64,000 bases of DNA from Candidatus Kapaibacterium sp. (GTDB taxonomy: Bacteria > Bacteroidota > Ignavibacteria > Palsa-1295): contig JBBRNY010000001.1 of assembly GCA_038229915.1 (NCBI GenBank), forward strand, positions 102,891 to 166,890, given 5' to 3'. Shown piece by piece: positions 1 through 64,000 of the stretch (position 1 is its first letter; every line of letters starts with the position of its first letter). Under the pieces are notes generated by a model, which saw only the letters and a list, made by a program, of their open reading frames with translations, was not told the DNA's origin and made no database searches. A program made the translations under genes and the position numbers.

Positions 1-1
1 T

Positions 2-988
2 ATTTATTGGGCTTCTGTAAGTCAGTTGTCTCTCAGTAACTACTTTATGGGCGCTGATATTTCTCGTGGTGGTGGTCGTATCGTTGTCACAGACCCACAG
101 GTACCGATCATTCCGCCGATCTATAGTGATCCGTTCGGAACGAACATCGGTCAGGATCTCAACACTGGTGATATCTCTTGCGTCTATGCAATGGAAAATA
201 TTGCTAACAGTGGTAACTGGGCTATTTGGATGCCGGGTAGTGGCTTTTGGCCTCCGATGTATCCATCAGCTTTCAGCAACTACCTCGCATGGGGTACGTA
301 TATCTGTAATCCTTGCGGTGACGGATTCTTTGCACCATACTATTGGAACAATGCAGGTTCGTACAATCCTATGATTCGTGCAATGGTTAGCCAAACTGGT
401 ATCTTGCCAGTCGAACTTACTTACTTGCATGGCAAGAGCGATAACGGCAAAGCTGTTCTCACATGGGCTACCGCTCAGGAAAAGAACAACCAAGGCTTCT
501 TCGTTGAACGCCGCCGTGTTGACCAAGCCGACGGATTCTTCGAAAAGATTTCGTTCGTCAATGGTAAGGTCAATTCGAATACCGAAACCGGATATTCGTT
601 CGTTGATCGCAACGTAACACCTGGTACATATACCTACCGCTTGACCCAAATGGATCTTGATGGTAGCCAACATGTCACCAATACGGTTAATGTTGAGATC
701 GGTGCTCCGACGAACTTCACGTTGGAACAGAACTATCCGAATCCGTTCAATCCGTCAACTGACATCAGCTTCACATTGCCAGAAGGCGCACCAACCAAAC
801 TCGTGATCTACAACACGCTTGGTCAGGTCGTCCGTACGCTTGTCGATGGCTATGTCAAGACCGGTACAACAACCGTTCATTTTGACGCGAAAGACGATGC
901 TGGTAACGAACTCGCAAGTGGTTCGTACCTCTACAAGATCAATAGCGGATCGTACACTGCGACCCGTAAAATGAACTTGTCGAAATAA
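2..988 (+). CDS. Secreted protein with T9SS (Por) C-terminal sorting domain; 5'-partial, since the frame is open to the window start and the listed start at 26 is TTG
   Basis: C-terminal ~80 aa (NYPNPFNPSTDISFTLPEGAPTKLVIYNTLGQVVRTL...SGSYLYKI) matches the type-A T9SS CTD pattern. No stop codon in frame upstream of 26. Confidence 0.65.
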   Translation: MYWASVSQLSLSNYFMGADISRGGGRIVVTDPQVPIIPPIYSDPFGTNIGQDLNTGDISCVYAMENIANSGNWAIWMPGSGFWPPMYPSAFSNYLAWGTYICNPCGDGFFAPYYWNNAGSYNPMIRAMVSQTGILPVELTYLHGKSDNGKAVLTWATAQEKNNQGFFVERRRVDQADGFFEKISFVNGKVNSNTETGYSFVDRNVTPGTYTYRLTQMDLDGSQHVTNTVNVEIGAPTNFTLEQNYPNPFNPSTDISFTLPEGAPTKLVIYNTLGQVVRTLVDGYVKTGTTTVHFDAKDDAGNELASGSYLYKINSGSYTATRKMNLSK

Positions 989-1011
989 TCGGTCAATAGA
1001 TCATTAACAAA

Positions 1012-1047
1012 AAAGCCCCGCTCGTAATGAGCGGGGCTTTTTGTTTT
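1012..1047 (+). terminator. Rho-independent terminator
   Basis: agccccgctc / gcggggct stem followed by a T-run, directly after the stop at 988. Confidence 0.7.
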
Positions 1048-1098
1048 ATAAAAAGAAATGAAATGAGTTGGGTAAGGAAAATAGAACCAAAAAAAAGG

Positions 1099-1911
1099 TT
1101 ATCCGCCAATGACACCACGATCTGAATGACGATAAAAATCGAGGATCACTTGCACCTCAGCGATATTCAGATCCTGATTTGCTTCGATAGTGCTCATTGC
1201 ATCTGTGAAGTTCAGACCCGAGAAATAAATAAGTTTATACGCATCCCGGATCTTCTTGATCGCCTCTTTTGTAAAGCCGCGTCGCTCTAAACCGATCTTA
1301 TTGACACCAACAAAACGAGGAGGTTCATCTGCAATCAGTGAATAAGGCGGCGCATCTTTGGTGAGCATTAATGCTGCGCCGACCATCGAGTATGCACCGA
1401 TCATTGAAAATTGATGGACACCAGTAAGTCCGCCGATCGTAACGAACGAACCGATCGTGCAATGGCCTGCTACTTGAACGGCATTTGAGAGAATGACATG
1501 ATCGCCGATCAAACAATCATGTGCAATATGAGAGTATGCCATGATTAGGCAATGACTTCCGACTTTGGTGATCGAGTCGTGTGTGCCGGCTTTTGAAGTT
1601 GTTGTATGAACGGTTGCTCGGTGGATAGTAGCAAACTCTCTGATGGTCGTATGATCGCCGATCTCGACGTATGTTTTTTCAGAGCCACTAAACTTGAGAT
1701 CTTGTGGGACATTTGCGACAACCGCGCTGTGATGGATCACACATTCTTTGCCAATACGTGCGCCCGAGGCAATAAAAGCATGATGGGAGATGCTGGTCCC
1801 CTCACCGATGGTCACATCGCCATCAATGATCGCATAGGCACCGATCTCGACACCATCAGCAAGTTCTGCTGTTGGATCAATGATCGCCGTTGGATGGATC
1901 TTCGTTGCCAC
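1099..1911 (-). CDS. lpxA: UDP-N-acetylglucosamine O-acyltransferase LpxA
   Basis: Hexapeptide-repeat left-handed beta-helix protein of 270 aa with an LpxA-like N-terminus (IHPTAIIDP) and C-terminal helical domain. GTG start overlaps the lpxC-fabZ stop by 1 nt. Confidence 0.85.
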   Translation of the reverse strand: MATKIHPTAIIDPTAELADGVEIGAYAIIDGDVTIGEGTSISHHAFIASGARIGKECVIHHSAVVANVPQDLKFSGSEKTYVEIGDHTTIREFATIHRATVHTTTSKAGTHDSITKVGSHCLIMAYSHIAHDCLIGDHVILSNAVQVAGHCTIGSFVTIGGLTGVHQFSMIGAYSMVGAALMLTKDAPPYSLIADEPPRFVGVNKIGLERRGFTKEAIKKIRDAYKLIYFSGLNFTDAMSTIEANQDLNIAEVQVILDFYRHSDRGVIGG

Positions 1912-3320
1912 TATTTCGCTTCCTCGCGGTCAACAATGGCTGCCATTAATTCTGCTTCGGCGACAAGTTGATTATCGACGAAGGCTTGTCCGGCAAGTTG
2001 AAAAGATTTTCCTCTATTGCGAATCAACTTTACTTCGAATACCAATTGATCGCCAGGGGTGACAGGCTTACGAAATTTTGCTTTGTCGATCGCCATAAAA
2101 TAGACCAACTTCGAGCTGGGGTCGCCCAACGAACCAAGCATCAGCATTCCACCGGTTTGTGCCATTGCTTCAAGAATGAGCACACCGGGCATAATAGGAT
2201 TGCCGGGAAAATGTCCGGTAAAGAACGGCTCGTTATAAGTTACATTCTTAATGCCGACGATGCGCTCGGCACCGGGCTCAAGATCAAGTTCAAGAATACG
2301 ATCAACGAGTAAGAACGGATAGCGATGAGGCATAATACGCTCGATCGCGGTAATGTCAAAGATCGGTGCACCCGGAGTATATTTCTTCAGATGCTTTTTC
2401 TTCTTGAGGATCGTCCGAAGTTTTTTTGCAAACTCTACATTCGAAGCGTGCCCAGGTCGGGCGGCTAATATCTGTGCTTGCATTGGCGCCCCGACAAGAG
2501 CGAGATCGCCAAGAAGATCAAGGAGTTTGTGGCGAGCAGGCTCGTTCTTGAAACGAAGCGGCTTATTGTTCAGCGTACCATGCTGACCTAAAATAACAGA
2601 GTCTTCGAGCCCCAATCGCTTTGTCAGTGCATCTATTGCTTCTTGTGTCGGATTTCCATCAACGATCACAATCGCATTATCAAGATTGCCACCTTTTATC
2701 AGTCCTTGCTCGCGAAGCATTTCGACTTCGTGTAGGAAACAGAACGTACGAGAAGGAGCAAAATCAGTAATAAATTCTTTTTCGAGTGAGAACAGCCCCG
2801 TATGCTGGCTACCAAGAGCGGGATTGTTATAATCAACCATCACTGTCATCCGATAATTGTCCGGTAATGGCAATGCAACGATCTCTACGCCCTTTTCTTC
2901 GTTGGAGTAGGAGATAGTGCTATCAATGACGAGATAACCCCGTGGTGCGTCTTGTTCATCAAATTCGGCTCGGAGCAATGAGTCAACATACGGTGTGGCG
3001 CTGCCATCGCCGATCGGTGGCTCATTTGCGGTGAGTTCTATCCGTAGGTTATCTATCTCAAGCCCCACGACTGCGGCTAAGACGTGCTCAACGGTATGGA
3101 CACTTGCACCGTTATTTGAGAGGGTTGTGCCACGGGAAACATCGGTGACAAAATCTGCCAGTGCCGGTATTTCGGGTGCACCTTCGAGGTCGCGACGGAC
3201 AAAGCGAATGCCGTAGTCGGCAGGCGCAGGATGAAACTCCATCGTACAGGAATTGCCGGTATGGAGACCCACACCTTCGAGCCGTACGACCTTTTTTATC
3301 GTTCGTTGGTTTGCACGCAT
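1911..3320 (-). CDS. lpxC-fabZ: Bifunctional UDP-3-O-acyl-GlcNAc deacetylase / 3-hydroxyacyl-ACP dehydratase (LpxC-FabZ fusion)
   Basis: N-terminal LpxC ([18 protein letters not shown]...HTVEHVLAA) plus a C-terminal FabZ hot-dog domain ([19 protein letters not shown]). The ATG at 3320 is preferred over the TTG at 3344. Confidence 0.9.
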
Positions 3321-3489
3321 AGTCTTGTCTAACAAAAATACCAATGGAAAGATAACCCCAGATCAAATTCGCAAACAAAGAATTAGGGCTTCTTCACGGC
3401 TGAGTTGGGGTTTTCCTTCGTAGATTTGTTTATCTTTGTTTCATAGGGGCTTTCTGCCCCATAAGAATTTGGTATATTATCGTTACAAT

Positions 3490-4260
3490 ATGACCATCAG
3501 ATCGACTTTGGTATTTGTTACGGCACTGGTTGTGATCACCGGATGCCGCCCTTCGCAACAGACTCGTCGTGGCGATCAATCGCAAACGAAAGTTGCAGCC
3601 GCGTCTCAAACCAAAATGATGGACTCGCTCCTGATGGTGCAAAACAAGCTCATCACTGTTGTCGATACGATGTCGGGCATCATCAGCCAAGACCGCAAAC
3701 GTATAGCCGAGCTTGAGCGCGAGATAATGAAGCTAAAGAGTTTGATCGAAGAGCGAGCACTCAATGGCAATCAGATCTCGCCACCATCGCTTCCACCACC
3801 AAGTTCAGAACCACAAGTTCAGCCTGATCGAAGTGTGACCGGTGCTCCGATACCAACACCACCGCAGCAAGCGGTTGTCACGACCTCGCCGCAAAATGAC
3901 GAATATACATCAGCGCTGAGACAATTCAATAATGGAAAGTATGTTGATGCACTCACAGCCTTTGACGATCTCTCTCATAAAGACGGAAGCTCAGCACTTG
4001 CTCCGAACTATCTCTATTGGAAAGGCGAATCACTCTATGCGATGGGCGAGTATGCCGAATCGATACGAGCCTTTCACGAACTCTTAGATAAATTTCCCGA
4101 GTCAACGAAAACTGATGATGCTGAATTTAAGATCGCCGCAGCATACGAAAAAATGGGCGAACGGACAAATGCAAAAGCTGCCTATCAGCGCTTACTACTT
4201 TCTTTTCCTGATACTGAGTATCGGGCAAGAGCAGAAGCGCGGCTCAAGAAATTAAATTAA
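3490..4260 (+). CDS. CpoB/YbgF-like lipoprotein (coiled coil plus C-terminal TPR)
   Basis: Lipobox LVVITGC, coiled-coil segment (RIAELEREIMKLKSLIEERAL), Pro-rich linker and C-terminal TPR repeats typical of YbgF. Internal ATG at 3490 is used; the track start at 3436 is TTG. Confidence 0.55.
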   Translation: MTIRSTLVFVTALVVITGCRPSQQTRRGDQSQTKVAAASQTKMMDSLLMVQNKLITVVDTMSGIISQDRKRIAELEREIMKLKSLIEERALNGNQISPPSLPPPSSEPQVQPDRSVTGAPIPTPPQQAVVTTSPQNDEYTSALRQFNNGKYVDALTAFDDLSHKDGSSALAPNYLYWKGESLYAMGEYAESIRAFHELLDKFPESTKTDDAEFKIAAAYEKMGERTNAKAAYQRLLLSFPDTEYRARAEARLKKLN

Positions 4261-4269
4261 ATCATAGCA

Positions 4270-5109
4270 ATGAAGAACACCTCGAAATTCATAGTTGCGC
4301 TGACACTCTGCTGTGCGATCATTTCGCTTAGCTCGGTAGCATCGGCACAAGATCAGGGCGACGTGCTCGCCCCCGATGAAACCTCGACACTGCCAACACT
4401 CTTTTCCGTAAAGCTCTCGGGCGGTTATGGGCTTGGTCGTGGCAGACAGCTCTATGGCAATAACGGAGCCGACAAGATCTTTTGGAGTACCGGACAGGGT
4501 GCGAAGATGGATATGGCGTTTGATATTCCGTTGCTGCCTATTGATCTGCTCAACTCGGATGGCGAAGCATACGGACCGGAAAAAATACCCTACGTCGGGC
4601 TAGAACTCGAATTCGCAACTGGCTATCATCTCTCAATCGGTGGCACTACGAATGATCAGCTCCCATCCGGAGGTTTTGTGACAACGACTCGCACCAGTAC
4701 CTATATCCCGATAACGCTTGGCTTCAATGCTCGAACATCGTTCGGTGCAGGTTTGCCATCGGTCTATATTGGTGTCGGTGGTGGCATTCATATCAAAGGT
4801 ATCTATGAAGATAATATTTCTTATTCAAATTCAACCCAGACTGCAAATGTATCCTACGATCCGCCACTACCGTTTGAACTCTACGGCACCATCGGTATGG
4901 AACTGCCACTGCTATATTCACCCGAAGATGGAAACAGCGCGATCGACCTATTTGCCCAACTTCGACTCAGCGAAGTGACAAATTATATCTATCAATATAC
5001 CTATACACCTTCGAGTGGAACGAGTACCGTTGTGAAAACCACCGGCGATCCGGCACGCACGGCATCGAACGTTGCACTTAATCTTGGCTTCAAGATCAAT
5101 CTTTATTAA
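4270..5109 (+). CDS. Hypothetical outer-membrane beta-barrel protein
   Basis: Signal peptide, alternating Gly/aromatic strands, and a C-terminal ...GFKINLY aromatic terminus typical of OMPs. Confidence 0.45.
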   Translation: MKNTSKFIVALTLCCAIISLSSVASAQDQGDVLAPDETSTLPTLFSVKLSGGYGLGRGRQLYGNNGADKIFWSTGQGAKMDMAFDIPLLPIDLLNSDGEAYGPEKIPYVGLELEFATGYHLSIGGTTNDQLPSGGFVTTTRTSTYIPITLGFNARTSFGAGLPSVYIGVGGGIHIKGIYEDNISYSNSTQTANVSYDPPLPFELYGTIGMELPLLYSPEDGNSAIDLFAQLRLSEVTNYIYQYTYTPSSGTSTVVKTTGDPARTASNVALNLGFKINLY

Positions 5110-5123
5110 AGGAGCATACTTTT

Positions 5124-5774
5124 ATGACTATCAATCGCTTTTCTCTTTTGCTCCTTTGTGTTGTCTTGCTCGTCGGCGTTGACTCTTGCCGACCACGCGG
5201 TGCAAAAACTGCAAAGAATACCAAGCAACAACCAAAACCAACGACACCGCCATCAAACTCACCCACTGCGGCACAAGTGATGAATCGTGCTGATAGTGTA
5301 CTTGCAAAAGTGAATGCACTTTCTGCACCGGAGCTTGATGTGGCGAGTATCAAATCAGAAGACTATCCTCGTACTCCGTGGGGCGCAAATTATGTCCCTC
5401 GACCCGACCTGACGGCTTACTCCAATTACGAAGCGGCACTTGCAGCATTTAATGGCGGCGACTACGACAGGTCTATCGGCTTGCTCTCACAGATCGCTAC
5501 CAGCGGACGCCCGCCAGAATTGGTGCCGAACGCTTATTACTGGATCGGTGAAAGCTATTATGCACTCGGCAGATATGCCGATGCATTGCCATACTTTGAA
5601 TACACTACTAAAGCCGGACCAAATTATAAACGTGAACAAGCGTTTTATAAACTTGCTCGTGCCAATTATACTATTGGCAATACTCAAGCCGCTTCGATGT
5701 GGTACGACCGCCTTCGCGCAGAGTACCCGACGACACAATATGGCAAGACGCTCAAGAAATTGGGCGTGCAATAG
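5124..5774 (+). CDS. TPR lipoprotein, paralog of the CpoB/YbgF-like C-terminal domain
   Basis: Signal peptide with Cys (LVGVDSC) and a Pro/Thr linker. Its C-terminal TPR region aligns with the 3490..4260 product (NGxY..A...F......YW.GESYYA.G.Y..A...F). Confidence 0.55.
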   Translation: MTINRFSLLLLCVVLLVGVDSCRPRGAKTAKNTKQQPKPTTPPSNSPTAAQVMNRADSVLAKVNALSAPELDVASIKSEDYPRTPWGANYVPRPDLTAYSNYEAALAAFNGGDYDRSIGLLSQIATSGRPPELVPNAYYWIGESYYALGRYADALPYFEYTTKAGPNYKREQAFYKLARANYTIGNTQAASMWYDRLRAEYPTTQYGKTLKKLGVQ

Positions 5775-5855
5775 ATCGGCGATATGCGGAATGTTCCGTA
5801 GCATTGCGAAGTTACTTTTATCCCAGTTATTATTTTTATTAACGAAGACCATCGT

Positions 5856-7064
5856 ATGAACAGATATTTTTCAATTGTTACCGCTCTCGTCGTTCTCACA
5901 TCAGCGACATTTCTTTCGTCTTGCAAAAAAGAAGGCGCCGCCGAAGGCAATGATATTATCATCGGCGAATATGCTTCGATGACGGGGCAAACTGCCACCT
6001 TCGGGCAGTCGGTTCATGCCGGAGCAGTTCTGGCAATTGATGAGATCAACCAGGGCGGAGGAGTCATCGGCAAAAAGATCGTGCTCAAAAGCGAAGACGA
6101 TCAATCAAAAACCGAAGACGCCACCGCGGCTGTACAGAAGTTGATAAACCGCGACAAAGTGATTGCATTGCTTGGCGAAGTTGCTTCAAGCCGCTCGAAA
6201 GCCGGCGGACCTATAGCCCAGCAAAGCAAGATCCCGATGATCTCACCGGCTTCGACCAACGAAGACGTTACGAAGATCGGCGATTATATTTTCCGTATTT
6301 GTTTTATCGATCCCTTCCAAGGAAATGCCCTTGCGTCGTTTGCAAAAAAATCGCTCGGCGCAAAACGTGCGGCGATCTTGCAAGATACCAAACAAGATTA
6401 TTCGATCGGCTTAGCGAATGCTTTTCGCGAGACGTTCCGTAAGAGCGGTGGCGATGTTGTTAGCGAGCAAGCCTATTCATCGGGCGATAAAGATTTCCGT
6501 TCGGCTCTGACATCTATTCGTGCTACCAATCCTGATGTGATCTTTATTCCGGGATACTATAACGAAGTATCGCTGATCGTCCGTCAGGCTCGTGAGTTGG
6601 GTATTACGGTTCCACTTTTAGGTGGTGACGGTTGGGACTCGGACGAACTGACCAAAGGTGCCGAACAACAGTTCAACAACACCTATCTTTCAAATCACTT
6701 TTCGGTCGAAGATCCCGATGCGGCTGTGCAAAATTTCGTAACGAAATATAAAGCTAAATTCCAAAAAGACCCAGATGCAATGGCAGCACTTGGTTATGAT
6801 GCGGCTCGTATTCTTACCGAAGCTATCAAACGTGCTGGCACGACCGATGCCGCAAAGCTTCGCGATGCGATCGCGGCGACCAAAGATTTTAACGGCGTCA
6901 CCGGCAAGATCACCCTCAATGCTCAACGCAATGCCGAGAAACCCATCACGATCTTGAAGATCGTCAATGGTAAATACCATTTCGCTCAACGCATCGGACC
7001 AAACGGCGAAACCCAAACCGACTTCAAAGCCAACGACGCCCCTGTGACAGCCCCGGCGAAGTAA
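5856..7064 (+). CDS. Branched-chain amino acid ABC transporter substrate-binding lipoprotein (LivJ/LivK family)
   Basis: Lipobox FLSSC. Type-I periplasmic binding fold motifs (IIIGEYASMTG...GGVIGKKIVL..DD) are characteristic of Leu/Ile/Val-binding proteins. Confidence 0.8.
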   Translation: MNRYFSIVTALVVLTSATFLSSCKKEGAAEGNDIIIGEYASMTGQTATFGQSVHAGAVLAIDEINQGGGVIGKKIVLKSEDDQSKTEDATAAVQKLINRDKVIALLGEVASSRSKAGGPIAQQSKIPMISPASTNEDVTKIGDYIFRICFIDPFQGNALASFAKKSLGAKRAAILQDTKQDYSIGLANAFRETFRKSGGDVVSEQAYSSGDKDFRSALTSIRATNPDVIFIPGYYNEVSLIVRQARELGITVPLLGGDGWDSDELTKGAEQQFNNTYLSNHFSVEDPDAAVQNFVTKYKAKFQKDPDAMAALGYDAARILTEAIKRAGTTDAAKLRDAIAATKDFNGVTGKITLNAQRNAEKPITILKIVNGKYHFAQRIGPNGETQTDFKANDAPVTAPAK

Positions 7065-7083
7065 GACTTGTTTTTTTCTTTCA

Positions 7084-7113
7084 AAAGGGCGGTGTAAATA
7101 CTGCCCTTTTTTA
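7084..7113 (+). terminator. Rho-independent terminator
   Basis: aaagggc...gcccttt hairpin plus T-run, 20 nt after the stop. Confidence 0.6.
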
Positions 7114-7261
7114 TTGTGCAAAAAATCGTTTGATACCATCTTTAAAAAATTATTGCTCAAAAATAGTGATTAACTAATAACCCTGTCACTATAAAACCCC
7201 CTCCTTACGACTGATACGTGTTTTATTTTTTGTATCTTTGTTAATTAGAGTTTAACACTAC

Positions 7262-8167
7262 ATGGGAGAAATACTCCAACAGCTGGTAAATGGGATCTCG
7301 CTTGGCGCTATTTATGCGCTTATAGCGCTTGGCTATACGATGATCTATGGTGTGCTCCGATTTATCAATTTCGCTCATGGCGATATTTTTATGATCGGCG
7401 CATTTGCCGGATATTTTGTCGCGAATGCCATCTCGCATATTTTACCGATCGGTAGTATCGGTTCGGTGATCGTCGTCTTTGTTGCTTCGATGACCATCTG
7501 TGCCTTGCTTGGCGCATTGATCGAATACCTTGCGTATCGCCCACTTCGCACCCGCCCGAAACTGACCGTACTTATTACCGCGATCGGCGTCTCGCTCTTT
7601 TTAGAATATCTTTCACAGTTGCTCTTCGGTGCCACACCGCGCGGCTTTCCGGAGATCATCCCGAACCATGCACTGATTAAATCAAAAGCCATCACGATCG
7701 ATGTCGTCGGCGCTGTCGTGATCATCACATCATTTACATTGATGCTCGTGCTTCGATTGATCGTCAAGAAAACAAAGATCGGCACTGCGATGCGCGCCGT
7801 GAGCTTCAACCAACAAGCCGCCAGCTTGATGGGTATTAATATCTCGAAAGTTATCACGTTCACCTTTATGACAGGCTCAGCGCTTGCCGCAGCCGGCGGC
7901 GTACTTTATGCGGCGCAATATCCGAGCATTGATCCATTGATGGGTATCTTGCCCGGCCTCAAGGCATTCGTCGCAGCAGTATTGGGTGGTATCGGAAATA
8001 TTACCGGTGCGGCACTTGGCGGTATGATCATCGGTATCGTAGAGTCGTTTATCGGCGGTACGTTTCTTTCGACCTATCGCGATGCGATCGTCTTTGCGAT
8101 CTTGATCGGAATTTTGATCTTCAAGCCAAGCGGAATTCTCGGCAAGAACGAAGTGGAGAAAGTATAA
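7262..8167 (+). CDS. livH: Branched-chain amino acid ABC transporter permease LivH
   Basis: Polytopic membrane protein with the LivH-type N-terminus (LQQLVNGISLGAIYALIALGYTMIYGV). Confidence 0.85.
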   Translation: MGEILQQLVNGISLGAIYALIALGYTMIYGVLRFINFAHGDIFMIGAFAGYFVANAISHILPIGSIGSVIVVFVASMTICALLGALIEYLAYRPLRTRPKLTVLITAIGVSLFLEYLSQLLFGATPRGFPEIIPNHALIKSKAITIDVVGAVVIITSFTLMLVLRLIVKKTKIGTAMRAVSFNQQAASLMGINISKVITFTFMTGSALAAAGGVLYAAQYPSIDPLMGILPGLKAFVAAVLGGIGNITGAALGGMIIGIVESFIGGTFLSTYRDAIVFAILIGILIFKPSGILGKNEVEKV

Positions 8168-9144
8168 TGCGACCACAACTCATATTCGCATTGATCTTCG
8201 CCGGTCTCATCGGGCTATCGTTTGTGACCGGTAAGATAGATCCTTATTATTACACGGTCATTATTTTTATCGGCATCAACATCACGATGGCGACGAGCCT
8301 GAATCTGATCAACGGTTTCACCGGTCAGTTCTCGCTTGGTCATGCCGGATTTATGGGTGTCGGTGCGTATGTCTCTGCTATCGTTTCGACCTATCTAACC
8401 ACCCACGGTTTAGGTACTGAGGTGATGGGTGGTGTTCCTGTGATGGCAATAGCGTTATTGGTCGGTGGTCTTGCCGCCGCGCTGACGGGTCTTGCTGTCG
8501 GCATACCAAGTTTACGTCTAAAAGGCGATTATCTCGCTATCGTCACGCTCGGCTTCAATGAGATCATTCGCGTGATCATTCAGAATGTCGATTTTAAGAT
8601 CGACGGCATCTCATACGTCGGTGGCGCACGCGGCTTTGCGGTGCCACAGCTTTCGTCGTTCTTGTGGGTGTTTGGTATTGCGCTGGTTGCAATTTATTTT
8701 GTCGAGAATTTGATCAACTCGACCTACGGTCGTGGATTTCTTGCGGTACGAGACGACGAAGTCGCCGCCGAAGCAATGGGTGTGCATACTACTCGTTTCA
8801 AAGTTCGGGCCTTCGTGATCGGGTCGTTCTTTGCCGGAATTGGCGGCGGGCTCTTCGCACATTTCATCCAATACATTACTCCTGACAATTTTACATTCCT
8901 TAAGTCGATCGAGATCGTGGTGATGGTTATCCTCGGTGGTATGGGCTCGACGTATGGTGTCATTCTTGCGGCGATACTGCTAACGATTATGCCCGAAGCA
9001 CTGCGCGAGTTCTCGGAATATAGAATGATCATTTACTCATTGATGCTGATCGTCTTGATGATCGCCCGTCCGCAAGGATTGTTTGGTAGCCAAACATTCA
9101 CACGGTTCTTTGCTAAACGCAAAGCCGCGGCAAACAAAGTATAG
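8167..9144 (+). CDS. livM: Branched-chain amino acid ABC transporter permease LivM
   Basis: Polytopic; LivM-type motifs (GQFSLGHAGFMGVGAY, LRLKGDYLAIVTLGF). Start overlaps the livH stop (TAATG). Confidence 0.85.
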   Translation: MRPQLIFALIFAGLIGLSFVTGKIDPYYYTVIIFIGINITMATSLNLINGFTGQFSLGHAGFMGVGAYVSAIVSTYLTTHGLGTEVMGGVPVMAIALLVGGLAAALTGLAVGIPSLRLKGDYLAIVTLGFNEIIRVIIQNVDFKIDGISYVGGARGFAVPQLSSFLWVFGIALVAIYFVENLINSTYGRGFLAVRDDEVAAEAMGVHTTRFKVRAFVIGSFFAGIGGGLFAHFIQYITPDNFTFLKSIEIVVMVILGGMGSTYGVILAAILLTIMPEALREFSEYRMIIYSLMLIVLMIARPQGLFGSQTFTRFFAKRKAAANKV

Positions 9145-9150
9145 ATAGAA

Positions 9151-9654
9151 ATGGAACGCCTCTATTCGCCCTGGAGAAGCAAATACATCGACACCTTCAA
9201 AGGAAAGTCCGAAGTAGAAAACAGCTGTATCTTTTGTTCGGCTCTCGCCTCCTCGAACGATGAAGAACGACTCGTCATCCATCGCGGAGCCGAAGCGTTC
9301 GTTATTATGAATTTGTATCCGTATAATAGCGGACATTTGATGGTCGTCCCGAACCGTCACACCGCAGATTTTTCATCACTGAGCATTTCTGAGCTTGCCG
9401 AATGTACCAAACTTCTGCAAGTAAGCCAACAAGCGTTGCATACTCTTTCGGCGCCTCACGGATACAATATCGGGATGAATTTGGGTCGCTCTGCCGGAGC
9501 GGGCATCGAAGATCACCTCCATTGGCATATTGTCCCGCGGTGGAATGGTGATACCAATTTTATGCCCACCATAGCTGATATAAAAATGGTCTCTGAAGAT
9601 ATGCAGAGCCAACATACTCAGCTTTCGCAGATTTTTAAGAATATTCTCACCTGA
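9151..9654 (+). CDS. HIT-family hydrolase
   Basis: Histidine triad HLHWHIV near the C-terminus. Confidence 0.75.
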   Translation: MERLYSPWRSKYIDTFKGKSEVENSCIFCSALASSNDEERLVIHRGAEAFVIMNLYPYNSGHLMVVPNRHTADFSSLSISELAECTKLLQVSQQALHTLSAPHGYNIGMNLGRSAGAGIEDHLHWHIVPRWNGDTNFMPTIADIKMVSEDMQSQHTQLSQIFKNILT

Positions 9655-9713
9655 GTGTTGTAACTTTTGGGATAGGAGTGAAGTTATTCAAGGACAAATA
9701 AAATCGATACCCT

Positions 9714-10535
9714 ATGAGAAGTTTATACATTTTTGCATTCCTTTTCGTCACTACGCTATGCTCGGTTGCATCAGCAACGAGCCTGAAGATCGACTCGGTC
9801 TATGCTGATTCGATCTATGCCGAAGGCGTATCCGGTGTGACCTCACCAGAAAGTGCTCTCGGCAAGCCGGATGGTAAGTACGCTCAGATCAGCGGCAACG
9901 CACCCCTGTTTGATCTTGCATTCAGACGTCATAATGGGATCATCGCTAAGCCGATCCTTATTCCAATATTTGCAAAATCAACGATCATTGTTTGGGGAAG
10001 AAAAGACAAAGATGTTGATAGCTCTGCCGGGCAAATGACGCTTTACAAGACCGATCCGTTCGGTGCTCTGGAATACTCAACCGAATTAACTCCGTTCTAT
10101 TTGCAAGACGGCATCAATATCTATCAAGTGCCCGATAGTCAATTTACGTATATGGAGTTTAGTCTCCCTGGTCTTGGCACATCAAACGGCGCAAAGAGTT
10201 ATTCGATCGATGCGGTAGCACTTGTCGAAGACACGTTTGATATTTCAGGTGTCACCCAAAATCAGATATTTGTTCAGCGCTCGTTGGTCAAAGCAAACTA
10301 CCCCAACCCATTCGAGGGCAAGACAACGATCGATTATTCGCTCTTACAAGGCGGGAATATTGAAATGATCGTCGTTGATATCAATGGCATCGAACACGGT
10401 CGCGCCGATCTTGGCTATCAAAACGAAGGCACACATTCTTTCGAGTTTATGACCAATGATCACGGCTTATTCTTCGTCAGATTATTTATTGATGGTGTAC
10501 CGTCAGGCAATCCGCTGAAGATCATTTCGCGTTAA
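9714..10535 (+). CDS. Small secreted protein with T9SS C-terminal sorting domain
   Basis: Signal peptide. C-terminus (KANYPNPFEGKTTIDYSL...IEMIVVDINGIE...GTHSFEF....GLFFVRLFIDG) is a T9SS CTD. Confidence 0.55.
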   Translation: MRSLYIFAFLFVTTLCSVASATSLKIDSVYADSIYAEGVSGVTSPESALGKPDGKYAQISGNAPLFDLAFRRHNGIIAKPILIPIFAKSTIIVWGRKDKDVDSSAGQMTLYKTDPFGALEYSTELTPFYLQDGINIYQVPDSQFTYMEFSLPGLGTSNGAKSYSIDAVALVEDTFDISGVTQNQIFVQRSLVKANYPNPFEGKTTIDYSLLQGGNIEMIVVDINGIEHGRADLGYQNEGTHSFEFMTNDHGLFFVRLFIDGVPSGNPLKIISR

Positions 10536-10556
10536 GTACCGTAGAAGTTCACTATG

Positions 10557-10596
10557 ATCGCAAGCGGTGGCTCACTGCTTGCGATTTTTTATTTTC
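10557..10596 (+). terminator. Rho-independent terminator
   Basis: Perfect 9-bp stem atcgcaagc/gcttgcgat followed by a T-run. Confidence 0.7.
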
Positions 10597-10597
10597 T

Positions 10598-12034
10598 ATG
10601 AGTACATCCATCGTCTGGCTGCGCCGCAATCTTCGTCTTGATGACAACAGAGTTCTTGTTCGTGCAGTGCAGGAATCAGATCACGTCATCCCTGTTTATT
10701 TTTGGGATACCGATCACCTATCGAATCAATGTGCCAATCGCCTCGGATTTATTCTTGAATCGGCTAAAGAATTAACTACTACCTTCGATAGCGCAGGTTC
10801 GCGCCTTCTCATTCGTTGCGGAAACGTTGCCGCAGAACTTGTGAAGCTCGTCAAAGAGACCGGGGCAACGACAGTTCACATTGATCGTAATTACGAAGCA
10901 TACGAGATCAAACGCGATCAAGATTGCAAAAAAGCAATTGCAGAACTTGGTGCCACGTTGATTGAAATAAAAGAGAATGTCCTCTTTGATAGCGGCGAAG
11001 TAAAAACAAAAGAGGGAAAACCTTACACCGTTTTTACACCTTTCAAAAAATCGGTGTGGGAGAGAATTACAACTGAGTCTGTCGAAACAATTACTCCAAA
11101 AGACCTGAAGCCGGCAAAAAATATTTCCTCTTTTGAAAGTCATTCACTCCCTGATCTCGCAGTGTTAGATCGCTCAACACTTTCGCCAGAGAGAATTCAA
11201 TTCGGTGGAAGTAATGAAGCCGAAACACGTTGGGTAATTTTTAAAGAGACGGGAATAAAGAATTACAAAGCGCATCGCGATATACTTGCGATGAGCGTCG
11301 GCACATCGAAACTCTCGCCACATCTGAAATATGGCACCATCTCGATTCGCAAACTTGCTCGTGAAGCATTAGCGCTTTCGCAAGATACTGATTCTGCCGA
11401 GGGGGCGAACACGTATATCAACGAGTTGCTGTGGCGCGAATTCTATTATAATATTTTAATGTCGTTTCCGCAGGTCGAGCACTCGGCATTTCAGAAAAAA
11501 TATGACGGCATTCGTTGGCAGCATAACGATATATATCTTGAAGCATGGAAAGCAGGCAAGACCGGAGTGCCGATCATCGATGCGGCAATGCGCGAACTGC
11601 ACGAAACGGGTTGGATGCACAACCGAGCACGAATGATCGTCGCAAGTTTCTTGACGAAAGATCTTCTCATCAATTGGCAAGAAGGCGAATTGCATTTTAT
11701 GTCGTGGCTCACCGATGGCGACATTGCCCAGAACAACGGTGGCTGGCAATGGTCGGCTTCGACGGGTACTGATGCGCAGCCATATTATCGTATTTTTAAT
11801 CCGTATCTGCAATCAAAACGTTTCGACCCTGATGGAGAGTATATCAAACGATATGTGCCGGAGCTAAAAAACCTTCCGATCAAATTTCTTCACGAGCCGC
11901 ATCTGATGACACCGCTCGATCAAGCGTCGTATGGATGTAGGATAGGCGAAGACTATCCCTTTCCAATAGTTGATCATTATGTGCAACGAGAAAAGGCAAA
12001 AGCGATGTTTGAAGCGTTGAAAGAACGCTTGTAA
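10598..12034 (+). CDS. phrB: Deoxyribodipyrimidine (CPD) photolyase, class I
   Basis: N-terminal photolyase domain plus the FAD-binding domain (WREFYYNIL, GWMHNRARMIVASFL, GGWQWSASTGTDAQPYYRIFNP). Confidence 0.85.
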   Translation: MSTSIVWLRRNLRLDDNRVLVRAVQESDHVIPVYFWDTDHLSNQCANRLGFILESAKELTTTFDSAGSRLLIRCGNVAAELVKLVKETGATTVHIDRNYEAYEIKRDQDCKKAIAELGATLIEIKENVLFDSGEVKTKEGKPYTVFTPFKKSVWERITTESVETITPKDLKPAKNISSFESHSLPDLAVLDRSTLSPERIQFGGSNEAETRWVIFKETGIKNYKAHRDILAMSVGTSKLSPHLKYGTISIRKLAREALALSQDTDSAEGANTYINELLWREFYYNILMSFPQVEHSAFQKKYDGIRWQHNDIYLEAWKAGKTGVPIIDAAMRELHETGWMHNRARMIVASFLTKDLLINWQEGELHFMSWLTDGDIAQNNGGWQWSASTGTDAQPYYRIFNPYLQSKRFDPDGEYIKRYVPELKNLPIKFLHEPHLMTPLDQASYGCRIGEDYPFPIVDHYVQREKAKAMFEALKERL

Positions 12035-12041
12035 AACCGTA

Positions 12042-12260
12042 ATGACATCGAAGCAAATGGTACCACGTCTTGCACTGATCCTGATTTTTCTCTGTGGCTC
12101 GATCTTCGCCTATATCGAGAGCGTCTATATGCGCGACCACGCCGCATTCCTCGGCGATAAAAGCAGTTCGGTCGTTTTTTGGATGTGGGTGTACCGAGCA
12201 ATAGCCGTCGCAAGTTTCTTCGCTGCCTCATTTTTCAGCGGAGCTTTTTTTAGACGGTAG
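12042..12260 (+). CDS. Hypothetical small membrane protein (two predicted TM helices)
   Basis: ORF only; hydrophobic, with no recognisable motif. Confidence 0.25.
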   Translation: MTSKQMVPRLALILIFLCGSIFAYIESVYMRDHAAFLGDKSSSVVFWMWVYRAIAVASFFAASFFSGAFFRR

Positions 12261-12426
12261 CCCTCAACGAAAACTAATACCCCCAATTTGCGGTTTATTA
12301 ACCTGATTATTAAAATATAACGACTATGGTAATATTTTTTGGGGTGATGGTTTTGTCGATGGGAGGCATCGTGTATGTCTGCTTTAAGGACGTGTGGGCA
12401 GAAAAAAAGAAGCTCGCGAAATAAAT

Positions 12427-12813
12427 TTAGAGCGGCAATAGCCCGACCAGGCCGCAAAGGAGCCCAATGAGCGAAGCTCGGACGATCATCGCGTTTCGCT
12501 TTTTTAAGTCCAACTCTTTATAAAGATCATTCACGATCTTAGTTTTTTTCAGATCGATCTCCGTGCTTCTCGTAGTGGCATTGACCACACAAAACTGTTC
12601 TTTTACCTGAAGATAATTCAGTACTGCCCCGAAGCCGAACCCTGCCGCCGCGATTGCCCGAAACACCGGCTCGATGTGCATCACAAACATCCCTACAACA
12701 ACAACAACCCCTGTGACGGCTACGATATAGCCCAGCTTCCTTCGTGCACTGACCCCTGCTGAATCGATATTGCAAACCCCTGGATGATACGTAAATGCTG
12801 TTGCTTTTGCCAT
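12427..12813 (-). CDS. Hypothetical membrane protein
   Basis: Two hydrophobic segments. The internal ATG chosen makes the start abut the upstream gene's stop. Confidence 0.4.
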   Translation of the reverse strand: MAKATAFTYHPGVCNIDSAGVSARRKLGYIVAVTGVVVVVGMFVMHIEPVFRAIAAAGFGFGAVLNYLQVKEQFCVVNATTRSTEIDLKKTKIVNDLYKELDLKKRNAMIVRASLIGLLCGLVGLLPL

Positions 12814-14048
12814 TACTGATAGAGTAAATATTTCTTGCGTTGTATACGAAAACGAGATTCGTCCTGCTTCCATAATGCTATTACGGACTCAGGTGATGTT
12901 GCGGTTTGGAAGGCCTTTAGGATTGCGGTCGTCCCCGTGACCTTCTCGAACATTCGTTTCGATGAAAACACTACAGCCGAATAGGCTTTCGCAAAATTAG
13001 TATCTTTCAGTAATGCTGTGAATATCTTGAATTGTGCTTGATAAAGCGATTTGATCGTGCGAATGTTTTTTGGTAATGTGATCGCAACACCGTGATAGGT
13101 CTTTTGCGAATCGGCATAGGGCACGGTAAAATCTTCCGCATTAATAAATAGCTCCGGTGAGATAGCGCGCTTCGCGGCATCAAGCAACACCTCGGTCGGA
13201 ACAAGTCGCGAGCCGAGTCTGAGAAACGGCGTATCAGAACCGATACCAACCGAGAGCACGCCAAGCTCGCCGATAGCGCCAAACATCGCCGCACCGACGG
13301 CACTTTCGAACGTCGGAATGTTTGGGCTTGGTGCAGTCCAATCAAGTCCGGTCTCGCGCCATGTCATCGTGCGTTTCCAATCGGACATTGCGATCACCGT
13401 TAGCTTGAGTTTTGTAGCTGACTTAAACCACCTCTCACCCACAGCCATTTTCGCAATTTCGCCGAGAGTCATTCCATGAATATACGGGATCGGTACTTGC
13501 CCGACAAACGAGCGAAGTGTTGTATCAAGAATATTACCTTCGATGCGATCACCCCCAATTGGATTAGGACGATCGAGCACTACAAACTCGATCTTGTTTT
13601 CGGCGGCCGCCTCCATCGCAAGGATCATCGTCGAGAGATAGGTATATGGTCTGACGCCAATGTCTTGAATATCAAAGACGAGCACATCAATTCCGCGGAG
13701 CATTTTTTTTGTCGGCTTTCGGGTCGAGCCATACAGCGAATAGACAGGGATGCCGCGATAGCTCGTTGCCGTGTCGCTCGTAGCACCGGCTTTACGAACC
13801 CCCGAAAACCCATGCTCAGGCGAAAAAAGAGCAACCAACTCCAAAGGATTGTCTAAAAACACATCCGGACCAAACTCCCCGTCGTTCGTGCGCGAGGTCT
13901 GGTTACAGATCAAACCGACGGGTTTGGATGACAAGATCGAATGCTCGCTCGATGCCAATAGGTCGAGCCCAGTTTTGGTAAGGCCAATAGCCGAGGACGA
14001 AACAAAGCAGAAAAAAACCGTGAATGCAACAAAGTGAAAGCGTGGCAT
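12813..14048 (-). CDS. DUF1343 family protein (NamZ/YbbC-like exo-beta-N-acetylmuramidase)
   Basis: Signal peptide. Conserved DUF1343 blocks (LFSPEHGF, GIDVLVFDIQDIGVRPYTY, FVVLDRPNPIGG, IPYIHGMTLGE). In-frame ATG at 14048 gives MPRFHFVAFTVFF... Confidence 0.75.
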   Translation of the reverse strand: MPRFHFVAFTVFFCFVSSSAIGLTKTGLDLLASSEHSILSSKPVGLICNQTSRTNDGEFGPDVFLDNPLELVALFSPEHGFSGVRKAGATSDTATSYRGIPVYSLYGSTRKPTKKMLRGIDVLVFDIQDIGVRPYTYLSTMILAMEAAAENKIEFVVLDRPNPIGGDRIEGNILDTTLRSFVGQVPIPYIHGMTLGEIAKMAVGERWFKSATKLKLTVIAMSDWKRTMTWRETGLDWTAPSPNIPTFESAVGAAMFGAIGELGVLSVGIGSDTPFLRLGSRLVPTEVLLDAAKRAISPELFINAEDFTVPYADSQKTYHGVAITLPKNIRTIKSLYQAQFKIFTALLKDTNFAKAYSAVVFSSKRMFEKVTGTTAILKAFQTATSPESVIALWKQDESRFRIQRKKYLLYQ

Positions 14049-14158
14049 TAATTTACTTGATATTTTGTCGTAGTATAACAAGTATAGAGCTTGTGGGTTC
14101 TTTTTGGATGGTTGTTTATCGGGGTGAGATAGCGATTTTAGAAAAACGATAATCACTT

Positions 14159-15154
14159 ATGAATATTTCTTTTTTAGCTATATTTTTTTTAAGTATACTA
14201 TTTGGAAGCTCAACTGCACAATTTCCACGGGTAAGCGGCGCGCCAACTTCAAACAGTTGTTATAGATTTAAAGTGGATCAGCTAACCTATAGTCCACCAT
14301 TAAAAATGGATATGTCGTACCAGACGTTACTAGGGTACATCTATTTTGATAGCCTCTTGAGGAATATTTCAAACTACAAACAGATAGATACCTTTTTAAG
14401 TAAGATCAATAACTTTGATAGACTAAAATATTTTGATGCCTTACTATATGCAATGCAAGATTATGATGCGATCCTTTTCGACGAATTTTGTCTTGCAGCA
14501 AATTCTGTAAATAGCAATTATCACTCCAACCCCCTCGATATTTTGGGGGATTATTATCAGAAAGCAAAAAAAATATCAGTGCCAATTAAACATAAACTGC
14601 TTGTTCTGACCGGGATAATTCAACGGATAAAAATTAAAAACATCACCGAGGATATAGACACATTCTGCCATTCTCCTGTTCATCCATTACCAAAATTATG
14701 TATCACAGCAGAAGTACTGGATACCATAAAAGGAAAACATTTTGTTTCTATAAATTGCAGTACATTAGGGGTGCCTGCAAATCCATGCATCAATTTCTCC
14801 TATTCACCACTTTGGGATTATTCAGGTGAAGAATCAATTGAAATTACACATCTTGTATATGACTCTATTACGGGGACCGCTAGGACGAGGCATCCGTATG
14901 GCTCAAATTTTCTAAAAATTGATTCAGAGTATATATGTTTTCTAGGCGATGTAATGTATGATAATGACGGCCAATTTTCTTATTATAATTATTCGCCTGA
15001 AAGAGCCCCTGGATTACATGGAGGGTTTTTACCTATAAGTTCAAGTGGCTATGTTAAGGACCAAAGCAATATTTTTGGATATGGCACAAGTGTACCCAAA
15101 AGTGTATTTATTGATTCACTCCGCCAAGATATATATTCCATTTTACATCCTTAA
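14159..15154 (+). CDS. Hypothetical secreted Cys-containing protein, encoded in an AT-rich (~33% GC) island
   Basis: Signal peptide (FLAIFFLSILFGSSTAQ). No recognisable family. Strong compositional and codon-usage contrast with neighbours. Confidence 0.5.
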   Translation: MNISFLAIFFLSILFGSSTAQFPRVSGAPTSNSCYRFKVDQLTYSPPLKMDMSYQTLLGYIYFDSLLRNISNYKQIDTFLSKINNFDRLKYFDALLYAMQDYDAILFDEFCLAANSVNSNYHSNPLDILGDYYQKAKKISVPIKHKLLVLTGIIQRIKIKNITEDIDTFCHSPVHPLPKLCITAEVLDTIKGKHFVSINCSTLGVPANPCINFSYSPLWDYSGEESIEITHLVYDSITGTARTRHPYGSNFLKIDSEYICFLGDVMYDNDGQFSYYNYSPERAPGLHGGFLPISSSGYVKDQSNIFGYGTSVPKSVFIDSLRQDIYSILHP

Positions 15155-15159
15155 CAACC

Positions 15160-16701
15160 CTAAACAATCCGCTTCCGCATTCTCGCTACTGGGATGTTCA
15201 TTTGTTCGCGGTATTTGGCAACGGTTCGGCGTGCGAGGTCATAGCCGTCAGCGTGGAGCATATCGGCGAGTTGGTCGTCGGTCAGGGGTTTCATCGGGTC
15301 TTCGCCTTGGATCATTTCTTTGATGCGGCCTTTGACAACTTTGTTCGAGATGAGTTCTGCCGCGACATCAGCGCCATCGCCACCGAGAGGAATAGACTCG
15401 CTGAAGAAATATTTTAATTCATAGACGCCAAAATCACACTGACAATACTTGCCGTTGACCACACGGCAGATCGTCGAAATATCCATCGAGATCTCTTCGG
15501 CAATATTTTTATAGATCAGCGGCTTGAGATACTTTTCGCCTTTGATAAAAAATTCTTCCTGCTTTGCAACGATCGTCTGCATCACCGCCAGCAATGTTTT
15601 GCGTCGCTGATAGTACGCAAGCACAAATGCTTTTGCCGACTCGAATTTCTTATTAATAAATTCTTTTGCATCATCAGAAAGCGGTCTGCCGACTGCGGCT
15701 TTATTCTTCTTCGTCAGCTCTTTATATGACGCATTGATCCTGATAGAAGGCACTCCGCGCTCATTGAGCGTGATAATAAACTCTTTGGAGTCCGGGGTCT
15801 TCTCAATATAAAAATCTGGTGTGATATAACGACGGCTTTCGGCAGATGTTGCCGATGGTGCGCCGGGTTTTGGGTTGAGGCGTTGTACCAGATCAAGCGC
15901 CGGCTTGAGCTCAGCTAATTCTAAATGAAGCTTCTTTGCAAGGAGCTGATAATTCTTTTTAATAAAGAGATCGAAGTGCTCACGAAGAATATTTAATGCA
16001 AGATGTTTTGCCGGATGCTGTTCGCTCATGACCTCAAGTTGCACGAGCAAACACTCTTGCAAATTGCGCGATGCAATGCCGATCGGGTCGAGATGCTGTA
16101 TGCGACGAAGTAATTTTTCCGATTCAGGAATAGTATATTCCTCACCGTAATAGACAGTGGTGTCTTGCACTACTTGATCGAGCGGAATAGCTAAATATCC
16201 GTTCTCGTCAAGCGAGCCAATGATTTCCTCGGCAAGTACGCGTAACCGATTAGAGAGTTCGAGGTGAGAAAGCTGAGTGTTGAGGGATTCTGTTAGCGTT
16301 TCTTCGGCGGCTTGGCCACGATCTTCTCGGTCTTCGTCGTCGTTGTTTCTGAGTCTCGGGGCTTTGAAGCCTTCGAGCTCGTCGTTCATAAAATCTTCGA
16401 GCGAGTAGTCGTTGTCTTTATCGTTATCAGATGAGTCAGCAGTTTGCTGTTGCTCCTGCTCAATTCGGTCGCTGCGGTCATCGGCAGGAGTTGTCGCAAT
16501 GATACTGGATTCGACCGAAGCGCCAAGGGTATCTTCGGGGAGTTCGTCTTCGGGCACTTCTTCGAGCATCGGATTTTCTTCGAGCTCTTCTTTAATGCGC
16601 TCTTCGAGTTGCGCCGACGGAAGTTGCAACAACTTTAAGTATTGCACCTGCACCGGCGTGAGCCGTTGGTGCATACCTTGACGTTGGCGCAATTGGAGCA
16701 T
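15160..16701 (-). CDS. rpoN: RNA polymerase sigma-54 factor RpoN
   Basis: N-terminal Gln-rich activator-interacting region, acidic region, core-binding domain and C-terminal RpoN box (ARRTVAKYRE). Confidence 0.9.
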   Translation of the reverse strand: MLQLRQRQGMHQRLTPVQVQYLKLLQLPSAQLEERIKEELEENPMLEEVPEDELPEDTLGASVESSIIATTPADDRSDRIEQEQQQTADSSDNDKDNDYSLEDFMNDELEGFKAPRLRNNDDEDREDRGQAAEETLTESLNTQLSHLELSNRLRVLAEEIIGSLDENGYLAIPLDQVVQDTTVYYGEEYTIPESEKLLRRIQHLDPIGIASRNLQECLLVQLEVMSEQHPAKHLALNILREHFDLFIKKNYQLLAKKLHLELAELKPALDLVQRLNPKPGAPSATSAESRRYITPDFYIEKTPDSKEFIITLNERGVPSIRINASYKELTKKNKAAVGRPLSDDAKEFINKKFESAKAFVLAYYQRRKTLLAVMQTIVAKQEEFFIKGEKYLKPLIYKNIAEEISMDISTICRVVNGKYCQCDFGVYELKYFFSESIPLGGDGADVAAELISNKVVKGRIKEMIQGEDPMKPLTDDQLADMLHADGYDLARRTVAKYREQMNIPVARMRKRIV

Positions 16702-16768
16702 TCTCTATACTACCCTTCTTTTCGTGTGTTAAGCAAAAATCGTACCAATGTTAATTGATAAATAGGGC

Positions 16769-16804
16769 AAAAAAATTCCGCGATCTATAGAAATCGCGGA
16801 ATTT
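16769..16804 (-). terminator. Rho-independent terminator of the bacilliredoxin gene (minus strand)
   Basis: Perfect 11-bp inverted repeat aattccgcgat/atcgcggaatt, with a run of T on the minus strand. Confidence 0.65.
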
Positions 16805-16828
16805 CGATCATTTCGTAGATCAGCTGAA

Positions 16829-17236
16829 TTATAAAGCGTCTAATGCGCGGGTAATCTCTTCTGCGATCGTTTCGGGCGATTTGCCTTCGATCTGCCAGCG
16901 CTCGAGCATCCAAACAAGCTTGCCATCGCGAATTATCGCCATTTGGGGCGAAGATGGCGGAAAGCCTACGAAGAATTGTCTTGCACGAGCAACAGCTTCA
17001 GTATCGTTGCCGGCTAGTGCGGTGATAAATTTATCCGGCTGTTTGCTATGTTGCATCGCCATTTTCAGTGCCGGTCTGGCACCTCCGGCGGCACAACCAC
17101 AGACTGAATTAATAAACACCAAGGCAGTGCCAGGTGCATTTAATTCGGTTTCAACTCCTTCGGCAGTGCGTACTTCTTTTGCTCCGAGCGAGGTAACCTC
17201 ATCACGAAACGGTTGCACTAAGATCGGGTCATACAT
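16829..17236 (-). CDS. Bacilliredoxin (BrxA/BrxB, YphP/YqiW, DUF1094) thiol-disulfide oxidoreductase
   Basis: CGC active-site motif in INSVCGCAAGGARPA, plus PPSSPQMAII; both align closely with B. subtilis YphP. Confidence 0.8.
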   Translation of the reverse strand: MYDPILVQPFRDEVTSLGAKEVRTAEGVETELNAPGTALVFINSVCGCAAGGARPALKMAMQHSKQPDKFITALAGNDTEAVARARQFFVGFPPSSPQMAIIRDGKLVWMLERWQIEGKSPETIAEEITRALDAL

Positions 17237-17312
17237 ATTAATTTTCCTTTCCTATTTTCAAATATACGGCTCTCTAACAGTAGTATACGTAATTGTGCTC
17301 CGCTGTTACTCG

Positions 17313-17498
17313 CTATTTTTTTATGTAGCCGCCACGCAGTATCCATACAAAGTAATATCCTATCCCAACCGACGCGGCAAGTGATAGAATACCGAGGATC
17401 ATATTACCGTTTTCCCGTGATAATTCTTTGATTCCGAGGAACACAAAGAACACCAGTGCAAAGCCGATCAATATTTTATGTGCCGTTAGTAAACGCAT
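17313..17498 (-). CDS. Hypothetical small membrane protein (61 aa, two TM helices)
   Basis: ORF only. Confidence 0.25.
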   Translation of the reverse strand: MRLLTAHKILIGFALVFFVFLGIKELSRENGNMILGILSLAASVGIGYYFVWILRGGYIKK

Positions 17499-17864
17499 AG
17501 TCGTATAGAGTTAGGTGGTTCTTCACAAGTTCGTGCTTGTCGTATGGATAACATCTGTATCATAATAAATCAATTCATTGATAACTTGTCAGGAACATTG
17601 TGTACGGGTGTTGGTAAAAAAAATGTTAACTGTATAACCTGTAGATAATATCTGTGGATGTGGACGAGGTTCTGTCTATCCACATGTGAACATATACCTT
17701 CATAACTTGTTATCATACTTCTTTAGTGCGGTACTACGCCCTGTGAGTGTTGCGTACACATCGTTATACACATACCCACAGCCTTTATAATAAGTATTAT
17801 TCTTTTTTTAAACTTTTTTAAATAAGAATAATAAATAAGAATACGTTAACAACTCGTCGTTTCT

Positions 17865-19172
17865 ATGAATATATCCATTATCGGTACAGGATATGTAGGA
17901 TTAGTCACCGGAGCAGGTCTTGCTGAAACCGGGCATACAGTAATGTGTATGGATATCGTGCAAGAAAAGATCGAAATGCTTCGCAAAGGCGAAATACCGA
18001 TCTATGAGCCAAGTCTCGAAGAAATGGTACGTTTCAACACGACCGAAGGCCGTTTGAGTTTTACCAATAGTTACGAAGAAGCCGTCGCAAACGCAAAAGT
18101 GATCTTCTTTGCATTACCAACCCCTCAGGGTGATGACGGATCTGCCGATCTTTCGAGGATTATGCAATGTGCCGAAACAATAGCGAAACTCATCACTGAG
18201 CCGACAGTGATCGTCAATAAATCCACAGTCCCTGTCGGAACGGCAGAGAAAGTAAAAAATATTTTTAAAGCACACACCAAGATACCGGTCGAGGTAGTAT
18301 CCAACCCGGAATTTTTGAAAGAAGGTGCAGCCGTACAAGATTTTATGAAGCCCGACCGGATCGTGATCGGCTCTTCGAGCGAAACAGCAATCGAGGTGAT
18401 GCAGGAGCTATACGAGCCATTCGTACGCACCGGAAACCCGATCTATGTTATGGACGAAAAAAGTGCGGAGCTTACCAAGTATGCCGCAAATGCGATGCTC
18501 GCAGTTCGTATCTCTTTTATGAACGAGATCGCAAATATTTGTGATCGTGTTGGCGCTGATGTCGATAAAGTGCGCAAAGGTATTGGCTCGGATGCACGTA
18601 TCGGTCCGCAATTTCTTTTTCCCGGAGTTGGATATGGTGGTAGTTGCTTCCCGAAAGATGTGAGCGCAATTGTAAAGACGGCGCAGGATTATGATTACGA
18701 ATTTAAAATATTGAAATCGGTTCAGGAAGTTAATGTTCTTCAGAAAAAAATTCTGGTGCAAAAAATTCTTGAGCACTATAAAGGGAATATCTCCGGAAAG
18801 ACTTTTGCCTTGTGGGGTTTATCATTCAAACCAAAGACCGATGATATTCGCGAAGCACCAGCAATCGAGATCATCAAAGCATTGATAGCCCACGGAGCAA
18901 AAGTACAAGCCAGTGATCCGGTAGCTATCGAGGCAGTAATGAAAATTTTACCGGAGACCGATCAGCTCCGCTATCGCAGAAGAAACACGAAAACGCTCGA
19001 AGGTGCCGATGCATTGGTTGTCGTGACCGAATGGAATGAATTCCGCAACCCGGATCTTACAATGCTCGCCAGTTCACTCAACGATAAAGTGATATTTGAC
19101 GGAAGAAATATCTATGATCCGGAAAAGATCAAAGAGCACGGATTGATGTATTACGGAATCGGAAGACGCTAA
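17865..19172 (+). CDS. ugd: UDP-glucose 6-dehydrogenase
   Basis: N-terminal Rossmann IIGTGYVGLVTG and catalytic GGSCFPKD motif; length 435 aa. Confidence 0.9.
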   Translation: MNISIIGTGYVGLVTGAGLAETGHTVMCMDIVQEKIEMLRKGEIPIYEPSLEEMVRFNTTEGRLSFTNSYEEAVANAKVIFFALPTPQGDDGSADLSRIMQCAETIAKLITEPTVIVNKSTVPVGTAEKVKNIFKAHTKIPVEVVSNPEFLKEGAAVQDFMKPDRIVIGSSSETAIEVMQELYEPFVRTGNPIYVMDEKSAELTKYAANAMLAVRISFMNEIANICDRVGADVDKVRKGIGSDARIGPQFLFPGVGYGGSCFPKDVSAIVKTAQDYDYEFKILKSVQEVNVLQKKILVQKILEHYKGNISGKTFALWGLSFKPKTDDIREAPAIEIIKALIAHGAKVQASDPVAIEAVMKILPETDQLRYRRRNTKTLEGADALVVVTEWNEFRNPDLTMLASSLNDKVIFDGRNIYDPEKIKEHGLMYYGIGRR

Positions 19173-19218
19173 TTTATATTTGTTGTTACTGTATATCCAA
19201 TAACTGGAAAATTTTCTC

Positions 19219-20157
19219 ATGCCACGCACACTCATCACCGGCGGAGCCGGATTTCTCGGAAGTCATCTTTGTGAACGCTTTGTCGCCGAAGGGCACGAAG
19301 TGATCTGCATGGATAATCTTGTCACCGGCAGTGCGGATAATATTGCGCATCTGATGGCGAAACCGAATTTTTCGTTCGTGCATTATGACGTGACGAATTA
19401 TATTCATATCGAAGGCAAACTCGATTATATTCTTCATTTCGCATCGCCCGCATCACCGATCGACTATCTCAAGCTCCCTATCCAGACCCTCAAGGTAGGC
19501 TCTATCGGCACGCACAAGGCACTCGGACTCGCCAAAGCAAAGAATGCACGGCTCCTCCTGGCTTCGACCAGTGAGACCTACGGCGACCCCGCGATTCATC
19601 CGCAACCCGAGACGTATTGGGGCAACGTCAACCCCATCGGCATTCGTGGTGTTTATGACGAAGCCAAACGCTTTGCCGAAGCACTCACTATGGCGTATCA
19701 TCGCTATCATCAAGTTGATACTCGCATTATTAGAATATTTAACACCTATGGCGAAAGGATGCGCATTCACGATGGCCGCGCTATCCCTGCGTTCGTGACA
19801 CAAGCGCTTCGCAATGAGCCGATCACGGTGTTTGGCAGTGGCGAGCAAACCAGAAGTGTCTGTTATGTCAGCGATCTTGTCGAAGGTATCTATCGCTTGC
19901 TGATGAGCGACTATAACAATCCAGTGAACATCGGCAACCCCGACGAAGTAACAATGCTCGAACTCGCCAGGGAGATCAAAGCAATGATACCCGAATCGAC
20001 AAGCGAGATCATTTTTATGCCCCTACCACAAGACGACCCTCAAGTTCGCCAACCGGACATTACGCTTGCAAAAAGCTTATTAGGTTGGCAACCGACGATA
20101 GACAGAAAAATTGGACTCGAAAAAACGATCCAATATTTTAGAAAAGCACTCAGTTGA
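19219..20157 (+). CDS. uxs: UDP-glucuronate decarboxylase (UDP-xylose synthase family SDR)
   Basis: [10 protein letters not shown] Rossmann and YDEAKR catalytic motif; strong overall UXS-like pattern ([28 protein letters not shown]). Confidence 0.85.
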
Positions 20158-20324
20158 AGAAATTCGCATCACAAGAATAGGGCGAAAAAAATAATTTTTT
20201 TAAACATCCAAAAAATCTATCTCATTGTATAGAGATTAGCAATCTCATTCTTGGTCTATGAGCCGGAATGAAAAGCAAAAGAATTGGTCAAAAAAGGGAT
20301 GAATGGTATCTCATAAGGGTACAG

Positions 20325-20357
20325 AAGCCTCGACAGTGATGTCGGGGCTTTTTTATT
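20325..20357 (+). terminator. Rho-independent terminator ~170 nt downstream of the uxs stop
   Basis: gcctcgaca...tgtcggggc stem (one mismatch) plus TTTTTT. Confidence 0.55.
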
Positions 20358-20438
20358 GCTGAAATTGGTTACATCCGGTACTGTCGAATCAAATTTTGAT
20401 TCTATCCGTTAGAAAAGACTCTTCACATAGCCAATAAT

Positions 20439-22601
20439 TTGAAGCAATTACTGCAATCACTACGCTCCGGTGCTATCACGGTAACCGATGTTGATGCACC
20501 CGACGCACCGAAACGCTCTGGTGTGATCGTGAGAGTGTATGCCAGCGTCATCTCTGCCGGTACCGAAAAAATGTCGGTCGATCTTGCGCGCGCATCCCTT
20601 CTCGAAAAAGCACGCTCGCGACCCGATGATGTAAAAAAAGTACTTGCCGAAGTAAAGCAACAGGGTTTTTGGGCAACCTACAATCGTGTTCGTAACAAAC
20701 TTGATACCCAAAAGCCGATGGGTTATTCTTGTGCCGGCGAGGTGATCGCTGTCAGTGAAGATGTCGATGATCTTCGTCCCGGCGACCGTGTCGCTTGTGG
20801 CGGACAAGGGGCAAATCATTCTGAGATCGTAAGTGTGCTCCGCAATCTGTGTGTAAAGATACCTGAAAACGTCTCATACGAAGATGCTTGCTATACAACA
20901 CTTGGTGCAATAGCAATGCAAGGGGTTCGTCAAGCAGAATTAACATTCGGCGAAGTCGTGGTGGTGATCGGCTTGGGTTTGGTTGGTCAGCTTACTTGCG
21001 CGATCGCTCGTTCAGCAGGATGTGTGGTGATCGGCATTGATCTTGATGCAAATAATATCGAGCTTGCATCAAAACATCATGCACAATTTGCATTTAGTCG
21101 AAAAGAGGATAACCTTGTTAATAAAGTCCGCGCCATTTCAAACGGTCACGGAGCCGATGCAATAATTATCACCGCTGCGACAAGCTCAAACGACCCGATC
21201 GATCTTTCTGCCCAGGTCGCTCGTGATCGTGGGCGGATCGTGATGGTCGGGGTGACGAAGATGGACATTCCGCGCGACCCGTTCTTCCTCAAAGAGTTAG
21301 ATTTTCGTCTTTCCCGTTCATACGGACCCGGACGCTACGATAGTAATTACGAAGAAAAAGGCATTGACTATCCGATAGGATATGTCCGTTGGACCGAGCG
21401 CAGAAATATGCAAGAGTTTGTCCGCTTGCTTGGGGCAAAACAGATCGACCCGTCAACGCTCACGACCCACACGATCGCCATCACCGATGCGAAACGCGCG
21501 TATGATATGATCGCCGGTGAGATCAAAGATCGATTTCTCGGAATTGTGCTGACCTACCCCGAGACTGATCCAACGACGCGAAAAATAAAGAAAGATGAGC
21601 ATCACCCTATCGTATCGGCGCAAGAACCGACTATCGGTTTTATCGGCGCGGGTAATTTTGCTCAGGGCTTTTTATTGCCGACACTCAAAGAACAAAGCAA
21701 GCTGATAGCCGTTGCTAATGAGACTGGCGCATCGAGCGATGAGGCAAAAACAAAATTTGGTTTTGCTCGGGCTACCACCAGTGCTGATGAGATCATTCAT
21801 TCATCGGATATCAATACGATCTTCATCGCTACCAGACATAATAACCATTCTGAACTGATCACCAAAGCACTCGAAGCCGGTAAAAATGTTTTTTGCGAAA
21901 AACCGATGGCGTTAGACCTGCAAGGTGCGATGAGCGTTGCGCAAGCATATCAAAAAAATTCTCAGAAGAACGGTGCGAAATTCTTGATCGGCTTCAATCG
22001 CCGGTTTTCTCCTTTAGTTGTAAAAACCAAAGAATTGTTTGGCGAGCCGCACGAACCCAAGCTGATCGTCTATCGTGTCAATGCTGGCGCAGTACCAGCA
22101 TCAAACTGGGTTCAGGATGAAGAAATCGGCGGCGGACGCATTATCGGCGAAATATGCCACTTTATTGATACGGCGGCATATTTTGCAAATGATAGTCTTC
22201 CGAGATCGGTCGTTGCAAAACAGATCTCGACAGGTCGTGCTGATAGCATCGACCACGATACGGTTTCGATCACCGTTGATTATGAAGACGGCTCGATAGC
22301 AACGATACTCTATATTGCAAACGGAGACAAGAATCTTCCGAAAGAAGAGATACAAGTATTCTCGGGTGGGCGAACGGCAATTATGAAAAATTTTACCGAA
22401 CTGGAGTTCTATCGTGGTTCGAGCAAACCGCATATCGAAAAAGCACAAGGCAAAGGCCACGCCGAAGAGATCAAAGCATTTCTTACTGCAATTAAAATGG
22501 GGCAGCCATCGCCAATACCGTTCGATTCGATGCTCGCGACGACATTGCTCACCTTTGCTATTCACGAGTCGCTCTCAAGCGGCGAGACGGTTCGGTTCTG
22601 A
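20439..22601 (+). CDS. Bi-domain oxidoreductase: N-terminal MDR/alcohol-dehydrogenase-like domain fused to a C-terminal Gfo/Idh/MocA NAD(P)-binding oxidoreductase
   Basis: N-terminal GroES-like MDR fold (VRVYASVISAGTE..., GLGLVGQL). C-terminal IGFIGAGNFAQ Rossmann of the Gfo/Idh/MocA family. TTG start. Confidence 0.7.
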   Translation: MKQLLQSLRSGAITVTDVDAPDAPKRSGVIVRVYASVISAGTEKMSVDLARASLLEKARSRPDDVKKVLAEVKQQGFWATYNRVRNKLDTQKPMGYSCAGEVIAVSEDVDDLRPGDRVACGGQGANHSEIVSVLRNLCVKIPENVSYEDACYTTLGAIAMQGVRQAELTFGEVVVVIGLGLVGQLTCAIARSAGCVVIGIDLDANNIELASKHHAQFAFSRKEDNLVNKVRAISNGHGADAIIITAATSSNDPIDLSAQVARDRGRIVMVGVTKMDIPRDPFFLKELDFRLSRSYGPGRYDSNYEEKGIDYPIGYVRWTERRNMQEFVRLLGAKQIDPSTLTTHTIAITDAKRAYDMIAGEIKDRFLGIVLTYPETDPTTRKIKKDEHHPIVSAQEPTIGFIGAGNFAQGFLLPTLKEQSKLIAVANETGASSDEAKTKFGFARATTSADEIIHSSDINTIFIATRHNNHSELITKALEAGKNVFCEKPMALDLQGAMSVAQAYQKNSQKNGAKFLIGFNRRFSPLVVKTKELFGEPHEPKLIVYRVNAGAVPASNWVQDEEIGGGRIIGEICHFIDTAAYFANDSLPRSVVAKQISTGRADSIDHDTVSITVDYEDGSIATILYIANGDKNLPKEEIQVFSGGRTAIMKNFTELEFYRGSSKPHIEKAQGKGHAEEIKAFLTAIKMGQPSPIPFDSMLATTLLTFAIHESLSSGETVRF

Positions 22602-22651
22602 GTCCTGTAACATTCCTCCGATGAGCGTGTTCTCTTTATAGAGATCGTATT

Positions 22652-25600
22652 ATGCTATACCGGAAAAAAACGTCATATTATTTTGCAGTTCTCGCAGTTA
22701 TTTTTCTACTGCTTGCCGAGACACGTACTGTTGATGCTTCGTGGCAACGCATCGCAAAATTGCCGACGACGGTGGGTTGCTGTTTTTTTACAAATGACCT
22801 CACCGGTTGGGCTGGCTCAGGTTCGACAGGACAAGACTTGCCGTTACAAATTTGGTTTACGACCAACGGCGGGTATTTTTGGTCTGCGGCAAACGTCCCT
22901 GTCGGTAGCGGACAAGTGACACAAATTTCCATTCGTGCTGATGGTGTGGGGTATGCCTCGATATACTCTCAAAAAAATCCGACGATCAATCTTTGGAAAA
23001 CTATTGATGGTGGATATTCCTGGGCTGATGTTTCAACGGGCTCTCATCTTGGTACCGGTGCCGGTATCACGCCTACATTGCAAGGCTTTGCTTCATGGGT
23101 GTTGCCTGTCAATTCGGGCGGCAATACAAATGGCGTGTTCTTTATGGATGATAACACGATGCTCATCACGCTCGGACCAAACTCAGGTCAGGAAGCTTGG
23201 GGTGCTTATGGCGACCCGCAAACAAGAATTTGGTACCGCGTTACTGAACTGAGTAGATCAATAGATTTTTCAAAAAATGGCGGCAGTAATTGGGTTGGTC
23301 GCTTTGGTCTCGGACCATTTCTCACTTCGGGTCTTCCGACAGGCTATATTCACGGCAAAGGCGGAGTGCTCTATGTTCAAACGGAGCGTGACGGAATGTT
23401 CAGGAGCGGTGTCGGAGATTCTGGGCGAACATGGTTTCCTATTGGTGGTCCATCGAATTATGTCGATACTCGTTCGTTTTATGTTGGTGGTTGTCGTGGC
23501 GAAATGGCATTAGCATTTGATGAGGTCGGTGGTCTTTGGAAAACAACAGATGGTGGTGATGGGAATCTTGGTCAGATCGCGCCACTGAGTTTTACCCATC
23601 CTAAATTTCAACAGATACCTTCGTGTCAGAATGAAATACGTACGATTAAGTTTACGAATTATCATTGCTATGATTACGTCGTCAATGCGATCACGTTTGT
23701 CAATAATACAGCAGGCGCGTTTTCATTGCAACTCCCAACATTACCCGATACACTCAAGAGCGGTGAAACCGATTCATTCAAAGTATTTTTTGATCCATCC
23801 AAAAAACCGGGCGGCTATAATGCTCGCATCCAATTGAGTGGAGTGTTCTTATCCTCAATAGGACCGATCAAAGTTGATAGTCTCATAGACATCACCGCAA
23901 GCGCGTCAGCCGAACAACCAGATATGGTGATCAAGCCATTGAAAATAAACTTTGATAGCGTGTCGGTCTGTGGTGGTTTTGCCGATTCGTTTTTTACGAT
24001 CAAAAACACCGGCTGTGATACGATCACGATCACTTCCGGTCCGGGCGGAATATCATCTGATTTTACGATCGACCCACTCTCACTTCCCTACCGAATTTCT
24101 CCTGATAGTGAGATCATTATTCGCTGTCACTACAAACCAAGCTCAAAAGGTTTGGTGCAAACCTATCCGTCATATACTGCAACCCAACAGGGACTCAGCA
24201 CTTCGCAAATGATCGAGTTCGATGGTTTTGGCGAAGACGGGCGCGGGGAGCTTGCGATCAAACCTTTATCAATTGATCTGGACACACTTTCGATCTGCGG
24301 AAATGGCGACTCGGCACTTGTCACGATCTATAACATCGGCTGTGGTGCGCTTCTTGTCGATGGAGTTACGATCTCTGGGGCTCCGGAATATTCTGTGGTA
24401 AGTGTTGGTGCAAGACGTTCGATCGCTCCTTCAGATTCAGTAACGACCTGGGTTCATTTTGTGCCATCAATCAAAGGTAAGCGAACGGCTTTAGTAAATA
24501 TAACGACACATAGTAACTCGGCTGATTCGACGGTAATGCAGAAGAGCATTCCGGTGCAAACAGAAGTGATCTCCGGTAAAGGTATTTTTTCGTCGCCGCT
24601 TTCGATCGTCGATCTCGGTACACTTTCATTTTGTGAAACACGCGACACGACGTTAACTTTTACCAATATCGGTTGTGATACATTAGTCATCACCAGCGGA
24701 AGTATTATCGGCAACGGGTTTATTCTTACTGGAAGTTTTCCGATCATCGTTCCGCCAAATAAGATCGTGAGTATTGCTGTTCGCGCAACTCCTGATGCAT
24801 CCTCAGGACAGAAGAATTTTTCGGCAACGGTAATATTATTGATCGATGGTGTCACGACCGTAAAACCTGTGATACTATCATACTCCACCAAGATAGCGCC
24901 GACACTGGCACTTTGGCTCACGATAGACCAACCTCGAGCCACCGTTGGTGATATTGTTACGGTCAGACTCAAAGCTGATCCGGCGCAACTTCCGATCTGT
25001 TCATCGCTTGATGTCTCGATCGGCTTGAATGATGATCTGCTCAGCTTTGTAGGTTCTCGCGGAGCCAATACCATTACGAAAAATTCGTTAGGAAAATATA
25101 CGATCAAAAATGCTTCGAGAATTCAAGCCGCGAGTGATAGCTCGATCGCTGTGTTTGATTACGAGGTGTTCGTGACAAAAGATACGATAACCGATATCGT
25201 ACTTACGCCGATCCTAATAAACAACGCTGTGCCTGGCACCGACCCTTGCGCACCACAAGCGACGGCCCAAGGAGCTTCGTTTCAATATACCGATCAATGT
25301 GGCGACGCACTCTTGCACCATAGTATGCGTGGCGACTTAGCTAGTCTTCGTGTTTTTAGTATTGCACCAAATCCAACGGCTGGTAATACGCAAATAGAAA
25401 TAGGTTCTACTGAAGAATCGGACGTTGAACTAACAATATTTTCTTCTATTGGAGTTGAGCTTCACCGGCAACAACAGCATCTCCAGATCGGAAATACTAC
25501 CGTCACTCTTGAGAGTAACCAATTACCGAACGGTGTTTATACGCTGGTGACAAGATCAAATAATTCGAGAGTGATAAGCCGACTCGTGATCATAAAATAA
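22652..25600 (+). CDS. Large (982 aa) T9SS-sorted surface protein: BNR/Ycf48-like beta-propeller, three Cys-bracketed Ig-like repeats, T9SS CTD
   Basis: Signal peptide. Repeated xTxDGGxxW motifs (WFTTNGGYFW, WKTIDGGYSW, SKNGGSNW, WKTTDGGDG). Three repeats with CGG/CG...NxGC (SVCGGFADSFFTIKNTGCDTITITS, SICGNGDSALVTIYNIGCGALLV, SFCETRDTTLTFTNIGCDTLVITS). C-terminus FSIAPNPTAGNTQIEI...GVYTLV is a T9SS type-A CTD. Confidence 0.65.
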   Translation: MLYRKKTSYYFAVLAVIFLLLAETRTVDASWQRIAKLPTTVGCCFFTNDLTGWAGSGSTGQDLPLQIWFTTNGGYFWSAANVPVGSGQVTQISIRADGVGYASIYSQKNPTINLWKTIDGGYSWADVSTGSHLGTGAGITPTLQGFASWVLPVNSGGNTNGVFFMDDNTMLITLGPNSGQEAWGAYGDPQTRIWYRVTELSRSIDFSKNGGSNWVGRFGLGPFLTSGLPTGYIHGKGGVLYVQTERDGMFRSGVGDSGRTWFPIGGPSNYVDTRSFYVGGCRGEMALAFDEVGGLWKTTDGGDGNLGQIAPLSFTHPKFQQIPSCQNEIRTIKFTNYHCYDYVVNAITFVNNTAGAFSLQLPTLPDTLKSGETDSFKVFFDPSKKPGGYNARIQLSGVFLSSIGPIKVDSLIDITASASAEQPDMVIKPLKINFDSVSVCGGFADSFFTIKNTGCDTITITSGPGGISSDFTIDPLSLPYRISPDSEIIIRCHYKPSSKGLVQTYPSYTATQQGLSTSQMIEFDGFGEDGRGELAIKPLSIDLDTLSICGNGDSALVTIYNIGCGALLVDGVTISGAPEYSVVSVGARRSIAPSDSVTTWVHFVPSIKGKRTALVNITTHSNSADSTVMQKSIPVQTEVISGKGIFSSPLSIVDLGTLSFCETRDTTLTFTNIGCDTLVITSGSIIGNGFILTGSFPIIVPPNKIVSIAVRATPDASSGQKNFSATVILLIDGVTTVKPVILSYSTKIAPTLALWLTIDQPRATVGDIVTVRLKADPAQLPICSSLDVSIGLNDDLLSFVGSRGANTITKNSLGKYTIKNASRIQAASDSSIAVFDYEVFVTKDTITDIVLTPILINNAVPGTDPCAPQATAQGASFQYTDQCGDALLHHSMRGDLASLRVFSIAPNPTAGNTQIEIGSTEESDVELTIFSSIGVELHRQQQHLQIGNTTVTLESNQLPNGVYTLVTRSNNSRVISRLVIIK

Positions 25601-25630
25601 AAAAAGGGAGCACGAAGCTCCCTTTTTTTG
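25601..25630. terminator. Bidirectional rho-independent terminator between convergent genes
   Basis: A-tract, gggagc acgaa gctccc hairpin, then T-tract. Confidence 0.7.
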
Positions 25631-25650
25631 GTCTCAGATAAAATATCTAC

Positions 25651-26055
25651 TTACCACCAACCGTTGCGGTTTCCGTAGCTACGTCCCGAAGTATCGGTAC
25701 CTGAAGGATCGTTGTACTCATACTTCTTATGAAGCATCGAGTCTTCGCCGCGTGAGCGTTTTTCCATATTCGGACGGGCCTCGCGTACTGTCAGCGGGCG
25801 TCCTTCAACTTCTTTGCCATTCAACTCACCCATAGCTTTTTGAGCTGAGTCAGGGGTATCCATTTCGACAAAACCAAAGCCTTTCGACTTTTTGGTGATC
25901 ATATCACTGACGATCGCAGTGCTCGACACACGTCCGTACGGAGCAAAAAGCTGCTCAAGCTGTTCGACGGTCCAAGTATAAGGCAGACTGCCGACGTATA
26001 GCTTCTTTCCTACAGCTACTACTGGTTGTTGCTCTTTTTCGGTAACTTCGCTCAT
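25651..26055 (-). CDS. RRM-type RNA-binding protein (glycine/Arg-rich tail)
   Basis: RNP-2 (LYVGSL) and RNP-1 (KGFGFVEM) motifs. Confidence 0.8.
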   Translation of the reverse strand: MSEVTEKEQQPVVAVGKKLYVGSLPYTWTVEQLEQLFAPYGRVSSTAIVSDMITKKSKGFGFVEMDTPDSAQKAMGELNGKEVEGRPLTVREARPNMEKRSRGEDSMLHKKYEYNDPSGTDTSGRSYGNRNGWW

Positions 26056-26172
26056 TCCATTCGTTCCTTTTTGAATAGGTGGTTGTTTTTAGTTTTGAGT
26101 CAGATGCAAACGAAGTCGGCTCTGAAGTAGTTCGGGGCTTCGGAGGGTGTGTTCTTAGGATCGGTATTCTCG

Positions 26173-26643
26173 CTATCGGCTCTTTTTCCGGTTTTGAATT
26201 GCTTCAGCGTCCAGAATAATTATACCTAAGGCTATCTGCTCCTCGATCATTGGGAATAATTCGCGCTCCTCGCGGCGGATATGCTTCTCCAGCAATTCGC
26301 CAAAGAGCCTCAGTTTTTCTACTAATTCCGCCGGATCAATCGTCTTGAGCATTTCCAACGATGCTCGCATCGTTGAATGTTCTTCTAATAAAGAAAATAT
26401 TAACACATCTATAGATGGTACTTTATTTATTGATGCCGGGAAAAGGATCTCTTCTTCTAAAAGAAAGTGGGGGTAGAGTTCAGCCTCGGCAAAGCGAAGT
26501 AAAGCCTCGGATTGCTGTCTAGGTTCAATAGGCCAAACGGTATCGTGCGGCGATGAAGGTGCGCCTTTCTTTAAGCGCAGGGCGACAAGAAGCGCTTCGT
26601 GATGGTCATGAGAGAATGGTACGAGAGCCGGATTCCTTGGCAT
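26173..26643 (-). CDS. Hemerythrin HHE cation-binding domain protein
   Basis: H..HH...E near the N-terminus and a later HxxxE pattern; all-helical 156 aa. Translationally coupled to terC. Confidence 0.6.
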   Translation of the reverse strand: MPRNPALVPFSHDHHEALLVALRLKKGAPSSPHDTVWPIEPRQQSEALLRFAEAELYPHFLLEEEILFPASINKVPSIDVLIFSLLEEHSTMRASLEMLKTIDPAELVEKLRLFGELLEKHIRREERELFPMIEEQIALGIIILDAEAIQNRKKSR

Positions 26644-27488
26644 TATACTGCTTCCTTTGCTTCCTTTTTTTCAGGTAACAGCAGAGAAAGTAATATACTT
26701 CCGAGCAGAATACCGATGATGACGACTAATGAGACTAATATACTGGGGTGGATGCTCTCGGAAATCAGTGGCGCCAGCATCTTAAAACCCACAAACCAAA
26801 GGATGATACCCACACCTTTTTTGACAAATCGAAAGGCCTCTTGCATCCGTTCGAGCAAGAAATAAAGCGAGCGAAGCCCGAAAACGGCGAGGATGTTTGA
26901 ACTGTAAACAATAACTGGGTCCCTCGATACGGCGAAAATGGCCGGGATCGAATCCACCGCAAACAGCACATCGGTTAGTTCGATGATCAAGAGGACAACA
27001 AATAACGGTGTGGCAGCAAGCTTGCCGCCATATCGTACGAAGAACTTCTCGCCTTGAAAGTCATCGGTGACATGAATAAATTTCCGGGTCAGCTTGATAA
27101 TCGTGCTTTTCGAGGGGTCAAACTCTTTTTCTTTTCCAAACGACATCACCACACCAGTATAGATCACTATAGCCCCAAAGACATACATCAACCATTCAAA
27201 TTGATTAACGAGGCCGATACCGGCAAAGATCATCACTCCTCGGAGAATCAGTACCCCAACAATTCCCCAGTTCAAGACTCGTCGCTGTTGTTTTGAATTG
27301 ACCTTGAAATGGGTGAAGAGCATTAAAAAAACAAAGAGGTTATCTACCGATAACGCTTTTTCAATGGTGTATCCTGCAAGAAAAGCGAGGGCATGGTCAT
27401 GGCTAAAAAACTCCCAGATCACCAATGATGTGGCAAGTGATAAGCCTATCCAAAAGATACTCCAGAGCAGTGCGCGTTGAAATGACAT
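26643..27488 (-). CDS. TerC/Alx-family integral membrane protein
   Basis: TerC signature (GYTIEKALSVDNLFVF, AVDSIPAIFAV) in a polytopic protein. Confidence 0.85.
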   Translation of the reverse strand: MSFQRALLWSIFWIGLSLATSLVIWEFFSHDHALAFLAGYTIEKALSVDNLFVFLMLFTHFKVNSKQQRRVLNWGIVGVLILRGVMIFAGIGLVNQFEWLMYVFGAIVIYTGVVMSFGKEKEFDPSKSTIIKLTRKFIHVTDDFQGEKFFVRYGGKLAATPLFVVLLIIELTDVLFAVDSIPAIFAVSRDPVIVYSSNILAVFGLRSLYFLLERMQEAFRFVKKGVGIILWFVGFKMLAPLISESIHPSILVSLVVIIGILLGSILLSLLLPEKKEAKEAV

Positions 27489-27737
27489 TGACGATTTAGT
27501 CTCGTGAGAATGCTCTTAATGCTTGAATTTTATGTGCTATCCCAACAGCTTCATGGAATGAAGAATTGCCAAATTTGCAACCAAAACGGAGAGAATTCGA
27601 GGAAAGTATCATCCTAAAATATTTATGTTAAGCGCCGTTAACTTACACGATCAAAGGATATAGCAACATTAACAAAGTTTTTTTCTATGGACGTGTAACA
27701 GAAGGAAATTTGGCGAGTTTATACTGAGCGGACAAGT

Positions 27738-28018
27738 GTGTTCGTATATTTGCCCATTGAAATATATGCTTTTACGACGGGAGGCCCCATCTCTGACGTA
27801 TATTTGCATAGCGCGGTAGTGTGACCCCCTCCGCAGAATCGAGCAATAAGTACATTTATTTGCATTCGCGAAAGTTATTGCTTATATTTGTATTGTTCAG
27901 TTTGAAGGATTTTGTGCATAAGTGCTTTTTCCACGAAACGGAAATTATGGCGCGGCGCATTTTTCTTCGTATATTTATATTTCCGACTTCAGCCGGGAAA
28001 TCTTCGTATATTTGTGGA
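27738..28018 (+). promoter_or_regulatory. Array of six copies of YTCGTATATTTGY (embedding the Bacteroidetes -7 box TAnnTTTG) upstream of the giant repeat-protein gene
   Basis: Copies at about 27740, 27794, 27849 (degenerate), 27879, 27965 and 28001, within a 636-bp non-coding region. Confidence 0.45.
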
Positions 28019-28124
28019 GATTACTATCTGAGGGTGTGCCACGAAGGGGGCACGAGTCGGAAAAAAAGTTTACTAAATAGAAACGTTTCGTTCAATTAAT
28101 TTAAAATCAATAGGAGACGAAGGT

Positions 28125-31100
28125 ATGACTTCACGTCGTTCAATTATGTTAAGCTTGATGCTCGGGGCTTTCCTGAGTGTTACTGGTCTTAACACTGCTT
28201 ATGCCCAAGTCCCGCGTAGTATATCCTACCAGGGGCTATTGATCAAAGCCAATCAGCCTGTTACAGCACAGGTCAATGTCAAGATCAATGTATACAATGC
28301 AGCGGGTCAGGTTCTCTATACAGAGACCATGAATCAGGTGCAGGTAAACAATGGTATTTTTAATGTGCTTCTCGGCGGCAACGCAGGTAACTTGCCATCA
28401 AACTTGAAGTTTGATGAACAATACTACCTCGGCGTTGATGTCGATAACACCGGTGAAATCTCGCCGCGTACTCCTTTCACTGCTGCTCCGTATGCCTTGA
28501 ATGCGCAGACGGTCGGTGGTGTTGGTGTTTCTGTTACTCCGCAGCCTGGCATGTTGTTGCCATTGGATGCTAACGGAAAGATCCCTGCTTCGGTATTGCC
28601 ACAGGCAACCCAGGCAATTGACAACATCAACGGTGTGACCGGTGATGTGTCAGGCAAACTCAATCTTACAGGTGATGGCACTATTACCGTTACCAGCAAC
28701 CCTGCAACAAACACCATTAAGTTGGGTTTTGCTGGCGGAACTGGCAATGGCATTAAGCACATCATGACAGGACCAGGACTCACCGGCGGCGGATCTGACA
28801 CAACTGTCGAGATTCACGTTGCTGATAACGGTATCGTCACCAACATGATCGGAACCGGCGTAGTAACCGGAATGAAACTCGATCAGTATGTTGCTGGTAT
28901 CGGACTTGGCCAAGATATTCTCGGAAACTTGAATATCAACTATAACAAGACCTTAACCATCGTTGGTAGCAACTTAGACACTTTAGGTCTAAATCTTGCT
29001 AATCCAAACACATGGACTGGTTTGCAGACCTTCAATGGCGGTATCACCGTAGGTGGTACAACGACACTTGTAGGACCTGTAATCATTACTGGTAACACAA
29101 CTCAGACTGGCAACTACTCATTGAACGGTAATTTCTCCGTCAAAGGTATTGCTGAGCCAAATGCTCTTAACGGCGCTGCAGTTGCCAATTACGAGATCAT
29201 CGATACCGGTGATTTACGTGTGTTGGGCTTCTCGTACTTGAATGGTAACACCGACATCAATGGCTCGATCCAAAACTCGTCAGCCAATAACGGTGGTGCA
29301 GTATTCATTGCAGACCCACAAGGTTTGACAAACAGCACTGGTAATATCACCAACACTGCTGGTAACATTGTCAACACACTTGGTAACATCAACAACCTTG
29401 CTGGTAACATCAACAACACTGGTCAGATCAACAACACCGGTGCTTTGAATGAAATCGGTATTTCTACTTTGAATGGCAACCTCATTCAGGGTAACGGTAC
29501 TGGCACAACAGCTACTTTCCAGAACAACAGTGCTATCTTTAACTTGACAAACTCTGGTACCAATGGTAACAGTGTTATCGTTAATGGTACTCCTGAGCCA
29601 AACGTTGGAAGTGCTGCTCTTGTACAGAACTATGATCTTACAGACAATGGTGACCTTCGCGTCACAGGTACTTCTAACCTTATTGGTAATACCTTCTTGA
29701 ACCAGACATTGACTGTCGCTGGTGTAACAACCACCAACATTTTGACCAACACTGGTGCATTCACCAACACTGGCACATTTACCGAGACTGGTGCTTCGAC
29801 CTTCAATGGTACGATCAACCAGACTGGTGCTGCTAACACTGTTACTTTCGCTGGACCAACAACGATCAATAACACATTGAACGTCACAGGTCTTTCGACA
29901 TTGACTGGTGTAACCAACAACGGTACATTGACCCAGAGTGGTGTCATCACACAAACAAGTCTTGGTGTCGCACCGAACAATACATTGCTTTCAACTAACT
30001 TCACTGGTAACGTTTTGATCAGTGGTACACTTAGTAACGCAGGTAATGCAACACTCGGAACAGGTGCTGGAACAACAAACACGCTCGGTAATGCTGGAAG
30101 CAGCACCAACACGATCACCGGTTTGAACAACCAGATCATTGCAACCAATACCAATACGATCACCGGATTGATCAACAATATCAACGGTACAACGAATATC
30201 AATGGTAACACACAGATTAACGGTACACTTGGAACTACAGGTAACGTTACTCTCGGTACAGCAAGCACAACAAACACCTTCGGTGCTGTTGGAAGCGCTA
30301 ACCGCTTTAACGGTGTATCGAACTTCGGTTCACTTCCAGCTGGTAACGGTAATAAGTTGATCGTTGATGGTATTCCTAATACCTTGGCACCAACTGCACC
30401 GACAAACTTGCCTCCTGGCTTTGTACAGCCTACTGATTACGAACAGATCATCAATGGTGACCTCTTAGTAACCGGTTTCTCAAACTTGAGAAGCGCAACG
30501 ATCGGTGATCTCTTGGTCACAAACTCTTTCACACTTCCTGCTTCAGCAAGCTTCTGCGCAAACAACATTCAGGTTGCTCAGTTGTCTTCATGGTGCGGTG
30601 GTGCAGCTGGTGCAGCGATTGCTGTTAATACAGCTTTCAACCAGAACAGCCTCGGAACAAGTGCTTTTAACACATTCCTTGGTACGAACTTCACAGGTAA
30701 TGTTGCTATCACAGGTGGTTTGTCTTCAACTGGCAACACTTCGCTTGCAACTCTTCCTGGTTCTTCAGCTACACTCGGAAATAGCACAGGCGCAACAATC
30801 GTCAATGGTAGCACTGTTACTGTAAATGGTCCAACGACCATCAATGGTACAACCGCTCACAATGGTAGCATCACTCAGACTTCAGGTAGTGCTCAGTTCT
30901 TGAATACTCAAGTTAACGGTACACTTGGTTCGACTGGTAACGTTACTCTTGGTACAGCGAGCACGACCAACACGATCGGTGCTGCTGGTGCAACGAACAC
31001 CTTGACCGGTTTGAACAACCAGTTGCTTGCTACTGCAGCAAACACATTGACTGCACCTCAGAATAACCTCAACGGTGTTTTGAACCAAACTGGTAGCTCA

Positions 31101-31580
31101 AACTTCACTGGTGGTACAACAACGTTCACCAACAACCCTGTTGTCTTGAACAACTCGAACATCAACGGTAGCAATAACAGTAATATCAGCAATGTAACTA
31201 CTGTTCAGGCTAACGTCAGCATGACGATCGGTGTTGGTACACAGGCAACTACATTGACAAGCACCAACACAACGGGTGCTGCCATCAACCAGCAGTTGGC
31301 TTCAGTTGGCGGTAAGATCCCGGTTTATCTCCGTCAGATCTCGCAGTTCACTGGTGTCGGTGGTGGACCAAACGGTGGTGCAGTTACACCTGTCATCAAC
31401 TTTGGTGCTAATGGCTTTGATAACAACGATGCTATCACAGTTACCTACTACACACGTAACGGTGCACAGTTCGGACAAATGTATCCGGTTAACATCAACG
31501 CTGTAGCAGGAACGCTTCAGGTTGAGTCAACCAATCCATTGGATGTCAACACTGTACAGGTTGTAATCTTAAGAGACTAA
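28125..31580 (+). CDS. Giant (1151 aa) secreted Thr/Asn/Gly-rich repetitive beta-rich fibrous protein (surface fibril, S-layer or adhesin candidate)
   Basis: Signal peptide ending AYAQ. About 150-aa N-terminal globular domain. Hundreds of NxTG/NTxTGxxN short repeats, including five tandem 7-aa (21-nt) units, three larger modules starting ..NY(D/E)...GDLRVTGxSNL, and a ~75-nt internal duplication. Globular C-terminal ~90 aa. Codon use strongly biased (GGT, AAC, ACT/ACC, GTT). Confidence 0.7.
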   Translation: MTSRRSIMLSLMLGAFLSVTGLNTAYAQVPRSISYQGLLIKANQPVTAQVNVKINVYNAAGQVLYTETMNQVQVNNGIFNVLLGGNAGNLPSNLKFDEQYYLGVDVDNTGEISPRTPFTAAPYALNAQTVGGVGVSVTPQPGMLLPLDANGKIPASVLPQATQAIDNINGVTGDVSGKLNLTGDGTITVTSNPATNTIKLGFAGGTGNGIKHIMTGPGLTGGGSDTTVEIHVADNGIVTNMIGTGVVTGMKLDQYVAGIGLGQDILGNLNINYNKTLTIVGSNLDTLGLNLANPNTWTGLQTFNGGITVGGTTTLVGPVIITGNTTQTGNYSLNGNFSVKGIAEPNALNGAAVANYEIIDTGDLRVLGFSYLNGNTDINGSIQNSSANNGGAVFIADPQGLTNSTGNITNTAGNIVNTLGNINNLAGNINNTGQINNTGALNEIGISTLNGNLIQGNGTGTTATFQNNSAIFNLTNSGTNGNSVIVNGTPEPNVGSAALVQNYDLTDNGDLRVTGTSNLIGNTFLNQTLTVAGVTTTNILTNTGAFTNTGTFTETGASTFNGTINQTGAANTVTFAGPTTINNTLNVTGLSTLTGVTNNGTLTQSGVITQTSLGVAPNNTLLSTNFTGNVLISGTLSNAGNATLGTGAGTTNTLGNAGSSTNTITGLNNQIIATNTNTITGLINNINGTTNINGNTQINGTLGTTGNVTLGTASTTNTFGAVGSANRFNGVSNFGSLPAGNGNKLIVDGIPNTLAPTAPTNLPPGFVQPTDYEQIINGDLLVTGFSNLRSATIGDLLVTNSFTLPASASFCANNIQVAQLSSWCGGAAGAAIAVNTAFNQNSLGTSAFNTFLGTNFTGNVAITGGLSSTGNTSLATLPGSSATLGNSTGATIVNGSTVTVNGPTTINGTTAHNGSITQTSGSAQFLNTQVNGTLGSTGNVTLGTASTTNTIGAAGATNTLTGLNNQLLATAANTLTAPQNNLNGVLNQTGSSNFTGGTTTFTNNPVVLNNSNINGSNNSNISNVTTVQANVSMTIGVGTQATTLTSTNTTGAAINQQLASVGGKIPVYLRQISQFTGVGGGPNGGAVTPVINFGANGFDNNDAITVTYYTRNGAQFGQMYPVNINAVAGTLQVESTNPLDVNTVQVVILRD
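29340..29445 (+). repeat. Five tandem 21-nt (heptad GNIxNTx) coding repeats inside the giant gene
   Basis: ggtaatatcaccaacactgct / ggtaacattgtcaacacactt / ggtaacatcaacaaccttgct / ggtaacatcaacaacact... Confidence 0.7.
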
Positions 31581-31690
31581 TTGAACGACGTTCCACGGTT
31601 TGAGATCTCGGGACACTACTTTGCAGTATGCCCCGAGAGCTCAGCCGGGAATTAACAAACAGATTTTTCTACGTCAGAGAGAGTTCACGA

Positions 31691-31718
31691 AAAACCCCGT
31701 CAATGCGACGGGGTTTTT
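31691..31718. terminator. Strong bidirectional rho-independent terminator
   Basis: aaaa ccccgtc aatgc gacgggg ttttt. A second weaker hairpin (tctcggg...cccgaga) lies at ~31596-31630. Confidence 0.8.
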
Positions 31719-31744
31719 CATTTAATACGATTTGTGTTAATAAA

Positions 31745-32575
31745 TTAGGAAAGAAGGATATTCCAGGCAGCTTCTATATCATTATGCTCGATCAACTCTT
31801 TTGCGCGTAGATGGCGATTCTCGAGTGTTTCGCTACTTTGAGGAAGGATTGATGCACTAGGGATTTCATCTACTTCTAAGAGCCTTGCAAGGTCGTTTCC
31901 TGTGAGATAGGCACTCGTCTTGATCTCCTGAGGTAAGCTATCAAACCCATTCCGAATTGCGGTAGGTTGACTGAGTTCAAATAAGCCTTGTGCGGCACGA
32001 GTGTACCACGAGCCACCCATTCTTGCAACCTGATCCATTGCTCGGGGGTCTATCTGATCTTTATCGTTGATCACATCCTCACGAACGTGTATCATCATCA
32101 CCTCGCAGATCAACATATTTGCGCTGCCGGGCCTGTGATCAAAATCTATATGTTGCAGTAACTTTGCTTCCATAACAAAAGGACTTTCAGCAACTCCCGG
32201 AGGTTTTACTTTCAGGGAGGGGAGTTTGGTAAATCCTGCTTTGACAAATTCATCCACACCACGTTCATATGGAGCTGAGGCCAGGCTCATTTGATGAACC
32301 ATATCATAACTGACGATAGAGATCGTACATTCTTTCGTTTCAAGGATATTCAGAAGTGTGTCTTTCGCAGCGCCGGTCTTTCCGCTATAGGCGGGACTAA
32401 AACAAACTACCGGAGGGTTGGCACCGAATGCATTAAAGAAACTGAATGGCGCAAGATTCACATTTCCATTACTATCTATCGTTGAAACAAATGCTATGGG
32501 TCTTGGGGCAATGCCACCGAGAAGCAATCGATGAGCTTGTGGAAATGGTAATTGGGAAAGATCAAATGTTTTCAT
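31745..32575 (-). CDS. Flavin reductase-like (FMN-binding split-barrel) protein with C-terminal extension
   Basis: Flavin_Reduct pattern (LLLGGIAPRPIAFVST.D..G..NLAPFSFF). Confidence 0.65.
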   Translation of the reverse strand: MKTFDLSQLPFPQAHRLLLGGIAPRPIAFVSTIDSNGNVNLAPFSFFNAFGANPPVVCFSPAYSGKTGAAKDTLLNILETKECTISIVSYDMVHQMSLASAPYERGVDEFVKAGFTKLPSLKVKPPGVAESPFVMEAKLLQHIDFDHRPGSANMLICEVMMIHVREDVINDKDQIDPRAMDQVARMGGSWYTRAAQGLFELSQPTAIRNGFDSLPQEIKTSAYLTGNDLARLLEVDEIPSASILPQSSETLENRHLRAKELIEHNDIEAAWNILLS

Positions 32576-32597
32576 GCACTACAATTTTGTAATGCAA

Positions 32598-33362
32598 TTA
32601 AAGCGACAATGCGGTAATAAGAATTCCCCTTAGCACCAGAGAAGGATCGACATAATTAATAATACTTGTCCTTCCCGAAAATAGTTGTGAGAGGCCTCCA
32701 GTGGAAACGACAATTATTTCCTGGCCAGTAAAGACTTCCTCGTGCAAGCGCGCGACCAACCCTTCGATAGATGCGAGCGAACCATAGAGGATGCCGGATT
32801 GCATAGACTCGACCGTATTAGTACCGAGAACGTGAGGTGGGAATTCTAACGTAATGTTCGGCAATTGGGCGGCTATTGAAGAGAGATGTCTTGCGCTTGA
32901 TTCGACACCAAGAGAAATAATACCGCCAAGATATTCGCCACTCTTATTGACACAATCAAAGGTTGTCGCTGTTCCGAGATCGATAACGATCAAAGGTTTA
33001 TTTTTCGACCTCGCATACAAATGATACCCAGCAAGCGCAGAAAGTAAGCGATCAGTACCGACTTGTTCGGGGTGTCGGTAACGATTGACGATCGGTACAT
33101 CGTTATTGTGAATCACTGTGATCGTCGCCGTAATGAGAGAAGTGGTAATAACAAGACGCAAATTATCAACGGCATCAGGTACAACGGAGGCGATGACTAC
33201 ATTCTTGATCTCGTGTAACGTTTTTAGCTTTTGCTGTAGCTCCTGCGCATTTACTCCGAAGATGATCTCACTCGTGGGAAATGCAAACGCGCTGATAAGC
33301 TCAGTAGCGTCGAAGACTCCGAAGGTGACCGACGAGTTGCCAATATCAACAGCTAAGATCAT
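32598..33362 (-). CDS. coaX: Type III pantothenate kinase
   Basis: MILAVDIGNS...N-terminus plus the GTATTFD and ASIEG motifs of the Bvg accessory factor/CoaX family. Confidence 0.85.
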   Translation of the reverse strand: MILAVDIGNSSVTFGVFDATELISAFAFPTSEIIFGVNAQELQQKLKTLHEIKNVVIASVVPDAVDNLRLVITTSLITATITVIHNNDVPIVNRYRHPEQVGTDRLLSALAGYHLYARSKNKPLIVIDLGTATTFDCVNKSGEYLGGIISLGVESSARHLSSIAAQLPNITLEFPPHVLGTNTVESMQSGILYGSLASIEGLVARLHEEVFTGQEIIVVSTGGLSQLFSGRTSIINYVDPSLVLRGILITALSL

Positions 33363-34120
33363 AAAGGGAAAGTAATAGTTGCGGTTTGTAGCGTATGTTC
33401 TTCACCAGTTGCAGTGCGAATGATGATCGCGCCGTTATCGCTCACTCCGCGAATCGTTGCGCTCTCATAAGTTCGATCATCGGATGTAGTGACGGTGATC
33501 GCAACATCGCCCATCCAAGCAAGCTCTGCTCTGAGATCATGGAGTAGTCGCTGACGATCATGATAATGTTGTAGTGTATATTGCATGGTGGCAAGCAACA
33601 GATCGCGAGCATCATTGAGGGGTAATGTATATTGCAAAACCGATTTCAAGCCGATGGCTTTTGTCGCGACCGATGTAGCAAAATAATCCTGATTGACATT
33701 TATCCCGATGCCGATCACGATTCCGCGCAATGAGTTTCCATTCCAGACAGCCTCACTGAGGATACCGGAGATCTTTTTCCCGTCGAGCAAAATATCATTT
33801 GGCCATTTGAGTTGAACTCGTGACGGGTCAAAAAATCGGAGTTCACGTTCGAGTAGCGACCGTATCGTTGCAAGGACTGTTAGTCCGGTCAGAAACTGCA
33901 TCAGGTCGATTATTTCGAGTGCTACTTCGGTTAAGACGATCGAAAGAAGAAGATTTGTGCCGGGCTCGTCATACCATTCTCGCCAATGATATTGTCCTCT
34001 GCCGCTGGATTGATGTAGCGCCACAAATACATCACCATGGCGCGCAATGCCACCGTCAAGCTGCTCGCGGGCTAGCGTTTGGGTCGAAGGAAGCTCGGAG
34101 TATGTTTGGACATTCCACAT
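33359..34120 (-). CDS. birA: Biotin--[acetyl-CoA-carboxylase] ligase
   Basis: Catalytic GKKISGILSE and GIGINVNQ motifs. No N-terminal HTH, so a group I BirA. Overlaps coaX by 4 nt. Confidence 0.8.
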   Translation of the reverse strand: MWNVQTYSELPSTQTLAREQLDGGIARHGDVFVALHQSSGRGQYHWREWYDEPGTNLLLSIVLTEVALEIIDLMQFLTGLTVLATIRSLLERELRFFDPSRVQLKWPNDILLDGKKISGILSEAVWNGNSLRGIVIGIGINVNQDYFATSVATKAIGLKSVLQYTLPLNDARDLLLATMQYTLQHYHDRQRLLHDLRAELAWMGDVAITVTTSDDRTYESATIRGVSDNGAIIIRTATGEEHTLQTATITFPL

Positions 34121-34196
34121 TATAGATTAATAAAACACCATTTTCCGAAAGCCGTGCCGAACTAAAGAGGCTTTCAATCTATTATTTTACACGAAT

Positions 34197-35642
34197 ATGA
34201 TAGTGTATAAATTCGGCGGAGCGACCACTCGCTCGATCAGAGGCTTGCAGCGGATGGTGCAGATCATTCGCCGTACTTATGATGAACAAGAACGTAAACG
34301 TGCACGCTCACGCAGTGCAGACCCACATATTGGGTTGGTAGTCGTTGTCTCCGCAATAGGCCACACGACACGTCGTCTGCGTTCAATTGCCGAAGACGCA
34401 GAAGCGGGAAAAGGTCTTTTTGCCGGCGAAACTCTCGAACGCCTCGTTGAACGACATTTACAGCTTGCCGAATCTCTCGAGCTTTCCGACAAGGCGTATG
34501 CAAGTGTCGTGAAGAATATCAACCACCTTGCAGAAGAGATCGCAAAGCTTGTCGAAGGGGTCACCATCACCAAAGAACTTTCGAATCGCACCCTCGACGC
34601 TTTTCTTTCAAAGGGAGAATACTTTGCTTCGGCGCTCATTGGTGCAATGCTTTCCGATGGTGAAATATCAACCGAAGTAGTTGATGCCAAAACGATCGTC
34701 ATTACTGATGCGCAGTATAGCTCGGCGATACCGAACAATCTAGCGATCAAGGAGCGATGTAACTCGCGACTCTTGCCACTACTTCAAAAAGGGAAAGTGG
34801 TCTTGACACAGGGCTTTATCGGTGGCACGACCGATGGTGATGTGACGACCATGGGATCGGAAAGTTCTGATCTCACAGCGACACTTCTCGGCAGAGCACT
34901 CGCAGCGGAGGATGTGGTGATCTGGAAATCTGTTTCCGGTATTTATACTGCAGACCCTGAGTATATAGCTCGTGCAAAGCCGATACGACATCTTTCGTTC
35001 GAAGAAGCCGATGAACTTGGTCGGCGGGGTGTGCGTGCGTTATTTCAAAATGTTGCACAACCGCTTCTTGATGAAGAAGCACGAGAGAAGACCATCGTTC
35101 GGGTTACTTCTGCCGGACCTAAATCGCTTCGCGGTACGACAATTTCTTCGTCGATCGGAAGCGGAGTTCGTACCCCACGACCGATAGCTCTCGCGCTCGA
35201 ACAAAACATTACAACGGTCTATGTAAAAGCAGCTTCTGATCAGGATTCGAAGCGCAAAAAAATTTCGCGAGAAGCGCAGATCGCCTATAATAAAACGCAA
35301 GGCATTCCATCGTTTGCGCTCAATCGCGCATTTTATTATTGGGCAAGCGACACCGAACTCACCATCTGTTTCCGTCGTGACGAACGGCGTTCACTCTTTC
35401 GTGAACTCAAAGACGCCGGTTATGAGTTGCAGGAAGAACGACCGCTGGCGGCACTTTCGATGTTGGTCAGGACACGTGATGCGGCGCAAGATCTTACTGC
35501 TATTCGTGCAAAACTATTTCGGTCATTAAGAAATTTCCCGGTTCGTGCGGTACTTCCGGTTGAAAGCAGTTTGGTAGTACTGCTTGACGAACATCGAGCG
35601 GTAGAAGCATTAAAAAAACTCCATCGCGATTTTTTTGAATAG
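34197..35642 (+). CDS. Aspartate kinase
   Basis: Amino-acid kinase fold (VYKFGGATT; GSESSDLTATLLGRALAAEDVVIWKSVSGIYTADP) with C-terminal ACT-like region. Confidence 0.7.
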   Translation: MIVYKFGGATTRSIRGLQRMVQIIRRTYDEQERKRARSRSADPHIGLVVVVSAIGHTTRRLRSIAEDAEAGKGLFAGETLERLVERHLQLAESLELSDKAYASVVKNINHLAEEIAKLVEGVTITKELSNRTLDAFLSKGEYFASALIGAMLSDGEISTEVVDAKTIVITDAQYSSAIPNNLAIKERCNSRLLPLLQKGKVVLTQGFIGGTTDGDVTTMGSESSDLTATLLGRALAAEDVVIWKSVSGIYTADPEYIARAKPIRHLSFEEADELGRRGVRALFQNVAQPLLDEEAREKTIVRVTSAGPKSLRGTTISSSIGSGVRTPRPIALALEQNITTVYVKAASDQDSKRKKISREAQIAYNKTQGIPSFALNRAFYYWASDTELTICFRRDERRSLFRELKDAGYELQEERPLAALSMLVRTRDAAQDLTAIRAKLFRSLRNFPVRAVLPVESSLVVLLDEHRAVEALKKLHRDFFE

Positions 35643-35647
35643 AATTG

Positions 35648-36289
35648 ATGATAGAGATAAAAAAATATTTAGTATTGGTATTGCTGATGGTACTTGGTTG
35701 TCAAACGTCTTCCGAGCCGCCAGCAACGGCTACTTCTTCAGACTATTTACCGTTAGAAATAAATAACCGGTGGATATATTTACGTGAGAGATATTATCGT
35801 GGTACTCTTTTAAATACGGATACGCTGACGGTAACGGTTGTCAGTTTTGATAGTGTGCTCAAAGCATGGAAGGTTGCGCGTGTTTCGCCTACGGCAACTG
35901 ATACATTAAGTATTCAAAAGATAGATGATAGCCATTATCGTTTTGCTCGATCGGGTACAAATGTATTTTTATCATTGATCTCGATCTCACCCACATCAGC
36001 ATCGGCAATGCTCTTGCCGACGAAGGCTGATGGCATCAACTCAAGCCAAGAAACATCGTTAATTTCGGACTCGTCATATAATACCAACACCAGTAAACGT
36101 ATTCATCAACACTTTATGCTTTATGGTGTCGATAGTGTTACGACGTTACAATTAGATTTTGAACATAGCTTTGTGCGCGGAGTCGGACAAGTACATGCAG
36201 CGTTTATTTCGGATATCAATCAGTGCTTAGTCTGCTCGCTCCGTTCGGAATTTTATACATATCGTTTGATAGATCATACCATACAATGA
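35648..36289 (+). CDS. Hypothetical lipoprotein
   Basis: Lipobox LVLGCQ. No family recognised. Confidence 0.4.
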   Translation: MIEIKKYLVLVLLMVLGCQTSSEPPATATSSDYLPLEINNRWIYLRERYYRGTLLNTDTLTVTVVSFDSVLKAWKVARVSPTATDTLSIQKIDDSHYRFARSGTNVFLSLISISPTSASAMLLPTKADGINSSQETSLISDSSYNTNTSKRIHQHFMLYGVDSVTTLQLDFEHSFVRGVGQVHAAFISDINQCLVCSLRSEFYTYRLIDHTIQ

Positions 36290-37149
36290 GCCTAGAAGAA
36301 CTTTCTATTATTGTTTCAGCGCTTGACGAAGATACCGGAAGCGGCGACCCGACGACTGAGGCAACGGTCGATCCAACCATCAACGGCACAGCTTTTTTTC
36401 TTGCAAAAGAAAATGGTATGCTGTCGGGGATAGAGTATGCTTGTGAAGTTTTCAATGTATATGCAAAGCGAAGTGATCGCGAGGCGGCCGTTACGCATCA
36501 AATAATCATTCAAGATGGAACACCTGTTAAAATTGGTGATAGAGTTGCCGTTATATCCGCACCGCTTGATATTATTCTTACAGCGGAGCGTGTCGCACTG
36601 AATATTTTACAACGAATGTGCGGCATTGCCACTATGACCGCACAGTTTGTTGAAGCGATCAGAGGAACAGGAGCAACAATTCTCGATACTCGAAAGACGG
36701 TGCCGTTGCTACGCCCATTTGATCGGTATGCGGTCAAGAGCGGCGGCGGAAGCAATCATCGTTATTCACTCGGTGATATGATTCTTGTCAAAGATAATCA
36801 CATTGCTGCCAACGATATGAATATTATGTTGGTCATCGAAAAGCTCCGAACATATTTCAGTACTCGAACGAAGATCCCTGTTGAGTTGGAAGTGACAAGT
36901 CTTGCTCAGTTTGCTATCGTGCAAGAATTTGGAGTAGGAATAATAAATAGGGTATTGTTCGATAATTTTAAACTTGAAGACTTACGCCAAGGCGTCGTTC
37001 TCAATAATGGAGTGTTTGAAACAGAAGCCTCGGGCGGAGTGAATCTTTCGACAGTTCGCGAGATCGCCGAGACGGGTGTAAACTATATTTCGGTCGGTGC
37101 ATTGACTCACTCGGTCAAAGGTCTTGATATTTCCTTAGAGGTCGAATAA
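36286..37149 (+). CDS. nadC: Nicotinate-nucleotide pyrophosphorylase (quinolinate phosphoribosyltransferase)
   Basis: QPRTase N- and C-terminal TIM-barrel domain pattern (ILDTRKT.P, VKDNHI, EASGG). ATG at 36286 overlaps the upstream stop (ATGA). Confidence 0.8.
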   Translation: MSLEELSIIVSALDEDTGSGDPTTEATVDPTINGTAFFLAKENGMLSGIEYACEVFNVYAKRSDREAAVTHQIIIQDGTPVKIGDRVAVISAPLDIILTAERVALNILQRMCGIATMTAQFVEAIRGTGATILDTRKTVPLLRPFDRYAVKSGGGSNHRYSLGDMILVKDNHIAANDMNIMLVIEKLRTYFSTRTKIPVELEVTSLAQFAIVQEFGVGIINRVLFDNFKLEDLRQGVVLNNGVFETEASGGVNLSTVREIAETGVNYISVGALTHSVKGLDISLEVE

Positions 37150-37154
37150 AAATA

Positions 37155-38156
37155 TTAACTGGCGTTCTCAATATCTTCGTAAAGTGCTTCAAGAAGAGCC
37201 TCTTTATTAATTGGGATAATTCCTAATTCTTCTACGACCAACCCAGCGGCACGGTTGGCGATCATCGCGGCTTCGCGGACCGATGCGCCGCAAGCTTTCG
37301 CGACAGCAAGCGTGGCGATCACCGTATCTCCTGCGCCTGACACATCAGCAACTTCTCGGGCTGTTGTCGGTATCGAAAATGGCTCGCTTTCGCCGCGCTC
37401 GAAGAGCAACATCCCTTTTTCACTTAATGTCAAAAGAAGATTGTCGGCGTTAAGCATATCGAGTAATTTAATACCCGCTTTTTTAATTTGATCATCGTTC
37501 GATAACCGAATACTCAGTGCGTCCTCGATCTCTTTTTTATTCGGCTTGAAGACACAGACCGATTTGTATTCAAAAAAATTATCGTGCTTCGGATCAACAA
37601 AGATCGGCACGTTATTTTTTTGTGCAAGTAAACAGATCCGACCGATCAACGCTGCCGATAACACCCCTTTGTTATAATCTTCGAGTATGATACCATCGAG
37701 GCTTTCGATCTGATCATGAAGAATGCTAAATAATTTTTCTTCGACCGTTGCCGATATCGGATGTTTATTTTCATGATCGACTCGAAGCATTTGCTGTGAA
37801 CCAGCGATGACCCTTGTCTTAACCGTCGTTGGTCGGTCTGGGTCGGAAATGATACCTTCGGTCGATAGACCTATTTCTTGCAACAGTGTACGAACCCGAT
37901 CACCTTTGGAGTCATTACCGACCACACCAAGTAATAGAGGCGTTGCCGAAAGTGTATGAATGTTGTGACCAACATTTGCGGCACCACCGAGGCGTGCTTC
38001 TTCGCGGTGAATATCAAGCACCGGCACCGGAGCCTCGGGCGACATTCTCGAGACTGTACCGAATAAGTAGCGATCGAGCATAAGATCGCCAACAACGGCG
38101 ATTCGAGCCTTGGAAAAGGCTTTTGCAAGCGATTCTATAAGTGTTTGTGACAACAT
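37155..38156 (-). CDS. hldE: D-glycero-beta-D-manno-heptose-7-phosphate kinase (HldE/RfaE domain I, PfkB family)
   Basis: IAVVGDLMLDRY..G...R.SPEAPVPV N-terminus and C-terminal DVSGAGDT motif; kinase domain only. Confidence 0.7.
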   Translation of the reverse strand: MLSQTLIESLAKAFSKARIAVVGDLMLDRYLFGTVSRMSPEAPVPVLDIHREEARLGGAANVGHNIHTLSATPLLLGVVGNDSKGDRVRTLLQEIGLSTEGIISDPDRPTTVKTRVIAGSQQMLRVDHENKHPISATVEEKLFSILHDQIESLDGIILEDYNKGVLSAALIGRICLLAQKNNVPIFVDPKHDNFFEYKSVCVFKPNKKEIEDALSIRLSNDDQIKKAGIKLLDMLNADNLLLTLSEKGMLLFERGESEPFSIPTTAREVADVSGAGDTVIATLAVAKACGASVREAAMIANRAAGLVVEELGIIPINKEALLEALYEDIENAS

Positions 38157-38320
38157 TGAGATAGCATTTCCCCAAAAAACACCACGAATATGACTAAAAT
38201 TGCCTAATTGGGGCTTCGGTCAAATCTATTTGCCCTACTGTCGGCTCCCGTAACCTTAACGGTTCTAATACGTTGTAACGAGCTACGGTAATAAGGGTTT
38301 CGGGAAGGTTTTGAATCCCT

Positions 38321-39706
38321 ATGCTGTTCTATTACGCTTTGGCACAAACACCAATGAATCAATACGCGCAAGCACTTGAAGAGAAGATCAGAGCAAAGAC
38401 CGCACGCATCGGCGTTGTCGGTTTGGGCTATGTCGGCTTGCCGTTAGGGGTCGAATTTGCCGTAAAAGGTTTTCGAACCGTCGGTATCGATCTTGACCCA
38501 AGAAAGATCGACTCCCTCGCTAAAGGTAAAAACTATATTCAGGATATTGACGATGTCGTCGTAGCTCGTGTGCTGAGCGAAGGATTATTTTCGGCTCAGG
38601 ATAACTACTCAGGTTGCGAAGAGCTTGATATCATCTATATCTGTGTTCCGACTCCATTTACCGATAACAAAGAGCCTGATATTTCCTATATCAAAAGTGC
38701 ATCAGAAGCAATTGCTTCTCATCTGCGCGCTGGGCAGTTGATCATTCTTAAATCAACGACCTACCCGAACACGACCGAAGGTCTGGTGCAGCCGATCTTA
38801 GAAGCAACCGGCAAAAAAGTTGGCACCGATGTTTTTCTCGCTTTCAGCCCTGAGCGTATCGATCCGGGTAATCAAAAATTTACCACAGCCAATACTCCTA
38901 TCGTTTGCGGAGGTGTCACACCTGATTGTACGAAGCTTGCGGTGCTTGCCAATCAGCAGATCATCACGACCGTGATAGCCGTTTCGAATCCGAAAGTGGC
39001 GGAGATGGAAAAACTGCTCGAAAATATTTTCCGATCAGTAAACATTGCACTGGTCAATGAACTTGCAAAACTCTGCGACCGTATGGGTGGCATTAATATG
39101 TGGGAAGTCGTCGAAGCCGCGGCCACAAAGCCTTTTGGCTTTATGCCATTCTTTCCGGGACCGGGTATTGGTGGGCATTGCATCCTCATCGACCCATATT
39201 ATCTCTCTTGGTATGCTCGTGCGTATGACTTCGAAACTAATTTTATCACCTTAGCCGCCGAAACCAACGAGTCAATGCCGTTCTATGTGCGTGATATGGT
39301 GATCCATGAAGTTGCACATTTGCCGAAGAGCATTACCGATGTCAATGTGCTCGTACTTGGTGTGGCCTTCAAGCGTGATGTTGATGACACCCGGCACTCG
39401 CCGGCACTAAGAGTGATCGAACTCTTACTGGCCGAAGGATTAAAAAATATTTCATATAACGACCCGTTCGTGCCACAAATTTCTATCAGTGGCAATGACT
39501 ACCAGTCGGTAGAACTATCGGAAAAAATGCTTGCGCAAACCGATATTATTCTCATCACCACTGATCACACCGGATATGATTATCCGTGGATCATCGAACA
39601 TTCTTCTTGTGTCATTGATACCCGTAATGCGACCAAGAACATCACCGATCCGACGCTTTGCAAAAAGATCGTACTGCTTGGCTCGGGAAACACAAAGAAG
39701 AACTAA
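38321..39706 (+). CDS. Nucleotide-sugar dehydrogenase (UDP-N-acetyl-D-glucosamine/mannosamine 6-dehydrogenase; WbpA/WecC/TviB-like)
   Basis: IGVVGLGYVGLPL Rossmann and catalytic GGHCI motif; length 461 aa. Confidence 0.8.
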   Translation: MLFYYALAQTPMNQYAQALEEKIRAKTARIGVVGLGYVGLPLGVEFAVKGFRTVGIDLDPRKIDSLAKGKNYIQDIDDVVVARVLSEGLFSAQDNYSGCEELDIIYICVPTPFTDNKEPDISYIKSASEAIASHLRAGQLIILKSTTYPNTTEGLVQPILEATGKKVGTDVFLAFSPERIDPGNQKFTTANTPIVCGGVTPDCTKLAVLANQQIITTVIAVSNPKVAEMEKLLENIFRSVNIALVNELAKLCDRMGGINMWEVVEAAATKPFGFMPFFPGPGIGGHCILIDPYYLSWYARAYDFETNFITLAAETNESMPFYVRDMVIHEVAHLPKSITDVNVLVLGVAFKRDVDDTRHSPALRVIELLLAEGLKNISYNDPFVPQISISGNDYQSVELSEKMLAQTDIILITTDHTGYDYPWIIEHSSCVIDTRNATKNITDPTLCKKIVLLGSGNTKKN

Positions 39707-39724
39707 GCGCTCTGAGGAAAACAA

Positions 39725-40843
39725 TTGTCAATTAAGAAGATCATCATCGTAGTCGGAGCGCGCCCCAACTTTATGAAGGTAGCGCCAGTATTAGGCGCGT
39801 TAAAACGTCTTGCATCACAGCAGTTTCAAGCGATCTTGGTGCATACCGGGCAACACTATGATGCAAATATGTCAGACGTGTTTTTTAATGATCTCGAAAT
39901 GCCACATCCCGATACATTTCTCAATGTCGGAAGCGGCTCTCATGCCGAGCAAACCGCACGAGTAATGATCGAGATGGAGCGTTTGGTTGCCCAGGAGCAA
40001 CCCGATCTTGTGCTCGTAGCAGGAGATGTAAACTCGACACTTGCGGCGGCGATCGTCGCGGCGAAAGCCGGCGTAAAACTTGGGCATATCGAGTCGGGCT
40101 TACGATCGTTTGATCGTTCGATGCCCGAAGAAATTAATCGTATCGTTGCCGATGAATTTTCTGATTTTTGTTTTGTGACCGAGCCAAGCGGCTTAAAAAA
40201 TCTTGACCACGAAGGCATTGATAGCAACCGAGTGTTTTATGTGGGTAACACGATGATCGACTCCGTCGTGAAATATCGTAGTGCAGCGGAAGCAAAATTT
40301 CCTGCGCTTTCAGCGCGCTTAGGCATCGATAAAAAACAATACGTCTTAGTAACGCTTCACCGACCGAGTAACGTCGATGATAAAGCGAATCTTACATTGC
40401 TGGTCGATCTATTCGAAAAGATGTCAGCAACGGTAAAAAAAATAATTTTTCCGGTGCATCCGCGTACCCTCAAACGCATCGAAGAATTCGGACTTGGCGA
40501 GCGTGTTGCAAATAATACGGCACTGACACTGATCGAACCGCTTGGCTATCTTGATTTTCTTGCATTGCAAGATGGCGCGACCGTCGTACTGACCGACTCC
40601 GGTGGCGTGCAAGAAGAGACGACAGCGCTTGGTGTGCCGTGTATCACGCTTCGCGAAAACACCGAACGTCCGGTGACGATCGAAGTCGGTACTAATGAAA
40701 TGACCGGTCTTGACACCGAACGAATTTTAACGCTCACCGCATTAGCGATCAGCGGAGGTTGGAAACCTGCTTCGATCCCCGAGCTTTGGGACGGAAAAGC
40801 GAGCGAGCGGATCGTTTCGATATTAAAACAACATATCGTTTAA
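39725..40843 (+). CDS. wecB: UDP-N-acetylglucosamine 2-epimerase (non-hydrolysing)
   Basis: IIIVVGARPNFMKVAP, HTGQHYD, and HIESGLRSFDRSMPEEINR are classical WecB blocks. TTG start. Confidence 0.9.
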   Translation: MSIKKIIIVVGARPNFMKVAPVLGALKRLASQQFQAILVHTGQHYDANMSDVFFNDLEMPHPDTFLNVGSGSHAEQTARVMIEMERLVAQEQPDLVLVAGDVNSTLAAAIVAAKAGVKLGHIESGLRSFDRSMPEEINRIVADEFSDFCFVTEPSGLKNLDHEGIDSNRVFYVGNTMIDSVVKYRSAAEAKFPALSARLGIDKKQYVLVTLHRPSNVDDKANLTLLVDLFEKMSATVKKIIFPVHPRTLKRIEEFGLGERVANNTALTLIEPLGYLDFLALQDGATVVLTDSGGVQEETTALGVPCITLRENTERPVTIEVGTNEMTGLDTERILTLTALAISGGWKPASIPELWDGKASERIVSILKQHIV

Positions 40844-40852
40844 GGAACATTG

Positions 40853-42601
40853 ATGAAGCAACTTAGTCTTATTTGTTGTATATTTTTTCTCACGGCAACA
40901 GCTGCATTTGCGCAGCTTACAAGCCCAGGGGGCTCGGCAACGACACAGCCTGTCCCGTCGATCACCGGCTCGCTTCCTGATAGGAGTGCGCCGACGCTCT
41001 CGCAAGATGCGATGATCTTTGATGGTGCTGTCGATCCGAATGAGTATCGTCTTGGTCCCGGAGATATTTTGCAGTATCGTTCTTGGACAAATAATGATGC
41101 ACAGCTATTGATGGTCTCAGCAGATGTGATGCTCATGGTGCCTCGTATTGGACCCTTCTCGGCAAAAGGAAAAACACTTGCACAGATCCAGCAAGAAGTA
41201 GGCGAAGCCGTAGAAAAAGGCTTTCAGCGCAAAGCAGGCTCAGACAAACCATTTTTTTCTTTAACACTGACCCAGCCTCGCCGCATTATGGTGAATATTC
41301 TGGGACAGGTCGAACTGCCCGGCGCTTATGCATTCACGGGCGGGACACGGGCAGCATTTGCAGTTGCCGTCGCAAACAAACCATCTCAGCACACGTCGCT
41401 TATAGGTGATCAAGCATTTCAGCGCGAAGAAGAAAAACGTAAACGCGAAGCCGATCGCCTTAAACCATATCTTGGCGAAGGTACAGAAAAAGTCTCGAGT
41501 CTTCGGAATATCATCGTCTCACATGCCGATGGCACGACCGATCGCGTAGATCTCTTTCGATTCAATGGTACACACGATCCGCGTTTTTCGCCGTTGCTTC
41601 GTGAAGGGGATGTAGTCTATGTTCCCTATAAAAAAGCGAATGAAGGTATGGTGGGTGTCTATGGCGCAATTCGATCTCCGGGTGATTACGAATTTGTGAT
41701 GGGCGATTCACTGTGGCAGATCATTCGCTCGGCCTTCGGACCCAGTGACAACGCCGATCTGAGCAAGGTCGAACTTGTTCGAATGAATCCTGATGGCTCA
41801 AGTATCGGCAATCAGACCATTGACTGCAATGCGATCAGAGCCGGAGCCGCGTCTGATGTTGCATTGCAATCGGGTGATAGAATTTTTGTCCGCGATCATC
41901 CAGATCTTCGCGAGCTTTCGCGAGTTATTGTGAAAGGGGAAGTTGCGTTTCCGGGTGTGTACCCGATCGGTCGTTCGAATACAAAACTTTCTGATGTTAT
42001 TAAAATAGCCGGTGGATTTACACCATACGCCTTTATTGGTGGCGGCACTGTGACGCGCAAACGAATTGATATTGATAACAAAGATATTATGATGGACGAC
42101 GAACGCAAGCTGGTCGGTCGTCTTTCAAATCTTGAAGTCGAAGATACCGCAAACTTTCGCGCCATGACCGAATCGCGTCAGGGGTATGTCGCAGTAGATA
42201 TGCATCAGCTGTTCGAAAAAAATAATGCCTCGGCAGATATTACTCTTCGTGACGGAGATGTCGTCTCGATACCGCCGGCATCAAACAGTGTGTATGTTTG
42301 GGGATATGTTGGAAGCTTAGGATACATCCCATATCAGCCGGGCTGGAAAGTTGATGACTATATTGCAGCCGCCGGTGGTTATGCCGAAGGTGCCGAAAAA
42401 TCTCGAACCAGAGTCATCAAAGCACGCACTCGCAAATGGGCAGAACCGGACAAAACTATTGTCGAAGCAGGCGATGAGATCTATATACCGAAAGAAGCTA
42501 CTTATCCTGAAGGTTATTCATTACAAAAAGTGGCGATCATTGTTGGTATATTAACTGGCGTTCTGTATGCAGTTAGTATTGTTGTTGCACTAAGAAAGTA
42601 A
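40853..42601 (+). CDS. wza: Polysaccharide export outer-membrane protein (Wza-like; Poly_export plus SLBB domains, C-terminal helix)
   Basis: Signal peptide, Poly_export motif (PEYRLGPGDILQYRSW), repeated SLBB-like GDxV segments, C-terminal hydrophobic helix. Confidence 0.7.
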   Translation: MKQLSLICCIFFLTATAAFAQLTSPGGSATTQPVPSITGSLPDRSAPTLSQDAMIFDGAVDPNEYRLGPGDILQYRSWTNNDAQLLMVSADVMLMVPRIGPFSAKGKTLAQIQQEVGEAVEKGFQRKAGSDKPFFSLTLTQPRRIMVNILGQVELPGAYAFTGGTRAAFAVAVANKPSQHTSLIGDQAFQREEEKRKREADRLKPYLGEGTEKVSSLRNIIVSHADGTTDRVDLFRFNGTHDPRFSPLLREGDVVYVPYKKANEGMVGVYGAIRSPGDYEFVMGDSLWQIIRSAFGPSDNADLSKVELVRMNPDGSSIGNQTIDCNAIRAGAASDVALQSGDRIFVRDHPDLRELSRVIVKGEVAFPGVYPIGRSNTKLSDVIKIAGGFTPYAFIGGGTVTRKRIDIDNKDIMMDDERKLVGRLSNLEVEDTANFRAMTESRQGYVAVDMHQLFEKNNASADITLRDGDVVSIPPASNSVYVWGYVGSLGYIPYQPGWKVDDYIAAAGGYAEGAEKSRTRVIKARTRKWAEPDKTIVEAGDEIYIPKEATYPEGYSLQKVAIIVGILTGVLYAVSIVVALRK

Positions 42602-42606
42602 TAACT

Positions 42607-44328
42607 GTGAAAATATTTTTAGTCATCGTTCTTTTTATTACTGTTTGTGCTTCAGTTTCCGATGCACAGCTGAACTCAAGGCCACACGTCGGCATAGCAC
42701 AAGTGCCGATCGGTGAAGAGGTGTATGCCTTTCTCAGACATCTCAGTGTGAGAGGCTTTATTCAAGGATACAGCGAAACACAATTACCCATCTCGGAATT
42801 TGATGTTGTTCGCTTTTTGCGTCAGGCAAATACAATATTACTTTCCGATGGTGAAAAGGCGTTGCGAATAAAATTTCTTCGTACCTACGAGCGTGAGCCA
42901 TACGAAGCGGTAACAATGTTTCCATCTGAAAATGCAGAGCCCCTCTTTTTTAGCGGCATACCCACTGACAAAGATAAATATCTCTATCGTTGGCGCGATG
43001 ATTCTACGCTTTCGGATTTTCAAGTTCATGGAATTGCCAGTTTAGAATATCGTCGCCGAAGCAAACCAACCCCCGGCACTGCAGAGCTTGGGTTGATCGG
43101 CGGAAGATTTACCGGTTCGCTCAGCGGACACGTTGGTTTTTTTATGGAAACAACCAACGGGCAGGATTTCGGTGACTCTACGATCGCCCTTGAAGATCCG
43201 ATCATCGGAAAAAATAAAAATTTTACATTATTCTCGCACAGTTTTTTTGATCAGACCACCGGTGAGTTAGTCTATAACAATGACTGGTTCACAGCGAAGA
43301 TCGCTCGTGAAGCTATTGCGATCGGCGGAAGTTATCAGGGAAATAATGTTATTATCTCGCCAAATATTCAAACGCCCGATTTTATCAGTTTGCAGGCGCA
43401 CGTCGGTGCCGTTCGATATCAGGCCACCGTTGCATCGCTCCTTGGTGACCCAAGATTTAGTGAGCGCCCGACATCGGCAGGAGAGTTTACCGCGGGTCCG
43501 GGTTCATATATTGATTCAAAATATCTTGCCTTCCACGACCTGACATTCTTTATCGGCAACGATGTTGAATTTGGTTTTACTGATATGACGATCTTCTCTC
43601 GACGCTTTGATCTTGCGTATGCCAACCCATTCACATTCTATAAGTCGGTCGAGCATTCGCTCAACGACCGCGATAACGGCTTGCTCGCGGCTCACGCACG
43701 TTGGAGGATCACCAATAATCTTGAGATCAGAGGTCAAGGTTTAGCCGATGACATTCTTGCCAGCAAGATCGGGACCGGATTTTGGGGAAATAAGTTTGCA
43801 TGGCAGATCGGCGGAATGTGGTCTGCACCGTTTGGACTCAATGATGTCGATGTTTCTCTTGAACATACTCGTGTCGAGCCGTTTACATATTCGCATTTTA
43901 ATCCGCAAAATACATTCGCGACCAGTGGGCAGATCATCGGTGCAGGCATCGGACCAAATGCGCTCAGTTGGTGGGGACAGATCCGTTGGGCACCGAACGA
44001 AAAACTAACGCTCGAAGCAACGATGACACTCGTCGAGCGTGGCGAGAATATTTATAACAGTGCCGACTCATTATTAGAAAACTTCGGATCAAACTTTGAA
44101 TACTCTGTCCGTAGTGAGGACGAGAAAAATCATATTATTCACCTTCTCGATGGACGAAGAGTCAATACGATGACAATAGAAGCCACCGTTCGTTATGAAT
44201 TGTGGCGCGGGCTCGGGTTCTATGCAAAACTTTTAAACAAGAGCGTAAACTATCTTGCCGGTACGCCGGAAAATCCGATAGAGAAACCCTATGGACTGAT
44301 TACCATTGGCGCCAAAGCACTCTTTTAG
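42607..44328 (+). CDS. Hypothetical outer-membrane beta-barrel protein in export position (Wzi-like?)
   Basis: Signal peptide, C-terminal ...GAKALF, Gly/aromatic-rich strands. GTG start. Confidence 0.4.
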   Translation: MKIFLVIVLFITVCASVSDAQLNSRPHVGIAQVPIGEEVYAFLRHLSVRGFIQGYSETQLPISEFDVVRFLRQANTILLSDGEKALRIKFLRTYEREPYEAVTMFPSENAEPLFFSGIPTDKDKYLYRWRDDSTLSDFQVHGIASLEYRRRSKPTPGTAELGLIGGRFTGSLSGHVGFFMETTNGQDFGDSTIALEDPIIGKNKNFTLFSHSFFDQTTGELVYNNDWFTAKIAREAIAIGGSYQGNNVIISPNIQTPDFISLQAHVGAVRYQATVASLLGDPRFSERPTSAGEFTAGPGSYIDSKYLAFHDLTFFIGNDVEFGFTDMTIFSRRFDLAYANPFTFYKSVEHSLNDRDNGLLAAHARWRITNNLEIRGQGLADDILASKIGTGFWGNKFAWQIGGMWSAPFGLNDVDVSLEHTRVEPFTYSHFNPQNTFATSGQIIGAGIGPNALSWWGQIRWAPNEKLTLEATMTLVERGENIYNSADSLLENFGSNFEYSVRSEDEKNHIIHLLDGRRVNTMTIEATVRYELWRGLGFYAKLLNKSVNYLAGTPENPIEKPYGLITIGAKALF

Positions 44329-44351
44329 ACAGCACGTTTTATTTTACTATT

Positions 44352-45551
44352 ATGACTGATCAATCTTCACCGAATAGTGTGCATCATCTTGAGCCAGCTC
44401 GCAAAGCATGGGTTGAAGCGATGGCACTGTTGCTTCGCCACAAGACGCTAATTTTGCTGACTTCGATCGCTGTAACGATCGTCACGGTAGTGTATATGTT
44501 TTTTGTTGCGAAAATTTGGTTTAAAGCAGAGGCGAATATTGTACCGGCAAGAAGGCAGGGTGGAATGTTTGACAATATTACTGCTGGTATTTCGAGCACG
44601 ATCAAAGATCTCGGTCTGACTCAGCTTGCAGGAAAAAATAAGAGTGATGGTGTCTATAGTCCGCTTGCTATTGTCGGCAGCAGAACAGTTGGCGAGAAAA
44701 TGGTGAAAGATTACGGTTTGATGAAAGTCTATGAAACCGAAAATATCGATGATGCCATAAAAGAATTTGGCGAGCATACTTCTGTTGCAGTTCTTGAAGA
44801 AGGGAACATTGGAGTATCATTTGAAGATACCGACCCCAAGCGTGCTGCCGAGGTTGCAAACCGATTAGTGGGGATGCTTAATGAAGTAAATTCAAAACTC
44901 GCGAACGACGAAGCAAAGTTCAACCGAACATATATTGAAGAACGATACAGCAATATGATCGCTGATCTTGATTCGTCAGAAAAAGCACTCGGTGTGTATC
45001 AGCGTAAGTATGGTGTCTATGAACTCAAGGCGCAAGCCGCCGCACAACTTTCGGTCTTGAGCACGCTCGAGCAACAGCGCTATCTCTCGGAGATACAACT
45101 TGCCAGCGCAGAACAACTCTACGGCACTCAGTCCCCCGAAGCAAACACCATGCGGACACAGATGGCTGAGCTTGGGAAAAAACTTGAAGATCTGCGTACC
45201 GGAATGGATCAAAATGCAAAAAGTTATTTTCCGGCTATGAATGTAATGCCCGACGTGGCATTAGATTATCTTCGCTTGACGCGCGAAGTCGAAATACAAT
45301 CAAAATTGAAAGCGTTTATGCTTCCGTCGTACGAGCAAGCGAAAATGGATGAAAACAAACAGTCTTTATCGTTCATTATGCTCGATTCGGCGCAGGTGCC
45401 TTTTAGAAAATCAAGACCAAAACGCTCGGTTGCGATCTTGATCGCTTTTTTTGGAAGTATAGTACTTACTTCGCTCACAGTGATCGTCGCGACTCGTGTT
45501 GGCGAAGCCCGCGAACGCTTCCGTCGTGATCGCAAATTGTTGGGAGTCTAA
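44352..45551 (+). CDS. Polysaccharide chain-length determinant protein (Wzz/PCP family, no kinase domain)
   Basis: N-terminal TM (LILLTSIAVTIVTVVYMFFVA), long coiled-coil periplasmic region, C-terminal TM (VAILIAFFGSIVLTSLTVIVA). Confidence 0.6.
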   Translation: MTDQSSPNSVHHLEPARKAWVEAMALLLRHKTLILLTSIAVTIVTVVYMFFVAKIWFKAEANIVPARRQGGMFDNITAGISSTIKDLGLTQLAGKNKSDGVYSPLAIVGSRTVGEKMVKDYGLMKVYETENIDDAIKEFGEHTSVAVLEEGNIGVSFEDTDPKRAAEVANRLVGMLNEVNSKLANDEAKFNRTYIEERYSNMIADLDSSEKALGVYQRKYGVYELKAQAAAQLSVLSTLEQQRYLSEIQLASAEQLYGTQSPEANTMRTQMAELGKKLEDLRTGMDQNAKSYFPAMNVMPDVALDYLRLTREVEIQSKLKAFMLPSYEQAKMDENKQSLSFIMLDSAQVPFRKSRPKRSVAILIAFFGSIVLTSLTVIVATRVGEARERFRRDRKLLGV

Positions 45552-45561
45552 AACCATAGTA

Positions 45562-46890
45562 ATGAACCTACTCTCGAGATTGATCTTTCGTTCTTCGAGA
45601 TCGCAGTTTCTGTGGTGGGGTTTTATTGTTGCACTTGTTATTCGTATCGCGATCGTTATTTCATTTGGGAATGCAGAGCATCCACAAATGTATGAACATG
45701 GCGATATAGCAAATAACTTGTATCAGGGCAATGGCTATACCATGCACTGGCCTTATGAATCGCTCGATAGTGCGCGTCGCGCTGTGATGAGCAAGCCTCC
45801 CAACCATGAAGGGGCGTTTATTCCGCCACTCAACCCCTATCTTATTTACGTGTCGTATCTATTGTTTGGTCAGACATCACTGGCCATTACTGCTCTGATG
45901 TTGTTCTATGCAATATGTAGCGCGTTAGTAATACCTATTGTGTATCAATCATCGAGATTGTTATCATCGGAGACTGGTGCGCGTTGGTGTGCGATGATTG
46001 CGTCACTTTTTGTTCCTGCGGCGTATTCGGTGACAACATTTTCAGGTTCACCACTATATCATTTGTTCGGAGCGTTAATAGTATTATTCGCGATTCGAGT
46101 AATACAATTCTGTCAATTCAGTGACGTTATTTGGCTTGGCGTATGTTGCGGAATAATGACATTACTTCGAAGTGAGTTTTTCCTTCTCAGCTTTCTTCTG
46201 ATTGCGCTTGTCGTTCTCTATTCTCGTCAGAAATATTCATTTTCACAAAAATTTAAATCGCTTGCTATTTCGGCAGGGGTGTGTCTGTTAGTTATTACTC
46301 CCTGGACGGTTCGCAATTATAAATTGTTTAACCGTTTTGTGCCGGTGCTTAGCCATCCGTGGTTTGAAATTTGGCGCGGGAATAATGCTGTGGTTGCCTC
46401 TGGCTCATTATTTTCAGCCGAGCCTTATGTCTGGGTTAGCCCTGTGCAATTTCCGGAGATCATAAAAAAAATGGATGCTCTTCCGTATGATCGTTTTTTT
46501 GAGGTCGGCGTGAATGATATGTTTCAGGCATCTGCTTTAGAGTTTATGAAAGCCAATCCGGGGCAAGTACTATATCTAAGCACAAAAAAAATATTCTATC
46601 TTCTAACAATAGATATGGCTGACCATTCAGTCCGAAACCCGATCTATATACTTTCGATGCTCGTCGTCATACCCCTGACGCTATTCGGACTTTACAAAAT
46701 ACTTACATCAAAAGAAAGACAAGTAGAAGGAATGCTATTTCTTTTGATATTTGGATATTATCTCGCGATCACCGCCGCAACCTATTCGTTGCCGAGGTAT
46801 CAGATTTATCTTTTTGTGCTACTGCTACCATTAGTAGGGGTGTCGCTTTCATCTAAAATTGAAGAGCAAGCTCTTAAATCTCGTGTATAA
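45562..46890 (+). CDS. GT-C fold membrane glycosyltransferase (ArnT/PMT-like, GT39/GT83 family)
   Basis: More than 10 TM helices. TM1 is followed by a periplasmic loop rich in E/D/aromatic residues (GNAEHPQMYEHGDIANNLYQGNGY). Confidence 0.55.
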   Translation: MNLLSRLIFRSSRSQFLWWGFIVALVIRIAIVISFGNAEHPQMYEHGDIANNLYQGNGYTMHWPYESLDSARRAVMSKPPNHEGAFIPPLNPYLIYVSYLLFGQTSLAITALMLFYAICSALVIPIVYQSSRLLSSETGARWCAMIASLFVPAAYSVTTFSGSPLYHLFGALIVLFAIRVIQFCQFSDVIWLGVCCGIMTLLRSEFFLLSFLLIALVVLYSRQKYSFSQKFKSLAISAGVCLLVITPWTVRNYKLFNRFVPVLSHPWFEIWRGNNAVVASGSLFSAEPYVWVSPVQFPEIIKKMDALPYDRFFEVGVNDMFQASALEFMKANPGQVLYLSTKKIFYLLTIDMADHSVRNPIYILSMLVVIPLTLFGLYKILTSKERQVEGMLFLLIFGYYLAITAATYSLPRYQIYLFVLLLPLVGVSLSSKIEEQALKSRV

Positions 46891-48508
46891 AGTACGTCCG
46901 ATCATAAAGTATTGTTTTTTTGCAATAACAACGTTGTTGTTATTGACGATGCTTGCTTTTCCGATGGGCAACGACCAAGCAATTTTTGAAGTTTGTGGGG
47001 CGCTGATTGCCAGAAAGTCTGCCATCCCCTTTCGTGATTTTCTTGAGATGAAGCAACCGTTGATATTTTATATATATTCTTGGTCAACAATATTGTTTGG
47101 CAGACATGAGTATTCAATACGAATACTGGATGTAGTATATCATATTATTTCATTGGGGTTGTTTTATAAAATAATTTCTAAAATTTATAACAATGAATTC
47201 ATAGGCTTGTTAACGATATTTATCTACACTATCTATTTTCTTAGTGGAGGGTATTGGAGCACCGCCCAAACGGAGTCATTTGCTTTGCTTCCTCAACTTG
47301 GGATACTCTATGCAGTTGTCGGATCATTCAAAGCCACGGATAAGCGTAAAGTAATAGGGTATGCGCTACTCGCCGGAGTTTGTACTATTTTAATAATATC
47401 TATTAAAGTAACTCTGGGTTTGATTGCATTGCCGGTAATTTTTTCTACAGTATTGTTTTTTCGTAAGCTAGCGCTTCGAAGTTCAACGTTTTTGGTCCCG
47501 TATATTTTGTCATCCATCTTTTTTTTATCCATAGAGGTATATTGGCTTTGGGCCTCGAATGCACTCCAAAATTTAATTTTGACATTCCAGTGGTTGGCAA
47601 ATTACGCTTCAACCTTTTCTCCGCTATTTAGCACAATAACGTTTAAGGATATATATTATAAGCTTGTCCCAGAACAATTTTTGGTAACTTTTACTCTTTC
47701 ACTGATCGCTCTTGCTTGCTATGCAGTGTGTACTGAAAAACTTCGGTTCATTACCACTAAAATTACGACTCGAGAATTCTTCCGAATTTTTTGTTTACTA
47801 TGTGTTGGATTTGGACTGGTCGGCATACTGATTGAGCGAAAAGCTTTTACCTATCATTATACTCGAATTACCTGGTGCATTGTACCCTTTGTTGCCGAAG
47901 GAATATTTACACTTTGGAATAAACGCAGCACATTCAGTGAGTGGTTTAGCCAATGGCATGGATTACAACGATTTGTGTTGAGTGTGTTTTTCGGTTTAGC
48001 AGTTGTTGTATTTTTCTTATGGTCGCCCTTGCCGAGAATAATAGATCAATCCTTTGGGTGGTCATTTATTGCAATCAACGGCGATGCAAATGCTCGTGCA
48101 AAGAAGATCGAATCAAGCAAGTACGATCTTGTAGATGCGATCTCCCTTGCCCAACATTACGCTCCTTCGCTCACCCCTACAGATCATATATTTCTTTGGG
48201 GAAACACCGTACAATTATATTATGAGTTTGATCAGTTACCAACGACACTCTGTGTTGCGAATCCACAATTGATCTCGCCTTGGACGCCAAAGGTTTGGAT
48301 CGACACGTTGGTTTCGCAATTGAAGAACGCTCCACCAACTTATTTTTTGTGTGAGCTGAAGGATGAGAGACCATTAATTACTGGAACACCAGATGAATCC
48401 TATGCAGCATTGTTGAAGATTTCACCATTGAGAGAGTTCCTCTTCTCACACTATGCGTTGGTTGATAGTAATGCGCATTTCAAAATGTTTAAGTACATCC
48501 GCTCGTGA
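46859..48508 (+). CDS. Second GT-C fold membrane glycosyltransferase (ArnT/PMT-like)
   Basis: Polytopic, with N-terminal TM1 then a PMGNDQAIFEV loop. The start is uncertain (TTG at 46859, GTG at 46883 or ATG at 46949). Overlaps the upstream gene. Confidence 0.5.
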   Translation: MKSKLLNLVYKVRPIIKYCFFAITTLLLLTMLAFPMGNDQAIFEVCGALIARKSAIPFRDFLEMKQPLIFYIYSWSTILFGRHEYSIRILDVVYHIISLGLFYKIISKIYNNEFIGLLTIFIYTIYFLSGGYWSTAQTESFALLPQLGILYAVVGSFKATDKRKVIGYALLAGVCTILIISIKVTLGLIALPVIFSTVLFFRKLALRSSTFLVPYILSSIFFLSIEVYWLWASNALQNLILTFQWLANYASTFSPLFSTITFKDIYYKLVPEQFLVTFTLSLIALACYAVCTEKLRFITTKITTREFFRIFCLLCVGFGLVGILIERKAFTYHYTRITWCIVPFVAEGIFTLWNKRSTFSEWFSQWHGLQRFVLSVFFGLAVVVFFLWSPLPRIIDQSFGWSFIAINGDANARAKKIESSKYDLVDAISLAQHYAPSLTPTDHIFLWGNTVQLYYEFDQLPTTLCVANPQLISPWTPKVWIDTLVSQLKNAPPTYFLCELKDERPLITGTPDESYAALLKISPLREFLFSHYALVDSNAHFKMFKYIRS

Positions 48509-49983
48509 ATACACTATTTGAATATAGTGGATTTCCCTACTCACAACTTTCTAAGAAGGTGCAGTGGGTTGTCGCGATTGCGATAGTCCTGCTTGCATTT
48601 GTCAGCCAGCTCTTATTCGGTATTGAATATTTTATTATTGCTGGAATTGCGGCAATACTGTGTACTGTATTTTTTCGAAATGAATTCGTTCTTCTTGCAT
48701 CTTACATTTTGGTATTGATTGTTGTCGGGCTTCACGAACGTGAAGAAGCGATGAGTGTAGGCCCGATCGAAATACTCACGGCCTTCATTATGATCGCGGT
48801 ATTGCTGTATGTGGTCTACAAGAAATTAATTTACAAGAGAGATCTTTCTTTTCATCCATCATTATTGTTGATTATTGGATATGTCTTCTGGGCAGCTACC
48901 AGTAGCATCCTCAGTATTGCAAACGAAGATAACACGTTCAATTATGCATTTCGAGAGTTTCTTTCCTTTTCTTCACTGGTAGTATTGCCAGTGCTTATCC
49001 GAGATGTACGAAAAAAATATGATTCATTTGATAAGTATATGTTTTATCTAATGATATTTGGTTGGCTCCTTATTTTAGTGGTTTCTGTACAACATATACG
49101 ATCAACGGTTGCCCAGGCTACATATCTATATGAAACAGGGTTTGCCAGATATGATGTAATGAACAGTTCGGTATTGCTATTACTGTTTCTTGGAATGCTA
49201 ATGCTTGAAGTTAGTTGGAAAAAGCGGATACCATTTTTTATAGGAATGGTGATAGCTGTGGGCGGCATCCTTATTTCATTTGCCAGAACAAGTTGGGTTG
49301 GGATCGTTTTTAGTATTCCTCTGCTAATCTTGGTCTCACCTCGAATGCAAAGAAAAAGAGGGTTTCGTGCAATCCTACTGATGGGAGGAGCCGGATTATT
49401 GGCTTTTGGTATTGTATATTTTTCCTTCCCGTTAATAAAAGCCATAGTTCAATTTTCATTTCAACACTTCACCTCATCCTCAAAAGTTGGTACTGATCCT
49501 TCTTTGGTGAATCGCTACATTGAGTGGGGATATGTATTTAAGCAGATTTTCCAAACCCCGATTACGGGAGTTGGTTTTGGCGGAAGATTTACACTCTATA
49601 ATTGGCTTGGTGGCGTGGTCTATCGAACCGGATACACGCATAACGGAATGATGGTCTTGTTGCTCAAAGGTGGGATTGTTGGTTTGTTCTTGGTGATGAC
49701 AGCATTCATTTCTTTTTTCGTGCTTGGTATTCGCGTAATGATATCCAAAGTGTTGACCGATAAAGAACGAATGATCGCACGGGTTGGGGTAATTTCCATC
49801 GTGTTTATGTTTTTTCACATGATGACATTAGGATTATTCATTCATCGTGAGGTTATGTGGTATCTTGGATTGATCTGGGGGTACTTCATTGCATTTTATG
49901 AGCAAATACAGTCTCATAAGAATGTGCCCAATGCACTCGCTGAGACGGCAATGTTGCTTCCGCCACATGAAAGTTCAAAGTAA
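48505..49983 (+). CDS. O-antigen ligase/polymerase family membrane protein (Wzy-like)
   Basis: About 12 TM helices, with the Wzy_C-like segment (FARTSWVGIVFSIPLLIL) and a large periplasmic loop. Confidence 0.55.
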   Translation: MNTLFEYSGFPYSQLSKKVQWVVAIAIVLLAFVSQLLFGIEYFIIAGIAAILCTVFFRNEFVLLASYILVLIVVGLHEREEAMSVGPIEILTAFIMIAVLLYVVYKKLIYKRDLSFHPSLLLIIGYVFWAATSSILSIANEDNTFNYAFREFLSFSSLVVLPVLIRDVRKKYDSFDKYMFYLMIFGWLLILVVSVQHIRSTVAQATYLYETGFARYDVMNSSVLLLLFLGMLMLEVSWKKRIPFFIGMVIAVGGILISFARTSWVGIVFSIPLLILVSPRMQRKRGFRAILLMGGAGLLAFGIVYFSFPLIKAIVQFSFQHFTSSSKVGTDPSLVNRYIEWGYVFKQIFQTPITGVGFGGRFTLYNWLGGVVYRTGYTHNGMMVLLLKGGIVGLFLVMTAFISFFVLGIRVMISKVLTDKERMIARVGVISIVFMFFHMMTLGLFIHREVMWYLGLIWGYFIAFYEQIQSHKNVPNALAETAMLLPPHESSK

Positions 49984-51496
49984 AGCAAATAGCTCGGGTT
50001 CTTCCCTTCGTCGCACGCTTGCGGGTGGTTTGTTGCTTACGGTTTTGGCGAATGCCTTTTTATATATCGGGCATGTGGTTATCGCGCGTCGGTTGAGTCG
50101 GGAAGAATATGCGATTTTTACAGTAGTCGTTAGTTTTGTATCGCTGATGGCTTTATTTGCCGATCTTGGTCTGACGTTGTTGTTTGTCCGAAAATTTGCT
50201 GAAGCCGATGAGCGCACCCGTGCCGGTGAACATGAGCGCCGTGGCGAACTGCTTGGATCGATGTTGGTCTTACGGATCGGACTTGCCATACTTGTCTCAG
50301 GCGCCGTCTTTGTGATCGCTCCGTTATTAGGATACCCGAACGAGACACAAAAGCTGATGCACATTATGTTGCTGACACTTTTTATTTCTTCTCGGTTGAT
50401 GGTCGTGCGCTCAGTAGGTGAAGCATTTATCAGGGGGCATAACAAATATCATTTCATAGCACTCTTTGCACTGATCGATGCGGCTGTATTCTCATTGGCA
50501 TTGTTTTTTTATGGTGGTGGGAAAACCCTTGACCTCGAAGGCGCAGTATGGATCTATAGTTTATGTCATATCCCCGGTTTCTTGTTGTTGATCTGGCTGA
50601 TCGGTTCATCTGCAAAAGAAATAGGTTTTCGTTTGAGTGTTCATTTCGGAATGTTGTGGGGAATGATACGTGAAGGGCTGCCATTAATTTTTAGTACAGC
50701 ATTTCTTACCATTCATAATTTTGCGGATGCATTGCTTCTTGATAAATTGAGTACACCTCAACAAGTGTCAGCCTATGGAGCAGGCATTAGAATTTTGACA
50801 GCGGTCATTTTCTTGCCAACAGTATTCTCTGCAGTGATCGGTCCTCAAGTCACCCAAGCTATCGTCAGAGGTAATTCAGAACATATCCGAGCTATTGTTG
50901 ACCGAGCATTGCGGCTCTTGTTAGTAACCGCTTTGATAATAGGTCTTTCGCTTACCTGTGCGTCAAACACTATTATCGGTATATTATTTGGTGGTGATAA
51001 ATATGGCGATGCGGCACCGATCGTAATAATGTTTGGCTGGACGTTCTTTCCCATTGTGTTTGCGACGTTTTTATCGGAGCTCGCTATCGCAGAAGGAAAA
51101 CTTTGGATCTCTACACTCTATATGTGTGTGATAATGATCGTTTCAGTCTCGATGGATTTTGTATTGATACCATCATTGGGCGCCTTTGGGGCAGCTACTT
51201 CGAAGTGTATCGCAGTCACGGTTGGTTCGTTTGTACTTCTTATTGCATCAAGACAAATGCACGTCATCGAAGCACGCCGATTTCTTGTGTTCTTGTTAAA
51301 GTGTTGTGTTGCTCTCGGCGTAGCACTATTGGCATATTTTGGTATTCGATCTGCTGTTGAACTCAATGAAATTCTAATGTTAATAGTCGTTCTTGCCGTA
51401 TTCTCGGGTGTGGTGATGGCTTCACGAGCAATAGGATGGGCAGAGGTTCAAAATTTCTTCCAACCTAAACTGGTCAATGATCAGGGTAACGGATGA
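49967..51496 (+). CDS. wzx: Oligosaccharide flippase (Wzx, MOP superfamily)
   Basis: Polytopic ~500 aa with Polysacc_synt-type N-terminal region. In-frame ATG at 49967. Confidence 0.6.
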   Translation: MKVQSKANSSGSSLRRTLAGGLLLTVLANAFLYIGHVVIARRLSREEYAIFTVVVSFVSLMALFADLGLTLLFVRKFAEADERTRAGEHERRGELLGSMLVLRIGLAILVSGAVFVIAPLLGYPNETQKLMHIMLLTLFISSRLMVVRSVGEAFIRGHNKYHFIALFALIDAAVFSLALFFYGGGKTLDLEGAVWIYSLCHIPGFLLLIWLIGSSAKEIGFRLSVHFGMLWGMIREGLPLIFSTAFLTIHNFADALLLDKLSTPQQVSAYGAGIRILTAVIFLPTVFSAVIGPQVTQAIVRGNSEHIRAIVDRALRLLLVTALIIGLSLTCASNTIIGILFGGDKYGDAAPIVIMFGWTFFPIVFATFLSELAIAEGKLWISTLYMCVIMIVSVSMDFVLIPSLGAFGAATSKCIAVTVGSFVLLIASRQMHVIEARRFLVFLLKCCVALGVALLAYFGIRSAVELNEILMLIVVLAVFSGVVMASRAIGWAEVQNFFQPKLVNDQGNG

Positions 51497-52470
51497 ATAG
51501 ATTTGAACAGCTACATATAGACCCATGGTCACCAGAACGGTGGGCGGGGGCAAGCTCTCCATCGGCCCATACTCTTCCTCTGGTAACGATCGGCATTCTA
51601 AATTTTAATAGATGCGATGAATTGCGAAGAACACTCGATGCCGTTACAACAGCAATAGATTATCCATCAATAGAAATTATCGTTGTTGATAATGCTTCGA
51701 CCGATGGAAGCGTTGAGATGGTTGAAAAATTTTTCCCGAACGTTCGAGTTATTGTAATGCCCGAGAATATTGCCACTGCGGCAAGGAATGAATTTTATCG
51801 TGAGGCAAAGGGTAAATATATTTTTTCGTATGACGATGATTCATTCCCGGCAACACCGGCTACCGTCCTCGATGTCGTTCAAATGTTAGAAGAGCGACCC
51901 GAAATTGATGTAGCATCGTTCTATTGTTATCAGCCACTCACATCATTTGTCGAAAGCGGTGGTCTCGAAAAATTCAGCTTTTCGGGTAACCCTCAACATG
52001 GGTATGAGGGTCTTTTTTTTGTTGAAGGCGGTATGTGTGTTCGTCGTGATTCTTTCAAGCGTATTAGTGGCTATGACAAAGAATTTATTTGGGGTGCAGA
52101 AGGTGCAGATCTCGTGCTGCAATTCTACCAGCTCGGAATGAAAACTCTCTATTATCCTGCTTGCGCCACATTACATATGAAATCGCAGCAGAATCGAAAT
52201 ATTGTTCAGAATGTCAAGTTCTTCACTAGAAATTATATTTGGACCATAGGAAAGCATTTCCCGATCGTCATTGCGATCCCATTAGTAGTCTTATATATTC
52301 TCCGCCGTATGGTTGCGATTCTCCTACATCCTTCTTTTGCTTCGGGATATATTCAAGGTATTGTTGATGGGGTTATCGGTTTTGCTAAACAACGCAAGAA
52401 AACCGAAAAATTAACCTTGCGACAAGTTATTGGTTTGAAGCGTTGGTATCTTTTTCTTCTTCGCTGGTAA
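51493..52470 (+). CDS. Glycosyltransferase family 2
   Basis: VTIGILNFNR...VVDNASTDGS, DDD-type motif and C-terminal hydrophobic segment. Confidence 0.75.
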   Translation: MNRFEQLHIDPWSPERWAGASSPSAHTLPLVTIGILNFNRCDELRRTLDAVTTAIDYPSIEIIVVDNASTDGSVEMVEKFFPNVRVIVMPENIATAARNEFYREAKGKYIFSYDDDSFPATPATVLDVVQMLEERPEIDVASFYCYQPLTSFVESGGLEKFSFSGNPQHGYEGLFFVEGGMCVRRDSFKRISGYDKEFIWGAEGADLVLQFYQLGMKTLYYPACATLHMKSQQNRNIVQNVKFFTRNYIWTIGKHFPIVIAIPLVVLYILRRMVAILLHPSFASGYIQGIVDGVIGFAKQRKKTEKLTLRQVIGLKRWYLFLLRW

Positions 52471-52474
52471 CGTC

Positions 52475-53677
52475 TTGCGTATTCTTCAACTTGCCCCCCG
52501 GTTTCCTTTTCCGCTGATCGATGGCGGTGCGATCGGTATTTTTAAACCGACCGAAGCCATTGCTCGGCTCGGACACGAAATTACATTCGTTACTTTTCCT
52601 GATACTGACCAGCAGGTCACAAATGCAGGACTCGAACAACTTCGGTCGTTTGCTCGGGTTGAATTAGTATCGAAGCCGTTGCCATCGAGAAATGCAACGT
52701 TACTTCGGACAATGTTCAAAGGCGCCTACCCGATCGAGCGTCGTATGATGCCAGAAGTGTATGGGTTGCTTGAGCGATTGTTACAAGAATCGAAATATGA
52801 CATCGTTCATATCGACGCCTGTCACATGGGGAAGTATGGGATGTGGCTCAAGGAGAAGTATGGACTTCCGATCGTACTTCGGCAACATAATTTTGAGACG
52901 CAGATCTATCGCCGCTTTGCATCGACCACTTCGAACCCTATTGCGAAATTCGTAGCTTCGATCCATGCAAAAAGGATGCTTGTCGAAGAGACGAAGATCA
53001 TCGCTGGGCATGACCGGGTGATCGCTATCAGCACTGAAGACGAAGCTGAGATGGCTCGATATGTACCAAATGCGCACTACCGCGTTATTCCGGCAGGTGT
53101 TGATACGGATTATTTTAAGCCGCAACAGATTGAAAACAAAGGAAATAGTGTCCTTTGGGTCGGTGGTATGGATTGGGAGCCAAACCGTGATGCCGTTACT
53201 TTTTTTGCGAAGGATATTCTTCCGCTTATTGTTGCAAAGCACCCAGATATAGTCTTTGACATTGTGGGTTCAGGTACTAAGGAGCTTTCAGGAATAGAGG
53301 CAGAATCGGGAGGCAGAATCAGACTTCACGGTCGTGTCCCGGATATTCGACCATATCTTGCCTCGGCAAGTGTTATGGTTTGTCCGCTTCGTGTGGGCGG
53401 TGGGATGCGATTGAAACTTCTTGACTTTTTTGCCGCTGGTAAAGCAGTCGTTTCGACCCATATCGGAGCCGAAGGCAATCTCGGTATTGATAACGAGCAT
53501 ATTTTGCTTCGCGATGAACCGAAGGCTTTTGCCAGTGCAATACTACAGTTATTAGACGATCAGGATTTTGCTCAGCAGATCGGTCGTAATGCGAGAATGC
53601 TCGCAGAAAAGGAATACTCGTGGCAACGGATCGCTCGTGATTTTGTCGGAGTCTATGATGAATTGTTGGGACGTTAA
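52475..53677 (+). CDS. Glycosyltransferase family 4 (GT-B, RfaB-like)
   Basis: N-terminal Glyco_trans_4 and C-terminal Glycos_transf_1 pattern (EGNLGIDNEH...). Confidence 0.8.
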   Translation: MRILQLAPRFPFPLIDGGAIGIFKPTEAIARLGHEITFVTFPDTDQQVTNAGLEQLRSFARVELVSKPLPSRNATLLRTMFKGAYPIERRMMPEVYGLLERLLQESKYDIVHIDACHMGKYGMWLKEKYGLPIVLRQHNFETQIYRRFASTTSNPIAKFVASIHAKRMLVEETKIIAGHDRVIAISTEDEAEMARYVPNAHYRVIPAGVDTDYFKPQQIENKGNSVLWVGGMDWEPNRDAVTFFAKDILPLIVAKHPDIVFDIVGSGTKELSGIEAESGGRIRLHGRVPDIRPYLASASVMVCPLRVGGGMRLKLLDFFAAGKAVVSTHIGAEGNLGIDNEHILLRDEPKAFASAILQLLDDQDFAQQIGRNARMLAEKEYSWQRIARDFVGVYDELLGR

Positions 53678-53679
53678 CA

Positions 53680-54858
53680 ATGATATTGCTCAATGTTGCT
53701 ATCATATTTTGTGCGCTCGTCGTTGGTTATAGCTACTTGCTCTATCCGATGCTTATTCGTGTGCTCGCAAAAAAATATCCTGAGCCATCTATTATAGACG
53801 AGAACTACCTCCCAAGTATTTCTATTATTCTTGCCGTGCACAACGAAGAGCGCGTCATCGAAAGCTGTCTGGCTTCGTTGTTAGCATTGGATTATCCTAA
53901 AGAAAATATTGAGATCCTTATTGGATCTGATGGTTCAAGCGATAGGACCAATGAGATACTCCTGCGATATCAGAGTCAATATCCATATATCAAAGCATTT
54001 TGTTTTTCGGCACAACGAGGAAAGATCGCAGTGCTTAATGATCTCATTACGACCACAACCTCCGAGATACTATTTTGTCTCGATGCTGATATTGAGCTTA
54101 CTCCGAATACGTTACGCGTTCAAGTGCGCCATTTCGCTGATACAAAGATCGGTGCAGTGGCCGGATTATATAAGATCGAAAGCCCTGAAAGTTCTACGCT
54201 TTCACAATCGGAAGTAGAATATGCATCGCTTGATCAGAAAATTAGAACAGCAGAAAGTATTTATCATTCAAGTGTCGGTTTAGGCGGATGCAATTATACA
54301 TTGCGGCGCTCATTGTGGAAGCCATTTCCTGATAACCTCATTCATGATGATCTGTTTGTGTTGCTGTCAGTTCTCGACCAAGGATTTCGTGTTTTTTTCG
54401 AGCCCCTTTCGATTGCTTCCGAGTTATTTGCGCGGAACATTCGAGAAGAATTTCGTCGTAAATCACGATCGGCATCGCGGGGTTTTCATACCTTTTCGTT
54501 TTTTCCGGCGTTGATGTTTCCACGTTCAGGTAAGAGCGCACTACTCTTATGGTCACATAAATTACTTCGTTGGCTTAGCCCGCTATTTGTGATCATTGCT
54601 ATTGTGCTTGCATTGGTTGGATATAATGCCACTTCTGACCTATTTTATCAGATCATTCTCTTAGGAGTTGTCTTCGCGGCTATTATTCTGCTTGTCGGGT
54701 ACGTTGCTGAACGGCGTGGGATCGCGATACCGTTGGTGCGACAATTATCGTGGTTAATTGTTATGAATGCGGCGTATGTTGCCGGTGCGATGAAATATCT
54801 GACCAAAAGCGATCATCAGGTCTGGATGTCTTCGTCACGACCGGAGTTAGAAAAATAA
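53680..54858 (+). CDS. Membrane-anchored glycosyltransferase family 2
   Basis: N-terminal TM, then SIILAVHNEE....LDYP...IEILIGSDGSSD GT2 core; C-terminal TM helices. Confidence 0.7.
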   Translation: MILLNVAIIFCALVVGYSYLLYPMLIRVLAKKYPEPSIIDENYLPSISIILAVHNEERVIESCLASLLALDYPKENIEILIGSDGSSDRTNEILLRYQSQYPYIKAFCFSAQRGKIAVLNDLITTTTSEILFCLDADIELTPNTLRVQVRHFADTKIGAVAGLYKIESPESSTLSQSEVEYASLDQKIRTAESIYHSSVGLGGCNYTLRRSLWKPFPDNLIHDDLFVLLSVLDQGFRVFFEPLSIASELFARNIREEFRRKSRSASRGFHTFSFFPALMFPRSGKSALLLWSHKLLRWLSPLFVIIAIVLALVGYNATSDLFYQIILLGVVFAAIILLVGYVAERRGIAIPLVRQLSWLIVMNAAYVAGAMKYLTKSDHQVWMSSSRPELEK

Positions 54859-54868
54859 TATTGTTTAT

Positions 54869-56302
54869 ATGAGCAGAAGAAAAGAACTCATCAGTCTGTT
54901 GCTTGGCGATCTACTCGCCATCACCGGCTCGTGGTTCTTATTCTATTGGCTGCGTTTTTTTTCCGGGTTATTTATCGTGCGTCCTGGGTTGGAATTTGAT
55001 GTTCCGCACGTACTTCAAAGTTCGATCTTTATTTATTTTTTCTGGTTTGTTGCATTTTTATTTTTTGGTCTTTATCGGTCGTGGTACGTTCGCCCGATCT
55101 TTGATGAGATCGTCACGGTTTTAAAAACAGAAGCATTCGGAACAGTCGTGTTTATGATCGTGGTACTTTGGGATCCACTAACACCGAACGAAATCTCCAC
55201 ACCGACTCGCAATGATCCGAGGTTATTAGGTTTGTTATACTTCGGGTGTATTACCGTTTTAACAGTTTCTGTTCGGTTGCTTGTTCGATATACCCAACGG
55301 AGATTGCTTGAAGCAGGTATTGGTCTCCGTCCAGCAATTATTGTCGGCGAGGGTATAAAAGCCCAGCAACTGGCGCACAATCTTTCTCGGGCAAAACGTC
55401 TCGGCTATGAGGTCTTGGGCTACGTGAGCGCGAACGGAATTGATGATACGCAACCTGTTCAGGAATTACAGCGGCTTGGTACATTTGCAACGCTTGAGCA
55501 AGTGATCAGCGAAAAAAACATTAAGGAAGTATTGATCGCATTAGATTCGGGAGAGCATCATCGTCTTCTCGATCTTCTCGGTAGGCTTTCGGCACAGAAT
55601 GTCGGGATGAAGATCGTCCCCGATCTCTATGATATTATCTCGGGGCAAGCACGCACGAGAGAGATCTATGGCTTTCCGCTGATCGATATTAATCCCGAGA
55701 TCATGCGCCCTTGGGAGGAAGTGACCAAGCGTATCATGGATATTGTGATCAGTGCTGTTATTATTGTTGTTGGGTTTCCTGTTTGGGTTCTTGTTGCACT
55801 TGCGGTCGGGCTTACCTCAAAGGGTCCGATCTTTTATACGCAAGAACGTGTCGGAAAAAATGGCGAGGTATTTGCGATCTATAAATTTCGTTCGATGACC
55901 ATTGATGCCGAAAAAGATGGGCTACCTCAATGGGCACAAAAAAATGACCCCCGGGTGACAACACTCGGAAAATTTTTGCGTAAGACACATCTTGACGAGG
56001 TACCACAGTTTTGGAATGTACTCAGTGGGGATATGTCATTAGTGGGTCCAAGACCGGAACGTGAGTATTTTGTACTTCAACTGACAAAAGAATTACCATA
56101 TTATCGTCGCCGCCTCAAAGTTCGTCCCGGTATCACGGGGCTCTATCAGGCAATGGTGCATAAGTATGACGAAAATATGGACGATGTGCGAAACAAATTA
56201 AAGCATGATCTGCTCTATATCGAGTCGATGTCGTTTCGGCTCGATATAAAAATTCTATTTCGTACGGCATATATGATGATCAAAGGGAAAGGACAAGCAT
56301 AA
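54869..56302 (+). CDS. Undecaprenyl-phosphate sugar phosphotransferase (WbaP/EpsE-type polyprenyl glycosylphosphotransferase)
   Basis: Four or five N-terminal TM helices, a CoA-binding-like linker, and the C-terminal catalytic domain (KGPIFYTQERVGKNGEVFAIYKFRSM...DEVPQFWNVLSGDMSLVGPRP). Confidence 0.85.
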   Translation: MSRRKELISLLLGDLLAITGSWFLFYWLRFFSGLFIVRPGLEFDVPHVLQSSIFIYFFWFVAFLFFGLYRSWYVRPIFDEIVTVLKTEAFGTVVFMIVVLWDPLTPNEISTPTRNDPRLLGLLYFGCITVLTVSVRLLVRYTQRRLLEAGIGLRPAIIVGEGIKAQQLAHNLSRAKRLGYEVLGYVSANGIDDTQPVQELQRLGTFATLEQVISEKNIKEVLIALDSGEHHRLLDLLGRLSAQNVGMKIVPDLYDIISGQARTREIYGFPLIDINPEIMRPWEEVTKRIMDIVISAVIIVVGFPVWVLVALAVGLTSKGPIFYTQERVGKNGEVFAIYKFRSMTIDAEKDGLPQWAQKNDPRVTTLGKFLRKTHLDEVPQFWNVLSGDMSLVGPRPEREYFVLQLTKELPYYRRRLKVRPGITGLYQAMVHKYDENMDDVRNKLKHDLLYIESMSFRLDIKILFRTAYMMIKGKGQA

Positions 56303-56305
56303 GGG

Positions 56306-57457
56306 ATGAGCACTATAATAGATCAACAAATAGTAAGACCCGTACACATGGTTGATGTGATCGGTCAATATAAACGCTATCAAAGTGAAATTGATGAAGC
56401 GATGATGTGTGTCGTCAAGAGCGGTGCGTATATTAACGGACCCGCTGTTAAACAATTTGAGAGAAATATGGAATCGTATCTTGGTGTGAAGCATGCTATT
56501 GCTTGCGCCTCGGGTACCGATGCATTACAAGTTGCGCTGATGGCGATCGGTATTAAACCGGGTGATGAGATCATTACATCTCCGTTTACTTTTGTTGCAA
56601 CAACCGAGACGATCGCATTGCTTGGCGGAATTCCGGTCTATGTTGATATTGATTCCGAGACATTTAATATCGATGTTGAGCGCATAGCCGAACGGATCAC
56701 ACCTCGTACCAAAGCGATATTACCGATCCATATTTTCGGGCAGCCAGCAAATATGACTCGAATTATTGAGATCGCAAAAGCACACAACATTTATGTGATC
56801 GAAGATGCTGCACAAGCGGTTGGTGCAAAATGGGATAACCAAAATGCTTGTACGTTTGGAGACATTAGCTGCATCTCGTTCTATCCTTCAAAAAATCTTG
56901 GTGCTTTTGGCGACGCTGGGATGATCACCAGTGACAATGACGAACTCGCCGCAATTATTCGTTCGATCTGTAATCATGGCGCATCGGTCACCTACCATCA
57001 CGATAGGCTTGGAGTGAATTCGCGTTTAGATTCGATACAGGCGACGATCCTTGACGTGAAATTAAAATATCTTGATGAGTGGAATGCTCGCCGCCGCGAA
57101 GTGGCTGATCTCTATTCATCGCTGTTCGCTCCGTATGCTGATCTGATCACGACTCCGGTTACTGACCCGAGCGCAACGCATATTTGGCATCAATATTCAA
57201 TTCTCCTTGGGACCAATCGTGACGCGGTGATGGCGGCACTCAAAGTAAAAGGTATTCCAACGAGTATTTATTATCCGATCCCGCTTCATTTACAGCCGGC
57301 ATATTCATCATACGGTTCGAAGCAAGGGGATTATCCTCATTCTGAAAACACTTCTGCACATATCCTCGCACTGCCGATGCACTCGGAGCTCAGTGATGAC
57401 GATGTGCATTATATTGCAGATCATATCATTCAAACGGTCAACGAACTATGTCGCTAA
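56306..57457 (+). CDS. DegT/DnrJ/EryC1/StrS-family PLP-dependent sugar aminotransferase
   Basis: Typical blocks (AIACASGTDALQVALMA, ITSPFTFVATTE, SFYPSKNLGAFGDAG). Confidence 0.85.
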   Translation: MSTIIDQQIVRPVHMVDVIGQYKRYQSEIDEAMMCVVKSGAYINGPAVKQFERNMESYLGVKHAIACASGTDALQVALMAIGIKPGDEIITSPFTFVATTETIALLGGIPVYVDIDSETFNIDVERIAERITPRTKAILPIHIFGQPANMTRIIEIAKAHNIYVIEDAAQAVGAKWDNQNACTFGDISCISFYPSKNLGAFGDAGMITSDNDELAAIIRSICNHGASVTYHHDRLGVNSRLDSIQATILDVKLKYLDEWNARRREVADLYSSLFAPYADLITTPVTDPSATHIWHQYSILLGTNRDAVMAALKVKGIPTSIYYPIPLHLQPAYSSYGSKQGDYPHSENTSAHILALPMHSELSDDDVHYIADHIIQTVNELCR

Positions 57458-58197
57458 CACGAGCTCTGATCATCATTCCAACCTACAACGAGATCGACAA
57501 CGTCGAGAATATCGTTCGTGCAGTGTTGGAACAAGAAAAAAATACACCTGATGTACAACTCTCTGTCCTGATCGTCGATGATAATTCGCCCGACGGGACT
57601 GCTGCTGTTGTAAAAAAACTCCAGGAAGATCCGGCACTCGGACCGGAGCGAGTACACTTACTTTCACGCCCCGGAAAGATGGGACTTGGGACAGCGTATG
57701 TTGAAGGTTTTCGATATGGCTTGTCTCATACGTTCGATTATATTTTTGAAATGGATGCCGACTTCTCACACGACCCCGAGGAGATCCCAAATTTTTTACG
57801 CGAAATAAAATCGTATGATGTCGTACTCGGCTCGAGATACATTACCGGTGCCAATGTCGCTAATTGGCCGCTGAGAAGATTACTACTTTCGTATTATGCC
57901 AATAAATATGCACGTATTGTTACAGGACTGAAAGTCTATGATACGACGGGCGGCTTCAAGTGCTTTCGTCGTGAAGTGCTCGAGTCTATTGATCTTAATG
58001 GTATTCATTCGAACGGATATGCCTTTCAGATCGAAATGAATTTTAGGGCTTGGCGCAAAAAATTTCGCATTAAAGAAATTCCGATCGTTTTTGTTGATCG
58101 CCGCGCCGGTACCAGCAAGATGAACAAGTCTATCGTTCGTGAAGCAGTATTGTTGGTCTGGAAGCTAAAACTGAAAACGATCTCCGGTGAATTATAA
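57448..58197 (+). CDS. Polyprenol-monophosphate sugar synthase (DPM1/ArnC-like GT2, soluble form)
   Basis: IIIPTYNE.DN, VDDNSPDGT and GSRY motifs of the dolichyl/polyprenyl-phosphate mannose/glucose synthase family; 249 aa without TM. Confidence 0.75.
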   Translation: MSLTRALIIIPTYNEIDNVENIVRAVLEQEKNTPDVQLSVLIVDDNSPDGTAAVVKKLQEDPALGPERVHLLSRPGKMGLGTAYVEGFRYGLSHTFDYIFEMDADFSHDPEEIPNFLREIKSYDVVLGSRYITGANVANWPLRRLLLSYYANKYARIVTGLKVYDTTGGFKCFRREVLESIDLNGIHSNGYAFQIEMNFRAWRKKFRIKEIPIVFVDRRAGTSKMNKSIVREAVLLVWKLKLKTISGEL

Positions 58198-58231
58198 AGT
58201 GAATTGTCATCATCGTTACGATTAGCCCTTA

Positions 58232-60256
58232 GTGGATATTTCGATCATCATTGTCAATTACAACGTGCGCGAGTTTCTTCGCGGCGCGCTCGAAAGCGTG
58301 CGCCGTTCGCTCGCGGGTGGTGGTTTGACGGGTGAGGTATTCGTTGTTGACAATGCTTCTCGTGATGGCAGTGTCGATATGGTCAGAACTTCCTTTCCGG
58401 AAGTCAAGTGCGTTGCGCTCGAACAAAATCTTGGCTTTGGCAAAGCAAATAATATTGCGATGCGCGAAGCAACCGGCGATTATTTGCTCATCCTCAACCC
58501 TGATACTATTCTCGGTGAAGATACACTTCGCGTGATGGTCGATTTTATGCGAAAGAATCCGAATGCGGGGCTTTCGGGATGCAAGCTCTTGAATGCTGAT
58601 GGTTCATTTCAGGTTTCTTGTCGTCGTGGTTTTCCTACACCGTGGGCAAGTTTTACCAAGCTCTTCGGATTGTCGTCGTTCTTCCCGAATTCGCCACGAT
58701 TCGCACAATATAACCTGACCTATTTGCCTGTTGACGAGACGTATGAGATCGACGCATTAGCTGGTGCATTTATGATGATGTCTCGTAAAGCCTATGAGAC
58801 TGTGGGTGGTTTCGACGAAGAATTTTTTATGTATGGTGAAGATCTCGATCTTTCTTTCCGAGTAAAAAAATCTGGGTTCGGAGTATTTTATGTCCACTCC
58901 ACTTCGACGGTACATTTTAAGGGAGAATCCACTCGTCGAAGTGCGATCAACGAGATAAAAGTTTTTTACGAAGCGATGCATATCTTTGTGCATAAGCATT
59001 ACGGATCAAACCCGTTCTTTACCATCCTCCTTCGCTTGGGCATCAGTCTTCGCTCGCTCGTCGCTTTGCTGAAAAAACATCGTGGCGCATTGGTGCTTGC
59101 ATTTGGTGATCTGATACTGACAATGCTTACGGTTCTGGGTGTAAGCAAATATTTGCTTGGAGATTGGTTTGGGCTTCCGTCGATAGATTATCCTTGGGCA
59201 TTATTAGTGCCGGCATTTCTTGTGCTGTTGGTATTGATGCTTGTCGGCTCCTATTCTCAGGGCGAACGTCGCAAAGCCAAGCCCGTATTAGTCGCGATGC
59301 CTGCGGCTCTCATTATGCTTTCGTCGATCACGTTTTTCTTTAAGGAAATACCTTCGAGTCGAACACTTCTATTATTGATGACCGGCTCTTGGTCGGTGGC
59401 GATGATATTCTATCGGTATCTGCTTCGTGGTGCTGACCGTATTCGTTATGGCGGCGAGGGTACGGCACAACCGATGCTTCGCAATACACTGATCGCAGGG
59501 ATCGGGGCGGAGTCAGAACGTATCGCAACACTATTGCTCTCATCAGGTTTTATCCGTCGTTATCGTTTGGTTGGTTTTGTTGATTCTGATCTCTCGCGTC
59601 TTGGTCAAGAAGTGGTGGCTGGCATTCCCGTCAAAGGCGACCTTGCGATGCTTGCAAGAATAATCCGTGAAGAAAAAATATCACAGGTGATCTTTCCGGC
59701 AGATGCTTTTTCGTATTCGGATATGTTGTTAGCAATGCAAGCTGTTTCGGGCGATGAATTGACAGCTGAAGTAAGTTTTAATGTCGTACCACAAGCGAGT
59801 GATGTGTTGCTTTCACGATCGAAGATCGAACTGATCCGTCCGGCAGAAAGCCCGGAGTCGCTGGCACTAATGCCGCTTGAATATAACATTCAACGAATGA
59901 GCCATCGTGTGGCAAAACGGATCCTCGATATTTTCGGTAGTGTGGTCGCATTTCCATTGGTATGGCTCGGATCGATACTATTCCGTAAAGCTGATTTGCG
60001 AGAATTATTAGGAAAATTAGGGTCAGTTTTTATGGGGAAGCAATCTTTAGTAGGTATCAGATCGACAGGTGCTGACGACCGAAAATATGCCAAAATCGGG
60101 CTTGTAAGCCTCTCTGACGTGACTTCCGGACCTGTTTCAGGCTTGCTCAGAAGCGAGGATATCGACCAAATGAATCTCTATTATGCCCGACACCACTCAA
60201 TTTCTATGGACATCGAGATCTTATTAAGAAAATTGTTTACGAACAAAACGGTCTAA
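58232..60256 (+). CDS. Fusion protein: N-terminal GT2 glycosyltransferase, central polytopic membrane region, C-terminal degenerate WbaP-like sugar-transferase domain
   Basis: GT2 core (ISIIIVNYN, VVDNASRDGS, YGEDLDL). Four to six TM helices. The C-terminus aligns to both ends of the PGT domain (RILDIFGSVVAFPL... / ...GKQSLVGIRS...DIEILLRKL) but lacks the ~60-aa catalytic core present in the bona fide WbaP at 54869. GTG start. Confidence 0.55.
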   Translation: MDISIIIVNYNVREFLRGALESVRRSLAGGGLTGEVFVVDNASRDGSVDMVRTSFPEVKCVALEQNLGFGKANNIAMREATGDYLLILNPDTILGEDTLRVMVDFMRKNPNAGLSGCKLLNADGSFQVSCRRGFPTPWASFTKLFGLSSFFPNSPRFAQYNLTYLPVDETYEIDALAGAFMMMSRKAYETVGGFDEEFFMYGEDLDLSFRVKKSGFGVFYVHSTSTVHFKGESTRRSAINEIKVFYEAMHIFVHKHYGSNPFFTILLRLGISLRSLVALLKKHRGALVLAFGDLILTMLTVLGVSKYLLGDWFGLPSIDYPWALLVPAFLVLLVLMLVGSYSQGERRKAKPVLVAMPAALIMLSSITFFFKEIPSSRTLLLLMTGSWSVAMIFYRYLLRGADRIRYGGEGTAQPMLRNTLIAGIGAESERIATLLLSSGFIRRYRLVGFVDSDLSRLGQEVVAGIPVKGDLAMLARIIREEKISQVIFPADAFSYSDMLLAMQAVSGDELTAEVSFNVVPQASDVLLSRSKIELIRPAESPESLALMPLEYNIQRMSHRVAKRILDIFGSVVAFPLVWLGSILFRKADLRELLGKLGSVFMGKQSLVGIRSTGADDRKYAKIGLVSLSDVTSGPVSGLLRSEDIDQMNLYYARHHSISMDIEILLRKLFTNKTV

Positions 60257-60297
60257 GGTGTGTTGTGTTTGTGTTCACTTTCACTACAAAAACGACT

Positions 60298-60996
60298 ATG
60301 CAACTACGGTCATTCATTCTATTGGTAATGTTGGCATTATGCCCGACATTGGTACTTGCACAACGGACGATCACCGTGATGGGTGATGGCCATGCAGAAG
60401 CAAAGCCTGACTATGCCACCGTCACAATGATGCTTTCGGCACAAGACTTCACTGCGCAGGGAGTATTTGATAAAGCCGGTGAAAACACGACTCGTTTATT
60501 GAAGTCGTTCGCCGATGCGGGAATTGCGGCAGCAGATGTTCAGCAGCAGGGAGTCGCACTCAACCCAAGCTATGATTATTCCGGTGGCGGCGGAGCCCCA
60601 CCTCGATTAGCAGGCTATCACTTGATGAGTACCTATGTTATTAAAGTAAGGAATCTGAAACAACTTCCGAAAGTCATCGATCTTGGTACCCTTGCCGGAG
60701 CATCGAATGTTGCTCTATCGGGTTATGGTGCTGCTAATAACGATGAGTTAGAAGAAAGTGCGACAAAAAAAGCACTTGCCGAAGCTCGCGAAAAGGCAGA
60801 AAGACTTGCCGAACAAATGGGCGGCAAACTTGGCGAAATACTTTCGATCACCGATGCTGAAGCCGCTGGTGGTATGGGGGCGATGGGCGGTGGTGAACGT
60901 GAGGAAGAAGAGCACCGTGGAATGATCGTTGCAGGATCGAACTCGCAAAAGATCAGCAAATCGGTTGAATTGAAAGTGACATTCTTAGTAAAGTAA
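60298..60996 (+). CDS. SIMPL/DUF541 (YggE-like) periplasmic protein
   Basis: Signal peptide; general SIMPL pattern with C-terminal ...[10 protein letters not shown]; Gly/Glu-rich insertion. Confidence 0.6.
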
Positions 60997-61013
60997 GCAG
61001 GACAACGTTTTTT

Positions 61014-61982
61014 ATGGCGACTACTACGCTGGAATTTGAAAAGCCGATCACCGATCTCGAAGCAAAGATCGAAGAGATGCGCTCGCTTGGCGAGTCGGTT
61101 GATCTTTCCGAAGAAATTGTAATGATGGAGCAAAAAGTCGAAGGGCTTCGTCAGGAGATATTCGATAATCTTACAAGGTGGCAGCGTGTACAGCTTGCGC
61201 GACACCCCGAACGCCCATATACATTAGATTATGTAAACGCCTTAACGCCTGATTTTATGGAGCTGCATGGTGATCGTGGCGTTCGCGATGATCCGGCTAT
61301 CGTTGGCGGGTTTGGTACGATCGAAGGTATTGGGAGTGTGTTATTTGTAGGGCATCAAAAAGGACGAGACACCAAACAAAATGTGTATCGTAATTTCGGA
61401 ATGCCAAATCCTGAAGGCTACCGAAAAGCATTACGTCTGTTTAAATTAGCCGAAAAATTTCGTCGCCCGGTCATTTGTCTTCTCGATACACCCGGCGCAT
61501 TCCCTGGGCTTGAAGCCGAAGAGCGCGGACAAGCCGAAGCGATCGCGAGAAATCTTTTCGAGATGTCGAAGCTTGAAGTGCCGATCATCATCGTTGTTAT
61601 CGGCGAAGGCGCATCAGGTGGCGCACTTGGTATTGGAGTTGGTGATCGAGTACTGATGCTCGAAAACTCTTGGTATTCGGTTATCTCACCCGAGTCTTGT
61701 TCGTCGATCTTGTGGCGTAGCTGGGGCTTTAAGGAGCAAGCGGCTGAAGCATTGAAGCTGACAGCACCTGATCTGCTTTCGATCGGTGTGATCGATCGTA
61801 TCGTGCCCGAGCCTTTGGGTGGCGCGCACCGCGACCCCGACAAGATGTTTGCGACACTTCGTGATGTGCTTGTCGATGAGATCAACAGCCTCAGAACCAA
61901 CGAGCAGTTCGAGCACGGGAAGGCATTAGAACGCCGCGTCAAAAAATTCTCGAAGATGGGATATTGGAAAGACGAAAATTAA
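61014..61982 (+). CDS. accA: Acetyl-CoA carboxylase carboxyltransferase subunit alpha
   Basis: LDFEKPI..LE N-terminus and the carboxyltransferase [21 protein letters not shown]...[15 protein letters not shown] signature. Confidence 0.9.
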
Positions 61983-62003
61983 GTTGTCGTTTTCTGTTTA
62001 TTT

Positions 62004-62402
62004 ATGACGCAACATACCACCCGACTTCGAGTTCGATATGCTGACACTGACAAAATGGGTATTGTCTATTATGCAAAGTATCTCGAATATTTCGAGGTAG
62101 CCCGAACAGAATTATTGAGAGAACTCGGCTTGCCGTACCGAGTACTTGAAGACCAAGGCTTTGCGCTTCCAGTTGCTGATGCTTCAGTCAAATATTTCAG
62201 AGGAGCTGTCTATGACGATGAACTCCTTATTACCGCGACCATCACGCCAAACAACTCGCCAAGACTTGAGATCAGTTATACCATTCTTCGTTCGGATGAT
62301 AATACGTTGATCGCTGAGGGAACAACAACACTTGTTTTTACTGATGGCAAGAGCGGCAAACCGGTTCGCCCACCGAAGAGCTATCTTGACGCTGTTTTAT
62401 AA
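62004..62402 (+). CDS. ybgC: Acyl-CoA thioesterase (YbgC/4HBT hot-dog family)
   Basis: VRYADTDKMGIVYYAKYLEYFEVARTE pattern with the conserved Asp. Confidence 0.75.
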   Translation: MTQHTTRLRVRYADTDKMGIVYYAKYLEYFEVARTELLRELGLPYRVLEDQGFALPVADASVKYFRGAVYDDELLITATITPNNSPRLEISYTILRSDDNTLIAEGTTTLVFTDGKSGKPVRPPKSYLDAVL

Positions 62403-62417
62403 GATATTAGCGTTTGT

Positions 62418-62470
62418 GAATGTAAGCTCTGAATGTTAGCTCTGAATGTAAGCTCTTTTCAGAATGTTAT
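62418..62470 (+). repeat. Three tandem 13-bp direct repeats (TGAATGTAAGCTC, one with a T substitution) plus a partial fourth copy
   Basis: tgaatgtaagctc tgaatgttagctc tgaatgtaagctc ttttcagaatgtta. Confidence 0.7.
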
Positions 62471-62496
62471 TAGAGATAATATAAAAAAATAAAGTT

Positions 62497-62697
62497 ATGG
62501 AAATCGCAGGAAAAGAATATGAGATACTGGTTCGCCGACGCGGTGAAACCGGGTATTCGGCATTTTGTCCCCAATTGGAGATCATCGTCAATGGCACAGC
62601 GCACCAACAGGTTGAAGAGAAAATGAAACTGTTGATCGTTGAAGCGGTTGCGAAACAGCAAGGCGCGACGGTTACACCTGAGAAGTCAGCATCATAA
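62497..62697 (+). CDS. Small HicB-like (UPF0150/YcfA-fold) protein, orphan
   Basis: 66 aa. The pattern EYEILVRRRGETGYSAFCPQLEIIVNGTAHQQVEEKMKLLIVEAV resembles HicB-family antitoxin N-domains. No HicA partner is visible. Confidence 0.35.
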   Translation: MEIAGKEYEILVRRRGETGYSAFCPQLEIIVNGTAHQQVEEKMKLLIVEAVAKQQGATVTPEKSAS

Positions 62698-62715
62698 CGC
62701 GCTACGCCGCGAACA

Positions 62716-64000
62716 ATGACCCATACACGCTATGCAACGGTTGCGCTCCCGCTTACCTTTAAATATCATAGTGGTGGTTTCGACGGACTGACCTATTCCA
62801 TCCCCGAAGAATTTTTTTCTCTCGCACTCGTCGGCACTCGTGCCGTTGTTCCGCTTGGCAAACGTTCGGTCACCGGGGTGATCGTTGCTATTGCCGATAC
62901 TGCTCCATCAGATATTAAAAATATTCGTCCGCTGATCGATATTCTTGATAAGCAACAAGTCTTCGATCAATCATTTCTTGCCTGGAGCAAATGGATAGCG
63001 ACGTATTATTTATCGTCGTGGGGCGAGGTGCTCGAAGCCGCATTGCCACAGGGTTTGCGAGCTGAGACAAAAAGCAAGGTGATCGCGATCACGCAAGATA
63101 TGTCCCGCGAGATCATCGAGGTGTCTGACCGCTCAAAAAAACGCGCGGAAGTACTAAAACGGGTAGTACAATATCCGAACGGTGTTTTTATTACACACCT
63201 TGCGAAGCAAATAAAAATTTCCGGTTTGTACGCACATATTCACGCACTCGAAGCAGAAGGGTATGTTCGAGTTGTTTCCCAAGAGAATATCCACTCAAAG
63301 CCAAAGATTGAGCGTGTCGCATTGCTTGGCGAGCAACTTGTTGGTAACTCGGCGGCACTATCGAATGCATTAGTCGAGCTCGAACGATCACCAAAGCAAG
63401 CGAAGGTATTATTAAAACTGCTCGAACAGCACCAGCTCTCGCCCGATGAGCCGCATAGTGTAAAATTACTCGAAGCAGAAACAGGGGCAACCGCAACGGT
63501 AATAAATACACTCGCAAAAAAAGGATATATCCGTTTTGCTCAACGCGAGATGCGATATGAACTCAAGCATAGTCTTGTGAGTGATACTATTGAAACGCTT
63601 GAACATATTTCGCTTACCGGTGAACAACAGGCCGCAACTGATGCGATCGCGAGTTCATTGACCAAGAATGAAGCAAGAACCTACTTGCTTCACGGTATTA
63701 CCGGTTCGGGAAAAACCGAAGTGTATATCACCCTTGCCAGACAAGTGCTTGAGCGCGGCGGCGGTGTATTAGTGCTGGTGCCAGAAATATCACTCACGCC
63801 TCAATTGATCGAGCGTTTTCAAAAACGACTCGCACAAGTCGGTGCAACAAAAATATCAGTTCTGCATTCAAGAATGTCGAACGCAGACCGAATTGCTTCT
63901 TGGAATGCATTAGCCCGAGGTGAAACAAAGATCGCTATTGGTGCCAGAAGCGCGGTCTTTGCGCCGGTGCAAAATCTACAACTCATTATTGTTGATGAAG
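62716..64000 (+). CDS. priA: Primosomal protein N' (PriA helicase), 3'-truncated by the window end
   Basis: Manual translation of frame 1 gives the PriA N-terminal 3'-DNA-binding domain (VALPLTFKYHSGGFDGLTYSIPEEFF...VPLGKRSVTGVIV) and later the Walker A motif LLHGITGSGKTEVYI at ~63690. No stop before 64000. Confidence 0.8.
   Translation, partial: MTHTRYATVALPLTFKYHSGGFDGLTYSIPEEFFSLALVGTRAVVPLGKRSVTGVIVAIADTAPSDIKNIRPLIDILDKQQVFDQSFLAWSKWIATYYLSSWGEVLEAALPQGLRAETKSKVIAITQDMSREIIEVSDRSKKRAEVLKRVVQYPNGVFITHLAKQIKISGLYAHIHALEAEGYVRVVSQENIHSKPKIERVALLGEQLVGNSAALSNALVELERSPKQAKVLLKLLEQHQLSPDEPHSVKLLEAETGATATVINTLAKKGYIRFAQREMRYELKHSLVSDTIETLEHISLTGEQQAATDAIASSLTKNEARTYLLHGITGSGKTEVYITLARQVLERGGGVLVLVPEISLTPQLIERFQKRLAQVGATKISVLHSRMSNADRIASWNALARGETKIAIGARSAVFAPVQNLQLIIVDE

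Follow-up and report, generated by a model that had tools for sequence, protein, structure and literature searches.

The fusion gene and its locus

The window (the whole stretch of 64,000 nt of Candidatus Kapaibacterium sp. DNA that was analysed) contains a single intact gene with a GTG start that encodes a protein of 674 amino acids. Its N-terminus, MDISIIIVNYN, is the consensus N-terminus among its homologues. This fusion gene lies among the following genes.

54869..56302, + strand: intact large phosphoglycosyl transferase (PGT) of the WbaP/WcaJ type in the same operon (PF02397 224.5 bits over the full length; PF13727; TIGR03025 426 bits, above the cut-off)
56306..57457, + strand: sugar aminotransferase of the DegT/PseC type, flanked by the PGT and the Dpm1-like gene (TIGR03588-like, 255 bits, below the cut-off)
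57448..58197, + strand: Dpm1/AglJ-like polyprenyl-phosphate glycosyltransferase (GT2, 249 amino acids), immediately upstream of the fusion gene (PF00535 109.7 bits)
58232..60256, + strand: the fusion gene
60265-60996: SIMPL/DUF541 gene, between the fusion gene and accA
61014..61982, + strand: accA, downstream (NF004344 484.8 bits)

The intact WbaP is thus present in the locus as originally predicted. The Dpm1-like protein is matched best in NCBIfam by AglJ, dolichyl-phosphate hexose transferase, PpgS and ArnC, none of which reaches its cut-off, and no transmembrane (TM) helices were found in its 249 amino acids. Two GT-C (PMT_2) genes are also found in the locus.

The fusion protein has a GT2 glycosyltransferase at its N-terminus, followed in order by an amphipathic linker, a four-helix membrane bundle, a CoA_binding_3-like DUF, an inter-domain β-hairpin and the remnant of a PGT domain. 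No equivalog-level NCBIfam match was found for it. The features are as follows.

58232..58951, + strand: GT2 (GT-A) catalytic domain, residues 1-240 (Pfam, column conservation, Foldseek)
58952..59080, + strand: amphipathic/interfacial helices joining the GT2 to the bundle, residues 241-283 (AF2 helices 241-256 and 261-282; hydrophobic window 261-281)
59081..59449, + strand: four-transmembrane-helix bundle, residues 284-406 (hhalign to intact large PGT residues 1-150; TIGR03025 alignment from residue 293)
59474..59788, + strand: Rossmann-like DUF (CoA_binding_3), residues 415-519 (PF13727, Foldseek, hhalign)
59789..59896, + strand: inter-domain β-hairpin linker, residues 520-555 (aligns with the large-PGT segment KIVPDLYDIISGQARTREIYG)
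59897..59989, + strand: re-entrant membrane helix of the PGT fold, residues 556-586 (K562-R563, D566 and P575 kept)
59989..59990, + strand: deletion junction K586/A587 (60 PGT-core residues absent, equivalent to residues 312-371 of the window WbaP, window 55802-55981)
59990..60256, + strand: PGT globular-domain remnant, residues 587-674 plus stop (column frequencies; partial PF02397 match)

The C-terminal region is a degenerate large PGT

The C-terminal 395 residues are one degenerate large PGT, comprising the four-TM-helix bundle, DUF, hairpin and PGT remnant. On profile-profile comparison of 181 family members with 23 intact large PGTs using hhalign, residues 280-674 were collinear from end to end with WbaP residues 1-473 (probability 100%, E = 2e-56). 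The gaps in this alignment are one of 60 residues, corresponding to residues 312-371 of the window WbaP, and one of 13 residues following the PRP motif. The C-terminal 122 residues alone aligned with the PGT domain alone with a probability of 99.3% and E = 7.7e-21. The original prediction had aligned both ends of the PGT domain by hand and concluded that a core of ~60 residues was missing. The profile-profile E-values indicate that the hand alignment was statistically sound and that the missing core is real; the single gap of 60 residues is common to all the family members aligned. The prediction had described a membrane domain followed by 150 residues of PGT ends. The latter are indeed present, but it is the whole of the C-terminal 395 residues that is derived from a large PGT, and the DUF had been missed.

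The NCBIfam profile for EPS polyprenyl glycosylphosphotransferases (TIGR03025) matches residues 293-578 (profile positions 3-274 of 445, E = 4e-21). The protein falls below the NCBIfam cut-offs, scoring 75.8 against 295.55 bits for TIGR03025, 60.5 against 410.75 for TIGR03023 and 30.3 against 403 for TIGR03022. The AlphaFold2 (AF2) model of residues 280-674 has a pLDDT of 86.9, and the structural comparison proposed with the original prediction gives WbaP (8t53_A) as its best Foldseek match in the PDB, with E = 2.3e-10 over 447 aligned columns; the runner-up has E = 8e-5. Note that the AF2 models are monomers in which the position of the GT2 relative to the PGT remnant is undefined. When the whole protein was searched by sequence against the PDB, only GT2 structures were returned, so that the kinship with PGTs is reached only through profiles and comparison of folds.

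The N-terminal bundle of four TM helices followed by a CoA_binding_3-like DUF that defines large PGTs is present in the protein, and the module order is that of WbaP, WcaJ and CpsE (8T53), including the re-entrant helix and the C-terminal helices. It differs from these enzymes in lacking the 60-residue core, the Asp-Glu dyad, the PRP motif and the UndP-binding Arg, and in bearing an N-terminal GT2 and linker of 280 residues.

Linker, membrane bundle, DUF and inter-domain hairpin

The linker helices of residues 241-283 lie upstream of the region that aligns with large PGTs, and probably run in the plane of the membrane. The helices of the bundle in the AF2 model comprise residues 284-309, 322-338, 350-369 and 377-406. 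What had been called a segment of 4-6 TM helices is therefore better described as one amphipathic helix and the four-helix bundle of a large PGT, with the DUF and hairpin intervening before the remnant.

PF13727 matches residues 346-488 with 39.4 bits (gathering score 25), and Foldseek matches the DUF with Rex and with 3nkl, the N-terminal domain of a WbpM/PglF-type enzyme. The DUF of WbaP binds UMP, UDP and UTP, and UMP inhibits WbaP (PMC10942596). The DUF, alone or together with the PGT remnant, might thus be a sensor of UMP, UDP or UDP-sugar that tunes the GT2 allosterically, with anchoring as a secondary role. The score above the Pfam gathering value and the retention of the DUF even in versions of the protein that have lost the PGT remnant are consistent with such regulation, but only 6 of its 105 columns are at least 90% conserved, and we regard this as quite improbable.

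The inter-domain hairpin is partly conserved; P520 is invariant, and I532 and N552 are nearly so. In the AF2 monomer it forms two short strands, with pLDDT below 50 at residues 522-549. In WbaP, dimer contacts are made mainly by the DUF and by exchange of a hairpin between subunits; when the WbaP monomer is predicted, this hairpin is placed wrongly, in a region of moderate confidence (PMC10942596). By analogy, residues 520-555 are likely to be the equivalent of the domain-swapped dimerisation hairpin of WbaP, and might perform the same role here.

The PGT remnant has lost its catalytic residues

The stretch that is deleted carries GPIFY...KFRSM...DPRVT..GKFLR in the intact WbaP. PF02397 (Bac_transf) matches the fusion protein only at residues 584-668, corresponding to profile positions 83-174 of 179, and its 22.3 bits fall short of the gathering score of 27; comparison with this profile had been proposed as a check on the prediction. 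The motifs KFRSM, DExPQ and GPRP were each found in none of 410 full-length relatives, while 19 of the 23 neighbouring intact large PGTs have all three. These counts, together with the Pfam and hhalign results, bear out the central claim of the prediction, that a complete GT2 and a PGT-derived region devoid of its catalytic core are joined in one gene.

Some elements of PGT topology are preserved. The re-entrant helix has the Lys-Arg motif (K562 99%, R563 96%) and D566 (98%), with the helix-breaking Pro at alignment column 575 or 579 in ~92% of members combined; in the Kapabacteria subgroup it is at K+13, not K+17. The remnant comprises a helix that replaces the Asp-Glu helix (E591/L592), SLVG, G-L-x-S/G, YYA+N.S and D660-x-E662-I-L, with column frequencies of 96% for G602, 98% for V607/G608, 93% for G623, 99% for Y651, 100% for D660 and 82% for E662. 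In the small monoPGT PglC (8G1N/5W7L fold) the equivalents are K7 for K562, R8 for R563, D11 for D566, P24 for the Pro, Y160 for Y651 and D169 for D660. In PglC the Lys-Arg and Pro, and the Lys7-Asp169 pair, set the topology and staple the N-terminus to the globular domain (PMC6133551). K562 and D660 provide a pair of this type, and the SFxG and GxTG strands and YY(A)KN are also recognisable.

By contrast, the PglC residues Asp93-Glu94, Arg88, Arg145 and Pro111-Arg112-Pro113, and the β-hairpin and mobile loop (~40-85), have no conserved counterpart in the family, and a conserved Glu (E662) stands in the place of Lys171. The columns of the Asp-Glu dyad (591 and 592) are occupied by E 18%, S 10% and others, and by L 23%, F 20% and others, respectively; the PRP columns are also unconserved. 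Inspection of the family columns revealed no new conserved acidic pair that could replace the dyad. On this evidence the PGT part is probably catalytically dead. Retention of UndP binding in the manner of PglC is likewise unsupported, since the position of Arg88 is deleted or unconserved, and those of Arg145 and Lys179 are unconserved.

Some members of the WOR-3/TA06, Marinimicrobia, Balneolaceae, Cytophagia and Calditrichales groups keep a remnant of the core β-hairpin without KF(K/R)(S/T)M, and the PF02397 gathering score is exceeded by WOR-3/TA06, Marinimicrobia and some Calditrichota members. One WOR-3/TA06 member (L025) does so with 49.5 bits, although over profile positions 92-174 only. 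These members, and the conserved acidic residues D566, D660 and E662, might indicate that the protein still works as a bifunctional PGT-GT, with catalysis by non-canonical residues. However, D566 and D660 are also conserved in real PGTs, where the Asp169 of PglC that is equivalent to D660 is structural; we presume that D566 has a structural role too. With the dyad, the KFRSM hairpin, the mobile loop, PRP and the position of Arg88 all missing, we consider PGT activity of this kind very improbable indeed.

Bifunctional monoPGTs (BiPGTs), including the GT-PGT fusions of O'Toole et al. 2021, are a recognised class, according to PMC11626204 and PMC10186338. The fusion protein resembles BiPGTs such as Neisseria PglB in having a second catalytic domain of a glycoconjugate pathway, here a glycosyltransferase, on a domain derived from a monoPGT. 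The definition of the class in PMC11626204, however, presumes a functional PGT core, whereas that of the fusion protein is dead and belongs to the large type with four TM helices and DUF. The architecture had been predicted to be undescribed. GT-PGT fusions are already known (PMC11626204) and the architecture is common in databases, but we found no description of a dead PGT part. It is this that appears to be new relative to the known bifunctional fusions, rather than the fusion of a GT to a PGT. A literature search for pseudoenzyme PGTs, or for the Pfam domain combination of the protein, returned nothing relevant.

The GT2 domain

PF00535 matches residues 4-159 with E = 2.8e-23 and 83.1 bits (gathering score 23.3), and PF13641 spans residues 3-234. 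The motifs are DNxSxDxS (D40), NPDT (D91), FMYGEDxD (D204 and D206) and HxxGxS..RS (H228); D40, N89-P90-D91, D204, D206 and H228 are invariant among 93 sequences, and E203 is nearly so (at least 90%). YGEDLDL had been assigned as the DxD motif. We take the DxD equivalent to be NPD at residues 89-91, and YGEDLDL to be the ED/catalytic-base region. In an alignment of 181 sequences 75 of the 240 columns of the domain are at least 90% conserved, and at the far end of the family the GT2 remains 49% identical, against 18-24% for the scaffold region. The GT2 is therefore probably active, as judged from its conserved motifs.

The Foldseek matches of the GT2 part are GT-A enzymes, i.e. WrtF, GalNAc-T2, TarS/TarP and RmlT. 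The best structural matches for residues 1-260 are GT2 enzymes with lipid- or polymer-linked acceptors (WrtF (9OMM), TarS/TarP and RmlT), to which WbbL and GlfT1 may be added as further non-processive GT-A/GT2 enzymes acting on such acceptors. The fusion protein shares with the non-processive enzymes the GT-A fold, the nucleotide-binding Asp, the DxD-like NPD, the ED region and the C-terminal His, but they have no PGT-derived membrane module.

Hyaluronan and chitin synthases also appear among the Foldseek matches, with long alignments and TM-scores of just 0.27 for HAS and Chs1. A processive GT2 synthase with a TM channel was rejected: QxxRW is absent from the 674 amino acids (HFKGESTRRS follows the ED region), and the TM helices are derived from a PGT, being homologous to the large-PGT bundle. 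A frameshift, an assembly deletion or the false joining of two genes was excluded by the recurrence of the 645-700 amino acid architecture and of the identical gap in all relatives examined, so that the protein is indeed the product of one gene, as had been predicted. That the gene is an artefact, a pseudogene or a processive synthase thus has a negligible probability, given the same continuous architecture in hundreds of genomes of several phyla. One related locus (L026) has a split copy of the gene.

Distribution of the family

The family extends over Ignavibacteriota, Kapabacteria, Bacteroidota, Calditrichota, Marinimicrobia and WOR-3/TA06. The search for the architecture suggested in the original prediction thus showed it to be very common, recurring as a continuous protein of ~645-700 amino acids in hundreds of genomes of several phyla. 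Its members are annotated in databases simply as glycosyltransferases; a large Bacteroidales branch carries only this label because Pfam no longer detects the PGT-derived two thirds. Starting from a Bacteroidales member, a homologue search yielded close relatives only, with no named model organism, and our literature search found no experimental study of any family member.

In two Calditrichota MAGs the protein has 561-562 amino acids and stops after the DUF and hairpin, with the start of accA 2 nt on. Thus the PGT remnant is not always retained, and may be partly vestigial.

A chimeric query comprising the GT2 of a TA06 member and the catalytic domain of the window WbaP found no fusion of a GT2 with an intact PGT in the best 120 matches, all of which were degenerate forms of 681 amino acids or plain large PGTs; intact ancestors may sit lower in the list. 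An exhaustive phmmer search with residues 280-674 gave 321 matches. Those of 385-460 amino acids were considered as stand-alone scaffolds and rejected, as they start inside the GT2 or linker helix (e.g. 'MYGEDLDWCYR', 'LCYRIKK' and 'MLRLGIFLRS') and look like gene calls cut at the N-terminus, although this reading is unproven for three that begin at a Met within the linker.

Genomic neighbourhood

The block of large PGT, (DegT), Dpm1-like gene, fusion gene and accA is found in Ignavibacteriota, Kryptonia, Calditrichota and Marinimicrobia, and the DegT position is likewise filled in six related loci (cluster c8). Among 34 loci outside the Bacteroidota-type group, 22 have an intact PGT no more than four genes upstream of the family member and 29 have a Dpm1-like gene as its immediate upstream neighbour (often overlapping or a few bases apart); accA follows directly in 26 of 32. 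In locus L052 the upstream gene is also a PGT, i.e. a WecA-LgPGT fusion. The neighbours of the Bacteroidota-type members are recR and further housekeeping genes, and no PGT is close by, so that coupling to an adjacent PGT is not universal.

The large PGT of the window (54869..56302) is a candidate supplier of an Und-PP-sugar acceptor to the fused GT2, or a candidate dimer partner. In the latter case the dead module would pair with the upstream large PGT by a hairpin/DUF swap to form a heteromeric initiation complex, in which the Und-PP-sugar is handed directly to the GT2. The frequency of an intact PGT upstream in several phyla, the WecA-LgPGT fusion, and the retention of a hairpin that aligns with that of large PGTs, the same elements mediating the WbaP dimer, would all be consistent with this. 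However, members in the Bacteroidota-type half of the family lack a PGT next to them, and homodimer and heterodimer are indistinguishable in the present data. We think such a complex unlikely.

Alternatively the scaffold could recruit or activate the upstream Dpm1-like enzyme as its membrane partner. There are analogies for this: DPM3 anchors DPM1, and Ppm2 helps Ppm1. The adjacency of the two genes, the lack of TM helices in the Dpm1-like protein and the two GT-C genes of the window locus, whose products would be users of what it makes, point in this direction. Yet the adjacency does not occur in the Bacteroidota-type loci and the invariant active site of the fused GT2 would be left unexplained, making such recruitment improbable. 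It could nevertheless hold together with the explanation that follows.

The probable role of the fusion protein

We consider it probable that an active GT2 has been permanently fused to a dead large PGT that serves as membrane anchor and dimerisation scaffold. The dead PGT module would no longer form Und-PP-sugar; it would anchor the protein in the membrane, while the retained hairpin and DUF would provide a scaffold for dimerisation that is possibly nucleotide-sensing. Held by this scaffold at the cytoplasmic face of the membrane, the GT2 might add an early sugar to a polyprenyl-diphosphate-linked acceptor begun by a separate, genuine PGT. This would be the large PGT two to three genes upstream, here and in most loci outside the Bacteroidota-type group. 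Both substrates of the fused GT2 (acceptor and donor sugar), and the oligomeric state of the fusion protein, are inferences in this proposal.

The original prediction had likewise suggested a scaffolding role for a pseudo-PGT domain. A scaffold of some type is the best reading, and the conservation of the fusion in hundreds of species suggests that the dead PGT part has probably been retained to anchor the protein in the membrane or to serve as a scaffold for pairing; the proposed binding of undecaprenyl-phosphate is not supported, the positions of Arg88, Arg145 and Lys179 being lost or unconserved. The Bacteroidota-type loci, the Calditrichota versions without the remnant, and a scaffold that evolves much faster than the GT2 all count against our preferred explanation.

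The PglF/Cap5D/WbpM dehydratases appear to offer the closest analogy for the mode of working. PglF-like dehydratases reuse the 4TMH and DUF module of large PGTs to carry an enzyme that is not a PGT, which has been called puzzling (PMC10942596), and the DUF of the fusion protein also matches 3nkl. In the dehydratases the catalytic domain is C-terminal and replaces the PGT domain, whereas here the extra enzyme is N-terminal and the PGT remnant is still attached.

The present family is a natural experiment on the role of the four-helix bundle and DUF of large PGTs, in which this accessory module and elements of PGT topology have been preserved across phyla while PGT chemistry was discarded and a different conserved enzyme attached. 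This argues that the module has a function of its own, in anchoring, pairing or nucleotide sensing. The heteromeric complex discussed above is a more specific form of the anchor and scaffold explanation. In its fullest form, which we also doubt, the dead large PGT would have been long kept (in the FCB superphylum and WOR-3/TA06) as an adaptor that heterodimerises with a live large PGT through the hairpin/DUF swap by which real large PGTs form homodimers, creating a two-enzyme initiation machine of a PGT and the first GT2 for a phylum-spanning, conserved glycoconjugate. If so, it would be the first pseudoenzyme of the PGT superfamily and the first heteromeric large PGT, and the accessory module would gain a function in partner recruitment.

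The conservation of the GT2 across phyla and the housekeeping neighbourhood point to a glycoconjugate that is conserved and not strain-variable, and hint that it is an uncharacterised one of Bacteroidota, Ignavibacteriota and their relatives. We also note a likely trap in annotation; members that pass PF02397, as in the WOR-3/TA06 clade, risk being listed among bifunctional PGTs though incapable of PGT chemistry.

Domain architecture of the fusion protein

The fusion gene is a genuine open reading frame with a GTG start, and is found in the same locus as an intact large monotopic phosphoglycosyl transferase (Lg-PGT):

58232-60256 (+), fusion gene, 674 aa
54869-56302 (+), intact Lg-PGT, termed here the window WbaP

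The fusion protein begins MDISIIIVNYN, which is the consensus N-terminus among its homologues, and no frameshift was found that would divide it into two genes. At the N-terminus is a GT2 domain, matching the Pfam families PF00535 (residues 4-159, E 2.8e-23) and PF13641 (residues 3-234). Further along the chain, residues 346-488 match CoA_binding_3 above its gathering score (39.4 bits against 25). The match to Bac_transf is confined to the C-terminal half of the profile (residues 584-668 on positions 83-174 of 179), and at 22.3 bits falls under the gathering score of 27. TIGR03025, the NCBIfam model for EPS polyprenyl glycosylphosphotransferases, aligns residues 293-578 with its positions 3-274 (E 4e-21). 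The original prediction that a GT2 and a PGT-derived C-terminus lie in one gene is borne out. Given the Pfam and TIGR03025 matches, however, the latter is not merely a membrane segment followed by the two ends of a PGT domain, as had been proposed; the gene is a GT2 plus a whole WbaP-type Lg-PGT. The PGT-derived part comprises a four-helix membrane bundle (4TMH), a Rossmann-like domain (DUF, residues ~415-520) and, beyond an inter-domain hairpin, a PGT domain with an internal deletion.

A profile of 181 family members was aligned using hhalign with one of 23 intact Lg-PGTs from related loci plus the window WbaP. The probability is 100% (E 2e-56), and residues 280-674 of the fusion protein are collinear with WbaP 1-473. 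The family has a single 60-residue gap, corresponding to window WbaP residues 312-371 (LAVGLTSKGPIFYTQERVGKNGEVFAIYKFRSM...DPRVTTLGKFLR), and a second gap of 13 residues after the PRP motif. Aligned by profile with the PGT domain alone, the C-terminal 122 residues alone give E 7.7e-21 and a probability of 99.3%, so that the predicted C-terminal similarity is statistically significant.

The AF2 model of residues 280-674 has a pLDDT of 86.9. Its best match in the PDB using Foldseek is S. enterica WbaP (8t53_A, E 2.3e-10, 447 aligned columns). The runners-up (E 8e-5 and weaker), which match the DUF only, are Rex repressors and the WbpM-type N-terminal domain 3nkl.

Residues lost and retained

The family was mapped to the numbering of the small monotopic PGT PglC through alignments of WbaP and PglC. 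The beta-hairpin with KF(K/R)(S/T)M, the mobile loop and Arg88 have gone. So has the Asp93-Glu94 dyad, the aligned columns 591 and 592 being unconserved, and the Pro-Arg-Pro, Arg145 and Lys179 positions are likewise lost. In a motif scan none of 410 full-length relatives has KFRSM, DExPQ or GPRP; all three are present in 19 of the 23 neighbouring intact Lg-PGTs. Other positions are strongly conserved, as tabulated.

Positions conserved in the family, with the corresponding residues of PglC
Fusion protein; conservation in family; PglC
K562; 99%; K7
R563; 96%; R8
D566; 98%; D11
Pro, column 575 or 579; ~92% combined; P24
G602; 96%; G104
V607-G608; 98%; I109-G110
G623; 93%; G135
Y651; 99%; Y160
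D660; 100%; D169

[quoted passage not shown] Undecaprenyl phosphate (UndP) is bound by Arg88 and Arg145 (PMC10519829). Taken with these roles, the pattern of conserved and lost columns indicates that residues required for fold and orientation are under selection, while those for catalysis and for binding the UndP phosphate are not. The suggestion that the remnant might keep UndP binding finds no support in this pattern.

Conservation is much greater in the GT2 domain than in the scaffold. It is at least 90% at 75 of 240 GT2 columns, with no variation at the usual GT-A motif positions; in the most distant members GT2 identity is still 49%, compared with values down to 18-24% for the scaffold parts. 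The fusion protein is an active-looking GT2 on a PGT incapable of PGT function, whose Lg-PGT body is predicted to be folded and inserted into the membrane.

We note two further differences. Residue 662 (window 60215-60217) is Glu in 82% of the family (D-x-E-I-L), where real PGTs have Lys after the conserved Asp (LD-V-K171 in PglC, LD-I-K in the window WbaP); the reversal of charge is thus conserved. The Kapabacteria subgroup has a re-entrant helix (residues 556-586, window 59897-59989) whose first arm is shorter by four residues (i.e. one turn), with its Pro at K+13 compared with K+17 in PglC and other family members.

Distribution and lineage-specific decay

A first database search gave over 100 homologues, full-length at 650-695 aa and with identity down to 39%, in Kapabacteria, Ignavibacteriota and Bacteroidota MAGs; the closest named relative is from Kapabacteria (74% identity). 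In a wider scan, with each GTDB species represented by a single genome, at least 600 stretches were listed and at least 592 of them proved to be relatives. Among their sources are Kryptonia, Melioribacter roseus, Stygiobacter, Calditrichota, Marinimicrobia, TA06, Balneolaceae, Chlorobiota, Hymenobacter, Prolixibacter bellariivorans, Saprospiraceae and many Bacteroidales. Further searches revealed a large WOR-3/TA06 clade in which every member has 681 aa, and a very large Bacteroidales branch where GT2 is the sole Pfam detection.

The form of the PGT remnant varies with lineage. A hairpin remnant devoid of the motifs is found in WOR-3/TA06, Marinimicrobia, Balneolaceae, one Cytophagia MAG and one Calditrichales genome, and the clean 60-residue deletion in Ignavibacteriota, Kapabacteria and Bacteroidota. 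In two Calditrichota MAGs (L047:9986-11671 and L074:3700-5388) the protein of 561-562 aa stops after the DUF/hairpin and accA begins 2 nt later; in this lineage the PGT remnant has thus been wholly lost. Note that in an uncultured Ignavibacteria MAG (L026:9971-11988) the family member is broken into separate ORFs (418 and 267 aa), probably by a frameshift or sequencing error of that MAG.

Genomic context

The fusion gene lies at the end of a long Wzx/Wzy-type polysaccharide locus, in the order:

First part: UDP-sugar dehydrogenase, 2-epimerase, Wza, two PMT_2 (GT-C), Wzy, Wzx
Middle: GT2, GT4, GT2, Lg-PGT (54869-56302), DegT aminotransferase
End: TM-less Dpm1/AglJ-like GT2 (57448-58197), fusion gene, SIMPL, accA, ybgC, priA

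Synteny was counted in 80 fetched loci, divided into those of Bacteroidota type and the rest. The latter share a block of Lg-PGT, (DegT), Dpm1-like gene, fusion gene, accA and ybgC. Here the fusion gene is immediately preceded by the Dpm1-like gene in 29 of 34 loci and immediately followed by accA in 26 of 32; in 22 of 34 an intact PGT lies upstream at a distance of four genes or fewer. The Bacteroidota-type loci have no part of the Lg-PGT/Dpm1-like/accA block; often recR (in 11 of 37) is upstream of the family member, and the surroundings hold further housekeeping genes.

Probable role of the fusion protein

On balance we favor a GT2 carried on a dead-PGT anchor or scaffold. The dead module would hold the GT2 at the cytoplasmic face of the membrane, and probably also mediate dimerization. 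WbaP is a tight dimer, formed chiefly via the DUF and a domain-swapped hairpin; in the AF2 model of its monomer the hairpin is misplaced, in a region of merely moderate confidence (PMC10942596). Residues 520-555 of the fusion protein align with this hairpin and include invariant or near-invariant positions; their pLDDT is <50 in both AF2 monomer models. The nearest functional analogy is to the PglF-like dehydratases, in which the 4TMH+DUF module bears an unrelated enzyme (PMC10942596). An Und-PP-linked acceptor produced by a separate PGT would receive an early sugar from the GT2; outside the Bacteroidota-type loci, this PGT would be the one encoded two to three genes upstream. In a sharper form of the anchor reading the dead module heterodimerizes with a live Lg-PGT. 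The hairpin and the upstream PGT are compatible with this, the Bacteroidota-type loci less so, and we consider it rather unlikely. Less probable still, and progressively so, are a partnership of the fusion protein with the TM-less Dpm1-like enzyme, nucleotide-sensing regulation, residual non-canonical PGT activity and, last, an artefact or a processive synthase.

The fusion protein is homologous to the Lg-PGTs yet fails their defining catalytic features, and so should not be classed as a PGT. Its layout resembles that of the bifunctional monoPGTs (BiPGTs), where a monoPGT carries further fused catalytic domains, glycosyltransferases among them (PMC11626204, PMC10186338), but it lacks the live PGT core implicit in that class. 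Literature searches found no description of a pseudoenzyme in the PGT superfamily, nor of this combination of domains; members passing PF02397 may have been counted as bifunctional in the 2021 PGT network paper. The family is a widespread, uncharacterized dead-PGT derivative of GT-PGT fusions.

Other features of the loci

Several further genes in the window were noted:

36223-37149, nadC
42607-44328 (+), ORF of 573 aa
44202-45551 (+), ORF of 449 aa
45496-46890 (+) and 46859-48508 (+), tandem overlapping PMT_2 genes (GT-C, ArnT/PMT-like)
60265-60996 (+), SIMPL/DUF541 gene, signal-peptide-like N-terminus

The SIMPL/DUF541 gene separates the fusion gene from accA, and since accA directly follows the family member in 26 of 32 related loci it looks like a lineage-specific insertion. 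The PMT_2 enzymes of the polysaccharide locus would use a polyprenyl-phosphate sugar, e.g. the product of the Dpm1-like gene. No Pfam match at E 1e-5 was obtained for the 573- and 449-aa ORFs, which lie downstream of the Wza-like exporter and upstream of the PMT_2 genes. In the window nadC is upstream of the entire polysaccharide locus, while elsewhere among Ignavibacteriota-type loci it lies downstream of accA-ybgC, as does a Wzx-like flippase; this suggests insertion of the variable polysaccharide locus into a conserved backbone, or its rearrangement around one.

In a Calditrichales chromosome (OZ254086.1) an 818-aa ORF (L052:7522-9978, +) lies immediately 5′ of the family member. It contains Glycos_transf_4 (PF00953, 143 bits), the polytopic WecA/MraY-type PGT family, together with CoA_binding_3 and a full-length Bac_transf (119 bits), and thus appears to be a fusion of two unrelated PGT superfamilies.
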